A DNA stretch of 63,272 bases from an uncultured cyanobacterium (GTDB lineage: Bacteria; Cyanobacteriota; Cyanobacteriia; Cyanobacteriales; Cyanobacteriaceae): positions 1 through 63,272 of the forward strand of contig CAVVOP010000026.1 of assembly GCA_963749915.1 (NCBI GenBank), in the 5' to 3' direction. Below the pieces are notes generated by a model. That model saw only the letters and a program-made list of their open reading frames with translations. It did not search any database and had not been told where the DNA came from. Made by a program: the position numbers and the translations under genes. This document shows positions 1 to 63,272 of the stretch, piece by piece (the first letter of the stretch is position 1; the number at the start of each line of letters is the position of its first letter).

Positions 1-389
1 TTGAGCAGAGAACTGGCTCGATGCACAACGCGTCTAGACAGACTGTGAATATGGGCTAAGAGTTCAGAATCCTGAAAAGGTTTAGTTAGACAGGCGTCTG
101 CTCCACTATTTAAACCCTCGATACAAAGCTTCCCCTTAGACTTTTCCACCAGTAGCAAGATCAGGACTGGGTTACCCACTTTGCGTAAGCGATGACACAA
201 TTGTAAACCATCCAACTTCGGCATGGGCATGATCGCTTCTAGCACCAGCAAATCATAAACAAAAGTTTGTAGTAAAGCCCAGGCTTCCTCTCCATCAGTT
301 GCCAGATCGACGATGAATTTACGAAGGGATAGAGTTTGATGCATTTTGCTCTGTAAGGATTGATGGGGCGAAACTAGGAGAATTTTCAT
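1..389 (-). CDS. Response regulator, OmpR-like, atypical receiver domain (runs off window edge)
   Basis: Manual translation from ATG at 389: MKILLVSPHQSLQ...VDLATDGEEAWALLQTFVYDLLVLEAIMPMPKLDGLQLCHRLRKVGNPVLILLL...GLNSGADACLTKPF; not in ORF track. Confidence 0.85.
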   Translation of the reverse strand, partial: MKILLVSPHQSLQSKMHQTLSLRKFIVDLATDGEEAWALLQTFVYDLLVLEAIMPMPKLDGLQLCHRLRKVGNPVLILLLVEKSKGKLCIEGLNSGADACLTKPFQDSELLAHIHSLSRRVVHRASSLL

Positions 390-659
390 GAACCGAAGGT
401 TAAAGATTAGCTAACAGAGTGTTCTTTCAGATTATTACACAGATTTTTCACCTTTTTTTGTCATACTTAGATTTGTTTGTACATCTAGATTCGGAAAAAT
501 ACTGTATGGTTTTTATCTCAAATTGAACCAGGGGTTTAACTAACAAGAATGATTGAATGAATGGCATTATGAATGCACTTTTATGTATTTGCTAATGACC
601 ATCACAATCCCCGCAACAAAAATTTTGATGACTTATACTTTTACTTTGAGAGAAAAATC

Positions 660-1271
660 ATGGAACATGAATCCATTATTTTCACGATGTTTTTTTTGGC
701 GTTAGGACCGATTAAGATTATTCCGGCTTTTGGGAGATTAACTCAAGAAGCGGAGCTTAAGTTAAAACGACAAATCGCTCTTAAATCTGCCCTGTTAGCC
801 ACTGCGATCATCCTTATTTTAACGCTAGTTGGGCGGGGGATGTTAAGCAAATATGGGATTAGCCAAAATGCTGTACAAATGGGAGGCGGTGTTATTTTGC
901 TGTTATCGGCCTTAAATGTGATTTTTCCCTCCGTACAACCTGCTCATCCTCAACAGACAAAACCCAGCACTAACCAATTAATTATTAATATAGCCACACC
1001 GATTATTGTCCCCCCCTTTGGGACTGCTATCATTCTTCTTTTTTCAATGGTTGCTCCTCAAGTGGCTGGCATGGATTTTGTCATTATTAAATCTTTAATC
1101 ACGATTATGGTCTTAAATTTTTTAGCCATGTATTTTGTTGATCCAATCATGAAATTACCCGGATTTATGCAAATTTTACAAATTTTAGGCTCGGTCTTAA
1201 CTTTTATACAGGTAGCCTTAGCTTTTGAAATTATTTTAGATTCATTAACCAGATTAGGATTGTTTCAATAA
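660..1271 (+). CDS. MarC family inner membrane protein
   Basis: FFLALGPIKIIPAF, GGGVILLLSAL, ATPIIVPPFG motifs; hydrophobic; likely start MEHES at 660 (ORF track starts 573). Confidence 0.8.
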   Translation: MEHESIIFTMFFLALGPIKIIPAFGRLTQEAELKLKRQIALKSALLATAIILILTLVGRGMLSKYGISQNAVQMGGGVILLLSALNVIFPSVQPAHPQQTKPSTNQLIINIATPIIVPPFGTAIILLFSMVAPQVAGMDFVIIKSLITIMVLNFLAMYFVDPIMKLPGFMQILQILGSVLTFIQVALAFEIILDSLTRLGLFQ

Positions 1272-1396
1272 GAAATCGTTTTAAACACTACACCAAATTT
1301 TCACCTTTTTAATCTATGATTGGTCTTAAACTTAACCTAAGAAACGAATAAAAGCTTAAATTTGATTACTTATACTTTTACTTTGAGAGAAAGATT

Positions 1397-2170
1397 ATGG
1401 ATTTGACAGCACTGGATGCCTTTAAACTCGAAGACCAGGTCGCCATTGTGACTGGTGCTGGGGCTGGTATTGGGCGTGGCATTGCCGAATTGTTTGCCCA
1501 GGCTGGAGCTTCTGTTGTGGTCAGTGACCTGAAGGAAGAAACCGCCGCTGTAGTGGCTGACGGGATTAAGGACAAGGGAGGAAAAGCCCTGGCTGTTGCC
1601 TGCGATGTCACCAACGATCAGGCTCTGGAAAACCTGGTCAAGGCTACCCTGGCCACCTTCGGGAAAATCACCCTGCTGGTGAACAATGCCGGGGGTGGTG
1701 GCCCCAAGCCTTTCGATATGCCGATGGACACCTTTATTTGGGCTTACAAACTTAATGTGTTTTCAGTGTTTCATCTCTGCCAACTGTGTGCGCCTCATAT
1801 GGAAACTGCCGGGGGTGGGGCAATTTTGAACATCACTTCCATGGCGGGAGACAACAAGAACAAAAACATGGCTTCCTACGGTTCATCGAAAGCAGCGGAG
1901 AGCCACCTTACCCGCAATATTGCCTTTGATCTCGGACCCAAGGGAATTCGTGTGAATGCGATCGCCCCTGGTGCCATCAAAACTGATGCCTTGGCTACGG
2001 TGCTGACTCCCGACATCGAAAAAGCGATGTTAAAGCATACCCCTATATCTCGCCTGGGCCAACCTAGTGACATTGCCTATGCTGCGTTGTACCTCTGTTC
2101 TCCCGCCGCTAGTTGGGTAAGTGGACAGGTGTTGACCGTTAGTGGTGGTGGTTTTCAAGAACTCGATTAA
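1397..2170 (+). CDS. hdhA: 7-alpha-hydroxysteroid dehydrogenase-like SDR
   Basis: TGAGAGIG, NNAGGGGPKPFDMPM, YGSSK, SWVSGQVLTVSGGG.QELD closely resemble HdhA. Confidence 0.75.
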   Translation: MDLTALDAFKLEDQVAIVTGAGAGIGRGIAELFAQAGASVVVSDLKEETAAVVADGIKDKGGKALAVACDVTNDQALENLVKATLATFGKITLLVNNAGGGGPKPFDMPMDTFIWAYKLNVFSVFHLCQLCAPHMETAGGGAILNITSMAGDNKNKNMASYGSSKAAESHLTRNIAFDLGPKGIRVNAIAPGAIKTDALATVLTPDIEKAMLKHTPISRLGQPSDIAYAALYLCSPAASWVSGQVLTVSGGGFQELD

Positions 2171-2206
2171 ACCTAGTTAATTAATTTAAATAATAAGAGA
2201 AAAACT

Positions 2207-3016
2207 ATGAGCAACTTTGATACATTTGCCGACTTTCGCATGGATGGACATGTGGCTATCATTACCGGCGGAGCCCAAAACATTGGGGAAGCGATCGCCA
2301 GAACCTTGTCTGGTGCTGGAGCTAAGGTGATGATTGCTGACTTGAACGGGGATAAAGCCGAGGCGACAGCAGAAAAAATTCAAGCCGATACGGGCAATGA
2401 GGTCATCGGCATTGGCTGTAACGTCACCGTTGCCGATGATATTCAGCAGTGTGTCAACAAGACGGTGGAAACCTTCGGTGGCATTACTACTCTGGTCAAT
2501 AATGTCGGTTGGGGCAGAGCTTACGATGACCCCCTAGCGGTTTCAGAAGAAGACATGATTGAGAGCTACAAGCTCAACACTCTGTCGGCAATGAAGATGA
2601 CCGCCGCCTGTCGTCCTCATTTGCTAAAAGCCAAAGAAGAAGATAAAAACGTCAGCATTACCAACTCCGGTTCCCTGGTGGGAGTACTGCCAGCCTTTGA
2701 TTTTATCGCTTACTCCGCGGCTAAGGCGGCTCTTAATCATATGATGCTGGGACTAGCCCACTATTTTGCCAAGCAAGTCCGCATCAACACCGTTCTGATT
2801 GGCACAGTGATCACTGAAGGGTATGCCGCCGCTGGTCTGGATGAGAAGGTTCAATATGCCCTAGCTCATCCCGACAGTTTAACTGGACGACCTGGAAAAC
2901 CTCAGGATATTGCCAATGCCTTCCTCTGGCTGACCTCTCCTGCTGGCTGCTGGGTCAGTGGTCAAACCATCCAGGTGTCTGGGGGTGGCAAGCGGGTAAA
3001 ACTCAAGCCCGAATAA
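2207..3016 (+). CDS. SDR family NAD(P)-dependent oxidoreductase
   Basis: TGGAQNIG, NNVG, YSAAK motifs. Confidence 0.9.
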   Translation: MSNFDTFADFRMDGHVAIITGGAQNIGEAIARTLSGAGAKVMIADLNGDKAEATAEKIQADTGNEVIGIGCNVTVADDIQQCVNKTVETFGGITTLVNNVGWGRAYDDPLAVSEEDMIESYKLNTLSAMKMTAACRPHLLKAKEEDKNVSITNSGSLVGVLPAFDFIAYSAAKAALNHMMLGLAHYFAKQVRINTVLIGTVITEGYAAAGLDEKVQYALAHPDSLTGRPGKPQDIANAFLWLTSPAGCWVSGQTIQVSGGGKRVKLKPE

Positions 3017-3360
3017 ATTGAGGTAGTTTTCCCTCGTTCAACACAATACAGTTTCTTAGTTAATCTGATGGGTCATCAGTTGTTTCTGGGGGACTAGCTT
3101 CCCAGAGCCGAGGCAATGTGAGGCGAAGTAATTCGCCTCTTTAAGTGCCGTCCCACTAGGGACGTTACGCTGTCCCTAGAACCCTCACGTAAAGTCAGAA
3201 ATTAGATACTTGTTTTGAATAATAAATTAAGCTTTTATAGATGATTTTTTGAGTTGAAAGAAGAAATATATAGTTTTTTTAACTTTAAAGCTTTAATTTA
3301 CTCCTTTTTTCTCTATGCCGAAACAGCCCTGCTGTCATTTATGCGAGGGAGTAGTCAATT

Positions 3361-5433
3361 TTGCAACCACATTTAAAATTTGGGTTAATGATTCACTCTT
3401 GCCTTTTGTATTTTAAGTTATTGGTGTGGACTTCGATTTCCATGCTGTCAGTATTGAAATTGACATCTCCAAGTCAAGCTCAGGTTTCTTCAATGGTTTT
3501 TTCAGAAGAAAAAGTCGCCAGTGAAATTTTTTCCATTCAAGGAACTGATCTAATGACACCTGCATTGGGATATCAGCTCGATATAGAAGACATGGGAATA
3601 GAGAAGAGTTGGGAACTCTCATCTAACTCATCGGTTACCTCTGAACAAGTGCAAGCATTTTCCTGGACCAACGCCCATCTATTAGAATTAGACAATCCCG
3701 ATGTTTTTCTGGCAAACGAGCCTGATTTAGTTGAGCCAAAATCGACAGAACAGGCTTCCTCCTCGGAAGATCCTAATGCCGGACTGCGGATTCCCCCCAA
3801 TTTAGGAGAAGGGTTGCCTATCGAACAGGTGTTTATCTACCTCCGCAATCCCACGGGCGATCCAGAGCAGGATGAGGCGTTGCAACAGCAAATTGCCGAT
3901 ACCTTTCGTATCCGAGCAGGGGGAAGCTTTAGTACTCTGTTTGCCGATCAAGGGCTGAATGAAGTACGACAGTTACCCTTTGTCAAATCTGCGGAGTATC
4001 GCCTGTACGAATCCAATCGCCCAGGAACGGTTATTATCGCTCTGCTGGTGACCTTACAGCCAAAACCAACAGAGGAACCTCCAGCTGGTCAGCAACCCAC
4101 TGGTATGGTTATTAGTGGCAGTTTTCGCGATTTCCCCACTTTGTACCAGAGCGATCGTGCCTTGGTCAAATTCGTCCTGAATGGTGGCATCGGCGTTTTT
4201 AGTGACAGTAATCCTTGGTTTGACAATGCCGACAATTTTGTCGCTGGTCCTTATGAACCAAAGGGTACGATTACCTGGGGAGAGTTTTATCTAGAGCCTG
4301 GATTAGCAGGTATTACCCGCTTAGGAGATTGGCCTCTCTATATCTACGGTGCCGGCACCTATACCCTGTCTGCCACTGTACAGCCCGATATTTTTCGGAC
4401 TGACGATCGCTTTTTTGATGATGTAGAACAACTTTACGGGGGATTGTTGGTGGCTGATCCCGACAGCCCTGTAAGCTTTAATCTCTCCGCTGGTCGGCAA
4501 AAGTTCCAGCTTAACCAAGGTTTTTTGTTTTCCCAATTTGCTGGTTCCGCCAATGCACTGGATCGTGCTGCTAGTTTTTCCAATCCCCGAACCGCTTATG
4601 AGCAGACAGTTCTGACGAATCTGCGTTGGGGAAAGGTGAGATTTCAAGGCTTTTTCCTCCAACCCGATGAACTGCCTGTTGTCGATAGCGAGACCCAGTA
4701 TTTAGGTACCAGTCTCAGTTTCAATAACAACCAAAACCTAGAAGCGGCTCTGACCTATGTGACTGTACTCCAGTCGAATCGAACTTATCTATTGCCCGAC
4801 GGTGACAACTTTAGTCGCGATGGGTTGCAGGTAGTCAATCCCCGTATACGCCTATCGTCTCTATTTGGTGTCCCTGGGTTGTGGGCGGAGGCAGAATATG
4901 CCTATCAATTTAGTAATCAACAGAGCATGGCGGCTCATGGAGGTTATGTCTGGTTCGGCTATACCGCCGAGGAATTACCTTGGCGACCCAGTATTAGCTA
5001 CCGCTTTGCTGGGTTTAGCGGCGACAATCCCCATACGTACACCTATGAGCGGTTTGACCCCTTACAGGGCAGTGGACTAACCGATTGGTTACAAGGTGTG
5101 AATCTGGGCAAAGTCTATAATAACTCCAATAGTTTTTCTCACCGAGTAACCTTCAAAGTAAGACCCAGTAATAGTCTGGAATTATCACTAGATTATTACT
5201 ATCGCTTTGCTGACGAGCTGAACAATTTAGGTGGAAATCGGGCTCTCCAGAATCTGGAATCGACGGACATCGGTCATGAATTTCTGTTGATTGGTCGCTC
5301 TTATCTGTCTCAAAATTTCTTGCTCCAGGGAGTAGGAGCGATCGCCTTTCCCGGTAGTGCTATTCGCAGGGCGGTAGGCGATGACACTAGCCCTTGGCTC
5401 ACCCTCCAACTTTCACTGTTTATGTTCTTTTAA
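3361..5433 (+). CDS. Alginate-export-family outer membrane beta-barrel with N-terminal periplasmic domain
   Basis: SAGRQKFQLNQGFL, YERFDPL, amphipathic beta strands, C-terminal Phe; true start uncertain. Confidence 0.7.
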   Translation: MQPHLKFGLMIHSCLLYFKLLVWTSISMLSVLKLTSPSQAQVSSMVFSEEKVASEIFSIQGTDLMTPALGYQLDIEDMGIEKSWELSSNSSVTSEQVQAFSWTNAHLLELDNPDVFLANEPDLVEPKSTEQASSSEDPNAGLRIPPNLGEGLPIEQVFIYLRNPTGDPEQDEALQQQIADTFRIRAGGSFSTLFADQGLNEVRQLPFVKSAEYRLYESNRPGTVIIALLVTLQPKPTEEPPAGQQPTGMVISGSFRDFPTLYQSDRALVKFVLNGGIGVFSDSNPWFDNADNFVAGPYEPKGTITWGEFYLEPGLAGITRLGDWPLYIYGAGTYTLSATVQPDIFRTDDRFFDDVEQLYGGLLVADPDSPVSFNLSAGRQKFQLNQGFLFSQFAGSANALDRAASFSNPRTAYEQTVLTNLRWGKVRFQGFFLQPDELPVVDSETQYLGTSLSFNNNQNLEAALTYVTVLQSNRTYLLPDGDNFSRDGLQVVNPRIRLSSLFGVPGLWAEAEYAYQFSNQQSMAAHGGYVWFGYTAEELPWRPSISYRFAGFSGDNPHTYTYERFDPLQGSGLTDWLQGVNLGKVYNNSNSFSHRVTFKVRPSNSLELSLDYYYRFADELNNLGGNRALQNLESTDIGHEFLLIGRSYLSQNFLLQGVGAIAFPGSAIRRAVGDDTSPWLTLQLSLFMFF

Positions 5434-5472
5434 CTAAAATTAAGATCAAATCAAAGCTAACTGCTGACTATT

Positions 5473-6066
5473 ATGAAACTAAAATTCATTATTCTGACCC
5501 TTTGTCTAATGGGAATGGGTTTATCATACTCACCCCAAGTAGAGGCTGAACCAACCTCTCCCACACCGCCTAGCAACAATGAAAATAGCCAATCGTTATC
5601 TTGGCAAATGTTTTCTTCTACTCCTGGCAAGTATGTGGTTGACTTACCGGGAAAGTCCATAAAAGAGACTGGCACTAGTACTCTGCTGGAGCGAGAACTA
5701 AGTTGGCAACTTAATGGTGTCACAGTCCCTGCTGTGAATGAAGCTGACTTATTTGAGTATTATATGGTGGCTTATAGCGATATACCTCGGAGGTTGCGCT
5801 ACGACTATTCTCAAAAAGAGTTATTAGATTCAGTGGTAACTAGCGTGGTCAATGATATTCAGGATGAACAATTGAAGACCACTCTGAAAACCGAAGAAAT
5901 TGCCTTCCAAGGATTAGCTTCTAGGCTACTGACAGGGGAAAGTTTTGGGCAATATTTTGTCGCTATCCTTAGCATAACAGGCGATCGCGTTTATCTCCTT
6001 TTAGCCATAGATGATGATTCGGACAACTTTGAACATTTTTACAATTCCTTTAGCTTAATTCCTTAA
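5473..6066 (+). CDS. Secreted hypothetical protein
   Basis: Signal peptide; W.MFSSTPGKY.VDLPG motif typical of small cyanobacterial periplasmic proteins. Confidence 0.7.
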   Translation: MKLKFIILTLCLMGMGLSYSPQVEAEPTSPTPPSNNENSQSLSWQMFSSTPGKYVVDLPGKSIKETGTSTLLERELSWQLNGVTVPAVNEADLFEYYMVAYSDIPRRLRYDYSQKELLDSVVTSVVNDIQDEQLKTTLKTEEIAFQGLASRLLTGESFGQYFVAILSITGDRVYLLLAIDDDSDNFEHFYNSFSLIP

Positions 6067-6079
6067 CCAAATATTGACT

Positions 6080-6361
6080 ATGAAATTTATCTCCAGTTTA
6101 GTTTTAGCGATTCTCATGGTAACCTTGATGGGTTCATCAGCTTGGGCTGATAAAAGTTTAGGTAGAGTCATTCGGAACAATATCCGCCGTGAAATTCGGG
6201 ACGACATTCGGGACAGCGTCCGTCGTGATATTTGTCAGCGGCGAGAAGATCGCGGTCGCAATACAGATCTCTGTGATACCTTAGAAGATATTGATGATGT
6301 CCGAGATCGAATTCGCCGAACCGGAAATACAATACGGGTACTCGATGCAATTTTTGACTAA
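6080..6361 (+). CDS. Small secreted Arg/Asp-rich hypothetical protein
   Basis: Signal peptide ending AWA; IRRE/IRDD/IRDS repeats; two Cys. Confidence 0.65.
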   Translation: MKFISSLVLAILMVTLMGSSAWADKSLGRVIRNNIRREIRDDIRDSVRRDICQRREDRGRNTDLCDTLEDIDDVRDRIRRTGNTIRVLDAIFD

Positions 6362-6452
6362 GAGGAAACTAAGATAATTCTTTCCTCGATCCATTGTTCC
6401 TCTTTTTTTCTCTAAGGAATGAAGATTTAATAAAATAGCAAAGTTGAGTTTT

Positions 6453-6525
6453 GAGATTGCTTCGTTATCACTCACAATGACCCTTTTTTGAATAATGTCA
6501 TTGCGAGACGAAGTCGTGGCAATCT
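6453..6525. repeat. REP-like inverted pair
   Basis: GAGATTGCTTCG...CACAATGAC (6453-6481) and GTCATTGCGAG...GGCAATCT (6497-6525). Confidence 0.65.
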
Positions 6526-7158
6526 AAATTTGGAATTGTCTTGACTTACAATCGGTCGTACTAACTTGACTAAATTATTCCCTTTATATTCCCGAACTCC
6601 CCCCGTACAAAAGTATTGAATAACAACTAAAACCCTTATCAGTTCTAATTTAGAGCCTCATAAATTTAGTTCGCTTGTACCCATGTAAATTCAAGGTTTT
6701 CTTAAGATTTGTGGACACTCAATTTTGCTAAAATAGTAGTCATGTACTTAAGATAATTATGTATATTGAAAAAGTCCCCAATCGCAATTCACCTCCTGCT
6801 GTTTTGTTAAGACTCGACTCTCTACTTTTTTGTTTGTTTAAGCAGCCATTTTATCAGTATGTAGTATATCCCTCTTTTTTGGAGTGAATGTAGGCATAGT
6901 TCTTCCAGAAAGATGTTTGCTGGAACTGTTTTGTATTTGAAACTCTTTGAGTTGATTTTTGAGTCGGTTAAGAGCTTTAACGGGTTGATCATCATTGACA
7001 ACATCGCTGACCACCGAGACAAGAGAATCATTTTGAATAGCTGAACGCAGGCTTCCGACAGTTAATGCTGGAAGTTTGTGTTTAATAAGGGCCGTTTGCT
7101 CACCATAGAAAAATAGGCTATGGTCTAACAAAAGGCTCAGGAGCAGTCCTCGGCTTGC

Positions 7159-7713
7159 CTAACTTTTCACGGCATCTTTTTCGGTTGACAGGTGTTAGGT
7201 GTTAGGGGTTGGGTGTTAGGATTAGGGATTGAGGATAAGCTTTAATAGTTGAACAGTCAAAAAAAACACTTAGAAACTGATGGGAATACAATCCTATAGA
7301 GACTTAAAGGTTTGGCAAACAGGCATGGATTTAGCAGAAGAATGCTACTTAGTTACTCGCAATTTCCCCAAAGAAGAACTTTACGGGTTAATTTCTCAGA
7401 TTCGTCGAGCATCAGCCTCTATTCCCGCCAATGTCGCTGAGGGGCATGGTCGAAAAACCCGAAAAGAATATATACAGTTTTTATACATAGCACAAGGCTC
7501 TCTTAAAGAATTAGAAACTCATCTTTTATTGTCGAAAAGGGTAAAGTTAGGAGAGGGGAAAGTCATTGATTCTCTTTTAAATAGATGTGAATCCCTCGGA
7601 AGATTATTATCAGCATTGATTCGTGCCCTCGAAAACAAAAACTGAATTTTCCCTATCACCCAACCCCTAACACCCAAACCCTTTCTCAGGGAAAAGATAC
7701 CGTGAAAAGTCAG
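7159..7713 (+). mobile_element. Non-autonomous 555-bp cassette with TIRs and 10-bp TSD carrying a four-helix-bundle gene
   Basis: TSD CTCGGCTTGC at 7149-7158 and 7714-7723; TIR CT(A/G)ACTTTTCACGG(C/T)ATCTTTT extending to a 62-bp imperfect IR. Confidence 0.9.
7280..7645 (+). CDS. Four-helix bundle protein (23S rRNA intervening-sequence protein family)
   Basis: SYRDLKVWQ...FPKEELYGLISQIRRASASIPANVAEG.GR...FLYIAQGSLKELETHL. Confidence 0.93.
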   Translation: MGIQSYRDLKVWQTGMDLAEECYLVTRNFPKEELYGLISQIRRASASIPANVAEGHGRKTRKEYIQFLYIAQGSLKELETHLLLSKRVKLGEGKVIDSLLNRCESLGRLLSALIRALENKN

Positions 7714-9161
7714 CTCGGCTTGCTCCCTCTTCGGCTTGTTGACAGGCCATTTTTCCCCATCCTTCATGCTGCTTCCAGTCCTCAATAAAGACCTCTACGA
7801 GCCAACGTAAAGCATAATAGCTGATGAGCTCCTCTGAACGCCAGGTTGAGTCTGATGCCACCAGAAATCGAGGTTCTTTTTCCTCCCCATATCTCAAAGC
7901 AACCACTCGATATTTCTGACCATGAGATGTTATGGTCACAAGTGCAGAACTATAGTGAACTAGGGTTTCACAATGTCCTCGAAGTTGAACTGTAGTTGAA
8001 TTCCACTTTCTGGTGCCAAAGAAGTCTTTGACCGACAGCTCTTTGTCTCTGCCGAATTTAACTTTCTGGTTCTCTCTCATCTGGCTTAAGAACTGCACAT
8101 TCTCGTATATTTCCTTTATGCCACGAGTAAAACTGGGATTGAAGTAAGCAGAGTCTGCCAAGAGTGCTTTAATGATCACGAACGGATAATCGCTCTTAAA
8201 CTGTTTGATGAGTGAACATGCCAGTTTGACCCGAGTAGGATAGTCTGATTGTCGTTGTGGTTTTGAGGGTCTGTCTTTCTTTTTTACCCCTTGTTTAATT
8301 AGTTTCTTCTCATTCTTCGTCCATTCTCTAATTACTGGGTCTGGTCGATAAAAGCTCGCTCCGACAGGTATTGTTATTTCCGGTGTTACCAGTACCAAAA
8401 GCACAATATTCTGTGCTTGGTGAAATCCTCCTGTGCCTTTGAGTACTGTTTTATGGGTACCCCATATTCGTTTTGTGTTCTTGGAGCGACCTCTATCGCT
8501 ATCGTCAATAACAAGGACTCCCGAAGTAATATTGAATCGCTTCATGACGATAAGCACACTGGCACAAAGCAGGTAGTCCCAGCACTTGAGACCATGATAA
8601 AACATTTTACAAAGCGCGCCGTCCTGGTAACGACCACCACTGGCACGTTCTAGTCTTGCCCAACAAAGTGATTGTGTCAGAAGCATTCCCATCAAGACAA
8701 AGCACAAGAAACTTCCTTGAATTCTCGACAGTGGTTTATGACCTTCCTCTCGAAGTGTTTTGTTCAAGGCATCGACGTATTCGATAATATGTGGCAGAGG
8801 AGTGCGGGGAATCATAAATCTTATGGTAGAATCACGAATAGGCATAAGATTTATATGATGACAGATAAAAGTCAAGATCGTCTAACCTCTAACTAACTGA
8901 AACAAAATTAACTAATAAGAAGATTTAAAATGTAGAGAGTCGAGTAGAAGATTTAGGGACAATTTGTCTTGTGGAAGTAGAATGTAATTTGGCTCAGGGA
9001 AAGTCTAGTTTCCAGACCATTACCCGACCAACAGGATTACAACAAAAGGCATTAGATTTGGTGGAGATTTCCTTAATTTGTCCCCAGTAAATAGGGGGAG
9101 ATAAGTGGTTCAAAACTTTACACAGCACAGGTTTTCGTTTTTGTCAAAGGGGGAAGTTCGG

Positions 9162-9404
9162 GAATATAAAGGGAATTTGACTCAAGCAATCGATCCTGTT
9201 ACACCAGAACTTGTCTCTCTATTCTATCCTCGCCGACAACAATGGTCAGAACATTTTATCTGGAGTGCTGACGGGACAAGAATTGAAGGATTGACGGTAA
9301 TTGGTCGCACCACAGTAGTAGCTTTGCGGATGAATCATACCGTGATTATAGGGGCGCAAAGACGATGGGTAAGCAGTGGTTGGCATCCTCCGATAGAGAT
9401 CTAG
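9162..9404 (+). pseudogene. HNH endonuclease C-terminal remnant
   Basis: YKGNLTQAIDP...LFYPRRQQWSEHFIWS.DGTRI.GLT.IGRTTV.ALRMN...WVSSGWHPP; N-terminal Zn/HNH part missing at the IS end. Confidence 0.75.
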
Positions 9405-9499
9405 CAATTCCTACACAATGAAGAATTATCCGTCAGGGATAAAGTGCGATCGCTGCACGATCTAAGCCTATAGATGCGATTCGCTATCAGCGACACTAC

Positions 9500-9853
9500 G
9501 TGAACGCAACCATTCATCCAAATCATCAGGTTTCGTAAAATCTAACAACGCCTCCCCCAAAGCCTCAAGCTGAGTCAGCGATAGGGCTTGTATTTGCGAT
9601 CGCCTTTCTGGGGTCACTTGACCGATACGACGCAAAAGTTGGCGGAGGATGAGCGATCTTTCACCCCTTTCTTCGCCCTCTTTGCAAAATCAAGGCATCT
9701 ACCCGAATGGGTTCCAGGGACAGTATTGCCAAAGGCAACGCTGCGCGAACAGATGGGCTGAGTTGGTTTCATGGTGATGGGTTGACCCAGCAACCAAGAG
9801 GCAAAATCTTCAGAAAAGCTCTCAGCGAGGAACTTGCAAGTATTATCAAACAT
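9500..9853 (-). pseudogene. Rpn-like/DUF4351 protein pseudogene (internal deletion, frameshift, small insertion)
   Basis: N-term MFDNTCKFLAESFSEDFASWLLG..LSLEPIRVDALIL joined to C-term ERSLILRQLLRRIGQV...LSLTQLEALGEALLDF...LDEWL. Confidence 0.8.
9639..9851. repeat. 213-bp direct repeat, copy 1
   Basis: Matches 15099-15311 with 2 mismatches. Confidence 0.95.
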
Positions 9854-9920
9854 GGCGGGTATCAGCAATAACCTCAGCTATTCTACGGAATGGGGATTGG
9901 CTGACACGCGGCGATCGCCG

Positions 9921-10403
9921 TTACCAAATCTTAGCCATTACTAACTCAAACCCTGGCAATTCTGGAGCGCCACTGATGGTTTCAGGCGCATTTAAAATCT
10001 CTGGTTCCCGATGGGGGCGATAAATATAGACTTGGCGATTTTGGCGATCGATTAACCAGCCCAGTAAAGTACCATTAGCAATATATTCCTCTTTAATCCA
10101 AGCCGCATCGGGAGAACGAGTCGCACCATTGGGCAGAGTAAAGCCCGTGCTGGAGTCAAACCCAAGCCCCGTCCCATCCCTTTCTGTCCAGTTCCAAAGT
10201 TGGGCAGCAATATTAAAATTCCGATTACCCGTATCCGAAAAGGCAGGAGGCATAACGATGACCTCTCCACTAGCAGTGCGTTCAATGCGTAAATCTCGAT
10301 TGGCTAAACAAAATTCATAAAATTGCTCCTCCGTCATCGGTATAATCCAAGGAAGATCAATTATCAGAGGAGCCGAGGTCGCTTGTACAAGTAGTGTCGT
10401 CAT
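9921..10403 (-). CDS. Uma2 family endonuclease with apparent in-frame internal deletion
   Basis: EQFYEFCLANRDLRIERTASGE.IVMPP, FDSSTGFTLPNGA.RSPDAAWI; the PDFVVEL segment is absent. Confidence 0.8.
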   Translation of the reverse strand: MTTLLVQATSAPLIIDLPWIIPMTEEQFYEFCLANRDLRIERTASGEVIVMPPAFSDTGNRNFNIAAQLWNWTERDGTGLGFDSSTGFTLPNGATRSPDAAWIKEEYIANGTLLGWLIDRQNRQVYIYRPHREPEILNAPETISGAPELPGFELVMAKIW

Positions 10404-10451
10404 CGTTTACCCCTACCCAAGGATTACATGAATTAACAACTGAATACCCTT

Positions 10452-13400
10452 ATGAACTCATCACCCTTCAATCTTAACCTAGCCCTAGTCATCGGCATTA
10501 ATGACTACCAAAACGGCATTCCCGCATTGGGGACAGCCAAACAGGATGCCGAAGCGATCGCCGCAATCCTCCAAACTGACTATCAGTATCAAGTTCACCT
10601 GCTTACCGAAGACCAAGCAACCGCCCAAAAATTAACCAAGTTATTAGAAACGGAATTACCAGACATCATCAAAACTGCTACCCCTAGCCGTTTGTTATTC
10701 TATTTTGCTGGTCATGGCATTGCACTAAATGGGGATGATGGCCCTCAAGGTTATTTGATTCCCCAAGATGCCAAGTCAGGAGATTCTTCTACCTATATTC
10801 CCATGCAAAAGGTTGAATCCGCCCTAACGAAACTTGATTGTCGTCATTGCTTAATCATTCTAGATTGTTGTTTTGCCGGAGCATTCCGTTGGTCAAGTAC
10901 CCGTAAAGCTGTTTATGTACCCGAAAAAATCTATAAAGAACGTTACGATCGCTTTATCCAAGATCCTGCTTGGCAGGTAATCACTTCTGCCGCATCTGAC
11001 CAATATGCTTTAGATAGTTTAGCCTTAAAAGATGATCGAGGTATTGCTAAAGAGAATAAACATTCTCCCTTTGCCTTTGCCTTAATCAATGCTCTTAAAG
11101 GAGAAGCCGATATTTACCCTGTATCTAAGAATGGTAAACCATCAGGAGATGGAGTTATTACTGCTACTGAACTGTCTTTTTATCTGCGGGAGGTGGTTGA
11201 ATCTGCCAGCGAAGAAAATCACCGACGGCAAACTCCTCAGCTTTGGCCTTTGAAAAAGCACGATAAAGGAGAGTTTATTTTCCTTACCCCCGGACATCCT
11301 CTCAATTTACCCTCTGCCCCTCCTTTAGATGAGTCAAGAAATCCTTACCGAGGTTTGAAATCTTATGACGAAAAACACAGTGAATTATTTTTCGGGAGAA
11401 CTGAACTAAGCCAAAAATTAGATAAATTTGTTAAAAATCATCCCTTAACAGTGGTTTTAGGTGCTTCGGGTTCAGGTAAGTCTAGTTTGGTGAAGGCAGG
11501 CTTAATTCCTAAACTACGGAAAGATAATACAGAGAAATGGTCTATTTTCCCACCCATTCGTCCGGGTGAAACTCCTTTCCAAGCGTTAAATAATACTTTG
11601 AAAAATGAGCAATTACCCGAAATAGAGCGACAAAACCCACAACAAAATCTGGCAATGAGCATTGATGTTTGGGCGAAAAAGAGCTCTAACTCTAAGTTAT
11701 TATTGTTTATTGACCAAAGTGAAGAAATTATAACCCTTTGTCAAAATGAGGATGAGCGCAAGGCGTTTTTCCAACAGATACTTAACGCCCTTAATGCCCA
11801 TCGGGATAAATTACGAGTTGTGCTATCTCTCCGCTCTGACTTTGAACCCCAAGTAAGAGACACTGGCTTAGAGTCTGTCTCCACAGGTGATAAGGTGAAA
11901 AATGTACTTAAAAATCGTTGGCACAAAGGACGATTTCTTGTATCAGCAATGACGAGAGCCGACTTGCGAGAAGCGATCGAGAAACCCGCAGAGGCACGGG
12001 TGATGTATTTTCAATCTGACGATCCCAAGCATCCCTTAATTGATCGCATCATCGATGAAGTGGTGGATATGCCAGGCGCATTGTCCCTGCTTTCTTTTGC
12101 CTTGAGCGAACTTTATCTCAAGTATTTAAACCGACAGCGAGAGGCACAAAATAGAGGAGAAACAATCGATCGAGCCTTGACTCAAAAAGATTACGAAGAC
12201 TTGGGAGGGGTAATTCTATCGCTGACTCAAAGGGCGGATGAGGAATATGAGGAGTTAGTGAAGGAAAATCCCGCTTATGCTCAGATTATCCGTCAGGTAA
12301 TGCTGCGGATGGTTGCCCTTGGAGGAGGGGAATTAGCCCGCAGACAAGTCCCCTTAGCGGAATTAGAATATCCGCCAGAGAAAAACCATTTAGTTAAAGT
12401 AGTAATTGAGCGGTTCACTAATGCACGGTTACTGGTGAAAGGAGAGGATGCTGAGGGGAGTCCCTATGTGGAACCTGCCCATGATGCTTTGGTGCGGGGA
12501 TGGCAAAGGTTGTTGATGTGGAAGCAAGAGGAGGAAGAAAGCTTGCTTCTGCAACGGCGATTGACTCCTGCGGCGGCGGAGTGGAATAGCGTCAAAAATA
12601 AGGACAAAGAACAGCCAAAAGGGATTCTAGACAAAGCCGATCCTGTTTTGGATTGGTTAGATCGACGACTCTTGACTGTCGAAAACTTAGTGAATAAAAT
12701 TCCTGCTCAGTTGGCTCAACTGTTACGACGCACTCAGAATCAGCAAGGGCAATCGAGAGAGAAACCCGTACAGTTTTTGTGGAATGCAAATCCTTATCTC
12801 GATCTATTGGATAAAGAACTCAATTCCAATGATAATTGGCTGAACCAGGTAGAAGCTGAGTTTGTGCAGGAAAGCGTATTACAAAAACGCCAGAATATTA
12901 GTTGGCGGTGGCGTATTGCGATCGCCGTCATGCTGGGATTGAGCGGCTTAACCATTACTGCCCTGATTGGACAACGAAATGCTCTGATTAGTCAGATTCG
13001 AGCTTCGAGACAATCGGCGATCGCCAACTTTAGCGCCGGAAAACAGTTAGATGCCTTTCTCGATAGCCTGCGGGCAGCTCAATCCTTCAAGCACCCACTG
13101 TTGCAAGCATTCAAGCCAGACCATACATTGGAACAACAAGTTAGGGGAACGCTGCAAAAGGCCGTTTATTCCGTCCAGGAGCGCAATCGTTGGGGAGAGC
13201 ATCAAGGCATCGCGAGAAGTAGCATTAGCCCGGACGGCCAGCTAATTGTGAGTGCGGGGGAAGATGGCATCGTCACCTTATGGAATTGGCGAGGTCAGAA
13301 AAAAGCACGATGGAATACCAAGCAAGGTCGACTCATGAATCTCAGCTTTAGCCCCGACGGACAGAAACTGGCGACGGCGGGAGGAGATAGCACTGTTCGC

Positions 13401-15041
13401 CTGTGGAATTTACAGGGACAACAGTTGGCTCTATTCCAAGGGCATACCGACATGGTCAAAGGACTTAGCTTCAGTCCCGATGGCCAGCTATTGGCAACCT
13501 CAGGCAGAGATAAAACGATTCGCCTGTGGAACTTACAGGGTCAGCCGTTAGCCCTTTTAACAGGACATCAAAAAGATGTCTGGAGTGTGGCGTTCAGCCC
13601 CGACGGTCAGATGCTCGCCAGCGCAGCTGATGACGATACTTTCCGTCTCTGGAATTTGCAGGGCAAGCAATTGCAGCAATCTAGAGCCAATCAAGGTGAA
13701 CTCCACACAATTCAATTTAGCCCCGATGGGCAACACCTAGTGACGGCAGGCAAGGATGGTCGCATCCGCCTGTGGAACTTGCAGTGTCAACCACTCGCAG
13801 TATTACAAGGGCATCAAGGTCGGGTCTGGCGTGTAGCATTCAGTTCAGACGGACGACAACTAGCTAGCGCCAGTGCCGATGGCACCGTTCGCCTCTGGAA
13901 CCGATCGGGTCAATCCCTGGCAGTCTTGCAAGGACATCAAGGTCCGGTCCGGCACGTCAGTTTTAGCCCCGATGGTCAGCGCTTGGTGAGTAGTGGGGAT
14001 GACGGTTCGATCCGCCTGTGGGAGTTACGAGGCCAGCAGTTGGTTACTTTAAAAGGGCATCAAGGACCGGTCAGGGCGATCGCCTTTAGTCCCGATGGCA
14101 GGCAATTGGCTACCACGGGAGAAGATGCCACGGCCCGCTTGTGGCAAGTGCAGGGACAACCATTGGCGACCTTCAACGGAGATCGAGTACCAGTCCGGGC
14201 GATCGCCTTCAGTCCCGATGGAAAGCAATTGGCAACCGCTCAAGGACAAGCGGTCCGCCTCTGGACTTTGCGCGGTCAAACGTCGGTCGAATTTAAGGGA
14301 GATCGAGGTTTAGTCAGGAGCCTGCAATTTAGCCCCGATGGACGACGACTGGCGAGTGCGGGAGAGGGGGGTTCGATTCGCCTGTGGAACTTGCAGGGAC
14401 AACCTCGGGCGGAATGGCAAGCTGATACGCAGCGAGTCTGGGCAGTGAAGTTCAGCCCCGATGGAGAACGACTGGCAAGTGCTGGCGGGGATGGCAGGGT
14501 CAAGTTGTGGAACTTGCAGGGTCAGCCCTTAGGGCAATTTGAAGGGCATTTAGGCCCTGTTTACAGCGTTGCCTTCAGTCCAGATGGCAAGCAACTCGCC
14601 AGTTCCGGTCAGGATGGAACCATCCGTCTCTGGGATTTACAAGATCGGCGCAACAGTAAAATATTCCAAGTCTATGAGGCGGAGGTAAATTCGGTGGCAT
14701 TCAGCCCCGATGGGCAGTTTTTAATCAGTGGCGACAATCTTGGCAACGTGCAATTGTGGGATTGGCAACTTCAGCAGCAGTTAGCCGCCTGGAGTGCCCA
14801 TCAAAATGCGATCCTTCGCCAAGTCAGTTTTAGTCCTGATGGCAAGCTGTTAGCGACCGCGGCCGATGATGGAACAGCTAAGTCGTGGCGGCTGGGAGAG
14901 TTTGATGAATTACTCTCTAGAGGTTGCGCTCTGATGGCTGACTATCTGAATCAGGAGCGGAGTAACGGTGGCGATCGCCATCTGTGCGAAAACATTCCCC
15001 AGCAAAAATCCGAAAAAGTTATTCTAAATTCTAAATTCTAA
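10452..15041 (+). CDS. Caspase-family (C14) peptidase / STAND NTPase / TM / 14x WD40 protein
   Basis: ALVIGINDY, YFAGHG, ILDCCFAG; NPYRGL..Y..LFFGR, GASGSGKSS, LLFIDQSEE, PGAL.LLSFAL; TM helix; 14 S(P/S)DG..L WD repeats. Confidence 0.92.
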   Translation: MNSSPFNLNLALVIGINDYQNGIPALGTAKQDAEAIAAILQTDYQYQVHLLTEDQATAQKLTKLLETELPDIIKTATPSRLLFYFAGHGIALNGDDGPQGYLIPQDAKSGDSSTYIPMQKVESALTKLDCRHCLIILDCCFAGAFRWSSTRKAVYVPEKIYKERYDRFIQDPAWQVITSAASDQYALDSLALKDDRGIAKENKHSPFAFALINALKGEADIYPVSKNGKPSGDGVITATELSFYLREVVESASEENHRRQTPQLWPLKKHDKGEFIFLTPGHPLNLPSAPPLDESRNPYRGLKSYDEKHSELFFGRTELSQKLDKFVKNHPLTVVLGASGSGKSSLVKAGLIPKLRKDNTEKWSIFPPIRPGETPFQALNNTLKNEQLPEIERQNPQQNLAMSIDVWAKKSSNSKLLLFIDQSEEIITLCQNEDERKAFFQQILNALNAHRDKLRVVLSLRSDFEPQVRDTGLESVSTGDKVKNVLKNRWHKGRFLVSAMTRADLREAIEKPAEARVMYFQSDDPKHPLIDRIIDEVVDMPGALSLLSFALSELYLKYLNRQREAQNRGETIDRALTQKDYEDLGGVILSLTQRADEEYEELVKENPAYAQIIRQVMLRMVALGGGELARRQVPLAELEYPPEKNHLVKVVIERFTNARLLVKGEDAEGSPYVEPAHDALVRGWQRLLMWKQEEEESLLLQRRLTPAAAEWNSVKNKDKEQPKGILDKADPVLDWLDRRLLTVENLVNKIPAQLAQLLRRTQNQQGQSREKPVQFLWNANPYLDLLDKELNSNDNWLNQVEAEFVQESVLQKRQNISWRWRIAIAVMLGLSGLTITALIGQRNALISQIRASRQSAIANFSAGKQLDAFLDSLRAAQSFKHPLLQAFKPDHTLEQQVRGTLQKAVYSVQERNRWGEHQGIARSSISPDGQLIVSAGEDGIVTLWNWRGQKKARWNTKQGRLMNLSFSPDGQKLATAGGDSTVRLWNLQGQQLALFQGHTDMVKGLSFSPDGQLLATSGRDKTIRLWNLQGQPLALLTGHQKDVWSVAFSPDGQMLASAADDDTFRLWNLQGKQLQQSRANQGELHTIQFSPDGQHLVTAGKDGRIRLWNLQCQPLAVLQGHQGRVWRVAFSSDGRQLASASADGTVRLWNRSGQSLAVLQGHQGPVRHVSFSPDGQRLVSSGDDGSIRLWELRGQQLVTLKGHQGPVRAIAFSPDGRQLATTGEDATARLWQVQGQPLATFNGDRVPVRAIAFSPDGKQLATAQGQAVRLWTLRGQTSVEFKGDRGLVRSLQFSPDGRRLASAGEGGSIRLWNLQGQPRAEWQADTQRVWAVKFSPDGERLASAGGDGRVKLWNLQGQPLGQFEGHLGPVYSVAFSPDGKQLASSGQDGTIRLWDLQDRRNSKIFQVYEAEVNSVAFSPDGQFLISGDNLGNVQLWDWQLQQQLAAWSAHQNAILRQVSFSPDGKLLATAADDGTAKSWRLGEFDELLSRGCALMADYLNQERSNGGDRHLCENIPQQKSEKVILNSKF

Positions 15042-15055
15042 ATTCTAAATTCTAA
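15021..15055. repeat. Heptamer tandem repeat (ATTCTAA)x5
   Basis: Direct reading; contains the stop codon of the caspase gene. Confidence 0.9.
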
Positions 15056-15098
15056 ATTTCCCTCGCCAGAGCGTTTTCGGGCAAATCCCTCGCAGTAT

Positions 15099-15311
15099 TT
15101 GGCGGAGGATGAGCGATCTTTCACCCCTTTCTTCGCCCTCTTTGCAAAATCAAGGCATCTACCCGAATGGGTTCCAGGGACAGTATTGCCAAAGGCAACG
15201 CTGCGCGAACAGATGGGCTGAGTTGGGTTCATGGTGATGGGTTGACTCAGCAACCAAGAGGCAAAATCTTCAGAAAAGCTCTCAGCGAGGAACTTGCAAG
15301 TATTATCAAAC
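15099..15311. repeat. 213-bp direct repeat, copy 2 (Rpn/DUF4351 pseudogene fragment)
   Basis: Matches 9639-9851; ends at the IS1634 left IR. Confidence 0.95.
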
Positions 15312-17345
15312 CCACATTCCGCACGTCAAACTGTATAAATTCAGATTACGAGGTTAGAAGTTGAACAGTGATTGACTACGACAAGAAATACTCGGTGATT
15401 AGTTCTCTAGCTTATAAAGAGAACTCAGATAAATTAGTAGAAAAATGAGCAACGTTCCATTAATCATTTAGGATTAATTGCTGGAGTTATAGATGAAATT
15501 GGCATTGAAGAAATTATTAATGATGCCCTCGGTATTGACGAGAGGGAAATCGTGACAGCAGGTCAAATAGTTAAAGCAATTATTCTTAATGGGTTAGGAT
15601 TTATTTCTCGCCCTCTTTATCTATTTCGACAGTTTTTTAAAGACAAAGCCACGGAACATTTAATTGGGAAAGGAATACTTCCAGCGCATTTGAATGATGA
15701 CAGAATTGGAAGAATAATGGATGAACTTTATGAGAAAGGATTATCTCCATTATTTTTAATCATTGCTTTAGCCACAGTAAAAAAATATGACATCAACATC
15801 AATTTTTCCCATTTGGATTCAACATCTTTTGCAGTAGAGGGGAAATATAGTCAAGAAAAAATCACCAAAAACTTGGTGAAAGAAAATGCAGAATTAGAGT
15901 TAATTAATCAAATTCCAATTAAGATAATTAAAGGTTATTCCCGTGACCATAGACCAGATTTAAAACAATTTATTTTGGATTTAATTGTGAGTGGTGATGG
16001 TGATATTCCACTATTTTTAAGAGTAGCAGATGGTAATGAAAATGATAGAGCAGTTTTCGGCAAAATAGCGAAAGAATACAAATCAATGATAGATTTTGAA
16101 ACGATGATAGTAGGTGATAGTGCCTTATATACAGAAAATAACCTGAAATTAATGAGTGGAATAGAATGGTTATCGAGAGTGCCACTATCAATAAAAGAGG
16201 CAAAAAATTTAGTTTCAGAACTATCAGAATCTGATTTGACTCCAAGTAGTTTAGAGGGATATTTATGGTATGAAGTAAGGAATAATTATGCAGAAATTGA
16301 GCAGAGATGGTTAATAGTAGAAAGTGAAAAAAGAAAGGCATCAGATTTAGAAAAACTAAGTAAAAAAATAGAGAAAGAAAAAGAAAAAAGCTTAGAAACA
16401 TTGAAGAAATTGATGAAAGAAGAATTTAGGTCATCAGAGGGAGCTTATGAAACAGTTGTGAGACTGAATAAGACTTTAAAATATCATCACATAACCGAGC
16501 TAAAAATGACAGAAAGTGAGTTAAATAATCACAAGAAAAAATCGAAAAAGAAAGAAGAAAAATCGGGAAAAACTTATCAAGTTACGGCTATTTTGAAATC
16601 AGATTTAACGAAAATAAACGAATCAAAAAAAAGAGCAGGAAGATTTGTGTTAGCGACAAATAGATTGGATAAAAGTAAATTTAATTCTGATGAAATTTTA
16701 ATTAAGTATAAAGAGCAACAAGCCGCAGAAAGAGGTTTTAGTTTTTTGAAAGATCCATTATTTTTTGCCGATAGTGTGTTTTTAAAAACCCCAAAAAGAA
16801 TCGAAACAATGGCAATGTTGATGGGGTTATGTCTGTTGGTATATTCTTTGGGGCAAAGAGAAGTGCGTCGCTTATTAAAGGAGAGAAAAACGGGGATAAA
16901 AAATCAGCTGGGAAAACTAACGGAACGTCCAACGTTAAGATGGATATTTCAATGTTTTCAGGGGATTCATTTAGTAATAAATCAAGGAATAAAACAGATA
17001 GTAAATCTAACAAATGAACGAAAACTAATTTTAAGTTTTTTCCCGATTTCTTGTCATAATTATTATATTTTATCTGGATAACTTGATAACTTATTGGATT
17101 TAAGAGTCTAAATATTCTCAATTATAATACCATAAATAAAGAATAGAAAACTGATAGATTTGCTCTGTTTATTTATTCTCATTAAAGGTGAAGTTATTGA
17201 CAATGAGATTTTAATTTGAGCAAAGTTCGCGAGCACAAAACGCGAATAAAGAAGATATTGAGTATTATTACTTATATTTTGTCCAAAATAAGTTGCTTGG
17301 TTTTAATACTTTTATCATCTTACAAAGTGACGTGCGGAATGTGGG
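15311..17345 (+). mobile_element. IS1634-family insertion sequence
   Basis: Perfect 18-bp IRs CCCACATTCCGCACGTCA / TGACGTGCGGAATGTGGG. Confidence 0.92.
15445..17081 (+). CDS. IS1634 transposase, probable 5' frameshift
   Basis: HLGLIAG, HLDSTSF, GYSRDHRPDLKQF, YKEQQAAERGFSFLKDP; ATG 15445 is out of frame with the main ORF (15552-17081). Confidence 0.85.
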
Positions 17346-17424
17346 ATAAAAAAGTTATGATATATCGTTATAACTTAGATTAAGATATATTAAGATATAT
17401 AAAATTTTATAACTCTTGTCATCT

Positions 17425-20367
17425 ATGCTTGATTTACAAAATATCAACTCTCCCGCCCTTTCAGAAGACAGCCTCATTGCCTCATCAACTCTGAAAAATT
17501 CCCCTAGCGAAGATATATTTCTGCATCGTCATGTCGGTATCGGTGAAAAAGAACAATCATTGATGTTGGCTAAACTAGGTTATGAGAATTTAGACACCTT
17601 AATTGATTCAGCCGTACCGCAATCTATCCGTCTCAAAAACCCATTACAATTACCTTCCCCTCAAACAGAAACCCAAGCCTTAGCCACTTTAAAAGCCATC
17701 GCCCAACAAAATCAGGTATATCATTCTTATATTGGCATGGGTTATTATAATTGCGTCACTCCCGCCGTCATTCAACGAAATATTCTCGAAAATCCCAATT
17801 GGTACACTGCTTACACCCCTTATCAGCCGGAAATTGCTCAAGGAAGACTTGAAGCTTTGTTAAACTTCCAAACCATGATTATTGACTTGACGGGGTTAGA
17901 AATTGCCAACGCTTCTCTCTTGGATGAAGCCACCGCCGCCGCCGAAGCTATGACTATGAGTTATGCCGTTAGTAAACATAAATCTAACACTTTTTTTGTC
18001 GATGAAAATTGTCACCCTCAAACCATCGAAGTGATGAAAACAAGGGCGAAATATTTAGATATAGATTTAATTATCGGCAATCCTGAAACTTTTACCTTTA
18101 ATACTCCCATTTTTGCCTGTTTACTCCAATATCCTGCTACCGACGGTACAATTCACGACTATCAATTCCTAATCAAACAAGTACATCAACAAAAAGGGTT
18201 AGTTATCCTCGCCGCCGACTTATTAAGCCTTGCCCTGTTAAAATCTCCGGGAGAACTAAATGCTGACATCGCTGTTGGAAATACCCAACGTTTTGGTGTA
18301 CCCTTAGGTTATGGTGGTCCTCATGCCGCTTATTTTGCTACTAAAGAAGAATATAAACGACAAGTTCCGGGTAGAATCGTTGGCGTTTCCAAAGATGTAC
18401 ACGGGCAACCAGCCCTAAGATTAGCCTTACAGACGAGAGAGCAACATATCCGTAGAGAAAAAGCAACCAGTAATATTTGTACAGCTCAAGTTTTGTTAGC
18501 AGTTATCGCTTCCACTTATGCGGTATATCATGGGGAAGAAGGCATTAAAAATATTGCTTTAAGAGTTAATTATTTAACAAAAATTTTGGCTAGGGGATTA
18601 GAAAAACTTGGTTATCAAATTAAATCTAAGCATTTTTTTGACACTATTACTATAGAAATTGATGATCCCAGTACTATTAAAGAGAAGGCGGAAAGTAAAT
18701 TAATCAACTTCCGTTACTATGAAAATGCCATCGGAATTAGCCTCGATGAAACTACCACTGTTGAGGATATTAAGACAATTTGGTCAATTTTTGCTCAAAA
18801 TCAGGACATAACCTTCAGTAGCTCCGATTTAGCCCTGGATAACTTAGGTATCCCCCCTCAATTGTACCGTGAAACCCGTTATCTTACTGAACCCATTTTC
18901 AATCAATATCATTCGGAAACGGAGTTACTGCGTTATTTACATCGTCTCGAAACGAAAGATTTATCCTTAACTACTTCCATGATTGCCTTAGGCTCTTGTA
19001 CCATGAAACTTAACGCCACTGCTGAAATGTTACCCGTGACATGGCCAGAGTTTAATCAAATTCACCCCTTCGCACCCTTATCCCAAACTAAAGGCTATCA
19101 AACTTTATTCTCACAACTAGAGGCATGGTTAACAGAAATTACAGGATTTGACGGTGTTTCTCTACAGCCCAATGCCGGTTCCCAAGGGGAATTCGCGGGG
19201 CTACAAGTTATCCGTAAATACCATGATAGTAGAGGAGAAGGCACACGTAATATTTGTTTAATCCCCGAGTCCGCACACGGCACAAATCCAGCCAGTGCGG
19301 TTATGTGTGGTTTAAAAGTGATAGCCATCAAATGTGACAATCAAGGGGATATTGATACCGAGGACTTAAAAGCCAAAGCTGAGAAACATCAACATAACTT
19401 ATCCACTTTGATGATTACCTACCCCTCCACTCACGGAGTTTTTGAGGAAGCCATTAAAGATATATGCAGTATAATTCACGCCTACGGAGGACAAGTGTAT
19501 CTCGACGGTGCCAACATGAATGCCCAAGTTGGCTTATGTCGGCCTGGTGATTTTGGTGCCGATGTCTGTCATCTCAACCTACATAAAACCTTCTGTATTC
19601 CTCACGGTGGCGGAGGACCGGGAGTGGGTCCTATTGGTGTAATGTCCCATTTACTACCTTTTTTGCCCTCAACCTCTTTAACTGAATCTTCCCCAACTCC
19701 CTTTACTAAGGGAGGAAATAATGAGTCTATCGGTTGGATTTCTGCTGCCCCTTGGGGAAGTGCTAGTATTTTACCGATATCGTGGATGTATATTGCCATG
19801 ATGGGCAGTAAGGGTTTAACGTTGGCCTCAAAAATTGCCATTCTCAACGCTAATTATATTGCCGATCGTCTCGCACCCCATTATCCTATCCTTTTTACAG
19901 GTAAATCTGGTCTAGTTGCCCATGAGTGTATTATTGATTTACGTCCCTTACGCAAAACTGCCTATATCGAGGTAGAAGACGTAGCCAAGCGGTTAATAGA
20001 TTATGGATTCCATGCCCCAACGATGTCTTGGCCTGTGGGTGGCACAATGATGATTGAACCTACGGAAAGCGAATCTCTAGGGGAATTAGATCGTTTTTGT
20101 GACGCTATGATTAGTATTCGGGAAGAAATCAGAGCTATTGAAGGAGAAGAAGGGGATAAAGACGATAATATTCTAAAAAATGCCCCTCATACTGCTATAA
20201 GTTTAATTTCTTCTGATTGGAGTCACCCCTATAGCCGAGAAGAGGCCGCCTATGCTGACCCCTTCACGAAACAACATAAGTTCTGGCCCGTGGTTGGACG
20301 TATTGAGAATGCCTATGGCGATCGAAATTTGGTATGTTCTTGTGTAAGTATAGACAACTATAAATAA
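17425..20367 (+). CDS. gcvP: Glycine dehydrogenase (decarboxylating), P protein
   Basis: [46 protein letters not shown]. Confidence 0.98.
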
Positions 20368-20434
20368 TTTTATCTTTTATAGATGAAGAAAACGTAGTTT
20401 TGAGGTCTATGATACGGGAGACAGTGAATTCAAA

Positions 20435-21490
20435 ATGAAAATAGATACTCAGATTCGGGATAATTTTATCTATCCCTTACTATTTCAGCATGATGACCAG
20501 AAAAAAGCCGTTTTATCTAATGGTTTTGTCGTTGAAATGTACTATGTAGAAAAATTGCACGCCTTACCGGAAATGGCTGAAAAATACGGGAAAGTTAAAG
20601 ATCTTGAGTGGAAAATCTCCCTACCAATGACCACCGACAGGCAAGAAGTTATCGAGATTCAACCGATTGGTAATTTTGACATGAGAATTGAAACAATTGC
20701 CACCGAGGAGAATCGCCCCGTTGCCGTCTTTTCCCTTCCTGAAATTGACCTAGAAAAGGAAAGGCGGGTGTTTGGTTGGAAAGCTTTAGTTAAAATGTAT
20801 GGCATTCGCTATAGTGTCGATCCAGAGGATATTCGAGAAATTAGTGAAGCCGAATTGAATCAATATGCCCAATACTTGGAAAATGAAGACGAACTTGACA
20901 TGGAAAAGCGCTATGTCCAAGAAAAAGCTCAAGAAGCGGTGGAAGATTTAAGCGATGGCGACAAGAAAAATGTCCTCAAAAAAGCTAAAGCGATCCGAGA
21001 TTATATTTATCAGCGACTCACCTATGTCATGGATCGCTATCACGATGGGACTGAACAGGTTTTAAGGCAAAGGGAGGGTTCCTGTGGGGAATATCTCAAT
21101 GTCTTTTTATCCTTATTCCGATTGAACGATATTCCTGTCAGGAAGTGTGGCAATTACAAAGTTCCTGCATATAAAATGCAAGCCGGATCTCGGAACGTAT
21201 TTTTATCTCCGGATTTCAATCACGTTTGGCTACAATTTTACGTTCCTGACCTCGGTTGGGTTCCTTTAGAATCTAGTGCCGATGACGATGCTTCTAGCTT
21301 TAGGGAGTGGGCACAACGCTATTTCATGTCATTGGCTTGGTATCACGTGGAATGCCTTATGGGAAGCTATTTTGAGGATGTTTTCGAGCAAAGTACTGGC
21401 AAACCTCATTTTCTCGCTCCAGGAGATTTAGCGACCAAAGATATTAAATTCAAACTTCTCCAAGCTATTGATTTTGAATATCCTGATTAA
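20435..21490 (+). CDS. Transglutaminase-like domain protein
   Basis: GSCGEY, FNHVWLQFYVP.LGWVP.E triad motifs. Confidence 0.85.
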   Translation: MKIDTQIRDNFIYPLLFQHDDQKKAVLSNGFVVEMYYVEKLHALPEMAEKYGKVKDLEWKISLPMTTDRQEVIEIQPIGNFDMRIETIATEENRPVAVFSLPEIDLEKERRVFGWKALVKMYGIRYSVDPEDIREISEAELNQYAQYLENEDELDMEKRYVQEKAQEAVEDLSDGDKKNVLKKAKAIRDYIYQRLTYVMDRYHDGTEQVLRQREGSCGEYLNVFLSLFRLNDIPVRKCGNYKVPAYKMQAGSRNVFLSPDFNHVWLQFYVPDLGWVPLESSADDDASSFREWAQRYFMSLAWYHVECLMGSYFEDVFEQSTGKPHFLAPGDLATKDIKFKLLQAIDFEYPD

Positions 21491-21572
21491 AAATTTCGGC
21501 ATTCGGATCATTGCGGGATGATTTGTAATCAAATAGTAATATTTTGAGATTAAAGTAGAGTACTTCAATTCA

Positions 21573-23372
21573 TCAATTGCCAGTAGTGGCTAACATTTGT
21601 AATTTATATAAACTAGCATATAGTCCATTTTCCGTTAATAATTGATCATGGCTACCCGATTCGATTAATTCCCCGTGTTTTAAGACCAAAATTTTATCAA
21701 CATTGCGAATAGTTGACAGGCGATGGGCAATAATAATAGCAGTTTTATTGACTAAAAGTTTATCTAAGGCTTGTTGAGTATCGGCCTCCGTCGCTACATC
21801 TAAACTTGAGGTGGCTTCGTCTAAAACTAGTATATTGGGGTTACGGATGGCGACCCTCGCAAAGGCTAAGAGTTGTTTTTGTCCTCCAGAAAGATTTGCT
21901 CCTCTTTCTCTTAATTGGGTATCATATCCTTGGGGTAATTTTTCGATAAATTTGTCAATATTTGTAATTTCGGCCGCTTGTTTAATTTTTTCCAAGGTGT
22001 ATTCTTCCCCTAAAGTTATATTTCGTTTTACGTCTCCGGCAAAGATAAAACTTTCTTGTAAAATTACGCCGATATGACTTCTTAATTCTGCTTGACTAAT
22101 ATCTTTAATATCAATACCATCTACTAAAATTCTCCCTTGACTTGGTTCATACAAACGGCACAATAAACGAATTATAGAGCTTTTTCCTGCACCGGTAGGT
22201 CCTACTAAGGCAACTTTTTCCCCGGGTTTAATGATAAAATGTAGATTCTTCAGCACATATTCATCGGGTTTATAACCAAACCACACATTCTCAAATCTAA
22301 TTTCTCCGATTTGTTGGTTTTCTTTCGAAGTTTCAAAGCTAACATTATCGTCTCTATCTTTAATTTCGATAGGAATACTCATCAATTCAGTAATTCTCTC
22401 AATGGCAGTAAAACCTGACTGAAACATTGTAAATTTATCGGCAAATTGCCGCAAAGGATCGAATAATCTTTGAGAATAAAGGATAAAAGCGGATAACACC
22501 CCAAATGTGAGTTTATCTTCTAATATAAATAATCCTCCTAACCATAACACCCCAGCGATGGCTGCTAAGGAAATCCATTCTAAAGTAGCCGACACCGCTG
22601 AATCATGAAAAATGGTTTTATCAATAGCAACTAGATAACGATGATTCACATTGCGAAAAATTTCACTATTATATTTTTCTCGGCAGAATAATTGCACAAT
22701 ATTGATACCAACAACGTTTTCTTGCAACATGGAGTTAAGTAGAGATAATTCTTCCCTTGCCGCATAATTTGCCTTACGATATTGTCTTTGAAAATAAATA
22801 ATTAAGCCCGTGACGGGAATTAACATCAATACCAACAGAGAAGCTAATTGCCACTGTAGGGAAAACATGGTTACAACAATCACTAAGATTGAGACTAAAT
22901 CGCTGAGAATGCCAATAGCACCTGTAGCGAAAACGTCCCCCAAGGCTTCCACATCGTTAGTAATTCTCGTTACTAATTTTCCCACAGGGGTTTTATTAAA
23001 AAAATTAGAGGCTAAAGAAGTAATATGATTAAACAAATCTTCTCTAATAAATGCTGTTATTTCCTGCCCAACTTTTTGTACTAAAAATCCTTGCCATGTT
23101 TGAAAAGTAGTTCTAATAATAATAGTTAATAGTAAAATAAAAGCTAGTAAATTCAATCCACTAGAGACAGAATATGACCTTAAAAACGACCATGTGGGTT
23201 CATTTCTTAACAAAGAAATAGCCTGACCTACAAGAAGAGGCTGCACTGCTCCAGCTAAAGATAAGGGTATTAATAAGATCAAAGAAATTAGTAAAATAGA
23301 TGAGTTTCGTTTGGCATAAGGAGCAATCTTCAATAATAAACCCCAGTCATTTTCTTTTATTTTTATTTGCAT
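21573..23372 (-). CDS. ABC transporter ATP-binding/permease (MdlB-like)
   Basis: TM domain plus GPTGAGKS, LSGGQKQ, LDEATS. Confidence 0.95.
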   Translation of the reverse strand: MQIKIKENDWGLLLKIAPYAKRNSSILLISLILLIPLSLAGAVQPLLVGQAISLLRNEPTWSFLRSYSVSSGLNLLAFILLLTIIIRTTFQTWQGFLVQKVGQEITAFIREDLFNHITSLASNFFNKTPVGKLVTRITNDVEALGDVFATGAIGILSDLVSILVIVVTMFSLQWQLASLLVLMLIPVTGLIIYFQRQYRKANYAAREELSLLNSMLQENVVGINIVQLFCREKYNSEIFRNVNHRYLVAIDKTIFHDSAVSATLEWISLAAIAGVLWLGGLFILEDKLTFGVLSAFILYSQRLFDPLRQFADKFTMFQSGFTAIERITELMSIPIEIKDRDDNVSFETSKENQQIGEIRFENVWFGYKPDEYVLKNLHFIIKPGEKVALVGPTGAGKSSIIRLLCRLYEPSQGRILVDGIDIKDISQAELRSHIGVILQESFIFAGDVKRNITLGEEYTLEKIKQAAEITNIDKFIEKLPQGYDTQLRERGANLSGGQKQLLAFARVAIRNPNILVLDEATSSLDVATEADTQQALDKLLVNKTAIIIAHRLSTIRNVDKILVLKHGELIESGSHDQLLTENGLYASLYKLQMLATTGN

Positions 23373-23550
23373 TTAATTACACTAAAATGTTTATATTTAA
23401 TTTATCTTTGTTAAACTTATTTCAAAGCCTGCTTGTTGAAAATGACGATCCGTTATTAAAACAATCTGTATTCCAATCCGAAGGCATTATTCCTACTGCC
23501 ATTTTGGTTGATATACACTTGACTAATTTATTTTTATTTTAGTCTATTTA

Positions 23551-27416
<3,866 letters not shown>

Positions 27417-27665
27417 AATTTTATGGTGATACTTAACATCATCTGTCTTTCTCCAGTATATTATTAATGAAAATAAAATATAATTTTACCGCAGAAGATG
27501 TCGGGAAGGAAACAATCCTAGGTTATTTATAGGAAAGCAAACTAATTATTTCGATCTGGGATTTTGCACCAATACAAAAAAACTTTCAGAGAGGAAGTCT
27601 CTTGATCCAAATGGTTGATTTCGTACTAAAATTCAGCAAAAGTTGAAATTATAATATTGATAATC

Positions 27666-28724
27666 ATGGGCGAGTCCAAAAAAGTATCTGTGGGAATTGT
27701 GGGTGCATCCGGTTACGGTGGTGTACAATTAGTCAAAATATTATTAGAGCATCCTCAAGTAGAAATCGTCTATCTTGGCGGTGACAGTAGTGCGGGGAAA
27801 GAATACGGGGATTTATACCCCCATTTACAACACCGAGTTAAAACCATCATTGAACCTATTGAGTTAGATGCCATCGCATCCCGTTGTCAAGTCGTATTTT
27901 TAGGCTTACCCAACGGATTGGCCTGTGATTTTGCCCCAAAATTAATTGAAAAAGGATGTCAAGTATTAGACTTGTCCGCCGATTATCGTTTTCAGGATTT
28001 GGACACCTATACTGCATGGTATAAAACCGAAAGAAAAGATCATCAAACCGCCGCTACTGCAGTTTATGGTTTACCTGAATTATATCAAAAACAAATCAAA
28101 AATAGTAATTTAATCGGTTGTGCCGGATGTTATCCTACCGCCAGTTTATTAGCACTTGCACCCCTTTTAAAACAAGCTTTAATCTTACCCGAAACCATTA
28201 TCATTGACGCCAAGTCAGGTACCTCTGGCGGTGGCAGACAGGGCAAAATTAATCTATTATTAGCAGAGGCGGATAGTTCCTTAGGGGCATATGGAGTAGC
28301 AAAACATAGACACACCCCAGAAATTGAACAAGTTTGCTCAGATTTAGCTCGAAGTAAAGTCAAAGTACAGTTTACTCCTCATTTAATCCCCATGCCTAGA
28401 GGCATTTTAGCCACTGTTTATGGTACGTTGAGAGATCCCGGATTAGTTACAGAGGATTTACTAACTATTTACAACGCTTTTTACCGCAGTTCTAGCTTTG
28501 TGAAAGTATTAAATAGCGGGATTTACCCGCAAACAAAATGGGCTTGCGGGACTAATTTAGCCTATATTGGCATTGAAGTTGACCCCCGCACTGGTAGGGT
28601 AATTGTTATGTCAGCGATCGATAACTTAATTAAAGGACAAGCGGGACAAGCAGTTCAATGTTTAAACTTAATGATGGGATGGGCTGAGGATTTAGGCTTA
28701 CCAACTTTAGGTTTTTATCCATAA
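27666..28724 (+). CDS. argC: N-acetyl-gamma-glutamyl-phosphate reductase
   Basis: [33 protein letters not shown]. Confidence 0.97.
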
Positions 28725-29028
28725 ATTCCGATAAAAGTCATGAATGGTTGTGCCAAAAATTAAATTTTAACCAATCAAAACATAAAATGGCCAGAAATAA
28801 AGATGATTAATACACTTAAAAAAATCCTAATCAAACAAAGATTTTTATTAATAGTAATTGCCCTTATTCTGGCATTCTTTCTTAAGGGTTTTGGACAACA
28901 AATATTGTCTGCTAAAGACATTAATTCTTAGGATAAAACTATCAGTCAATGGCGATCGCCAATACAGTTTCCTACCGGTGCATTTGCCTCAGTCAAAGAC
29001 CTTGAATTTATGAAAGACCGTTTTTCCT

Positions 29029-29889
29029 ATGAAGCATAAATTAATTTTTCAACTGTTGTTAACGAGTTTATTCTTTAGTGTCAATTTTTTTCAGAAACTC
29101 CCCGCAAAAGCAGAAAACATATTAGAAGAAATTCACCGCACGGGATTTTTAAAAATAGGAGTAAGAAGCGACGCCATTCCCTTTGGTTATCTTAATAATA
29201 ACTCAGAATTGCAAGGAATTTGTTTTGATTTGGTGGCATTAATTCGAGAACAATTAAGTAAAACTATCGATCGAAATATCATTGCCGTTAAAATACTTAT
29301 TTCTAGTCTTGAAAATCGTTTTGACATAGTTCAAGATGGAGTAGTTCATTTAGAATGTGGACCTAACACTATCAGAGTATTGGATGACTACTATAATGTC
29401 GGCTTTTCTGAACCTTTTTTCGTCTCAGGTATTCAGCTATTCGTCAAAGAAGAGACGGCACCAAAATTAACTAACTCTGACGGTACAAATTTAACCATCG
29501 GTTTATTACGTTACACCAATACTGAAATATTGATCAAGGAAAAATATCCTCAAGCAAAATTCCAGTTATTTCAGGGCGTTAGAGGTACGGAAAGAGCATT
29601 ACAAAGCGTAACAAGTGGAAGAGTAGATGCTTTTGCTGATGATGGTATTTTATTGGTTGGACAATCTATTGCACAAAAGATATTTGTGGGGAAGAATAAG
29701 GGATATGTGTTAGTACCGCAACCACCGTTAACTTGTGAGAAATATGGATTAATTATCCCCAAGAACGATCCTTCATGGGAGAATTTTATCAACTCTATAT
29801 TAAAATCTGAGGAAAAAACCCGACTAATAGATCATTGGTTTAGGAATCTAAATATTGAATCAACTTCACATCAAAATAATTGTAATTAA
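29029..29889 (+). CDS. Amino-acid ABC transporter substrate-binding protein (family 3), orphan
   Basis: GVRSDAIPFGY, HLECGPNT, DAFADDGILL. Confidence 0.85.
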   Translation: MKHKLIFQLLLTSLFFSVNFFQKLPAKAENILEEIHRTGFLKIGVRSDAIPFGYLNNNSELQGICFDLVALIREQLSKTIDRNIIAVKILISSLENRFDIVQDGVVHLECGPNTIRVLDDYYNVGFSEPFFVSGIQLFVKEETAPKLTNSDGTNLTIGLLRYTNTEILIKEKYPQAKFQLFQGVRGTERALQSVTSGRVDAFADDGILLVGQSIAQKIFVGKNKGYVLVPQPPLTCEKYGLIIPKNDPSWENFINSILKSEEKTRLIDHWFRNLNIESTSHQNNCN

Positions 29890-30088
29890 GTTAACGACTC
29901 GTAATATAAAAAAACATGGGGTTCCCAGCTGAATTTTTCATTGACGGTATTTTCTCGGGGGAATAATTGGACCAACCATTACTTGAGGTCTAAAATTAAC
30001 AGGTTATTTATTTGCCGAGATAACAGAAAATTGTTGAAACGGCACTTTGATCGATTAAAATTAATCTTATCCTGAAAGGAAAAGGTAT

Positions 30089-32956
30089 TTGGCCATGACT
30101 ACTCATCCCCCGATTTGGTCTCTGAATGCTGAAGAAGTATATGTAACCCTAGGCACCTCCGCCCAAGGACTTGCCGATAGTGAAGCGGCGGTTAGATTAA
30201 AACTCTACGGAACAAACGAACTACCAGAACCGCCCCATCGACCCTTTTTACTGCGTTTTCTCGACCAGTTGACCCATTTTATGGCACTGCTGCTGTGGGT
30301 AGCTGGTATTCTTGCTTTTGTCTCCCATACTCCAGAACTAGGTTGGGCAATCTGGGCAGTGATTTGGATTAACGCCATCTTTAGTTTTTCTCAGGAATTT
30401 CAAGCCGAAAAGGCATTGGCTGCTCTCAAAAAGGTACTTCCGGCCCAAGCCAAAGTTTATCGCAGTGGTATATTGCAGACCATTCTCGCCCGTGAGTTAG
30501 TGCGTGGGGATGTAATTCAATTAGAAGAAGGCGATCGCATCTCTGCCGATGCCCGTTTAGTCGCCGCTGAAAGTTTTTATCTTGATGTCTCCGTCCTTAC
30601 GGGAGAGTCTTTACCCATCAATCGCCATGCTCGTCCCGTGCGTCCCCGTCGGGTTGTGCCGATGCGCAACGGTACCCCTTTAATGCACCCCGGGGAAGAT
30701 TCCTTACAAGAACAAATCCGACCAGCAGAAATAGCCAATCTTGTTTTGGCAGGTTCTACAGTCTCCTCTGGTCGAGCTACGGCAGTAGTTTACGCTACGG
30801 GAGCTAGAACTGAGTTCGGTCACGTTGCTCATTTAACTACCACCGTCAAACGCGAACCTAGCACCCTAGAAGTTCAGATTGCGAAGATTGTGCGGTTTAT
30901 TACCACCATGGCGATTACCATGGGGGCGTTCGTTTTTCTGCTGACCTACTTTTTGGTGGGAATGGAAGCGAAAGAAAGCTTTATTTTTGCCATTGGCATT
31001 ATTGTTGCTTTTGTCCCGGAAGGACTGTTGCCTACAGTTACTCTGTCTTTAGCAATGGGGGTACAGCGCATGGCTAAATGTAATGCCTTAGTGCGAAGGC
31101 TTTCGGCAGTAGAAACCCTTAGTGCCACAACAGCAATCTGCACTGACAAAACTGGGACTTTAACCAAAAATGAGATGACAGTTCGCCGTCTCTGGTTGCC
31201 AACCCCGACGGATGCTGCTTATATCGAAGTTACTGGTGCCGGTTATGATCCCATTGGAGAAGTGAAACTGACCCCTGAGAGCGAGATAGGGGAAAGAGTT
31301 CGTTTGCTTTTAGCTGGTGCCGCACTCTGTTCCAATGCCCGCCTGATTCATCTTTCCCAACCGGATCGCTGGCAAGAAATTGGCGACCCCACCGAAGCCG
31401 CACTGATAGTAGCGGCGATTAAGGCCGGTTTACAACCAGAACTATTGCATAGTCAATCCCCTCGGGTGCGAGAAGTACCCTTCGATTCCCGTCGCCGTCT
31501 GATGAGCGTGGTGCTTGATTGGCATAGTGAACTTTGGTCGAACGAACATCAATATCTCAGCTTTACTAAGGGCGCGCCCTTAGAAGTTTTGCGTCACTGT
31601 AACTGGATTCTAGGAGACAATCAGTCTCAAGTACTCACCCCCACAGATCGGGCTGCCATTACAGTTGCTAACGATGACTTAGCCCGTCAGGGTTTTCGCA
31701 TTTTGGGGATTGCTGCCCGTAAAGGAGAACGGGAACTTCTAGAAAAGACCTCTGCTCAACTAGAGCAAGATCTCACCTTTATTGGTTTAGTGGCGATGTT
31801 CGATCCCCCCCGTGAGCAAGTAGAAGATGCCATTACCCAATGTCATCAGGCAGGAATTACGGTAACCATGATTACGGGGGATTACGGCCTAACCGCCGAA
31901 GCGATCGCTCTTAACATTGGGATGGTAAAGGGCAAAGCCAGGGTCGTCACGGGAGAAGAATTAGGACACTTATCAGAGGCGCAACTGCGCCAATTAATTC
32001 ATCATAATCAAAATCAACTCATTTTTGCCCGTGTCATGCCTGAACAAAAACTGCGCATCGTTCAGGCTTATGAAAGTATTGGTCACGTAGTCGCCGTCAC
32101 GGGAGATGGGGTGAACGACTCTCCAGCTCTACGAGCAGCTAATATCGGTATTGCCATGGGAATGAGCGGTACTGATGTAGCCAGGGAAGCAGCCGATATC
32201 GTGTTACTGGATGACAACTTTGCCACTATTGTCAGTGCCATTGGGCAGGGGCGAGCCGTTTATCAGAACATTCGCAAGTTTATGACCTATATCCTCGCTT
32301 CCAATGTGGCGGAGATTATCCCGTTCTTAGCAATGGTCATCTTCAAGATTCCGCCAGCTCTAGTTGTACTACAAATTTTAGCTATCGATCTGGGGACAGA
32401 TATGATTCCTGCCCTTGCGTTGGGGGCGGAAAAACCGGAACAGGGGATCATGAAGCAACCACCCCGTAAAAAGGCTCAATCCCTTCTCGATCTGTCTTTG
32501 TTAGCTCGTGCCTATGGTTTCCTTGGTTTAATTGAAGCAGTGCTGGGAATGAGTGTCTTTTTACTAGTTTGGTGGAGCTATGGTTACAGTTTTGCCGACC
32601 TACAGGCAGTTAGTTCCGCGATTTTAGCTCATACAGCCGATCCTGCCACCAGAGCAATCTATCAACAAGCCACCACTGCTACTTTAGTCACCATCGTCGC
32701 CTGTCAAGATGGCAACGTTTTTGCTTGCCGTTCGGAAAGAACATCAATTTTCGCATTAGGATTTTTCAGTAATCGCTTAATTTGGTTCGGCATTGTTACC
32801 GAGTGGATTTTGATCCTCAGTATTATTTTTCTCCAGCCTTTAGAAAATATCTTTGCTACCGCACCGATAGCTATTTGGCAGTGGCTGTTGCTCTTAATTT
32901 GTCCGCCGATCTTGTTAGGGGCTGAAGAATTACGCAAGAGATTCTTTTGTATGTAA
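30089..32956 (+). CDS. Cation-transporting P-type ATPase, type IIC-like
   Basis: TGES, VPEGL, DKTGTLT, GDGVND, IDLGTDM. Confidence 0.93.
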   Translation: MAMTTHPPIWSLNAEEVYVTLGTSAQGLADSEAAVRLKLYGTNELPEPPHRPFLLRFLDQLTHFMALLLWVAGILAFVSHTPELGWAIWAVIWINAIFSFSQEFQAEKALAALKKVLPAQAKVYRSGILQTILARELVRGDVIQLEEGDRISADARLVAAESFYLDVSVLTGESLPINRHARPVRPRRVVPMRNGTPLMHPGEDSLQEQIRPAEIANLVLAGSTVSSGRATAVVYATGARTEFGHVAHLTTTVKREPSTLEVQIAKIVRFITTMAITMGAFVFLLTYFLVGMEAKESFIFAIGIIVAFVPEGLLPTVTLSLAMGVQRMAKCNALVRRLSAVETLSATTAICTDKTGTLTKNEMTVRRLWLPTPTDAAYIEVTGAGYDPIGEVKLTPESEIGERVRLLLAGAALCSNARLIHLSQPDRWQEIGDPTEAALIVAAIKAGLQPELLHSQSPRVREVPFDSRRRLMSVVLDWHSELWSNEHQYLSFTKGAPLEVLRHCNWILGDNQSQVLTPTDRAAITVANDDLARQGFRILGIAARKGERELLEKTSAQLEQDLTFIGLVAMFDPPREQVEDAITQCHQAGITVTMITGDYGLTAEAIALNIGMVKGKARVVTGEELGHLSEAQLRQLIHHNQNQLIFARVMPEQKLRIVQAYESIGHVVAVTGDGVNDSPALRAANIGIAMGMSGTDVAREAADIVLLDDNFATIVSAIGQGRAVYQNIRKFMTYILASNVAEIIPFLAMVIFKIPPALVVLQILAIDLGTDMIPALALGAEKPEQGIMKQPPRKKAQSLLDLSLLARAYGFLGLIEAVLGMSVFLLVWWSYGYSFADLQAVSSAILAHTADPATRAIYQQATTATLVTIVACQDGNVFACRSERTSIFALGFFSNRLIWFGIVTEWILILSIIFLQPLENIFATAPIAIWQWLLLLICPPILLGAEELRKRFFCM

Positions 32957-33030
32957 AACTTGCTCTTTCCCAAAAAAGTAGAGTAGAAGACAGAGGGTAG
33001 GAGGTTTGATTGAATGGTGGACTGTCTCCC

Positions 33031-33224
33031 AATACTGATCGGTTAGGCGGTCAAACTTTATGAGATGAGAAGTGTGGGGAGTGCGGGGAGTGTGGGAAGT
33101 ATTGGATTTTTCTTCCCTCTCTCTTGGTGCGCTACCAAGTGCGTCTTTCGCCGACGCGGGCACTGCCTCCTTTTGACTTTTCCCTCCCTCACAGTAACGT
33201 TTTTGGCACTAACCAGGCAGCATT
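33031..33224. mobile_element. MITE-like element
   Basis: Imperfect IRs AATACTGATCGGTTAG / CTAACCAGGCAGCATT; internal segments shared with 63018-63272. Confidence 0.6.
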
Positions 33225-33246
33225 AGTGCACCAGAATAATTAAGTG

Positions 33247-35130
33247 TTATAACTGAGGAACAAATTGTTCTTTTTCAGGAACTTCGGTATATTCAGCCAC
33301 AATTTGCCGAAATTCCTCGCCGTCAATGGTTTCTTTTTCGATGAGTAAATCAACCAAACGATCAATTACTTCCCGATTTTCACGGACAATTTGACGGGCA
33401 ATTTGATGACCATGTTCGGCTAACATCTTGATTTGAGCGTCAATACGAGATGCGCTTTCTTCGGAATATTCCGCACGGTTCATAAAACCACCGCCCAGGA
33501 AAACTTCTCCTCCTTGTCCTTCTAAAGAAAGAGGACCTAAGTCACTCATTCCGAAACGAGTCACCATCTGACGTGCCATGCCAGTTACTTGTTGTAAGTC
33601 ACCTCCAGCACCGGTGGTTACTTCGTCGTCACCGAAAACTTCTTCTTCCGCCGCCCGGCCGCCCATGGCACCGGCAATTCTTGCCATTAATTGGGCTTTG
33701 GTGGTTAATCCTTGTTCTTCGTTGGGAGTAAACCAAGTTAAACCCTGTGCTTGTCCTCTGGGAATTAAGGTTACTTTTTGCACAGGATCATGATCTTTGA
33801 TTAAAGTGCCGACGATGGCATGACCGACTTCGTGATAAGCAATCAAGCGTTTACTCTTACTATCTACTAAAGGAGTGCCTTCCATCCCGGCGACCACACG
33901 ATCAACTGCCGCATCAATTTCTGATAGGGTGATTTCTGATTTACGACGACGGGCGGTTAAAATAGCCGCTTCATTAAGTAAGTTAGCTAAATCTGCTCCA
34001 CTGAAACCAGGGGTACGACGGGCGATCGCCTCCAAAGAAACACTAGACGCTAATTTTTTGTTACGGGCGTGAACATCTAAAATACCCATTCTGCCTTTAA
34101 AATCAGGGGGATCAACCATTACCTGACGGTCAAAACGACCCGGACGCATTAAAGCTGAATCTAACACATCTGCACGGTTAGTAGCGGCAATGACGATAAT
34201 ACCAGTGTTGCCTTCAAAACCGTCCATCTCGGTTAATAATTGGTTTAAGGTTTGTTCTCTCTCATCATTGCCACCGCCGATACCAGCACCTCTTTGTCTT
34301 CCGACGGCGTCGATTTCATCGATAAAGACTAGACAAGGAGCATTTTCTTTGGCTTTTTTGAATAAATCCCTTACACGAGAAGCACCAACACCGACAAACA
34401 TCTCTACAAATTCAGAACCAGAAATGCTGAAGAAAGGGACACCTGCTTCTCCGGCGATCGCCTTAGCCAGTAGGGTTTTACCAGTTCCGGGAGGTCCCAC
34501 CAATAATACACCTTTAGGGATTCTTGCACCCACGGCGGTGAATTTTTCAGGTTGTTTAAGGAAAGTTACAACTTCTTCTAATTCTTCTTTAGCTTCCTCA
34601 ATACCCGCTACATCATCGAATTGAACCCCAGTTTTGGCTTCCATCATGAAACGTGCTTTAGATTTCCCAAAATTCATGGCTTGTCCGGGTCCTCCGGGCA
34701 TGTTACTAGAGCGACGGAACAGGAAGAATAAAGAGGCAATCAATAACACGGGGAAAACTAAGTTACCTAAAATGCCCCAGATAGCACCCTCGTTACGCAA
34801 AGGATGGGAATCGAAATTAACTCCAGATTCTCTTAACTTAGTGATTAATTCGGGGGAGGTTCCGGGTAAATCAACTCTTAATCTTTGTACCTGACGCAAT
34901 TCGGGATCGATGGCTTCGACGATGGCAGTGCGTCCATTTTCATACAAATCAACACTGCTAACTCTGCCTTTATCCAAGTATTCTAAGAATCTTCCATAGG
35001 TCATGCGAGTACTTGCAGTATTGTTATTATCACCACCTATATTATTGGCAAAACTACCCTGCCAAATGAAAAAGCCGATTACTAAAAATGGTATTGTCCA
35101 TAGTAGGACTGTACGCCAAGATAATTTCAT
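33247..35130 (-). CDS. ftsH: ATP-dependent zinc metalloprotease FtsH2
   Basis: [26 protein letters not shown]. Confidence 0.97.
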
Positions 35131-35322
35131 AATTTTCTTATTTTATTAATTGAAAGAGGGGAATAAGTGGTTAACTTGTTCTCATCTCCATGTTTTTACC
35201 TATGATTAATTTTAACAACTATTTCTTAACTAAACTTAACATAGTTCTCATTTTTTGTGCAATAAACCATAAAATCATAAAACACGAATTTGATTGACTG
35301 ATATTTAAAATGTTTCAGATTT

Positions 35323-35985
35323 TTACAATAAGCCTCTATAACGAATAAATAATAATATAGTTGCCCATGAACCAAGAGCCACTTTAATAGCTACGATAAT
35401 ATTCAAAAGAGGAATCATACCGCCACTGACTAATCCTCCATAATTACCCTGAGATAACTCCAATCCTGCTAAAGAAATAACAGACAAGATAATGAATACA
35501 ATTACCGATAGTTTTTCGATAATAGCAGCGTGCCAACGTTGATAAATTTTCTGCATCCATTCCGAGGAAGATGTAATGGCAACCAAACCAATAGCTGTAC
35601 CTCCTGCCACTCCCGCGGCAAAACCACCACCTGGGCTTAAATGTCCTCTGATAGCCAATTCTATACAGATAATGGCTGTTATGGTAGCACCAACACGAGC
35701 TAAGGCGATGGAAGTTTGATCACTAAATTGATAAACCACCGCAGTGGGTTGTTCATTAGCAAGCAGAAAACTAATACCCAAGGTGGCGATAGTGAATACT
35801 ATCACTTCAAAAATAGTATCGAAAAGACGATTACGAAAAATAATACCTGATACGGCATTGGGTACACCACTATCTTCTACTACCATCTCGACGATCGATA
35901 TTCCTTCTAATTCCACCGTCGGATTAGAAACAACCAAAATTTTGATAAACATGGCAATTCCTGCCAATAAATATATTATTTTCAT
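35323..35985 (-). CDS. mnhB: Na+/H+ antiporter subunit B
   Basis: PNAVSGI.FRNRLFDT.FE, RGHLSPGGGF. Confidence 0.9.
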   Translation of the reverse strand: MKIIYLLAGIAMFIKILVVSNPTVELEGISIVEMVVEDSGVPNAVSGIIFRNRLFDTIFEVIVFTIATLGISFLLANEQPTAVVYQFSDQTSIALARVGATITAIICIELAIRGHLSPGGGFAAGVAGGTAIGLVAITSSSEWMQKIYQRWHAAIIEKLSVIVFIILSVISLAGLELSQGNYGGLVSGGMIPLLNIIVAIKVALGSWATILLFIRYRGLL

Positions 35986-35991
35986 AACTAA

Positions 35992-36528
35992 CTAATTAAT
36001 TAAGTTGATTTTGCATTTGTCCTTCGCTATTTCTGGTTGAATTAGCTTCAATAATCTTTCTACTCTGGTAGTAATTTGATATTTAAAATCAATATTTTCC
36101 GAAGAATTATAAGGTAAACAAATTCCATGTACTTCTTTTTTCGTTAAAGCTTTTTCTAAGGCTTCTTGATTTTCATAAGTAACTAATTCTAAACGCAAAT
36201 AAGCCTTACTTATTGCCTGACGTAAAACAATGGTTAAACTCTGAAAATCATCATCTGTTTCTGCTAATAAGGATTCGATTACCCCTAAACGCATCACAAA
36301 AGACGATCGCACTGCTATGATATAAAGACTAACCGCTAGCATTGTCCCCATCAAAGCCTCCGTTAAAGCCACATCCGCCGCTCCTAAAACTACATATCCT
36401 AATACCGCAACCGCCCCTAAAATACCACGAATAACTAAGGCGTGATAAGGATTCACTTCAATCATTAACATCAATGAAGATAAGGGTAGTAGGGCGATAA
36501 TCAGATAAACATATAATTCGTCGTTCAT
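35992..36528 (-). CDS. DUF4040 Mnh-associated subunit
   Basis: LGAADVALTEALMG. Confidence 0.8.
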   Translation of the reverse strand: MNDELYVYLIIALLPLSSLMLMIEVNPYHALVIRGILGAVAVLGYVVLGAADVALTEALMGTMLAVSLYIIAVRSSFVMRLGVIESLLAETDDDFQSLTIVLRQAISKAYLRLELVTYENQEALEKALTKKEVHGICLPYNSSENIDFKYQITTRVERLLKLIQPEIAKDKCKINLIN

Positions 36529-36806
36529 TGGGACTTTTTCTCCTGATTAGTTACACTATAAGCTAATACATAACCCAACATAGTATTCCAAATAGCAAGG
36601 GAGATAATGGCAAGAAGAAGTAAGGGTAATTCACTGGGATTTTTGAAACTTAAGCCGATAACAATTAAAATCGAACCGAGGGTATCGGCAACGGAAAGAT
36701 TATGGAGTTTATAAAGAATCGATCGCTTTTGTAGGAGAACTGGTGTACCCCACAGCCAAAAAATCAGTCCTGAGATTAGACAAAAATAGGTGAGAAAATT
36801 GATCAT
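36525..36806 (-). CDS. mnhG: Na+/H+ antiporter subunit G
   Basis: KLHNLSVADTLG. Confidence 0.85.
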   Translation of the reverse strand: MINFLTYFCLISGLIFWLWGTPVLLQKRSILYKLHNLSVADTLGSILIVIGLSFKNPSELPLLLLAIISLAIWNTMLGYVLAYSVTNQEKKSQ

Positions 36807-36816
36807 GAATTATGAA

Positions 36817-37104
36817 TTATGAATTATGAATGTTGACTACAGTTATTTGATGATTACTTTCACCGAGGCGTTTGAGTAAATGTGCGAGTAACATTAAGCC
36901 AGCATTGCCTACAGTCAAAACAATTACTCCAACTATGCCCATCATCCAATCGTCTCTTAAAACCGATATGACTAAAATCATAATGGAGGCTTTGCTGGAG
37001 ATACTGCTAACCGCTAACATTATTTGCCAGATATTATTCTCCCGCCATGTTTGATATATCGGGATTAGTAAGGTAAGAATCATTATTATTAGAATTAAGT
37101 TCAT
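36817..37104 (-). CDS. mnhF: Na+/H+ antiporter subunit F-like
   Basis: Small three-TM protein between mnhE and mnhG. Confidence 0.7.
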   Translation of the reverse strand: MNLILIIMILTLLIPIYQTWRENNIWQIMLAVSSISSKASIMILVISVLRDDWMMGIVGVIVLTVGNAGLMLLAHLLKRLGESNHQITVVNIHNS

Positions 37105-37483
37105 TGGGTTTCTGGGGATTAATTTTGTGTACTTGATACCAACCTTCTTCTTGGTATTGCAAAACTATGGTTTTGGGGGTAAAAGTAATGACAAATATGT
37201 CTAAAAATACCAGAATTGGGGGACGTCTTCCTGGCACATGCTCACGAGTTAAACTTTCATATTTATGGGGGCGAACCATAATTTCCACCGCTTCTAAATA
37301 AGCTTGAGGAAAAGCAATCATAATTTTCCAGACTATTTTGAGCCATTCTCCTAAATCATTAGCTGTAATTTTGGGCTTCGGTATAATAAAAGCGATCGCC
37401 ATCCCAATCATAATATTGGCAGGAGACAAATCTGCTGTTAACAAAAACCAAATTCCCAGACGAAAAATTAAATTTAAAATCAT
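37034..37483 (-). CDS. mnhE: Na+/H+ antiporter subunit E
   Basis: WFLLT, ITFTPKT motifs. Confidence 0.85.
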   Translation of the reverse strand: MILNLIFRLGIWFLLTADLSPANIMIGMAIAFIIPKPKITANDLGEWLKIVWKIMIAFPQAYLEAVEIMVRPHKYESLTREHVPGRRPPILVFLDIFVITFTPKTIVLQYQEEGWYQVHKINPQKPNELNSNNNDSYLTNPDISNMAGE

Positions 37484-37528
37484 AATTGATCATGGTTAAT
37501 AGTTAATAGTTCAAAATTTTTCTATTTA

Positions 37529-38974
37529 TTAATAGGGTATTACTAACCAAAATAAGCCAACTAAGGTCAAACTCATCATGCCTAGTAAATGCTCCATTTT
37601 TTCTAAGCCACGGGGTAAATAAACAACTATTTTTTTGATGACTAATAAATAAATAGTCCAACCAATCGCAATGGTGATTAAAGACTTACTAATATTAGGA
37701 ATAGTGTAAGCAGAAGGATAAATGATGTTACTAGCAAATAAACCCCAGAGCAAGAAAATGGCCGCTAACCAAAAACCTTGATCTTGATTAGTTTTTTCCT
37801 CTGGTGAATGAGCGAGAAAAATAAACTTGGCAAAGGATATGGCGGTACCCACTGCCGCAATGTTCATCAGGATAAATTGCCAGGAAGTTAATTCTTTTAG
37901 AGTCAAAGTTTTGGTGACAAAACCTGCCAAAAAAGGCATTCCGGCGATAGATAGACTGGCCATGGTTAAGCATAACCAGAGTTGAGTACTAATCTTATGA
38001 TGTTGTAATTCCTTGAGATTACGGGTAGGTAACGCCCCTGACATTAAAAATAAAGCTGACTTGACTAAGCCATGACTCAGGGCATAAATACCAGCAGCAT
38101 TCGGTGTTGCCAAAACAAAACCCAACTGAGAAATAGTATGAAATGCCAACATCCGTTTCACATCTTTTTCAAAGATGGCGTAGGTGACACCAAAGATAGC
38201 CGTAATAGTCGCCATGATAGCTATCACTACGTCTATCTTATCAATCAACAAAGCTAAACGAAGCAAAGGATAAATGCCTGTTTTGATGACAACTCCCGAA
38301 AGTAAAGCTGACACCGGGGTTTCTACAGAAGAATGAGTTAAGGGTAGCCATAAACCAGATACAAATATGCCCCCTTTCACTAGCAAAGCTACGAAAATCA
38401 GGGAGATGGCTTCGGGAGGAGAATTTTGTAAGCCCTCAAATTTAAAGGAATGGTTAGCTTGATATTCTAAAATGGCTCCTACCAAATAGAACAACATAGC
38501 AGTATTACTAATCAGTAGGTAACGTAAGCCCACCCAAATGGAAAAATTACTCCGAGGATAAGCTATCAGCAAGAAAGAGGCAATACTGATTACTTCTAGG
38601 GCAACATAAAAGCTAATTAAATCGTTGCCAATAAAACAAACATTGATACTCCCATAAAGAATCATCAAGATAGCATAAAAAAAAGCCTTCTTTTGCTTTT
38701 GCCAACAATAAAAACTCACGGCGATCGTCACTAGACAATTAGTTAAGATTAAATAACCACTGAGGTTATCAATCATTAAACTCACGCCAAAATTATCTTT
38801 TAAGGTAATAGTCAGGTTAGCATCCGTCAGTAATAACCAACAAGGATAGATGGTAGTCAAAACTAAGGTAATAAGATTGAGATAGCGATCAATTTTGGGC
38901 AATAAATAGATCACAAAACCACTGATAAAAGGTAGAGCTACCCAAATTAAAGTCCAACTAGTTGCCGTCATCAT
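37529..38974 (-). CDS. mnhD: Na+/H+ antiporter subunit D (copy 2)
   Basis: DLISFYVALE, WLPLTHS, KRMLAFHTISQLG. Confidence 0.9.
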   Translation of the reverse strand: MMTATSWTLIWVALPFISGFVIYLLPKIDRYLNLITLVLTTIYPCWLLLTDANLTITLKDNFGVSLMIDNLSGYLILTNCLVTIAVSFYCWQKQKKAFFYAILMILYGSINVCFIGNDLISFYVALEVISIASFLLIAYPRSNFSIWVGLRYLLISNTAMLFYLVGAILEYQANHSFKFEGLQNSPPEAISLIFVALLVKGGIFVSGLWLPLTHSSVETPVSALLSGVVIKTGIYPLLRLALLIDKIDVVIAIMATITAIFGVTYAIFEKDVKRMLAFHTISQLGFVLATPNAAGIYALSHGLVKSALFLMSGALPTRNLKELQHHKISTQLWLCLTMASLSIAGMPFLAGFVTKTLTLKELTSWQFILMNIAAVGTAISFAKFIFLAHSPEEKTNQDQGFWLAAIFLLWGLFASNIIYPSAYTIPNISKSLITIAIGWTIYLLVIKKIVVYLPRGLEKMEHLLGMMSLTLVGLFWLVIPY

Positions 38975-39345
38975 TATTTAGTCATACTCCTTTCGATTTC
39001 CTCTACTTCTAACGTCGGATTATCTTGAGCTAATTTCATCACCCCCACTAACATTAAGGCTTGGATAGAAAAGCCGATGACTATAGCAGTTAGTATTACA
39101 GCTTGTGGTACAGGGTCTGCATAACCACCATCATGAGTGGGAGACAAAATCGGCGTAAGCAAGCCCTCTCGTGAAGCAATCAGTACATAATAAGAAATCA
39201 CTCCAGTACTCATTACGTCCATACCCATAATCTTCATGACTAGATTACGTTTATAGACCATCCCTAAAAAACCACATAAAATACTTGCAATAATAAAACC
39301 TTCTAAGATAATCATAAGCATTTTTAAAAATCTATATATAATCAT
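38974..39345 (-). CDS. mnhC: Na+/H+ antiporter subunit C
   Basis: ADPVPQAVILTAIVIG. Confidence 0.92.
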   Translation of the reverse strand: MIIYRFLKMLMIILEGFIIASILCGFLGMVYKRNLVMKIMGMDVMSTGVISYYVLIASREGLLTPILSPTHDGGYADPVPQAVILTAIVIGFSIQALMLVGVMKLAQDNPTLEVEEIERSMTK

Positions 39346-39405
39346 AATCTTATAGAAGTAAATCTATGTCAATTACGATCAACTAATAACAGAGATAATC
39401 AATCT

Positions 39406-40875
39406 TTATAAAGATGGTATTACTAACCAGAATAAGCCCACCAGAGTTAAACTCATAACCCCGATTAAATGATCGATTTGTTCCCAGCCACGAGGTAAAT
39501 GAACCACGATTTTTTTAATGACCAATAAATAAATAGTCCAACCGATCGCGATCGTCATTAAGGATTTAGTCAGATTAGAAATATTATAGTAAGCTGAGGG
39601 ATAAATTAAATTACTCAAAAATAAGCCAAAAACTAAGAAAATGATTGCTAGCCAAAAACCCTTGTCTTGATTTACTTTTTCTGCTGATGAATGGGGTAGA
39701 AAAATAAACTTGGCAAAAACGATTGCTGTACCAACAGCGGCAATATTCATAACGATGAATTGCCATGAAGTTAACTCCTTAAGAGTCAAAACTTTAGCAA
39801 CGAAACCCACAACAAAAGGAATTCCCGTAATGGATAAACTAGCTAAGGTTAAACCCAACCAAAGTTGACTACTAATCTTTTGATTTTGCAATTGATTCAA
39901 GTTTCTCGTTGGTAACGCCCCTGACATTAAAAACAAAGCTGACTTGGCAACGCCATGACTTAGAGCATATATACCTGCAGTTGAGGGAGTTATTAAAATA
40001 AAGCCTATTTGAGAAATAGTACTCCAAGCTAACATTCGTTTGACATCTTTCTCAAAAATGGCGTAGGTAATGCCAAAGACAGCCGTAATAACAGCAAAAA
40101 TGCTAATAATTAAATCCATTTCATTCATCAATAAAGCTAAACGTATAAGGGGGTAAATACCTGTTTTAATTACAATGCCAGAGAGTAAAGCGGAGACAGG
40201 AGTATCAACTGAGGAATGAGTAAAAGGTAACCATAATCCGGAGACAAAAACTCCACCTTTGACTAATAATGCTAATACAACTAGTGCGATCGCTTCTGGA
40301 GGGGAGCCTTGTAATCCTTGAAATTCAAAGGAATGATGGGCTTGATATTCTAAGATTGCCCCGACTAAATAAAACAACATGGCGGTATTACTAATCAGTA
40401 GGTAACGTAAGCCAACCCAGATAGAAAAATTATTGCGAGGATAAACTATGAGTAAGAAGGAGGCAATACTAATTACTTCCAAGGCAACATAAAAGCTAAT
40501 TAAATCATTGCCAATAAAACAAGCATTCACACTACCATAAAGAATCATCAAGATAGCATAAAAAAAAGCCTTCTTTTGCTTTTGCCAACAGTATAAAGTA
40601 ACGGCGATCGTCACCAGACAATTAGTTAAAATTAGATAGCCACTCAGACTATCAATCATCAAACTTACCCCAAAATTATCCTTTAAGGTGATAGTAAAAC
40701 TAGCATCACTCAGCAGTAACCAACAAGGATAAATGGCGGTTAAAGATAAAGTAATAATCGTCAGATAGCGATCGATTTTTGGCAATAAGTAGATAACGAA
40801 ACCGCTGATAAAAGGCAAAGCCACCCAAATTAAAGTCCAACTAGTTAAAGTCATAATTGTTTTAATAATTGACAC
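39406..40875 (-). CDS. mnhD: Na+/H+ antiporter subunit D (copy 1)
   Basis: Paralog of 37529-38974; KRMLAWSTISQIG. Confidence 0.9.
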   Translation of the reverse strand: MSIIKTIMTLTSWTLIWVALPFISGFVIYLLPKIDRYLTIITLSLTAIYPCWLLLSDASFTITLKDNFGVSLMIDSLSGYLILTNCLVTIAVTLYCWQKQKKAFFYAILMILYGSVNACFIGNDLISFYVALEVISIASFLLIVYPRNNFSIWVGLRYLLISNTAMLFYLVGAILEYQAHHSFEFQGLQGSPPEAIALVVLALLVKGGVFVSGLWLPFTHSSVDTPVSALLSGIVIKTGIYPLIRLALLMNEMDLIISIFAVITAVFGITYAIFEKDVKRMLAWSTISQIGFILITPSTAGIYALSHGVAKSALFLMSGALPTRNLNQLQNQKISSQLWLGLTLASLSITGIPFVVGFVAKVLTLKELTSWQFIVMNIAAVGTAIVFAKFIFLPHSSAEKVNQDKGFWLAIIFLVFGLFLSNLIYPSAYYNISNLTKSLMTIAIGWTIYLLVIKKIVVHLPRGWEQIDHLIGVMSLTLVGLFWLVIPSL

Positions 40876-40885
40876 TTATTACTTA

Positions 40886-41090
40886 TTACTTATTACTTAT
40901 TATTTGATTCTCAATTTCCTCGACCTCCAAAGTCGGATTATCTTGTGCTAACTTCATCACTCCCACCAACATTAACGCTTGGATTGAAAAACCAATGACT
41001 ATCGCTGTTAATATTACAGCTTGTGGTACAGGATCTGCATAACCACCATCATGAGTGGGAGACAAAATCGGCGTAAGCAAGCCCTTCTCA
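40886..41090 (-). pseudogene. mnhC: 5'-truncated mnhC copy
   Basis: Only GLLTPILS...DPVPQAVILTAIVIG...; first two TM helices missing; abuts the stop codon of the upstream gene. Confidence 0.8.
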
Positions 41091-41092
41091 CG

Positions 41093-41941
41093 TTATTTAG
41101 GATTAAGTGCATCCTTAAGTCCATCACCAATATAATTAATACTTAAAACAGTAAAAAATATCGCCAATCCGGGGAATATTGCCATATAAGGGGCGGAAGT
41201 CAAATAATTTTGGGCATCGTATAACATTCTTCCCCATGTAGGAATATCTGGAGGAAATCCTAATCCTAAAAAGCTGAGGGTAGATTCCACAATAATGGCG
41301 TTACCCACAGATAAGGTTGCGGCGACGATAATTACGCTGACAACATTGGGTAAGATATGCACTAGGATTATACGCCCTGAATTTGCCCCTAAACTTTTGG
41401 CAGCACTGATAAATTCTCTTTCTTTGAGTTGTAAAAATGAGCTTCTGACTAATCTCGCCACCGACATCCAATTTAATAAACCAATGATTAAAACTACTAG
41501 GAAAAAAATTCCTAGTTCTGCACCGAAAACAGATTTAACGGCATCTCGAAATAAGTAAACTACTAATAATAAAACTGGTAACTGTGGTAACGATAAAAAT
41601 ATATCTGTCAATCTCATCAAGATATTATCGAGGATACCACCATAATAACCAGCGATGGCCCCAATAATCGTCCCGGTGGAAATAGCTACAACCATAGCGG
41701 CAATACCTACGGTTAAGGAAATTTTACCGCCAAATAATGCTCTTGCTAACTGATCTTGTCCTAGGTCATTTGTTCCAAAAGGATGTTGCCAACTGGGGGG
41801 TAAAGTGGATTGAGTAAAGTCAATGGTATCAATGGGAGTTTGATAAATAATCGGTAAAAAGAGGATATTAACGATAATTAAAGCTAAGGTTAATAATCCT
41901 GCGATCGCCATTTTATCTTTGGTAAATTTACGCCAAAACAT
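41093..41941 (-). CDS. Peptide ABC transporter permease (OppC/DppC)
   Basis: HPFGTNDLGQD, EFISAAKSLGA, ESTLSFLGLG. Confidence 0.92.
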   Translation of the reverse strand: MFWRKFTKDKMAIAGLLTLALIIVNILFLPIIYQTPIDTIDFTQSTLPPSWQHPFGTNDLGQDQLARALFGGKISLTVGIAAMVVAISTGTIIGAIAGYYGGILDNILMRLTDIFLSLPQLPVLLLVVYLFRDAVKSVFGAELGIFFLVVLIIGLLNWMSVARLVRSSFLQLKEREFISAAKSLGANSGRIILVHILPNVVSVIIVAATLSVGNAIIVESTLSFLGLGFPPDIPTWGRMLYDAQNYLTSAPYMAIFPGLAIFFTVLSINYIGDGLKDALNPK

Positions 41942-42009
41942 ATTTTTCGGATTTAGGATTAGAAATTCATTCTACGGCGTTGGTGAATCAAAATGCCATT
42001 ACACAATAA

Positions 42010-42354
42010 TTAAGAAGAAGCAATAATTAGAGCAAAAGTTTTAACAACAGAATCAACAAAATCTGAGGGTAATATTTCTTCTGTGGTTACCCACCAACGT
42101 TTACTCAGATCCAATGTTCTAATTTGTTCGGTGATAACTGACCCTTTTATCTTATAACCTTCTGGGATCGGGATCATCATCTTTATGTCAGGTTTTAAAG
42201 TACTCGTAATGGGCATAACCACTACGATACCGTGACGAATGTTATTATATTTTGTGTGACTCAATACTAAACAAGGACGAGCATTACCCGATTGTTCTCT
42301 GCCAGTGGTAGGATTTAAGTTAACTCGAATAATCTCCCCACGCTGAATATTCAT
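42010..42354 (-). CDS. mazF: MazF/PemK toxin
   Basis: RGEII.VNLNPTTGREQSG..RPCLVLS, MPITS, EQIRTLD. Confidence 0.9.
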   Translation of the reverse strand: MNIQRGEIIRVNLNPTTGREQSGNARPCLVLSHTKYNNIRHGIVVVMPITSTLKPDIKMMIPIPEGYKIKGSVITEQIRTLDLSKRWWVTTEEILPSDFVDSVVKTFALIIASS

Positions 42355-42363
42355 CGGTTAACC

Positions 42364-42615
42364 TCAAATTAACTCTTTTCCTAAAGGTTTACTATCCACA
42401 AAATCAGCTATATCGTCGGGATATTCAAAATCATTAGGAATACTAGCTAATAATTCGTCAAGGGTGAGGGAATTTTTCTTTTTCTTGAGAATAAGGCTAT
42501 CTTGACATTCGATTAACTCGACGATGGAATTATCATCCAAATCGAAACTTTTCGCTATGGGATGAGGAATCCTTAAACCAAGACTATTACCCCATTTTCT
42601 TAATTCAATATCCAT
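42364..42615 (-). CDS. mazE: MazE/AbrB antitoxin
   Basis: KWGNSLGLRIP, LDELLASI. Confidence 0.9.
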   Translation of the reverse strand: MDIELRKWGNSLGLRIPHPIAKSFDLDDNSIVELIECQDSLILKKKKNSLTLDELLASIPNDFEYPDDIADFVDSKPLGKELI

Positions 42616-42678
42616 CGTTACTACCTTAATTTAATTATACATAGTATAACGCAGATAACTAGGTAATTAAGAGATTTA

Positions 42679-42748
42679 TCCCCCCTGCCCTCAACTTTGG
42701 GGGAGTGAGACAGTTTAAAAGTCCCCAGACTTGGGGATTTAGGGGCTT
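42679..42748. repeat. Cyanobacterial REP-like palindromic repeat
   Basis: CCCCCCTGCCCTCAACTTTGGGGGAG...AAGTCCCCAGACTTGGGGATTTAGGGGC double hairpin. Confidence 0.65.
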
Positions 42749-42773
42749 AAATCAAGCAATTTAGAAATCAATT

Positions 42774-43376
42774 TTACATTTTAAAATCGAAAATAAAACT
42801 AACTTTATCCTCTTTTCCCAATGCAATGCGATCGCCAGATTTTAAACGGTGTCGGTTGCCAGTGACTAAAGGAGTATGATTTATATAAGTTCCATTAGCA
42901 CTACCTGTATCTTCGATATAAAAAGTATCATCGAGTTGAATAATATCAGCATGGATACGAGAAACTACCTGAGAATTAGGGAAACCAGACACGTCTATAT
43001 CGGGAGGACTTTTTCCATTGGGTTTACCGATATGAACTACTGTTAATTCTACTGGTATATCTATGGTGATATTAGTTTGTACATGGGTAAGGATTGCCTT
43101 CAGTGACTGAATCTGAGTTTTACCGTCATTAAGGATGTCAGTAATTATGGAGGGTGAGTTTGTGGTAAACCCATCCCCATCAAGACTATCAATATTTTTC
43201 AAATCAGTGATAATTTCACTAATAATCTCCGATTCATCGACAACTGCCATCACAATATTGGCCATGTCTTCATTATTCTCTGAATCTAATCGGCTTTGTT
43301 CTAAATTCAAACCACATTCAGGACATTTATTAACTTTATCTTCAACAAAAGCACCACAACTAGGACAAATAATCAT
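42774..43376 (-). CDS. Zinc-ribbon/FHA domain protein, FraH-like
   Basis: CPSC..CPEC; HIGKPN..PPDIDVSGF.NS.VVSRIHA; GSANGT. Confidence 0.85.
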   Translation of the reverse strand: MIICPSCGAFVEDKVNKCPECGLNLEQSRLDSENNEDMANIVMAVVDESEIISEIITDLKNIDSLDGDGFTTNSPSIITDILNDGKTQIQSLKAILTHVQTNITIDIPVELTVVHIGKPNGKSPPDIDVSGFPNSQVVSRIHADIIQLDDTFYIEDTGSANGTYINHTPLVTGNRHRLKSGDRIALGKEDKVSFIFDFKM

Positions 43377-43413
43377 AAGAATTAAATAATTGATAATTGA
43401 TAATTGATAACTG

Positions 43414-44106
43414 CTAATTACTGATAAACCAGATTAACTCTCCTTGAGGTTTAATTAGTTTACTGGGATATTGATCAGTGTCTCCCGTGTCACTAAAAAC
43501 CTGCTGTAAAGCCTCTTGTTTATTAGTGCCTGACACCAAGAAAATAACGCAATCCGCCTGATTAATCAATGGTACAGTGAAAGTTAATCTTAAACTATCC
43601 CCTTTATTCCCCACTGTAATTAGACGATCCCATACCTGTAAGGCGTGAGTATGAGGAAAAAGAGAAGCAGTATGACCATCATCCCCCATGCCTAAGAGAA
43701 TAATATCAAAAGTGGGAAAACCTGAAGTGATACCGAAAAAGTCGAGTAACTGTTGATCATGTTTTTGTGCATCCGCTTCTGGGTTATTACCAGTAGTTGG
43801 CATGGGATGAATATTCCCTGCTGGAAAATTGACTTTATCTAACCATGCTTCTCGTGCCATTTTTTCGTTACTGTCGGCATGGGTGGGCAATACATAACGT
43901 TCATCACCCCAGAATACATGAATTTTATCCCAAGGCAAATCACTCTCGGCAATAGCTTCATAAATGGGTCTAGGGGTACTTCCTCCAGCTAAGGCCATAG
44001 TACAAATATTATTCTTGGCGATCGCATTTTTAATTTTATCGATAATCAAAACCGTAGCTTGATTAATCAAAGCCGTTTTGTCGGCAACAGTATTGACTTG
44101 TGTCAT
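43414..44106 (-). CDS. pgl: 6-phosphogluconolactonase
   Basis: ALAGGSTP, WGDERYV, LLGMGDDGHTASLFP. Confidence 0.95.
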   Translation of the reverse strand: MTQVNTVADKTALINQATVLIIDKIKNAIAKNNICTMALAGGSTPRPIYEAIAESDLPWDKIHVFWGDERYVLPTHADSNEKMAREAWLDKVNFPAGNIHPMPTTGNNPEADAQKHDQQLLDFFGITSGFPTFDIILLGMGDDGHTASLFPHTHALQVWDRLITVGNKGDSLRLTFTVPLINQADCVIFLVSGTNKQEALQQVFSDTGDTDQYPSKLIKPQGELIWFISN

Positions 44107-44170
44107 GATTTATTAAATTCTCAAATAAATAGCTAAATAATCGGTATGTTATCAAACCTAAGTCCCTTAA

Positions 44171-45025
44171 TCAATTTCTCAAGGTTAAAATTTCATAACC
44201 ATCATTAGTAACTAAGACTGTATGCTCAAACTGTGCGGAAAGTTGTTTATCTGTAGTTACAACCGTCCAACGATCCTTTAAAGTACGAGTGTGTTTTTTA
44301 CCAGCATTAATAATGGGTTCAATGGCTAAAGTCATTCCCGCCTTTAATTGCACATTAGGTAAATCTCTCGTCCGAAAATTAAATACGGAAGGCTCTTCAT
44401 GTAAGTTTCGTCCTATACCATGCCCTACAAAATGCTCAACGATACAGAAACCATTTTTTTCCACGTAGTCTTGAATTGCCCCGGCTATATCCATTAAATA
44501 CTTACCAGCCTTCACCTGGTCAATACCTTTATACATAGCAGTTTCAGCGACTTTTAATAATTTTACAGTGCTTCTTTTCACTTTGCCAACGGGAAAAGTA
44601 ATGCAGGAGTCACCGTGAAAACCATTATAAAATGCGCCCGTGTCGATTTTAACTATATCCCCCATTTGAATGACTTTTTTAGGGTTAGGAATACCATGCA
44701 CAACTTCTTCGTTAACACAGGCACAAATAGAGGCGGGAAAACCATGATAACCTTTAAAACTGGGGGCTGCACCCATTTCTCTAATTCTTTTCTCGGCATA
44801 CCCATCTAAATCTGCTGTTGTCATACCGGGTTTTGTAATTTCACTAATTTCCTTTAACACAGTAGCGACAATTTTCCCCGAAACACGCATGATTTCGATT
44901 TCCGCCTCGTTTTTAATTTCAATACCTTTAGGACTTTTTTTCATGGGAGGAAGTCCTTTTGTTTTGGGGGGATTATCTCGCTTATTTCTCGTCGAATTAA
45001 ACAATAAATTTCGTAAATTTTTCAT
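44171..45025 (-). CDS. map: Methionine aminopeptidase type I
   Basis: VVHGIP, GHGIG..LHE, SAQFEHT. Confidence 0.96.
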
Positions 45026-45050
45026 TCTAATTTCTGGTTACATTTTGGTA

Positions 45051-45479
45051 TTAATTAATAGTAATTTTTCCAATCATTCCAGCTTCTTTATGACCTTTAA
45101 TGGAGCAATATAATTGATAAATTCCTTGTTTTTCGGGAATAAAAACCCAATCGGCTGTACCTTCTGGTTTTAATTCTAATTCATGAATTGCCCCTTTTAC
45201 TTCTACTTTTCCCACTTGTACTTTTTGCGTCCAGCTAGCATCAGCAAAATCTTTTGCGGTAAAATAATGTTTTTCAGGACTAGGATTATCGAGAATTAAT
45301 TTATATTTTTGTCCTGCTTTAAAATCAAATTGATTAGGAATAAACTTTAATTCTCCTTGAACATTTCCTAAGCTAACATTTACAGTTTTAATGTCATTAT
45401 TTGCCTCAACTTTTAGGCTAAAATTTAACAAAAAACTGACACATACTATAATAATAATAATAATGTTTTTTAGTTTCAT
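45051..45479 (-). CDS. Cupredoxin (plastocyanin/azurin-like) protein
   Basis: Signal peptide; HYF...CSIKGHKEAGM Cu ligands. Confidence 0.85.
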   Translation of the reverse strand: MKLKNIIIIIIVCVSFLLNFSLKVEANNDIKTVNVSLGNVQGELKFIPNQFDFKAGQKYKLILDNPSPEKHYFTAKDFADASWTQKVQVGKVEVKGAIHELELKPEGTADWVFIPEKQGIYQLYCSIKGHKEAGMIGKITIN

Positions 45480-45511
45480 TTTTTTACTTATAAATTATTA
45501 ATTCCTAATTG

Positions 45512-46384
45512 TTAAAGATATTTTTTCAATAACAATGATAATCTTTCTTTAGTGTCACTGGGCGCTTTATCTAAAGGCGTTAGAATAGCAGTTTTTAAGG
45601 CTGAATGAGCATCACTAATAAAAGGATTATTATTAATTAATTTTACCGTTTCTCTGATGACTTTTTGAGCGTTAATGGCATTTTGATGTAAATTAGAGAT
45701 AATAGTTTCAACGGTAACGTGATCATGTTCGGGATTCCAACAGTCATAGTCGGTAACTAAGGCTAGGGTAGCGTAGGCAATTTCCGCTTCTCTTGCCAGT
45801 TTGGCTTCCGTTAAATTCGTCATGCCAATAATACTCGCACCCCAACTACGATATAAATTAGACTCGGCAATGGTGGAAAATGCTGGACCTTCCATACAGA
45901 CATAAGTGCCCCCGTGATGTAAGCTGATTTTAGGGAGGTTCAAATTTTTGACGGCTTCGGCGATAACGTCTCCTAATTGGTTACAAACTGGATGACCGAA
46001 ACCGATATGTGCGACGATGCCATCTCCGAAAAAGGTTGATTGACGATTTTTTGTGCGATCGATAAACTGATCAGGTATGACAAAATCCAGAGGTTGAATG
46101 TATTGTTGGAGTGAACCAACAGCGGAAGCTGACACAATATAATCAACACCTAACTGTTTTAAGGCGTAAATATTAGCTCGAAAAGGTAATTCCGTGGGTA
46201 AAAAATGATGGCTTTTTCCATGACGGGCTAAAAAAACTACTCTAGTATTATCTAATGTGCCGGCGATCAAATTATCAGAGGGTTTACCAAAAGGGGTATT
46301 AAGGCTAATTTCTTCAATGTCTTGTAAGGCTTCCATTTTATATAAACCACTACCGCCAATAATACCGATTTTCATTGCTTCCAT
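45512..46384 (-). CDS. mtnP: S-methyl-5'-thioadenosine phosphorylase
   Basis: [26 protein letters not shown]. Confidence 0.95.
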
Positions 46385-46572
46385 TTGACTCTTTTGACTG
46401 TAAAAAATATCTTTATTTATTATACCCTAATGTGTCTTAATCATTAATCTCAAATAATCTTAGTTCGTGACAAGGTATTTAACTCTTTTTCGATGTTTTT
46501 ATAAATTCTAAAGGGTTGACTACAAACCTATTTTTCGACACTCTTATAAACCGTGAAGGGTTTTTTGTTTAC

Positions 46573-47826
46573 CTATTTATTAGGTATAAATAAAGAAAAT
46601 TGTGTTCCTTTTTCCTGCTGATTTTTTATCCAATAATAAGGGCTAGTTAAGGTTATTTTTATACCTGTTTTATCACATAGTTTCTTGACAATTGATAAAC
46701 CTAAACCACTCCCATAAATGGGACCTTGACTTTGAATACCCCGATAATGTCTCTCAAAAATATGTTGTTGATCTTCTATAGGAATACCGTAACCTGTATC
46801 GCTAATTTTGATGATTAATTCAGATTCATCTTGATTAATTTCTAATAAAATCTTACCATTTATAGGAGTATATTTAACAGCATTTTCTAATAAATTATTA
46901 AGAATTTCTCTGAGGGCTTTTTCATCGGTATAAACCAAGGATAAGTGATCATTAATCTTTGTCAATACTTGAATATTTTTTTCTTCAGCAATGGCTTTAA
47001 TACTTATAATTAAAGGGTTTACTATTTTTTGAATATCAATTTTGTCTGATTTTTTGATTTTTTCTGTTAAAAAGAAACCGGTAGATTCTGTGTCATTTAA
47101 AGCTAAAATTTCACCGTTGTTCAATCTTTCCCATTGTTGACTAAAACCAGCAATTAGGTCTTTCATGTGGTCGCTTTCTCTAACGATACTTTCAGAAATT
47201 TGATAATTGGCTTCCTTGGGTAACAGACGTTTCAGTAATAATTTAGCAAAAGTGCCAATAGCGGTGAGAGGGTTGCGCAGTTGATGTAAAAAATCGTCAA
47301 TGTGATTATTTTCTAATATCCTTAATTTTTCTAGTTGAGTTAATTTAATCTCTGTTAATTGTTGTTTTTGTTCAATAATACGGGCTAAAGTGATGGTTTT
47401 AGCGATTTCTTTTATTAGTAAAATTTCCTTTTGTTGCCAAGGTAAAGCTTTTCTTTTTGTTGCTAATAGACCTAACACTAAATCTTGATAAATCAGTGGT
47501 AAAATTAATTGATGAGGAGAACTAGAATTAGGGGTATAAGTGGTTATTTCTTGAGACTGAAAAGAACCATTTACAACGTCATTAAATGTTTCTCTTACGG
47601 ATGTTGATGGTAAAATAGGTAAAGAGTTAAATCGGGAGGAGGAAGAAGCCGAATTTGGGTACACTAAAATGGGAATTAATTTCGGCGTTTGACCATTACT
47701 GGAATTTGTCAAATAAATGGCACTTTCTTGTACTAAAAAATTATGTAAAAGTAAGTTTAATTGTGTCTCACAAAGATGGATAAATTCTTCACTAACTCTA
47801 AAATTTTCATATTCAGACATAATCAA
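46573..47826 (-). CDS. GAF-domain sensor histidine kinase, Hik2-like
   Basis: LHQLRNPLTA H-box, NLLENAVKY, DTGYGI, GSGLGL. Confidence 0.85.
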   Translation of the reverse strand: MIMSEYENFRVSEEFIHLCETQLNLLLHNFLVQESAIYLTNSSNGQTPKLIPILVYPNSASSSSRFNSLPILPSTSVRETFNDVVNGSFQSQEITTYTPNSSSPHQLILPLIYQDLVLGLLATKRKALPWQQKEILLIKEIAKTITLARIIEQKQQLTEIKLTQLEKLRILENNHIDDFLHQLRNPLTAIGTFAKLLLKRLLPKEANYQISESIVRESDHMKDLIAGFSQQWERLNNGEILALNDTESTGFFLTEKIKKSDKIDIQKIVNPLIISIKAIAEEKNIQVLTKINDHLSLVYTDEKALREILNNLLENAVKYTPINGKILLEINQDESELIIKISDTGYGIPIEDQQHIFERHYRGIQSQGPIYGSGLGLSIVKKLCDKTGIKITLTSPYYWIKNQQEKGTQFSLFIPNK

Positions 47827-47985
47827 AAATAATGATAATAATAATTATAAATGCTTTTCCTTATCATTCTTGATCTTTAGAAATTAAATCTAATTTACAC
47901 AATCTTAACAGATTAGCGATCGCCCGTTGAGAATTGAGAGAGTTCCCGGTAATATATAATTGTAATAAACAGAATCCCTTCTATT

Positions 47986-48156
47986 TTGGAATCAGCAGTC
48001 CGCAAGGATGACCTGAATCGACCAGGGTTTAATCTGCATCAATTAAAAGGGGAATATAAAGGCCGTTATGCAATATCAGTATCTGGAAACTGGCGATTAA
48101 CATTTGAGTTTCGGGATGGAGATGTGTATGTACTTGATTATGAGGATTATCATTGA
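47986..48156 (+). pseudogene. higB: HigB toxin, N-terminally truncated
   Basis: LESAVRKDDLNRPGFNLHQLKGEYKGRYAISVSGNWRLTFEFRDGDVYVLDYEDYH*; in-frame stop at 47950; TGATG overlap with higA. Confidence 0.8.
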
Positions 48157-48452
48157 TGGAAATGTATAACCCCATGCATCCTGGGGAAGTGATAAAAGAG
48201 CTATACATAGAAGCATCTGACATGAGTTTAAGAGCGGTGGCAGAGGCTTTAGGTGTATCAGCGCCAACCTTTTCCCGTCTAGTCTCAGGAAAAAGTTCAG
48301 TCAGTGTTGAAATGGCATTTAGACTAGAAAGAGTGTTAGGAGGTTCTGCAGAATCTTGGCTACAAATGCAGACTAACTATGACCTGTGGCAAACCAAGCA
48401 AAGCGATCGCTATCAGGAAATTAGAAAGCTGAAAAAGCTAGAGATTGCTTGA
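48156..48452 (+). CDS. higA: HigA antitoxin (HTH)
   Basis: HPGEVIKE, MAFRL, SAESWLQMQ.NYDLW. Confidence 0.92.
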   Translation: MEMYNPMHPGEVIKELYIEASDMSLRAVAEALGVSAPTFSRLVSGKSSVSVEMAFRLERVLGGSAESWLQMQTNYDLWQTKQSDRYQEIRKLKKLEIA

Positions 48453-48522
48453 AGGGGAAAAGCGATCGCACCACCCTCAATGTTGATTTTTAATGTATTA
48501 CGTTGTCTTTAGTACCTCCTAC

Positions 48523-48544
48523 ATAACAAGCGATCGCTTGTTAT
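48523..48544. promoter_or_regulatory. 22-bp perfect palindrome, candidate TA operator
   Basis: ATAACAAGCGATCGCTTGTTAT about 46 bp upstream of the antitoxin ATG. Confidence 0.45.
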
Positions 48545-48590
48545 TTTTGCTACAATTCTATCAACCAAAAATGTTTAGGAAAGATAATCC

Positions 48591-48851
48591 ATGACTAAAT
48601 TAATCCAAGAAACCTTTGAGCAAATTTCACGGCTTTCTCAAGAGCAACAAAATACCCTTGCAATCTATATACAAAAACATCTAGATGAATTTTTACAACA
48701 AGCTGAAAAAGAAAAACGAATTGAAGAAGGAACTTATACAATTAATGATTTAAATGAGGAAACACAACAAGCTATTAAGAATATCGAAGAACAAAAAAAC
48801 TTAACCGCTTGCGACAATAAAAATGAGCTTTATCATGAATTAGGAATTTAA
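48591..48851 (+). CDS. Antitoxin with DinJ/RelB-like C-terminus
   Basis: NEETQQAI...ELYHELGI; overlaps the toxin start (TAATG). Confidence 0.75.
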   Translation: MTKLIQETFEQISRLSQEQQNTLAIYIQKHLDEFLQQAEKEKRIEEGTYTINDLNEETQQAIKNIEEQKNLTACDNKNELYHELGI

Positions 48852-49117
48852 TGCGAACGCCCATTTTTGAAAATCGCTTCAAAAAAGACATCAAACGGCT
48901 ACAAAAACGTGGCAAAGATATGGACAAACTTAAAGCTGTGATTGACAAATTACTCGAAAATCAAGAACTAGAACCCAAATATAAAGATCACGCTATGATA
49001 GGAAATTGGAACGGATATAGAGATTGTCATATAGAACCAGACTGGCTTTTAATTTATAAAACCTCAGAAACCCATCTTTTTCTAGTGCGTTCAGGTTCAC
49101 ATTCAGATTTATTTTAA
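48851..49117 (+). CDS. yafQ: YafQ-family mRNA interferase
   Basis: FKKDIKRL, YKDH, RDCHIEPDWLLIY, RSGSHSDLF. Confidence 0.93.
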   Translation: MRTPIFENRFKKDIKRLQKRGKDMDKLKAVIDKLLENQELEPKYKDHAMIGNWNGYRDCHIEPDWLLIYKTSETHLFLVRSGSHSDLF

Positions 49118-49453
49118 TGAAATGTAGTATAATAGTCGATCTTGTAGGTTGAAGCTTGAGCGCTCAGTGCGATCGCACTACCAGATGGTGATCTCGCTTT
49201 TGTAGATACTGTATTGAAAGTCAAGAGGTTACAGCTAGAATTTTGATTGTGCATAGGAAATTTCATAGACTTTAAGAGGAGAGGCGATCGCTAACAAAGA
49301 CGGGCGATCGCCAAAAAATTAACTTTTTCCTGATTTTTGACGAAGTAATAAGCTTTTCAGCTAACGATCGCCCTAGGAGTAAAAAGGTTTCAAATGCTTA
49401 TAATGAAAGAATCATAAATTTTTGGAGATGTCTAATTGATAATTTATTAATTA

Positions 49454-50395
49454 TTAATTATTAACTCCCTTACCAAAAAACTTAGGGGGTTTAGTAGTAG
49501 TATAAACTTCCGTTTCTTTTTCAATACACTGTCTGACATAACCCGGAGTTTGTAACATTCCTAACAGGCTAATACCATCAAAAGAACGAAAATCGTGGGT
49601 GGTTTTTTGTTCTAATAAACGATCGATTTTGTCGGGATCAGGACGGGTGTCCAATGTTGATTCTGAGGCGATCGCAAAGCCCCATGACGAGCCATAAGTG
49701 CAAGTTGGGGCAAAATAAGAGTGAACGTTACTAAAGACCGCCTTAAGAGTATTTACTAAACGCCCGTGAATGTAAAGATTTGCTGGGGCGATCGGTCCTG
49801 CTTGTATTACAACAATGCCATTTTCCCGTAAAACCTGCTTTAATTGAGAAAAATATTCTTGGGTGAACAGTTGAAAAGAAGGACCTTCTTCGATGGGATC
49901 CGACAAATCAGAAATAATAATATCCCATTTTTGTTCGCTAGTATCTAAAACTTTGAAAGCATCACCAATAATTAATTCTAAACGAGGATCATCAAAAGAA
50001 CCTTGGTGCATTTCCGGTAAATGTTGACGACAGGCTTCTACTACATCCCCATCAATATCCACCATCATCGCCTTTTTAACGGCATTCCAACGGAAAACTT
50101 CCCTAGTGGTTGCACCTTCTCCTCCTCCTAAAATCAAAACATTCTCGGAATTAGGATGATTAACCATTGCTGGATGTACTAATGCTTCATGATATAAAAA
50201 CTCATCCCCGGTGCAAGATTGCCATTTACCATCTAATACTAAAGCCTTTCCATAAGCACCACTTTCCACAATATACATTTCTTGATAGGGAGTTTTCTTG
50301 TGGGCGAGAATGCTAGTGACACCGTGAACATATATATCATAGGGAGTAATGTATTCACTAATCCACACATCTGCATTTAATTGGGATCCAGCCAT
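49454..50395 (-). CDS. speE: Polyamine aminopropyltransferase
   Basis: LVLDG, YHEALVH, LILGGGEG, VDID, DLSDP. Confidence 0.9.
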   Translation of the reverse strand: MAGSQLNADVWISEYITPYDIYVHGVTSILAHKKTPYQEMYIVESGAYGKALVLDGKWQSCTGDEFLYHEALVHPAMVNHPNSENVLILGGGEGATTREVFRWNAVKKAMMVDIDGDVVEACRQHLPEMHQGSFDDPRLELIIGDAFKVLDTSEQKWDIIISDLSDPIEEGPSFQLFTQEYFSQLKQVLRENGIVVIQAGPIAPANLYIHGRLVNTLKAVFSNVHSYFAPTCTYGSSWGFAIASESTLDTRPDPDKIDRLLEQKTTHDFRSFDGISLLGMLQTPGYVRQCIEKETEVYTTTKPPKFFGKGVNN

Positions 50396-50596
50396 ATTTT
50401 ATGTTCTTCCTGATTATAGAGCAAACCTTAATGTTAACTGAAAACAGAGTTAAAAATCAACTAAAGCAAGACCTGTTCAGCAATTCTCATTTGTGATATG
50501 CTGGGAAGGTTGGGCAAATTTGCTCTGCTAAACAAGTATGAATATAAATTGTTATCGTAAAGTGCGATTCGTTAAAAGCAAAAAATAGTAATTTTT

Positions 50597-51982
50597 ATGA
50601 AAATAACTCAGGAGAAACTTCCTGCTAGTCAAATCGGTTTAGAAATCGAGATTCCTGCAGAAACATCAAAAAATACTTACGAAAAAGTTGTTAAAGAAAT
50701 AGCTAAAACCACCAATATTCCTGGCTTTCGTAAAGGAAAAGTGCCTCGTCCGATTTTATTGCAACGCTTAGGTAGTCAGAGAATAAAAGCAGCTGTTTTA
50801 GAGGAATTAATCCAAGATACTTTACAAAAAGCGATTGAAAAAGAATCCATTAATGTTTTGGGTAATTATAAATTACGCTCTGATTTTGAAGATTTAATTA
50901 ATCGATATCAACCCGGCGAAAGTTTAACTTTTCAAGCGGCAGTGGATGTGCCCCCTGAAGTCACTTTGGGACAATATAAGGGCCTGGAAGTAAAAGCGGA
51001 GGAAGTTCTTTATAATGCTGAAGATGTCGATAAATTAATTGATGAACGTCGTCAAAGATTAGCTACTTTAATCCCTGTTGAAAACCGTGGTGCACAAATG
51101 GGCGATGTTGTGGTGATTGATTTTGTAGGACGTAAACCTTGCGAAACTGAAGGGGAAGAAGGTGAGGTTATCCCCGGTACTGAAGCGAAAGAGTATCAAG
51201 TGGAATTGGGTGAGGGGAAGTTTATCCCTGGTTTTGTGGAGGGTATTGTGGGAATGGCTGTTGAGGAAACGAAAAAACTTACTTTAACTTTCCCCGAAGA
51301 TTACTCTCAAGCGAATTTAGCCGGAGAAACGGTTATTTTTACTGTCAGTCTCCAGGATTTGAAAGAGAAAGAATTACCAGAATTGGATGACGATTTTGCC
51401 CAAGAAGTGAGCGAGTTTCAGACTATGGCAGAGTTAAGAGAGTCTTTAGAAAAACAATATCGAGAAAAAGCCGCTAATGATACTAAACAAAATATTCACG
51501 GCGCCATCGTAACGGAATTGTTGAAGCATACCACTATCGATTTACCTGACACAATGTTGGAAGAAGAAGTGCAAAACATTCTTTTACAAACGGCTAATCA
51601 ACTTCAGAGTTACGGCATGGATGTTAACCAGTTTTTCACTAGAGAGACGGTAACAAAAATGCGTGAAACAGCTAAACCTGAAGCCAGTAAAAATCTTCAC
51701 ACCACCTTGATTATCGAGAAAATTGCTGAACAAGAATCTATTACCGTTGGGGATGAGGAAGTAACGGCTAAAACCATTGAAATTGAACAAACCCTCAAAG
51801 ATCGTGATGTTGATGAAATAAAATTACGTAAGTATGTCAGACATGATTTGTTAGCGGAAAAAACTCTTGATTGGTTACAAGAAAAAACTCAAGTGGAATT
51901 AGTGCCTTTTGGTAGTTTGACTAAAGAGGAAGAATCCGCTGACGAGGAAAATTCTGAGGAAGAATCTAATACTGATAGTTAA
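50597..51982 (+). CDS. tig: Trigger factor
   Basis: IPGFRKGKVP, FIPGF, FPEDY. Confidence 0.97.
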   Translation: MKITQEKLPASQIGLEIEIPAETSKNTYEKVVKEIAKTTNIPGFRKGKVPRPILLQRLGSQRIKAAVLEELIQDTLQKAIEKESINVLGNYKLRSDFEDLINRYQPGESLTFQAAVDVPPEVTLGQYKGLEVKAEEVLYNAEDVDKLIDERRQRLATLIPVENRGAQMGDVVVIDFVGRKPCETEGEEGEVIPGTEAKEYQVELGEGKFIPGFVEGIVGMAVEETKKLTLTFPEDYSQANLAGETVIFTVSLQDLKEKELPELDDDFAQEVSEFQTMAELRESLEKQYREKAANDTKQNIHGAIVTELLKHTTIDLPDTMLEEEVQNILLQTANQLQSYGMDVNQFFTRETVTKMRETAKPEASKNLHTTLIIEKIAEQESITVGDEEVTAKTIEIEQTLKDRDVDEIKLRKYVRHDLLAEKTLDWLQEKTQVELVPFGSLTKEEESADEENSEEESNTDS

Positions 51983-52095
51983 GTTTTAATTAACGAAAAT
52001 TATCCGCCAGAAACTTACATTGTTGATGTTTATAATTAAGTATCAATTAATCTAGGTTTCTATTTTTTTGTCGTTTATTAACTAGTTCTAAATTT

Positions 52096-52497
52096 ATGTT
52101 TGAAAATCAAATTTCTGAAGTAAAATATGGTGAAAGAGCCATTGAAGAAGGTAGTTTAATTACTTTCCCGAACCCCCGCCCTGGCAGAGTTTATGATGTT
52201 AGCATCACTCTCCCTGAGTTTACCTGTAAATGCCCTTTTTCTGGTTATCCTGATTTTGCCACTATATATATTAATTATTCCCCCGATGAGAAAGTAGTAG
52301 AGTTGAAAGCGATTAAACTTTATATTAACCGTTACCGCGATCGTTATATTTCTCATGAGGAATCTATTAATCAAATTTTGGATGATTTTGTTGCCGCCTG
52401 TGACCCTTTATCTATTAATGTAAAAGGCGATTTTTACCCCAGAGGTAATGTGCATACGATTATCGAGGTTAAACATACTAAATCTATCAGTAATTAG
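52096..52497 (+). CDS. queF: PreQ1 synthase
   Basis: PEFTCKCP..GYPDFA, VELKAIK, SHE. Confidence 0.96.
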   Translation: MFENQISEVKYGERAIEEGSLITFPNPRPGRVYDVSITLPEFTCKCPFSGYPDFATIYINYSPDEKVVELKAIKLYINRYRDRYISHEESINQILDDFVAACDPLSINVKGDFYPRGNVHTIIEVKHTKSISN

Positions 52498-52570
52498 CTT
52501 AGGGTTTTCATAATATTAAGTCCTTATCCGCTGATTTAATCTAGGGTAATTATCCATTATCAAACCCTAA

Positions 52571-53668
52571 TTAATTATACATTTTCCATCGCCATTTATT
52601 GAGAGTTTTTTCGCCGATAGTGGCAAGGGTTTCTAACTCGGCAATTCGCAACTCTAACTCACGAATAGTGATTTCTTGTTGCCCTTTAATATTAGTTAAT
52701 TTACTGACAAGAGAACGTTGATTCTGTTCATAATTAGAACGGACTTGATTTTTTTCTATTTCTAATTTTTGAATGGTTTGCGTTTGTATATTTATTTTTT
52801 TCTGTAACTGGAGAATGATATTTTTTTGTTTAGATAACTCTTGATTAAGAGAATCAGTAAAATTATTTTTTGCTGTCAATTCTGCTTGTAAATTATTATG
52901 TCGAACTTGAGTTTGTTGTAACTGTTTTTCAACATCATTTAATTTATTTTGTAATAATTTATCCTTATTATTGGCTTCAGATATTTGCTTTTCAAAAAGG
53001 TTAATTTTGTGGTTCAATTTCCCAATCACTGTCGTTTTACTATCTAATAACTGGGTTAACTCATCTTCTTTGGTTTTTAGAGTCAAATGTAGTTCATCTA
53101 GTTGTCGTTTTAACTCCTTTAATTGTGTCTCTTTTTCCCCTAATTTTTGCTCAAGAGATGTCAATTCATTCTTATTTTTATTATTTTCTTCCTTCTGGTT
53201 TAACTCGGATTCTAATGACTTAAGTCTAGCTAATTTTGCCTCTAATTCTTTAGTTAGTGACTCGTTGACTTGATTTTTTTCTGCCACTAATTTTTCTTGT
53301 ATAACAACTTGTTTTTCTAAACTTTCAATATGTTGTTTCTGTTGCTCTAATTCTTGACGAATTACATTATTAGCATTTTCACTGTTTGCCTGATCATCCT
53401 CTTGAGAAACCTTATTTTCCTCATCATTTTCCCTTAATTCCCTCGTTAAAGAATCAGCTTCTCCAGTGATTTTGAGCGTTTTATGCGCATGATGACCAGA
53501 AATGGAAATAGTACCACTTAAAATACTTTCAAATAAAGCTGATTTAGTTAAACCTGTTTGTTTAATAAGAGTCTCCAAGGTTTCCGTTGCTTTACTGGTA
53601 AGAGACAAATTTACTTTTGATTTAGGAGTCATTAAACCAGTGGTTGTTCCAGTTTTTCTTCTAGTCAT
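52571..53668 (-). CDS. Ribbon-helix-helix-like plus long coiled-coil protein
   Basis: KVNLSLT..A.E.LE.L..QTGLTKS.LFE followed by heptad-rich E/K/Q sequence. Confidence 0.7.
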   Translation of the reverse strand: MTRRKTGTTTGLMTPKSKVNLSLTSKATETLETLIKQTGLTKSALFESILSGTISISGHHAHKTLKITGEADSLTRELRENDEENKVSQEDDQANSENANNVIRQELEQQKQHIESLEKQVVIQEKLVAEKNQVNESLTKELEAKLARLKSLESELNQKEENNKNKNELTSLEQKLGEKETQLKELKRQLDELHLTLKTKEDELTQLLDSKTTVIGKLNHKINLFEKQISEANNKDKLLQNKLNDVEKQLQQTQVRHNNLQAELTAKNNFTDSLNQELSKQKNIILQLQKKINIQTQTIQKLEIEKNQVRSNYEQNQRSLVSKLTNIKGQQEITIRELELRIAELETLATIGEKTLNKWRWKMYN

Positions 53669-53807
53669 ATAATATTAATCCTCTGAAAATATGATGAGAT
53701 TTTATATATTCAGAATATGTTATTATATAACACTTTTTTTTGACTAATAATGCAATAAAACTTTATAAATTCTCAAACTATTACCTGATTACTTTCTGGG
53801 GTTTCGC

Positions 53808-55082
53808 TCAACTCAAATCCTCTTTATCTATTGCTAATTGACAATGTTGAATTGTTAGTGCGATCGCGTTTTCTAATTCACCAATGCAATGAATCGGTAA
53901 TCCGTTCAATGTTTCTTGATGTATAGTCACATTAGATGAAGTAATTCGCAAAATCCAATCAATTTTTCTAGTAGGTTTAGAGGATTTTCTCGTTAGGGAT
54001 GGTTGAGTTTTCCACAACCTCACTCCTGTAGCTCTATCCGCTCTATCATCACTACGAGGGGATGACATCATCCTTTGTTTTTGATAATATTTTCCTATTT
54101 TTTGAATAAATAAATCAACAATATCCCCTAAAATACAAAGATTGATCATAACAACTTTAATGGCAGATGTATTAATAATACTGGAAAATAGATCATTAAC
54201 GTTTTCTTGGTCTCCCTCATGGTTTTCAGAAGGTAAAATATAACAACTATTTATTTTTTGTCCTTGAGAAATAAAAGAATTAATTGTCAAAATTCCTAAA
54301 TCAACGTTATCGGAAATAATCGCCAAATTACTCTCAGAATTCAATAAAATCGGTTTATTAACTTCTGTAATGGTCGAATTTTTACGATGGGATTGATTAA
54401 TTGTTGAGGAGATTTGATCAGTTTCTCTGGTGAGAGATTTAAGCAAATGAGGATGGCGATTCAAGGCATAATCATTCACTCGGATTTTTCCATCTAAAGC
54501 CATTACCTCACCATTGGCATTAATAGCTAAAGGATTAATTTCGATAATATCGAGATCATGAGTGATAAATAAACCATACATTTTTTCGATGATTTTGCTT
54601 ATAGAAGCGATGGCTTTTCCCGTTACACCCATTTGTTTTACCAAACGACGGGCATAAAAGGGCGAAAATTCTTCCTCCACAACACAAGTTTGTAAATTAT
54701 CTAACAGGATTTCAATGTTAATCCCACCATGGGATGATCCCAATAAAACAGGTTTTTTTAGGCTATAATCAAGCATAATCGCTAAAAATAACTCATTTTC
54801 GGCATCATAACGAGCCTCTGCTAAGATTACCTCCGGATATTCTCCTTCTATGGGTAAATGAAAAATAGATTGAGCAGCGGCGATGGCATCGATGGTATTT
54901 TCGACAAACTTAACACCTCCTGCTTTTGCCCTACCACTGGCCAAGACTTGAGACTTTAAAACAATGGGGTAGGGGATGTGTAAGTTTTTTAATTCACTGG
55001 GATCGGCAATGGATTGAGACGGTAAGATAGGAATATCCACTTGCTCAAATAATTGTTTAGCCTGATATTCTAATAAATCCAT
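53808..55082 (-). CDS. sucC: Succinate-CoA ligase beta subunit-like, divergent C-terminus
   Basis: MDLLEYQAK.LF, KSQV..SGRAKAGGV, EINPL, ALDGK. Confidence 0.8.
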   Translation of the reverse strand: MDLLEYQAKQLFEQVDIPILPSQSIADPSELKNLHIPYPIVLKSQVLASGRAKAGGVKFVENTIDAIAAAQSIFHLPIEGEYPEVILAEARYDAENELFLAIMLDYSLKKPVLLGSSHGGINIEILLDNLQTCVVEEEFSPFYARRLVKQMGVTGKAIASISKIIEKMYGLFITHDLDIIEINPLAINANGEVMALDGKIRVNDYALNRHPHLLKSLTRETDQISSTINQSHRKNSTITEVNKPILLNSESNLAIISDNVDLGILTINSFISQGQKINSCYILPSENHEGDQENVNDLFSSIINTSAIKVVMINLCILGDIVDLFIQKIGKYYQKQRMMSSPRSDDRADRATGVRLWKTQPSLTRKSSKPTRKIDWILRITSSNVTIHQETLNGLPIHCIGELENAIALTIQHCQLAIDKEDLS

Positions 55083-55311
55083 AATAGTTGGGTTCGGTGT
55101 TCGGGGTTAACATCAGTTTATCATCAGATTTAGCACTTTCAGTTTTGGCAACAATTAATCAATTAGCTCAAGAATTCGGGATTGAAATTTATAGCTATGC
55201 TGATACTGTAGAACTTGATTGATTTATAAATGTACTAGTCTTCTTGTCTCCAAATTCCGAACTCCTAACTCAGATGGTAAGATATTCATAGCCAAAATAA
55301 TGTATTAAATT

Positions 55312-56481
55312 ATGAAGTTAATTTCCATACTGGGTTCAACGGGTTCCATCGGTACTCAAACTTTAGATATAGTAAGAGATCATCCCCATCGCTTTCAAGT
55401 GGTTGGACTAGCCGCCGGAAATAATACTACTTTATTAGCGGAACAAATCAGAGAGTTTAAACCTCAAATTGTGGCGATTCAAGGTGAAGCCAAATTATCA
55501 GACTTAAAAAATGCCATCGCCAATGTAAATCCGCAACCGATTTTATTAGCGGGAAAAGAGGCTATTTGCGAAGTCGCCAGTTATGGGGATGCCGAAAGTA
55601 TCGTTACTGGTATAGTGGGATGTGCAGGATTATTGCCTACTATTGCCGCTATCAAGGCTGGAAAAGATATTGCCTTAGCCAATAAAGAAACCTTGATCGC
55701 TGGTGGTCCCATAGTGTTACCTTTGGTCAAAGAGTATGGTGTTAAATTACTTCCCGCTGACTCGGAACATTCAGCGATTTTTCAATGTTTGCAAGGTATC
55801 CCCGAAAAAGGTTTACGAAAAATTATTTTAACTGCTTCTGGTGGTTCATTCCGAGATTTGCCCGTAGAAAAACTAGCCAATGTAACCGTTAAAGATGCTT
55901 TAAAACATCCTAATTGGTCTATGGGGCAAAAGATTACCATTGATTCTGCTACCCTGATGAATAAAGGTTTAGAAGTTATAGAAGCTCATTATTTATTTGG
56001 TTTAGATTACGATAATATTGATATTGTTATTCATCCTCAAAGCATTATTCATTCCATGATAGAGTTACAAGATACTTCTGTGCTAGCTCAATTAGGGTGG
56101 GCAGATATGCGTTTACCGTTACTCTATGCTTTATCTTATCCCGATCGCATTCCTACCAATTGGGAAACTTTGGATTTAATTAAAGTCGGCAGTTTAACCT
56201 TCCGAGAACCGGATCATCATAAATATCCTTGTATGCAGTTAGCCTATGCGGCAGGAAGGTCTGGAGGTTGTCTTCCTGCGGTATTGAATGCGGCTAACGA
56301 ACAAGCGGTAGCTTTATTTTTACAAGAAAAAATTGCTTTTCTCGATATTCCTCGTTTAATTGAGTCTGTTTGCGATGGCTTCTCGGCACAAAATAAATCT
56401 GAACCGAGTTTAGATGATATTTTATACGCTGACCAATGGGCAAGACAAGGGGTGTTAGATCAATTATCTGTATTAGTCTGA
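55312..56481 (+). CDS. dxr: 1-deoxy-D-xylulose 5-phosphate reductoisomerase
   Basis: [31 protein letters not shown]. Confidence 0.98.
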
Positions 56482-56526
56482 AAATGAGTTCGAAAAAAAA
56501 TTTTATTATAATATAGATGAAAAATC

Positions 56527-57414
56527 ATGGTTTGGAATTTCGATCAGAAGATATTAATACAAGGTATTGATCAACCAAAAGCATTAACTTATCTACAAGA
56601 GTCTAATTTAGATAATGTTAATTTTATGGCTGGTGTTGCTGATGAATATATGGGAGAAACTATTGAAAATATCCCTGTTTTTGATTTAGTTACAGAAGCG
56701 ATCGCCGCATATCCAGAAATAAACACCACAATTATTTTTAGCGATGCCTATAATGTTTTAGATGCAAGTTATGAAGCCATAGACGCGGGAATAAAACAAC
56801 TAATTATTAACTCGGAAAATATCCCTCCCTTAGATTTAGTTAAAATTTTTCAACAAGCTAATAGTAAAAACGTTAAAATATTGGGCACTTCTCAAGCGGG
56901 AATTTTAATCCCTGAGAAACTTTGTTGTGGCGTAAGAAATGCTAGTGTTTATCAATCAGGAAACATAGGTATTATTAACTATGGTGACAGTGTAATTAGT
57001 AGTGAATTAGCCTTATTTTTACAAAGAAATAACTTAGGTGAATCTATCATTATCAACCTAGGAAATTCTAATTTTATAGAAATCGACTGGAATTTGTGGT
57101 TGAATACCCTAAATAAAGATGATTCAACCAAAGTAATCTTAATAAGCATTAGTGATTTCTCAACTATAAATAAAGAACAATTTATTCAATCATTAAATCA
57201 AGTAAAAAATAAGCCAATTATTCTCTATTTTTTAGATCCAAATAACATTAAATCTTCAATGAATAATAATCAAGCCAAAATTATAACTGATCAAATTCCT
57301 CAACATTTAAATCGAGTGGTATCTTTAACCTCTCTTACTGAATCTTTATCAGAAAAAGAGGTAATAATTACTAGTGAATATCAGGAAATTCCTGGATTAA
57401 TTAAATTAATGTAA
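56527..57414 (+). CDS. sucD: Succinate-CoA ligase alpha subunit-like, degenerate
   Basis: KILIQGI, IPVFD, EAIDAGI, GNIGII; lacks GHAG. Confidence 0.7.
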   Translation: MVWNFDQKILIQGIDQPKALTYLQESNLDNVNFMAGVADEYMGETIENIPVFDLVTEAIAAYPEINTTIIFSDAYNVLDASYEAIDAGIKQLIINSENIPPLDLVKIFQQANSKNVKILGTSQAGILIPEKLCCGVRNASVYQSGNIGIINYGDSVISSELALFLQRNNLGESIIINLGNSNFIEIDWNLWLNTLNKDDSTKVILISISDFSTINKEQFIQSLNQVKNKPIILYFLDPNNIKSSMNNNQAKIITDQIPQHLNRVVSLTSLTESLSEKEVIITSEYQEIPGLIKLM

Positions 57415-57525
57415 GTTAAGATTTGGAGTGGGTGAATCTCACAAGGGTAAGTTTTTAATATTTCGGTGAGGGTGAGACAAGGAAAATGATACAAAGGAAA
57501 AACGGTCTTTTTTAGATTTGAAAGT

Positions 57526-58113
57526 TTACCACGTTAAATAAGGTAATTTTGTCGCCGTAGTCTTAATTTCCTCGATATTTTTAGTTAATAAACCACAAGT
57601 ATCCCATTTCCCTGTTGTTAGCATATTTCTAGCACCAGAATCCATTTTTACAGTACTACTCCAATGTCCACATTGCACTTGTAAACTTTCTAAGTCTAAA
57701 GTCAGGGTAATTTGAGGGTTTTCCTGTACTAAATTTTGAATGCTCTTAATATTACCAGAAGAAGTACTAACACAAGGAATACCCATCGTCAAACAGTTCC
57801 CGAAAAATATTTCCGCAAAACTTTCTCCCACAATAGCTTCTATTCCCCAACGGGCAATGGCTTGAGGGGCATGTTCTCTACTTGAACCACAACCAAAGTT
57901 GGCATTGACAACTAAAATTTTTGCATTTTGATATGGGGGTAAATCGAAGGGATGTTCTCCATTCATAGCACTTCTATCATCAGCAAACACCTGTTCTCCC
58001 AAACCATCAAAGGTTACACACCGTAAAAAACGGGCGGGGATAATGCGATCGGTATCAATATCATTACCGATAAGGGGAATGCCCGTTCCTGTAATAATTG
58101 TTCTTTTACTCAT
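57526..58113 (-). CDS. leuD: 3-isopropylmalate dehydratase small subunit
   Basis: DIDTDRIIPARF, NFGCGSSREHA. Confidence 0.97.
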   Translation of the reverse strand: MSKRTIITGTGIPLIGNDIDTDRIIPARFLRCVTFDGLGEQVFADDRSAMNGEHPFDLPPYQNAKILVVNANFGCGSSREHAPQAIARWGIEAIVGESFAEIFFGNCLTMGIPCVSTSSGNIKSIQNLVQENPQITLTLDLESLQVQCGHWSSTVKMDSGARNMLTTGKWDTCGLLTKNIEEIKTTATKLPYLTW

Positions 58114-58160
58114 AATAAATAATATATGGTTGATAGTTGTTAATTATTAATGGTTAATGG

Positions 58161-59030
58161 TCAATTGTCCAACAGTAGCCAAAAAGCGGCAAAAGATTCA
58201 GATTCTGGGGAAGATTGTACAGCCAAAAAGTGGACACCGTTAGCTTGTTTTTTGGCAGATTCAAAACCTTCTCCTTCTGCTAAGGTGGCTTTATCCGTTA
58301 GATTGGCAAGAATCCAACTATCACTAACCCCTGTTTCTAAACAGATTTTCGGGAATTGACTCTTTTCTAGGCGCAGATAACCTAATTCTAAGCCTGACAT
58401 CCATCCTGCTAACGGTAACGCCCGTTGAGAGAAGATAATTAAGCCTGGTATTATGGTATCAGGTTTAATATTTGCCATTGTTAGAGGGAAGGCTTCACCG
58501 AAACCAATATCCCATTCTTTCATATCGGCTAACTCATCAGCAGAAAGACTCACTAATGCCCATTGATCTTTTTTATCACCTTTTAGTGCATCGGGAAGAT
58601 TAATGGCGTTACTTTGGGGATATTGCACGGTACTTGATTGTCGAGCTTTTTCGTCATATCCCTGTTGTTGTGGATAAAAATTATCCATTCTTTCTTCTAG
58701 CCACTGATTTAAGGCGTAGGTATGACGGGAGGGAAATACAGCTATTCCTGCATCTTCACAACCTTTGATGATCATATTGTTCATCTGACGACGAAAAAAA
58801 CGGATTTTATTGGGGGTTTCTCCTGATTTTTCCATGGCAGTAGCGATCGCCTGTTTAAGAATCAGAGAATTAACTTCAGTGTTAGAACAGAATTGGGAAT
58901 AACGGAATAAAGACTTAAGATCAGTATCGATGGAAGTAGGACTTTCACAGATCAAAATTTCCCATAGTTTCTTGTTATTGTCGTCTAAAATTGGACGTGA
59001 ATAAAAATCTAATTCCCAAATTTTTCCCAT
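58161..59030 (-). CDS. Tab2/Atab2 family RNA-binding protein
   Basis: WELDFYSRP, GVHFLAVQ, FWLL. Confidence 0.92.
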   Translation of the reverse strand: MGKIWELDFYSRPILDDNNKKLWEILICESPTSIDTDLKSLFRYSQFCSNTEVNSLILKQAIATAMEKSGETPNKIRFFRRQMNNMIIKGCEDAGIAVFPSRHTYALNQWLEERMDNFYPQQQGYDEKARQSSTVQYPQSNAINLPDALKGDKKDQWALVSLSADELADMKEWDIGFGEAFPLTMANIKPDTIIPGLIIFSQRALPLAGWMSGLELGYLRLEKSQFPKICLETGVSDSWILANLTDKATLAEGEGFESAKKQANGVHFLAVQSSPESESFAAFWLLLDN

Positions 59031-59305
59031 TGTTAACTTTTTTCGACTTTGCCTGACTTTGGCAACTAATAATTTTTGCTCTAGGTATCATAGCATTTTA
59101 AAGAATTATCATCATGAGTAACAAGCTATCGGTGAATCTTCAGAAATTTATCTCCTCTATTTTGAGGCTAACTATTTTACTCGCCTATGGATCACTACTC
59201 ATTGTTTTTGCTTCTGTTTTCTCAAAATGTAAAAAAATCTTTCAAGTATTGAATTTTAAAGCTAAGATACATCTAAATAAATACTGATGAAAATATGTTA
59301 TTGAT

Positions 59306-60196
59306 ATGAACTCAGAAAAAGTAGATCCTCAAGTATTAGTTAAGAGTTATGGCTTTTGGATGTGGGTAATATTGTCAGCTTTAGTAATTATAAATTTGAC
59401 GATTTTTTGGAAAATGGATAACATTGCCCATGCCGGGATGAGTGCTTTATTTTGGTTAGCAGTTTATTCTTTGTTATGGGATAGACGTCAGGAATTGAAA
59501 TTTAAAAGTGAATTATGGCCTACTCTATTGGGTATTTTATTGATTGGATGGACTTTATTTGTCAGCAGATCAATTCCCACAGAAAAAGAAAATAATCTTC
59601 TGAGTCTTGCACCTTTTATCTTCTCTTTAGGTATAAGTTTAATCGCTTCAGGTTTTTACGGATTGAAACAATTTCGAGGAGAATTACTAATTATCTTTTT
59701 TCTAGGTGTCCCTAGGGTTATCTTGAACTCCTTTACCAATATTTCTCCCATAACCGCTAAAGTATCTTCTTTTATTCTTCATTATTTAGGATTCGATCTG
59801 GTTTTAGATGGGGTTTTTATTCACCTACGACAAGGTAGCGTCAAAGTTTATGAGGGTTGTTCGGGAGTCGAATCAATGACCTACGTCTTAGGTTTATCCG
59901 TTATTTGTTTAATCATGTTCCCCATTGCTAAAAAATATCAATATATCGTACCGTTGATCGCTATTATCACCGGGTTTATGATTAATGCTTTTCGGGTGGT
60001 GTTAATGGCTATTCTCATAGGGAGAGGAGAACGGGAAGCCTTTGTATATTGGCATGAAGGAGATGGATCGTTAGTTTTTGGTCTGATCGCCGTAATGACT
60101 TTTGGTTTATTTTACTGGTTATTGATGAATCAAAGTGAACAAAAGATCAATCCACTACCTGAGGAAGAAAATTTTTTTAATAGTGACTCCTTTTAA
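59306..60196 (+). CDS. crtA: Cyanoexosortase A
   Basis: Multi-TM; V.VYEGCSG, NAFRV, YWHEGDG. Confidence 0.85.
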   Translation: MNSEKVDPQVLVKSYGFWMWVILSALVIINLTIFWKMDNIAHAGMSALFWLAVYSLLWDRRQELKFKSELWPTLLGILLIGWTLFVSRSIPTEKENNLLSLAPFIFSLGISLIASGFYGLKQFRGELLIIFFLGVPRVILNSFTNISPITAKVSSFILHYLGFDLVLDGVFIHLRQGSVKVYEGCSGVESMTYVLGLSVICLIMFPIAKKYQYIVPLIAIITGFMINAFRVVLMAILIGRGEREAFVYWHEGDGSLVFGLIAVMTFGLFYWLLMNQSEQKINPLPEEENFFNSDSF

Positions 60197-60256
60197 TCTT
60201 AGGGAATAGAATTTAGCTTTGTCAATCCCCGTTATTTTGATTTATCTTATTGTCTT

Positions 60257-61426
60257 TCATGAGTAATTCGTAAATTGTAAAATTTCTTGGGCAACTTTAT
60301 CACTAACACAATCGACTCCATTATCGAGAGTTTGGATCATCATTTGATATTCTGATTGTAATTTTTGTTGCCGAGATTCGTTAAATAATAGCTCTAAAGA
60401 AAGGTTAAAAATATTTTCTGCAGTGGCTTTTTCTTGTAATAATTCTGGCACTATTTCTTTCATTAAAACTAAGTTTACGGGAGACATAAAAGGAATTGAA
60501 AATCGCAAAATTTTACGTGCTATCCAAATAGTAAAGACATTAACTTTATATATCACGATTTGGGGAATTTTTAATAATCCTAATTCTAAATTTACTGTGC
60601 CTGACTTAGTTATGGCTAAATCTGCTCCTGCTAAAACTTCTAAAGTTTCTCCTTCAAATAGATTGATATTGACTTGATATTGTGTGATTAAACTTTCAAT
60701 TTGCAATCGATATTTGGGTAAAGAAATCGGTAAATAAAAACAAGCAAAAGGTATTCTTTCTTGAAGTTTTTTTGCCGATTTTAACATCACTGGTAATAAA
60801 TATTTTAATTCTTGTTGACGAGATGCTGGTAATAAAACAATCATTTTTTCTGTTTCTTGAATCCCTATTTTTTTTCTTGCCTCTTCTCTTGTCGGGGCAT
60901 TTTTGATGCGATCGATTAGGGGATGGCCAACATAGGTACTACTTAAGCCTTTTTCTTGATAAAATTTAGCTTCTTCGGGAAAAATTGCCAGTAATTTATC
61001 GGTAAAAGCAACTAATTGGTTAACATCTTGCCCTAATGGTGTCCAAACCCAAAATTGTGGACCTATATACCAAATTATCGGGATTTTTGGAAATTTTTGC
61101 TTTAAATAGGATGCGATCGCTAAATTGGGTCCTAAATAATCAATTAAGACGATAATATCAGGTAAATTGGCTCCTAAGTATTTTTTGGCTTTTTTTTGAA
61201 TTTGCAATGTAGGGACAATAAAAGGCAAAGATTCTAATAAACCCACGGAACCAATGGCGGTAGTATCGGCGATAATATTAGCACCTGCGGATCGCATTTT
61301 GTTACCCCCCAAACCCTCAACTTTTAGAACAAGATTAAGTTTTTCAGCCTGTCGATAAAGTGCCTCAACCAATAACCCTCCCTGTAAATCTCCAGAAACT
61401 TCACCAGTACTAATGAATATCCGCAT
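60257..61426 (-). CDS. lpxB: Lipid-A-disaccharide synthase
   Basis: STGEVSGDL, VGHPL, LPASR, KSGTVNLE. Confidence 0.95.
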   Translation of the reverse strand: MRIFISTGEVSGDLQGGLLVEALYRQAEKLNLVLKVEGLGGNKMRSAGANIIADTTAIGSVGLLESLPFIVPTLQIQKKAKKYLGANLPDIIVLIDYLGPNLAIASYLKQKFPKIPIIWYIGPQFWVWTPLGQDVNQLVAFTDKLLAIFPEEAKFYQEKGLSSTYVGHPLIDRIKNAPTREEARKKIGIQETEKMIVLLPASRQQELKYLLPVMLKSAKKLQERIPFACFYLPISLPKYRLQIESLITQYQVNINLFEGETLEVLAGADLAITKSGTVNLELGLLKIPQIVIYKVNVFTIWIARKILRFSIPFMSPVNLVLMKEIVPELLQEKATAENIFNLSLELLFNESRQQKLQSEYQMMIQTLDNGVDCVSDKVAQEILQFTNYS

Positions 61427-61574
61427 AGCTACCAATTTTCTTAAACATCATTGATTTTATCTCGAATTGACGTAAATCTTTTGGTTCTGCGGCAAAAAAT
61501 TCTGAAGAACAAAATAAGTTTATACTTATCTGAATTTTTAGACGGCAATTCCCTTTCATCCAAATTTTCTGTGG

Positions 61575-61778
61575 TTAAAAATCATCGGGGATAACCCATT
61601 TAGGAGGTTCAGTGAATTTTTTAAATCGAGCAGCTTCCGCCATTTCGAGCATTTTATCTAAAGAAGTACTTTCAATAAATTTAGAGGTTTCTCTGGCAAA
61701 TTCTCGATTTGGGCATTCTTCCCCTAAAATACAGCCATTTACACATTCCACTTGACAATTTACAGTTCTAGTCATAAC
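61575..61778 (-). CDS. Conserved cyanobacterial small Cys-rich protein
   Basis: NCQVECVNGCILGEECPN...PPKWVIP. Confidence 0.7.
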   Translation of the reverse strand, partial: VMTRTVNCQVECVNGCILGEECPNREFARETSKFIESTSLDKMLEMAEAARFKKFTEPPKWVIPDDF

Positions 61779-61869
61779 AAATTTCCATCGGATAACCAAA
61801 GATTTGCGGTTATTATATCAATATAGTAATGAAAAATTAACTTATTACTTACTACTTATCACTTATATC

Positions 61870-62439
61870 ATGACTAAAGATTCAGAACTCGCCCCATCTT
61901 TGCCTCCCGCGGTGCACAAGGTATCTAAAAACCTACAACTGTGGGGATTTTGGAGTTTTTGGCTACAGTTAATTTTGGGGATTATTTCTACTGTTACGCT
62001 CTTATTTGCCACCCCTGCGTTATTCGAAACAGAACAAAAAATACAAGGTGTCCAATTTGGAATTGTGTCAGCTTTTATTAGTATTATCCTGCTAATTATT
62101 TCCATGATTATTTCTTTTCGTTATGGGAAGATTGGCAGAAGAATCGAAAATCGGGATCCCGCCATGCGCCCGAAAAAATCGGAAACTATGCGATTGATTA
62201 GAATTGCCTTAATCTTTAATCTTGTGGGAATGGTGTTTGCTATTATCGGTGCAGAAACTTTAGTGGGTTTAGCCTTAGCCAAACTTTTAACTTTATCACC
62301 TCAGTTAATCGGTTCAAATCCTCAAAATTACGTTAATTCCCTCGATTTATTAATTATTCAGGCAAATACTAATACTATTGGAGCTCACTTTGCTGGAATA
62401 GTAACCTCTTTGATTTTGCTAAATCGCATCACTAATTAG
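61870..62439 (+). CDS. DUF3611 membrane protein
   Basis: GFWSFWLQLILG, LDLLIIQANTNTI.AHF. Confidence 0.85.
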   Translation: MTKDSELAPSLPPAVHKVSKNLQLWGFWSFWLQLILGIISTVTLLFATPALFETEQKIQGVQFGIVSAFISIILLIISMIISFRYGKIGRRIENRDPAMRPKKSETMRLIRIALIFNLVGMVFAIIGAETLVGLALAKLLTLSPQLIGSNPQNYVNSLDLLIIQANTNTIGAHFAGIVTSLILLNRITN

Positions 62440-62512
62440 GCTTTGCTGAAAAAGTGTTTTGGTAGGGGTAGAGAATAGGGAATAGTGAGCAAATGTATTT
62501 TTCTAAGAACTT

Positions 62513-62977
62513 ATGCAATTACAACGTCATCAATATTGGATGAATCAGGCTTTAATTTTGGCTCAACAAGCAGGAAATCGGGGAGAAATTCCCGTTGGTG
62601 CCTTAATTATTGATGGTGAGAATAATTTAATAGCAGAGGCTTATAATCGGAAAGAAACAGATCAAGATTGTACTGCCCATGCTGAAATTATTGCTATTCG
62701 TCAGGCTTGTCAAAATTTGGGTAGTTGGCGTTTAAACAATTGTGTTTTATATGTGACTCTTGAACCTTGTGCTATGTGTGCAGGGGCAATAATTAACTCT
62801 CGTCTTACAACCTTAGTTTATGGGGTAGATGACTTTAAAACTGGCAGTATTCGCACGGTGATTAATCTTCCTGATAGCCTTGCTTCTAATCATAATTTAC
62901 AGGTGTTCGCAGGTATTCGGGAAAAAGCCTGTCGGGAATTACTACAATCTTGGTTTGAAAATCATCGTTTTAGTTAA
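62513..62977 (+). CDS. tadA: tRNA adenosine(34) deaminase
   Basis: EIPVGA, TAHAE, YVTLEPCAMCAGA. Confidence 0.95.
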   Translation: MQLQRHQYWMNQALILAQQAGNRGEIPVGALIIDGENNLIAEAYNRKETDQDCTAHAEIIAIRQACQNLGSWRLNNCVLYVTLEPCAMCAGAIINSRLTTLVYGVDDFKTGSIRTVINLPDSLASNHNLQVFAGIREKACRELLQSWFENHRFS

Positions 62978-63017
62978 CAGACATCTCCAACAATTAATTA
63001 AGAAAAAGGGGGCTGAA

Positions 63018-63272
63018 CAATACTACTCGGTTAAGCTGAAAAACCTGATCAAATGAGAAGTGTGGGGAGTGTGGTAATACTGCTCGGTTAGTGCCGAAAA
63101 CGGCATTGTTAGGGAAATTTAGAATTTAGAATTTAGAATTCAGAAGGAAAATTTTCACGAATTTATTACCTTCTGCCCTCTCTCTTGGTGCGCGTTCCCT
63201 TGCTGAGGCAACCTCAGCGAGGTCGCACCTCTGCCTGCTGCCTCCTGCCTTACCAACTCCGACAACCATATA
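63018..63272. mobile_element. Two stacked MITE-like element ends, running off the window
   Basis: CAATACTACTCGGTTAAG at 63018 and TAATACTGCTCGGTTAGTG at 63075; TTAGAAT heptamers; segments shared with 33031-33224 and 15021-15098. Confidence 0.6.

What the first reader, a model, noticed from the sequence alone, without database searches (positions are those of the whole stretch)
7149..7723. Transposase-free mobile cassette whose only cargo is a four-helix-bundle (IVP-family) gene
Seen: 7159-7713 (555 bp) is flanked by a perfect 10-bp duplication CTCGGCTTGC (7149-7158, 7714-7723) and has terminal IRs CT(A/G)ACTTTTCACGG(C/T)ATCTTTT. Removing it plus one duplicate restores the host transposase frame (QQAEEGASR|GLLLSLLLDHSL), so it is a clean insertion. 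It encodes only an intact 121-aa 23S rRNA IVP-family protein. Known: this family occurs in 23S rRNA intervening sequences and scattered in many loci, shares a fold with DGR Avd, and has no settled function or mode of spread. Inference: a DDE transposase acting in trans (TSD length suggests IS4-like) moves these genes as a gene-carrying MITE, which could explain their sporadic distribution.
Basis: partly seen in the sequence, partly recalled or inferred. Interest (0 to 1): 0.88.

Follow-up and report, generated by a model that had tools for sequence, protein, structure and literature searches.

The report
Transposon cassette carrying orphan helix-bundle gene
A 555-base transposon with no transposase of its own has recently copied itself around a cyanobacterial genome while carrying a small gene of unknown function known from ribosomal-RNA inserts, and several unrelated transposon families have picked up genes of that same family, which shows one concrete way they travel.

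Summary
Confirmed and extended. The 555-bp element has 12 near-identical copies in its genome, 8 with different 9-10-bp target duplications; the empty site is seen in two independent DNA studies, and a close relative carries the element at a site empty here. An IS4 (Tn5/IS50-like) insertion sequence with matching ends lies in the same genome, so it is a mobile insertion cassette moved in trans. Its cargo is an IVP four-helix-bundle gene with heptamer-repeat arms, captured from a cassette that lies 'naked' in its closest relatives. But capture recurs: a second IVP lineage on the same ends, and others on IS701-like, ISL3 and another IS4-type end, including an intact IS with the IVP gene directly upstream of its transposase (Nostoc commune plasmid). 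IS-borne IVP genes form clades with dN/dS about 0.07-0.22 between species yet decay within genomes. The scan noted IS4- and ISL3-ended IVP cassettes before on other DNA. New variant of a known kind.

The parts
7149..7158 (.). left copy of the 10-bp target-site duplication
   Evidence: identical to 7714-7723; contigs of two DNA studies join 7148 to 7714 with a 10-base overlap
7159..7713 (+). 555-bp non-autonomous IS4-type cassette (whole element)
   Evidence: 12 full-length copies in G000, 10 identical; identical copy in G424
7159..7189 (+). left transposon end: 22-bp terminal inverted repeat (7159-7180) plus ~9 bp also shared with the second IVP-carrying lineage
   Evidence: 18 of 19 bases match the left end of the IS4 at G000:C20:161811; alignment to L209 and L196 ends
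7190..7227 (+). left heptamer-repeat arm of the cargo cassette
   Evidence: inverted to 7652-7682; homologous to the arm of the naked relative L090
7280..7645 (+). intact 121-aa four-helix-bundle gene (23S_rRNA_IVP / S23p family)
   Evidence: PF05635, TIGR02436, PRK12275 above cut-off; sequence relative of PDB 2GSC, E 6e-21
7652..7682 (+). right heptamer-repeat arm
   Evidence: pairs with the left arm in the predicted RNA fold, z -3.86
7692..7713 (-). right terminal inverted repeat (22 bp)
7714..7723 (.). right copy of the target-site duplication
6812..8945 (-). target: a different insertion sequence (IS701-like DDE transposase, 19-bp inverted ends unrelated to the cassette's), its gene split into 7724-8875 and 6838-7158
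   Evidence: inverted repeat I5; Pfam DDE_Tnp_1 and IS701 models below cut-off; uninterrupted in runs X1 and X12

Best explanation
A mobile insertion cassette: about 30 bp of end sequence from a cyanobacterial IS4-family (Tn5/IS50-like) insertion sequence on each side of a captured 'heptamer arm - IVP gene - heptamer arm' unit. Shown: it moves as a unit, makes 9-10-bp duplications, lands at unrelated sites including genes, and has amplified very recently. Inferred: the cutting and pasting is done in trans by the IS4 transposase with matching ends (G000:C20:161811-163312, apparently made by a conserved frameshift); the cargo was taken from the pool of naked IVP cassettes; the IVP protein is not needed for each jump. 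It is one of at least five separate pairings of IVP cassettes with IS ends in cyanobacteria, a side route of spread rather than the family's main one.
For: 12 copies, 8 with distinct 9-10-bp duplications. Empty site in two studies; filled in G424 where G000 is empty. IS4 with matching ends, NF033590 335 bits over cut-off 160, YREK motif, N-terminal piece NF049926; same split point in 3 G424 copies at 75-76% identity; a G562 element with an end matching the 22-bp pattern, an in-frame 463-aa transposase and 9-10-bp duplications. Closest homologues are naked and share arms and leader; our protein nests among them in the tree. Gene-less elements with the same ends also carry duplications, and an IS701-ended family in G015 multiplied with a truncated gene in 11 of 12 loci fetched.
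Against: Transposition was not assayed. The candidate helper is a single copy without a duplication, its right end matches the cassette over only 13 bases, and its frame is split; absence of a frameshift is listed as an IS4 hallmark in PMC2266710. 4 of 12 copies lack a duplication. The direction 'naked then captured' is read from a midpoint-rooted tree; naked and IS-ended genes intermix in the second lineage. Purifying selection inside IS-ended clades is not what purely idle cargo predicts.
Confidence: 0.8

Rival explanations
1. Same element, but the IVP protein works for it: as an Avd-like RNA-binding pentamer it binds the hairpin formed by the arms and raises transposition, survival after horizontal transfer, or lowers the cost of an insertion to the host, which is why IS ends keep acquiring and keeping it.
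For: IS-ended IVP genes form clades (IS701-like ends 7 rows, 98/98; type-D IS4 ends 6 rows, 97/99) with pairwise dN/dS 0.07-0.22 at dS 0.36-1.31; an intact 1764-bp IS with an 11-bp duplication has the IVP gene 3 nt upstream of its transposase; 7 of 24 end types in G029 have a 7-9-mer array just inside the terminal repeat against 3.7% background; Avd is a pentameric barrel like S23 proteins and binds RNA (passages).
Against: Most relatives of that IS have no IVP gene (1 of 30 loci showed one upstream); broken genes are amplified or persist (G015, G029, G444, L211, L212); no expression was seen (the one RNA run laid covered only the target IS); the dN/dS values are crude pairwise counts near saturation and could reflect repeated capture or conversion from selected naked copies.
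Confidence: 0.3
2. One reading: IS4-type MITE transposition is what scatters IVP-family genes.
For: In this genome 13 of 34 PF05635 matches belong to the 12 copies; 3 of 5 metagenome elements with paired ends at 525-585 bp carry an IVP gene.
Against: 1 of 77 scorable homologue loci has these ends; the exact 22-bp end occurs in 8 of 401 genomes of the order; of 65 of 301 genomes matching the second lineage, only one listed match spans both ends (two candidates scored per genome).
Confidence: 0.08
3. The IVP protein itself mobilises the 555-bp unit without a DDE transposase (for example through an RNA step).
For: The mobility route of naked cassettes is unexplained; the family resembles the retroelement accessory Avd.
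Against: Ends and duplication length are those of an IS4 present in the same genome and of gene-less elements; other IVP lineages show the duplication length of whichever IS end they sit in (7-8, 8, 11 bp); the protein has no catalytic domain match.
Confidence: 0.04
4. Assembly artefact (repeated contig piece).
For: One garbled 81% partial copy at G000:C21:307346 and one copy with three extra bases look like consensus errors.
Against: Eight different duplications, an identical copy in another genome, and both filled and empty forms in public runs.
Confidence: 0.01

Closest known systems
Mobile insertion cassettes (MIC231 of Bacillus cereus; mic elements), PMC3913671 passages
   Same: Inverted repeats of an IS4-family element around a passenger gene, no transposase, target duplication, moved in trans.
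   Different: Ends are of the CT-starting Tn5/IS50-like type, not IS231; the host is a cyanobacterium; the passenger is not a host enzyme or resistance gene but an IVP gene with its own repeat arms; trans-mobilisation is inferred here, shown for MIC231.
Nezha and other cyanobacterial MITEs (ISNpu3-linked), PMC3184786 passages
   Same: Non-autonomous, IS-matched ends, filled and empty sites; gene-less 125-189-bp elements with the same ends occur in this genome.
   Different: 555 bp with an intact conserved gene; identity with Nezha's ends could not be tested (original paper not seen).
ORF-bearing 23S rRNA intervening sequences (Coxiella S23p), PMC4990558 abstract
   Same: Same protein family in the loop of a long stem.
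   Different: Not in rRNA; wrapped in IS ends; disrupts genes rather than being cut out harmlessly (3 of 8 clean insertions split frames of 490-683 codons); no RNase III processing tested.
DGR accessory protein Avd (PMC10053308 and bioRxiv 10.1101/2023.10.23.563531 passages)
   Same: Related fold family; weak bAvd match E 2e-4.
   Different: Below the Pfam cut-off; no reverse transcriptase or template repeat in the element.
Passenger-carrying IS4 members (IS231 subgroup), PMC2266710 section 6
   Same: The related 1764-bp Nostoc element has an extra gene between the left end and the transposase.
   Different: That paper saw such passengers only in IS231; here another IS4-type group and an IVP passenger.

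Membership tests
Mobile insertion cassette (MIC) | Terminal inverted repeats, no transposase gene inside | tested here: met
Mobile insertion cassette (MIC) | Target-site duplication on insertion | tested here: met
   8 of 12 copies, 9-10 bp, all different; empty site
Mobile insertion cassette (MIC) | Passenger gene in place of the transposase | tested here: met
   intact 121-aa PF05635 gene in 11 of 12 copies
Mobile insertion cassette (MIC) | Mobilised in trans by the IS with matching ends | not testable with these tools
   matching IS present; no assay
IS4 family (candidate helper) | DDE transposase with YREK signature | tested here: met
   NF033590 335 bits; motif at residue 278 of the main frame
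IS4 family (candidate helper) | Duplication of about one helical turn (8-13 bp) | tested here: met
   9-10 bp for the cassette and for the G562 transposase-bearing element; the C20 copy itself has none
IS4 family (candidate helper) | Single-ORF transposase, no frameshift (PMC2266710) | tested here: not met
   split at the same point in G000 and 3 G424 copies, in frame in G562; NCBIfam has a model for the split N-terminal piece
IS50 subgroup | End consensus CW------Y---CA-A--W- and 8-9-bp repeats (Table 1 of PMC2266710) | tested here: inconclusive
   read by eye: positions 1, 2 and 9 fit, the CA-A block does not; duplications are 9-10 bp; I call it IS50-like only
Nezha MITE | Terminal repeat shared with ISNpu3; 130-170 bp | not tested
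   sequence of Nezha ends not available in the passages read; size does not fit
23S rRNA intervening sequence | Located in a 23S rRNA helix | tested here: not met
   inserted in a transposase gene; no Rfam match in 6400-9300
23S rRNA intervening sequence | ORF of the S23p/IVP family in the loop of a long stem | tested here: met
23S rRNA intervening sequence | Excised from RNA by RNase III | not testable with these tools
   no RNA reads over the element
Diversity-generating retroelement | Avd together with reverse transcriptase and template repeat | tested here: not met
   element holds one gene; bAvd 22.3 bits under cut-off 40

The most novel reading that the evidence does not exclude
IVP/S23p proteins are working accessory factors of DNA transposons as Avd is of retroelements: cyanobacterial insertion sequences of at least three families have recruited the gene-plus-hairpin unit repeatedly and keep it under selection across species because the RNA-binding pentamer helps the element spread or be tolerated.
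Probability: 0.25. Interest if true: 0.85.

Novelty: new variant of a known kind. Interest (0 to 1): 0.6.

Why it matters
The IVP/S23p family is common, scattered and without a known function or route of spread. Here one member sits in a demonstrably active, recently amplified element with a named candidate transposase, and a relative sits beside its transposase in an intact IS on a plasmid of a cultured Nostoc strain. That gives a direct knock-out test of whether the protein does anything for mobile DNA. It also shows that selfish cassettes can be nested as cargo in MITEs, repeatedly and in unrelated IS families. It does not solve how the far more common naked cassettes move.

Tried and rejected
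Host transposase as helper: rejected, its ends are unrelated and it is the target. The intact 475-codon IS4 at G000:C19 as helper: rejected, different ends. Viral contigs: no paired-end element. Promoter or terminator in the element: two weak minus-strand promoter-like sites against 0.9 expected, no terminator; not used. Rfam: nothing. RNA evidence: the one RNA run laid (X18) touched only the target IS; uninformative. Run X5 covered only flanks. The 81% partial copy at C21:307346 is full of indels and was left out of the copy count. DNA search of 401 genomes of the phylum found no further whole copy, but only two candidates per genome were scored. Labels in the trees were set by me from the end motifs; L015 was labelled 'none' before its type-D ends were recognised, and pseudogenes L181/L215 and L196 were left out. 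The 80-locus count tested three end motifs, not type D. No structure or complex prediction was run: a solved relative exists and no binding partner is claimed. Literature searches that found no paper linking this family to MITEs or IS passengers; subscription papers, the Nezha paper, ISfinder entries and supplements were not seen and may hold such a description.

Full report
Observation. The 10-mers at 7149-7158 and 7714-7723 are identical, the 555 bp between them start and end with 22-bp inverted repeats differing at two positions, and the inverted repeat runs on for 62 bp at 81%. Taking out the element and one duplicate opens a 490-aa frame for the surrounding transposase, which is IS701-like but under the family cut-offs. 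The single gene inside (7280-7645, 121 aa) passes PF05635, TIGR02436 and PRK12275 and is related to the solved XCC0516 structure 2GSC.

It moves. The genome holds 12 full-length copies: 10 identical, one with one substitution, one with three extra bases. Six have 10-bp and two have 9-bp duplications, all different; four have none, and these have flanks that recur elsewhere, as expected of adjacent deletions or rearrangements. Of the eight clean insertions three split frames of 490-683 codons. Of four public runs laid, two DNA runs from different studies (X1, X12) hold contigs that skip exactly 565 bases at this site with a 10-base overlap; X1 may be close to the source of the window, X12 differs from it at several places. 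A close relative (G424, flanks 97-99% identical) carries the identical element with its own 10-bp duplication at a site that is empty in G000.

The likely helper. A scan for the end motif found a 1502-bp IS at G000:C20:161811-163312 and gene-less elements of 125-189 bp. Its transposase scores 335 bits on NF033590 (cut-off 160), has the YREK signature, and its separate N-terminal frame matches NF049926, the IS4/Tn5 DNA-binding piece. Its left end matches both cassette ends at 18 of 19 bases, its right end over the first 13. The same split point occurs in three 75-76% identical copies in G424, so it is probably a programmed frameshift, not decay (inference). In G562 a multi-copy 3031-bp element starts with the 22-bp end pattern, encodes an in-frame 463-aa transposase and shows 9-10-bp duplications in 2 of 3 copies fetched. 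PMC2266710 (passages and section 6 read) gives about 10-bp duplications and YREK as IS4 marks but also a single frame, which the local helper does not meet. Trans-mobilisation is therefore inferred, not shown.

The cargo is a captured cassette. Only the outer ~30 bp of each arm is transposon end; the inner part is a heptamer array. The closest homologues (79-86% aa; Moorena, Rivularia, Hormoscilla, Pleurocapsa records and G233) have such arrays but no IS ends; the nearest, L090, is 83% identical in the gene and aligns through arms and leader. Over all 144 scorable IVP contexts, 71 have flanking inverted repeats scoring 14 or more, against 3.7% of 600 mismatched pairs. Among the 80 best loci from the genome collection, 77 were scorable and only L088 (the G424 copy) had any of three end motifs tested. 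The exact end pattern occurs in 8 of 401 genomes of the order, and most elements bearing it are gene-less or unpaired. So this element does not explain the family's scatter.

But capture recurs. (a) Same IS4 ends, second IVP lineage, 31% identical: a 578-bp element with a 9-bp duplication in G444 (gene with an internal stop), and 3 of the 5 paired-end elements of 525-585 bp in the metagenome scan (L209 intact with a 9-bp duplication; L211, L212 frameshifted). A single clade of IS4-ended proteins is rejected (p-AU 2.7e-37). G029 has a broken relative of our lineage and two fragments of the second beside such ends, and 7 of 24 end types there have a 7-9-mer array just inside, against 3.7% background. 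(b) IS701-like ends (family from a remnant in G000, NF049921 E 9e-51; the 7-8-bp duplications differ from the 4 bp in PMC2266710, so the label is tentative): one copy in G000, and 12 loci fetched from G015, 8 with 7-8-bp duplications, only 1 with a full-length gene. (c) ISL3 ends with 8-bp duplications in L035, L036, L064, L078. (d) Another IS4-type end with 11-bp duplications: Nostoc commune HK-02 plasmid5 carries an intact 1764-bp IS with an 'S23 ribosomal protein' gene 3 nt upstream of a 395-aa transposase; related arrangements occur in G508, G556 and, deleted, in G000, while 29 of 30 loci of this transposase showed no IVP gene (several lacked upstream sequence).

Is the protein idle? Against a need for it: gene-less elements with these ends have duplications, and broken genes were amplified in G015. 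For a role: the IS701-ended (7 rows, 98/98) and type-d genes (6 rows, 97/99) are clades, and crude pairwise dN/dS within IS-ended groups is 0.12-0.22 (IS701-like), 0.14-0.18 (ISL3) and 0.07-0.18 (type d; its transposase 0.16-0.20) at dS 0.36-1.31. Selection between species with decay inside genomes is the pattern of genes that serve the element, but the second IS4 lineage intermixes with naked genes, so repeated capture or conversion could give the same numbers. The element's RNA folds into a long stem with the gene in the loop (z -3.86, 0 of 100 shuffles), as rRNA intervening sequences do; RNase III excises the Coxiella one (abstract of PMC4990558). Avd is described as a pentameric, RNA-binding barrel similar to S23 proteins (passages). 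No expression data were found.

Comparison and novelty. The element meets the sequence definition of a mobile insertion cassette (PMC3913671 passages) and is not an rRNA intervening sequence or a retroelement. Six searches found no paper tying this family to MITEs or IS passengers; the library lacks most subscription papers. Also seen only as passages: PMC3184786, PMC10053308, PMC13392368, PMC8700078, PMC3542288, PMC10969869, PMC10910872. Earlier notes of this scan report the heptamer-armed cassette many times and IS4- or ISL3-ended versions five times on other DNA; they are unchecked and not counted as support. Verdict: real, active, a new variant of a known kind; interest 0.6, with a 25% chance that the passenger is a working transposon accessory.

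Noticed in passing
L353:764-2527 (AP018331.1, Nostoc commune HK-02 plasmid5): Intact 1764-bp IS with 11-bp duplication carrying an IVP gene directly upstream of an IS4-type transposase annotated as hypothetical; arms enclose both genes.
   Followed up: partly
window 6577-6811 and 8946-9176: The target IS is itself inserted in remnants of other repeated elements (a stub resembling an IS1634-type transposase start, recalled, at 6742-6811); a 28-bp inverted repeat at 6577-6604 / 9149-9176 occurs only here in the genome.
   Followed up: partly
L294:128-3158 (G562): Multi-copy 3031-bp element with the same end, an in-frame IS4 transposase, a 93-aa ORF of no NCBIfam family and a nested transposase-like fragment.
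   Followed up: partly
L208:598-1138: 541-bp element with the same terminal repeats carrying an unrelated 133-aa ORF with no NCBIfam match, similar by eye to the 93-aa ORF of the G562 element: a second kind of passenger.
   Followed up: no
G000:C9:68660-69481: 822-bp element with type-d ends and an 11-bp duplication holding fragments of yet another IVP gene.
   Followed up: no
G000:C8:260338-260462: 125-bp gene-less element with the IS4 ends and short repeat arms, resembling an emptied form of the second IVP-carrying lineage.
   Followed up: partly
L051-L062 (G015): IS701-ended IVP elements are mostly interrupted by a second nested MITE, and were amplified in that broken state.
   Followed up: partly
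G000:C21:307346-307687: Garbled 81% partial copy with many indels, probably a consensus error or chimera.
   Followed up: partly
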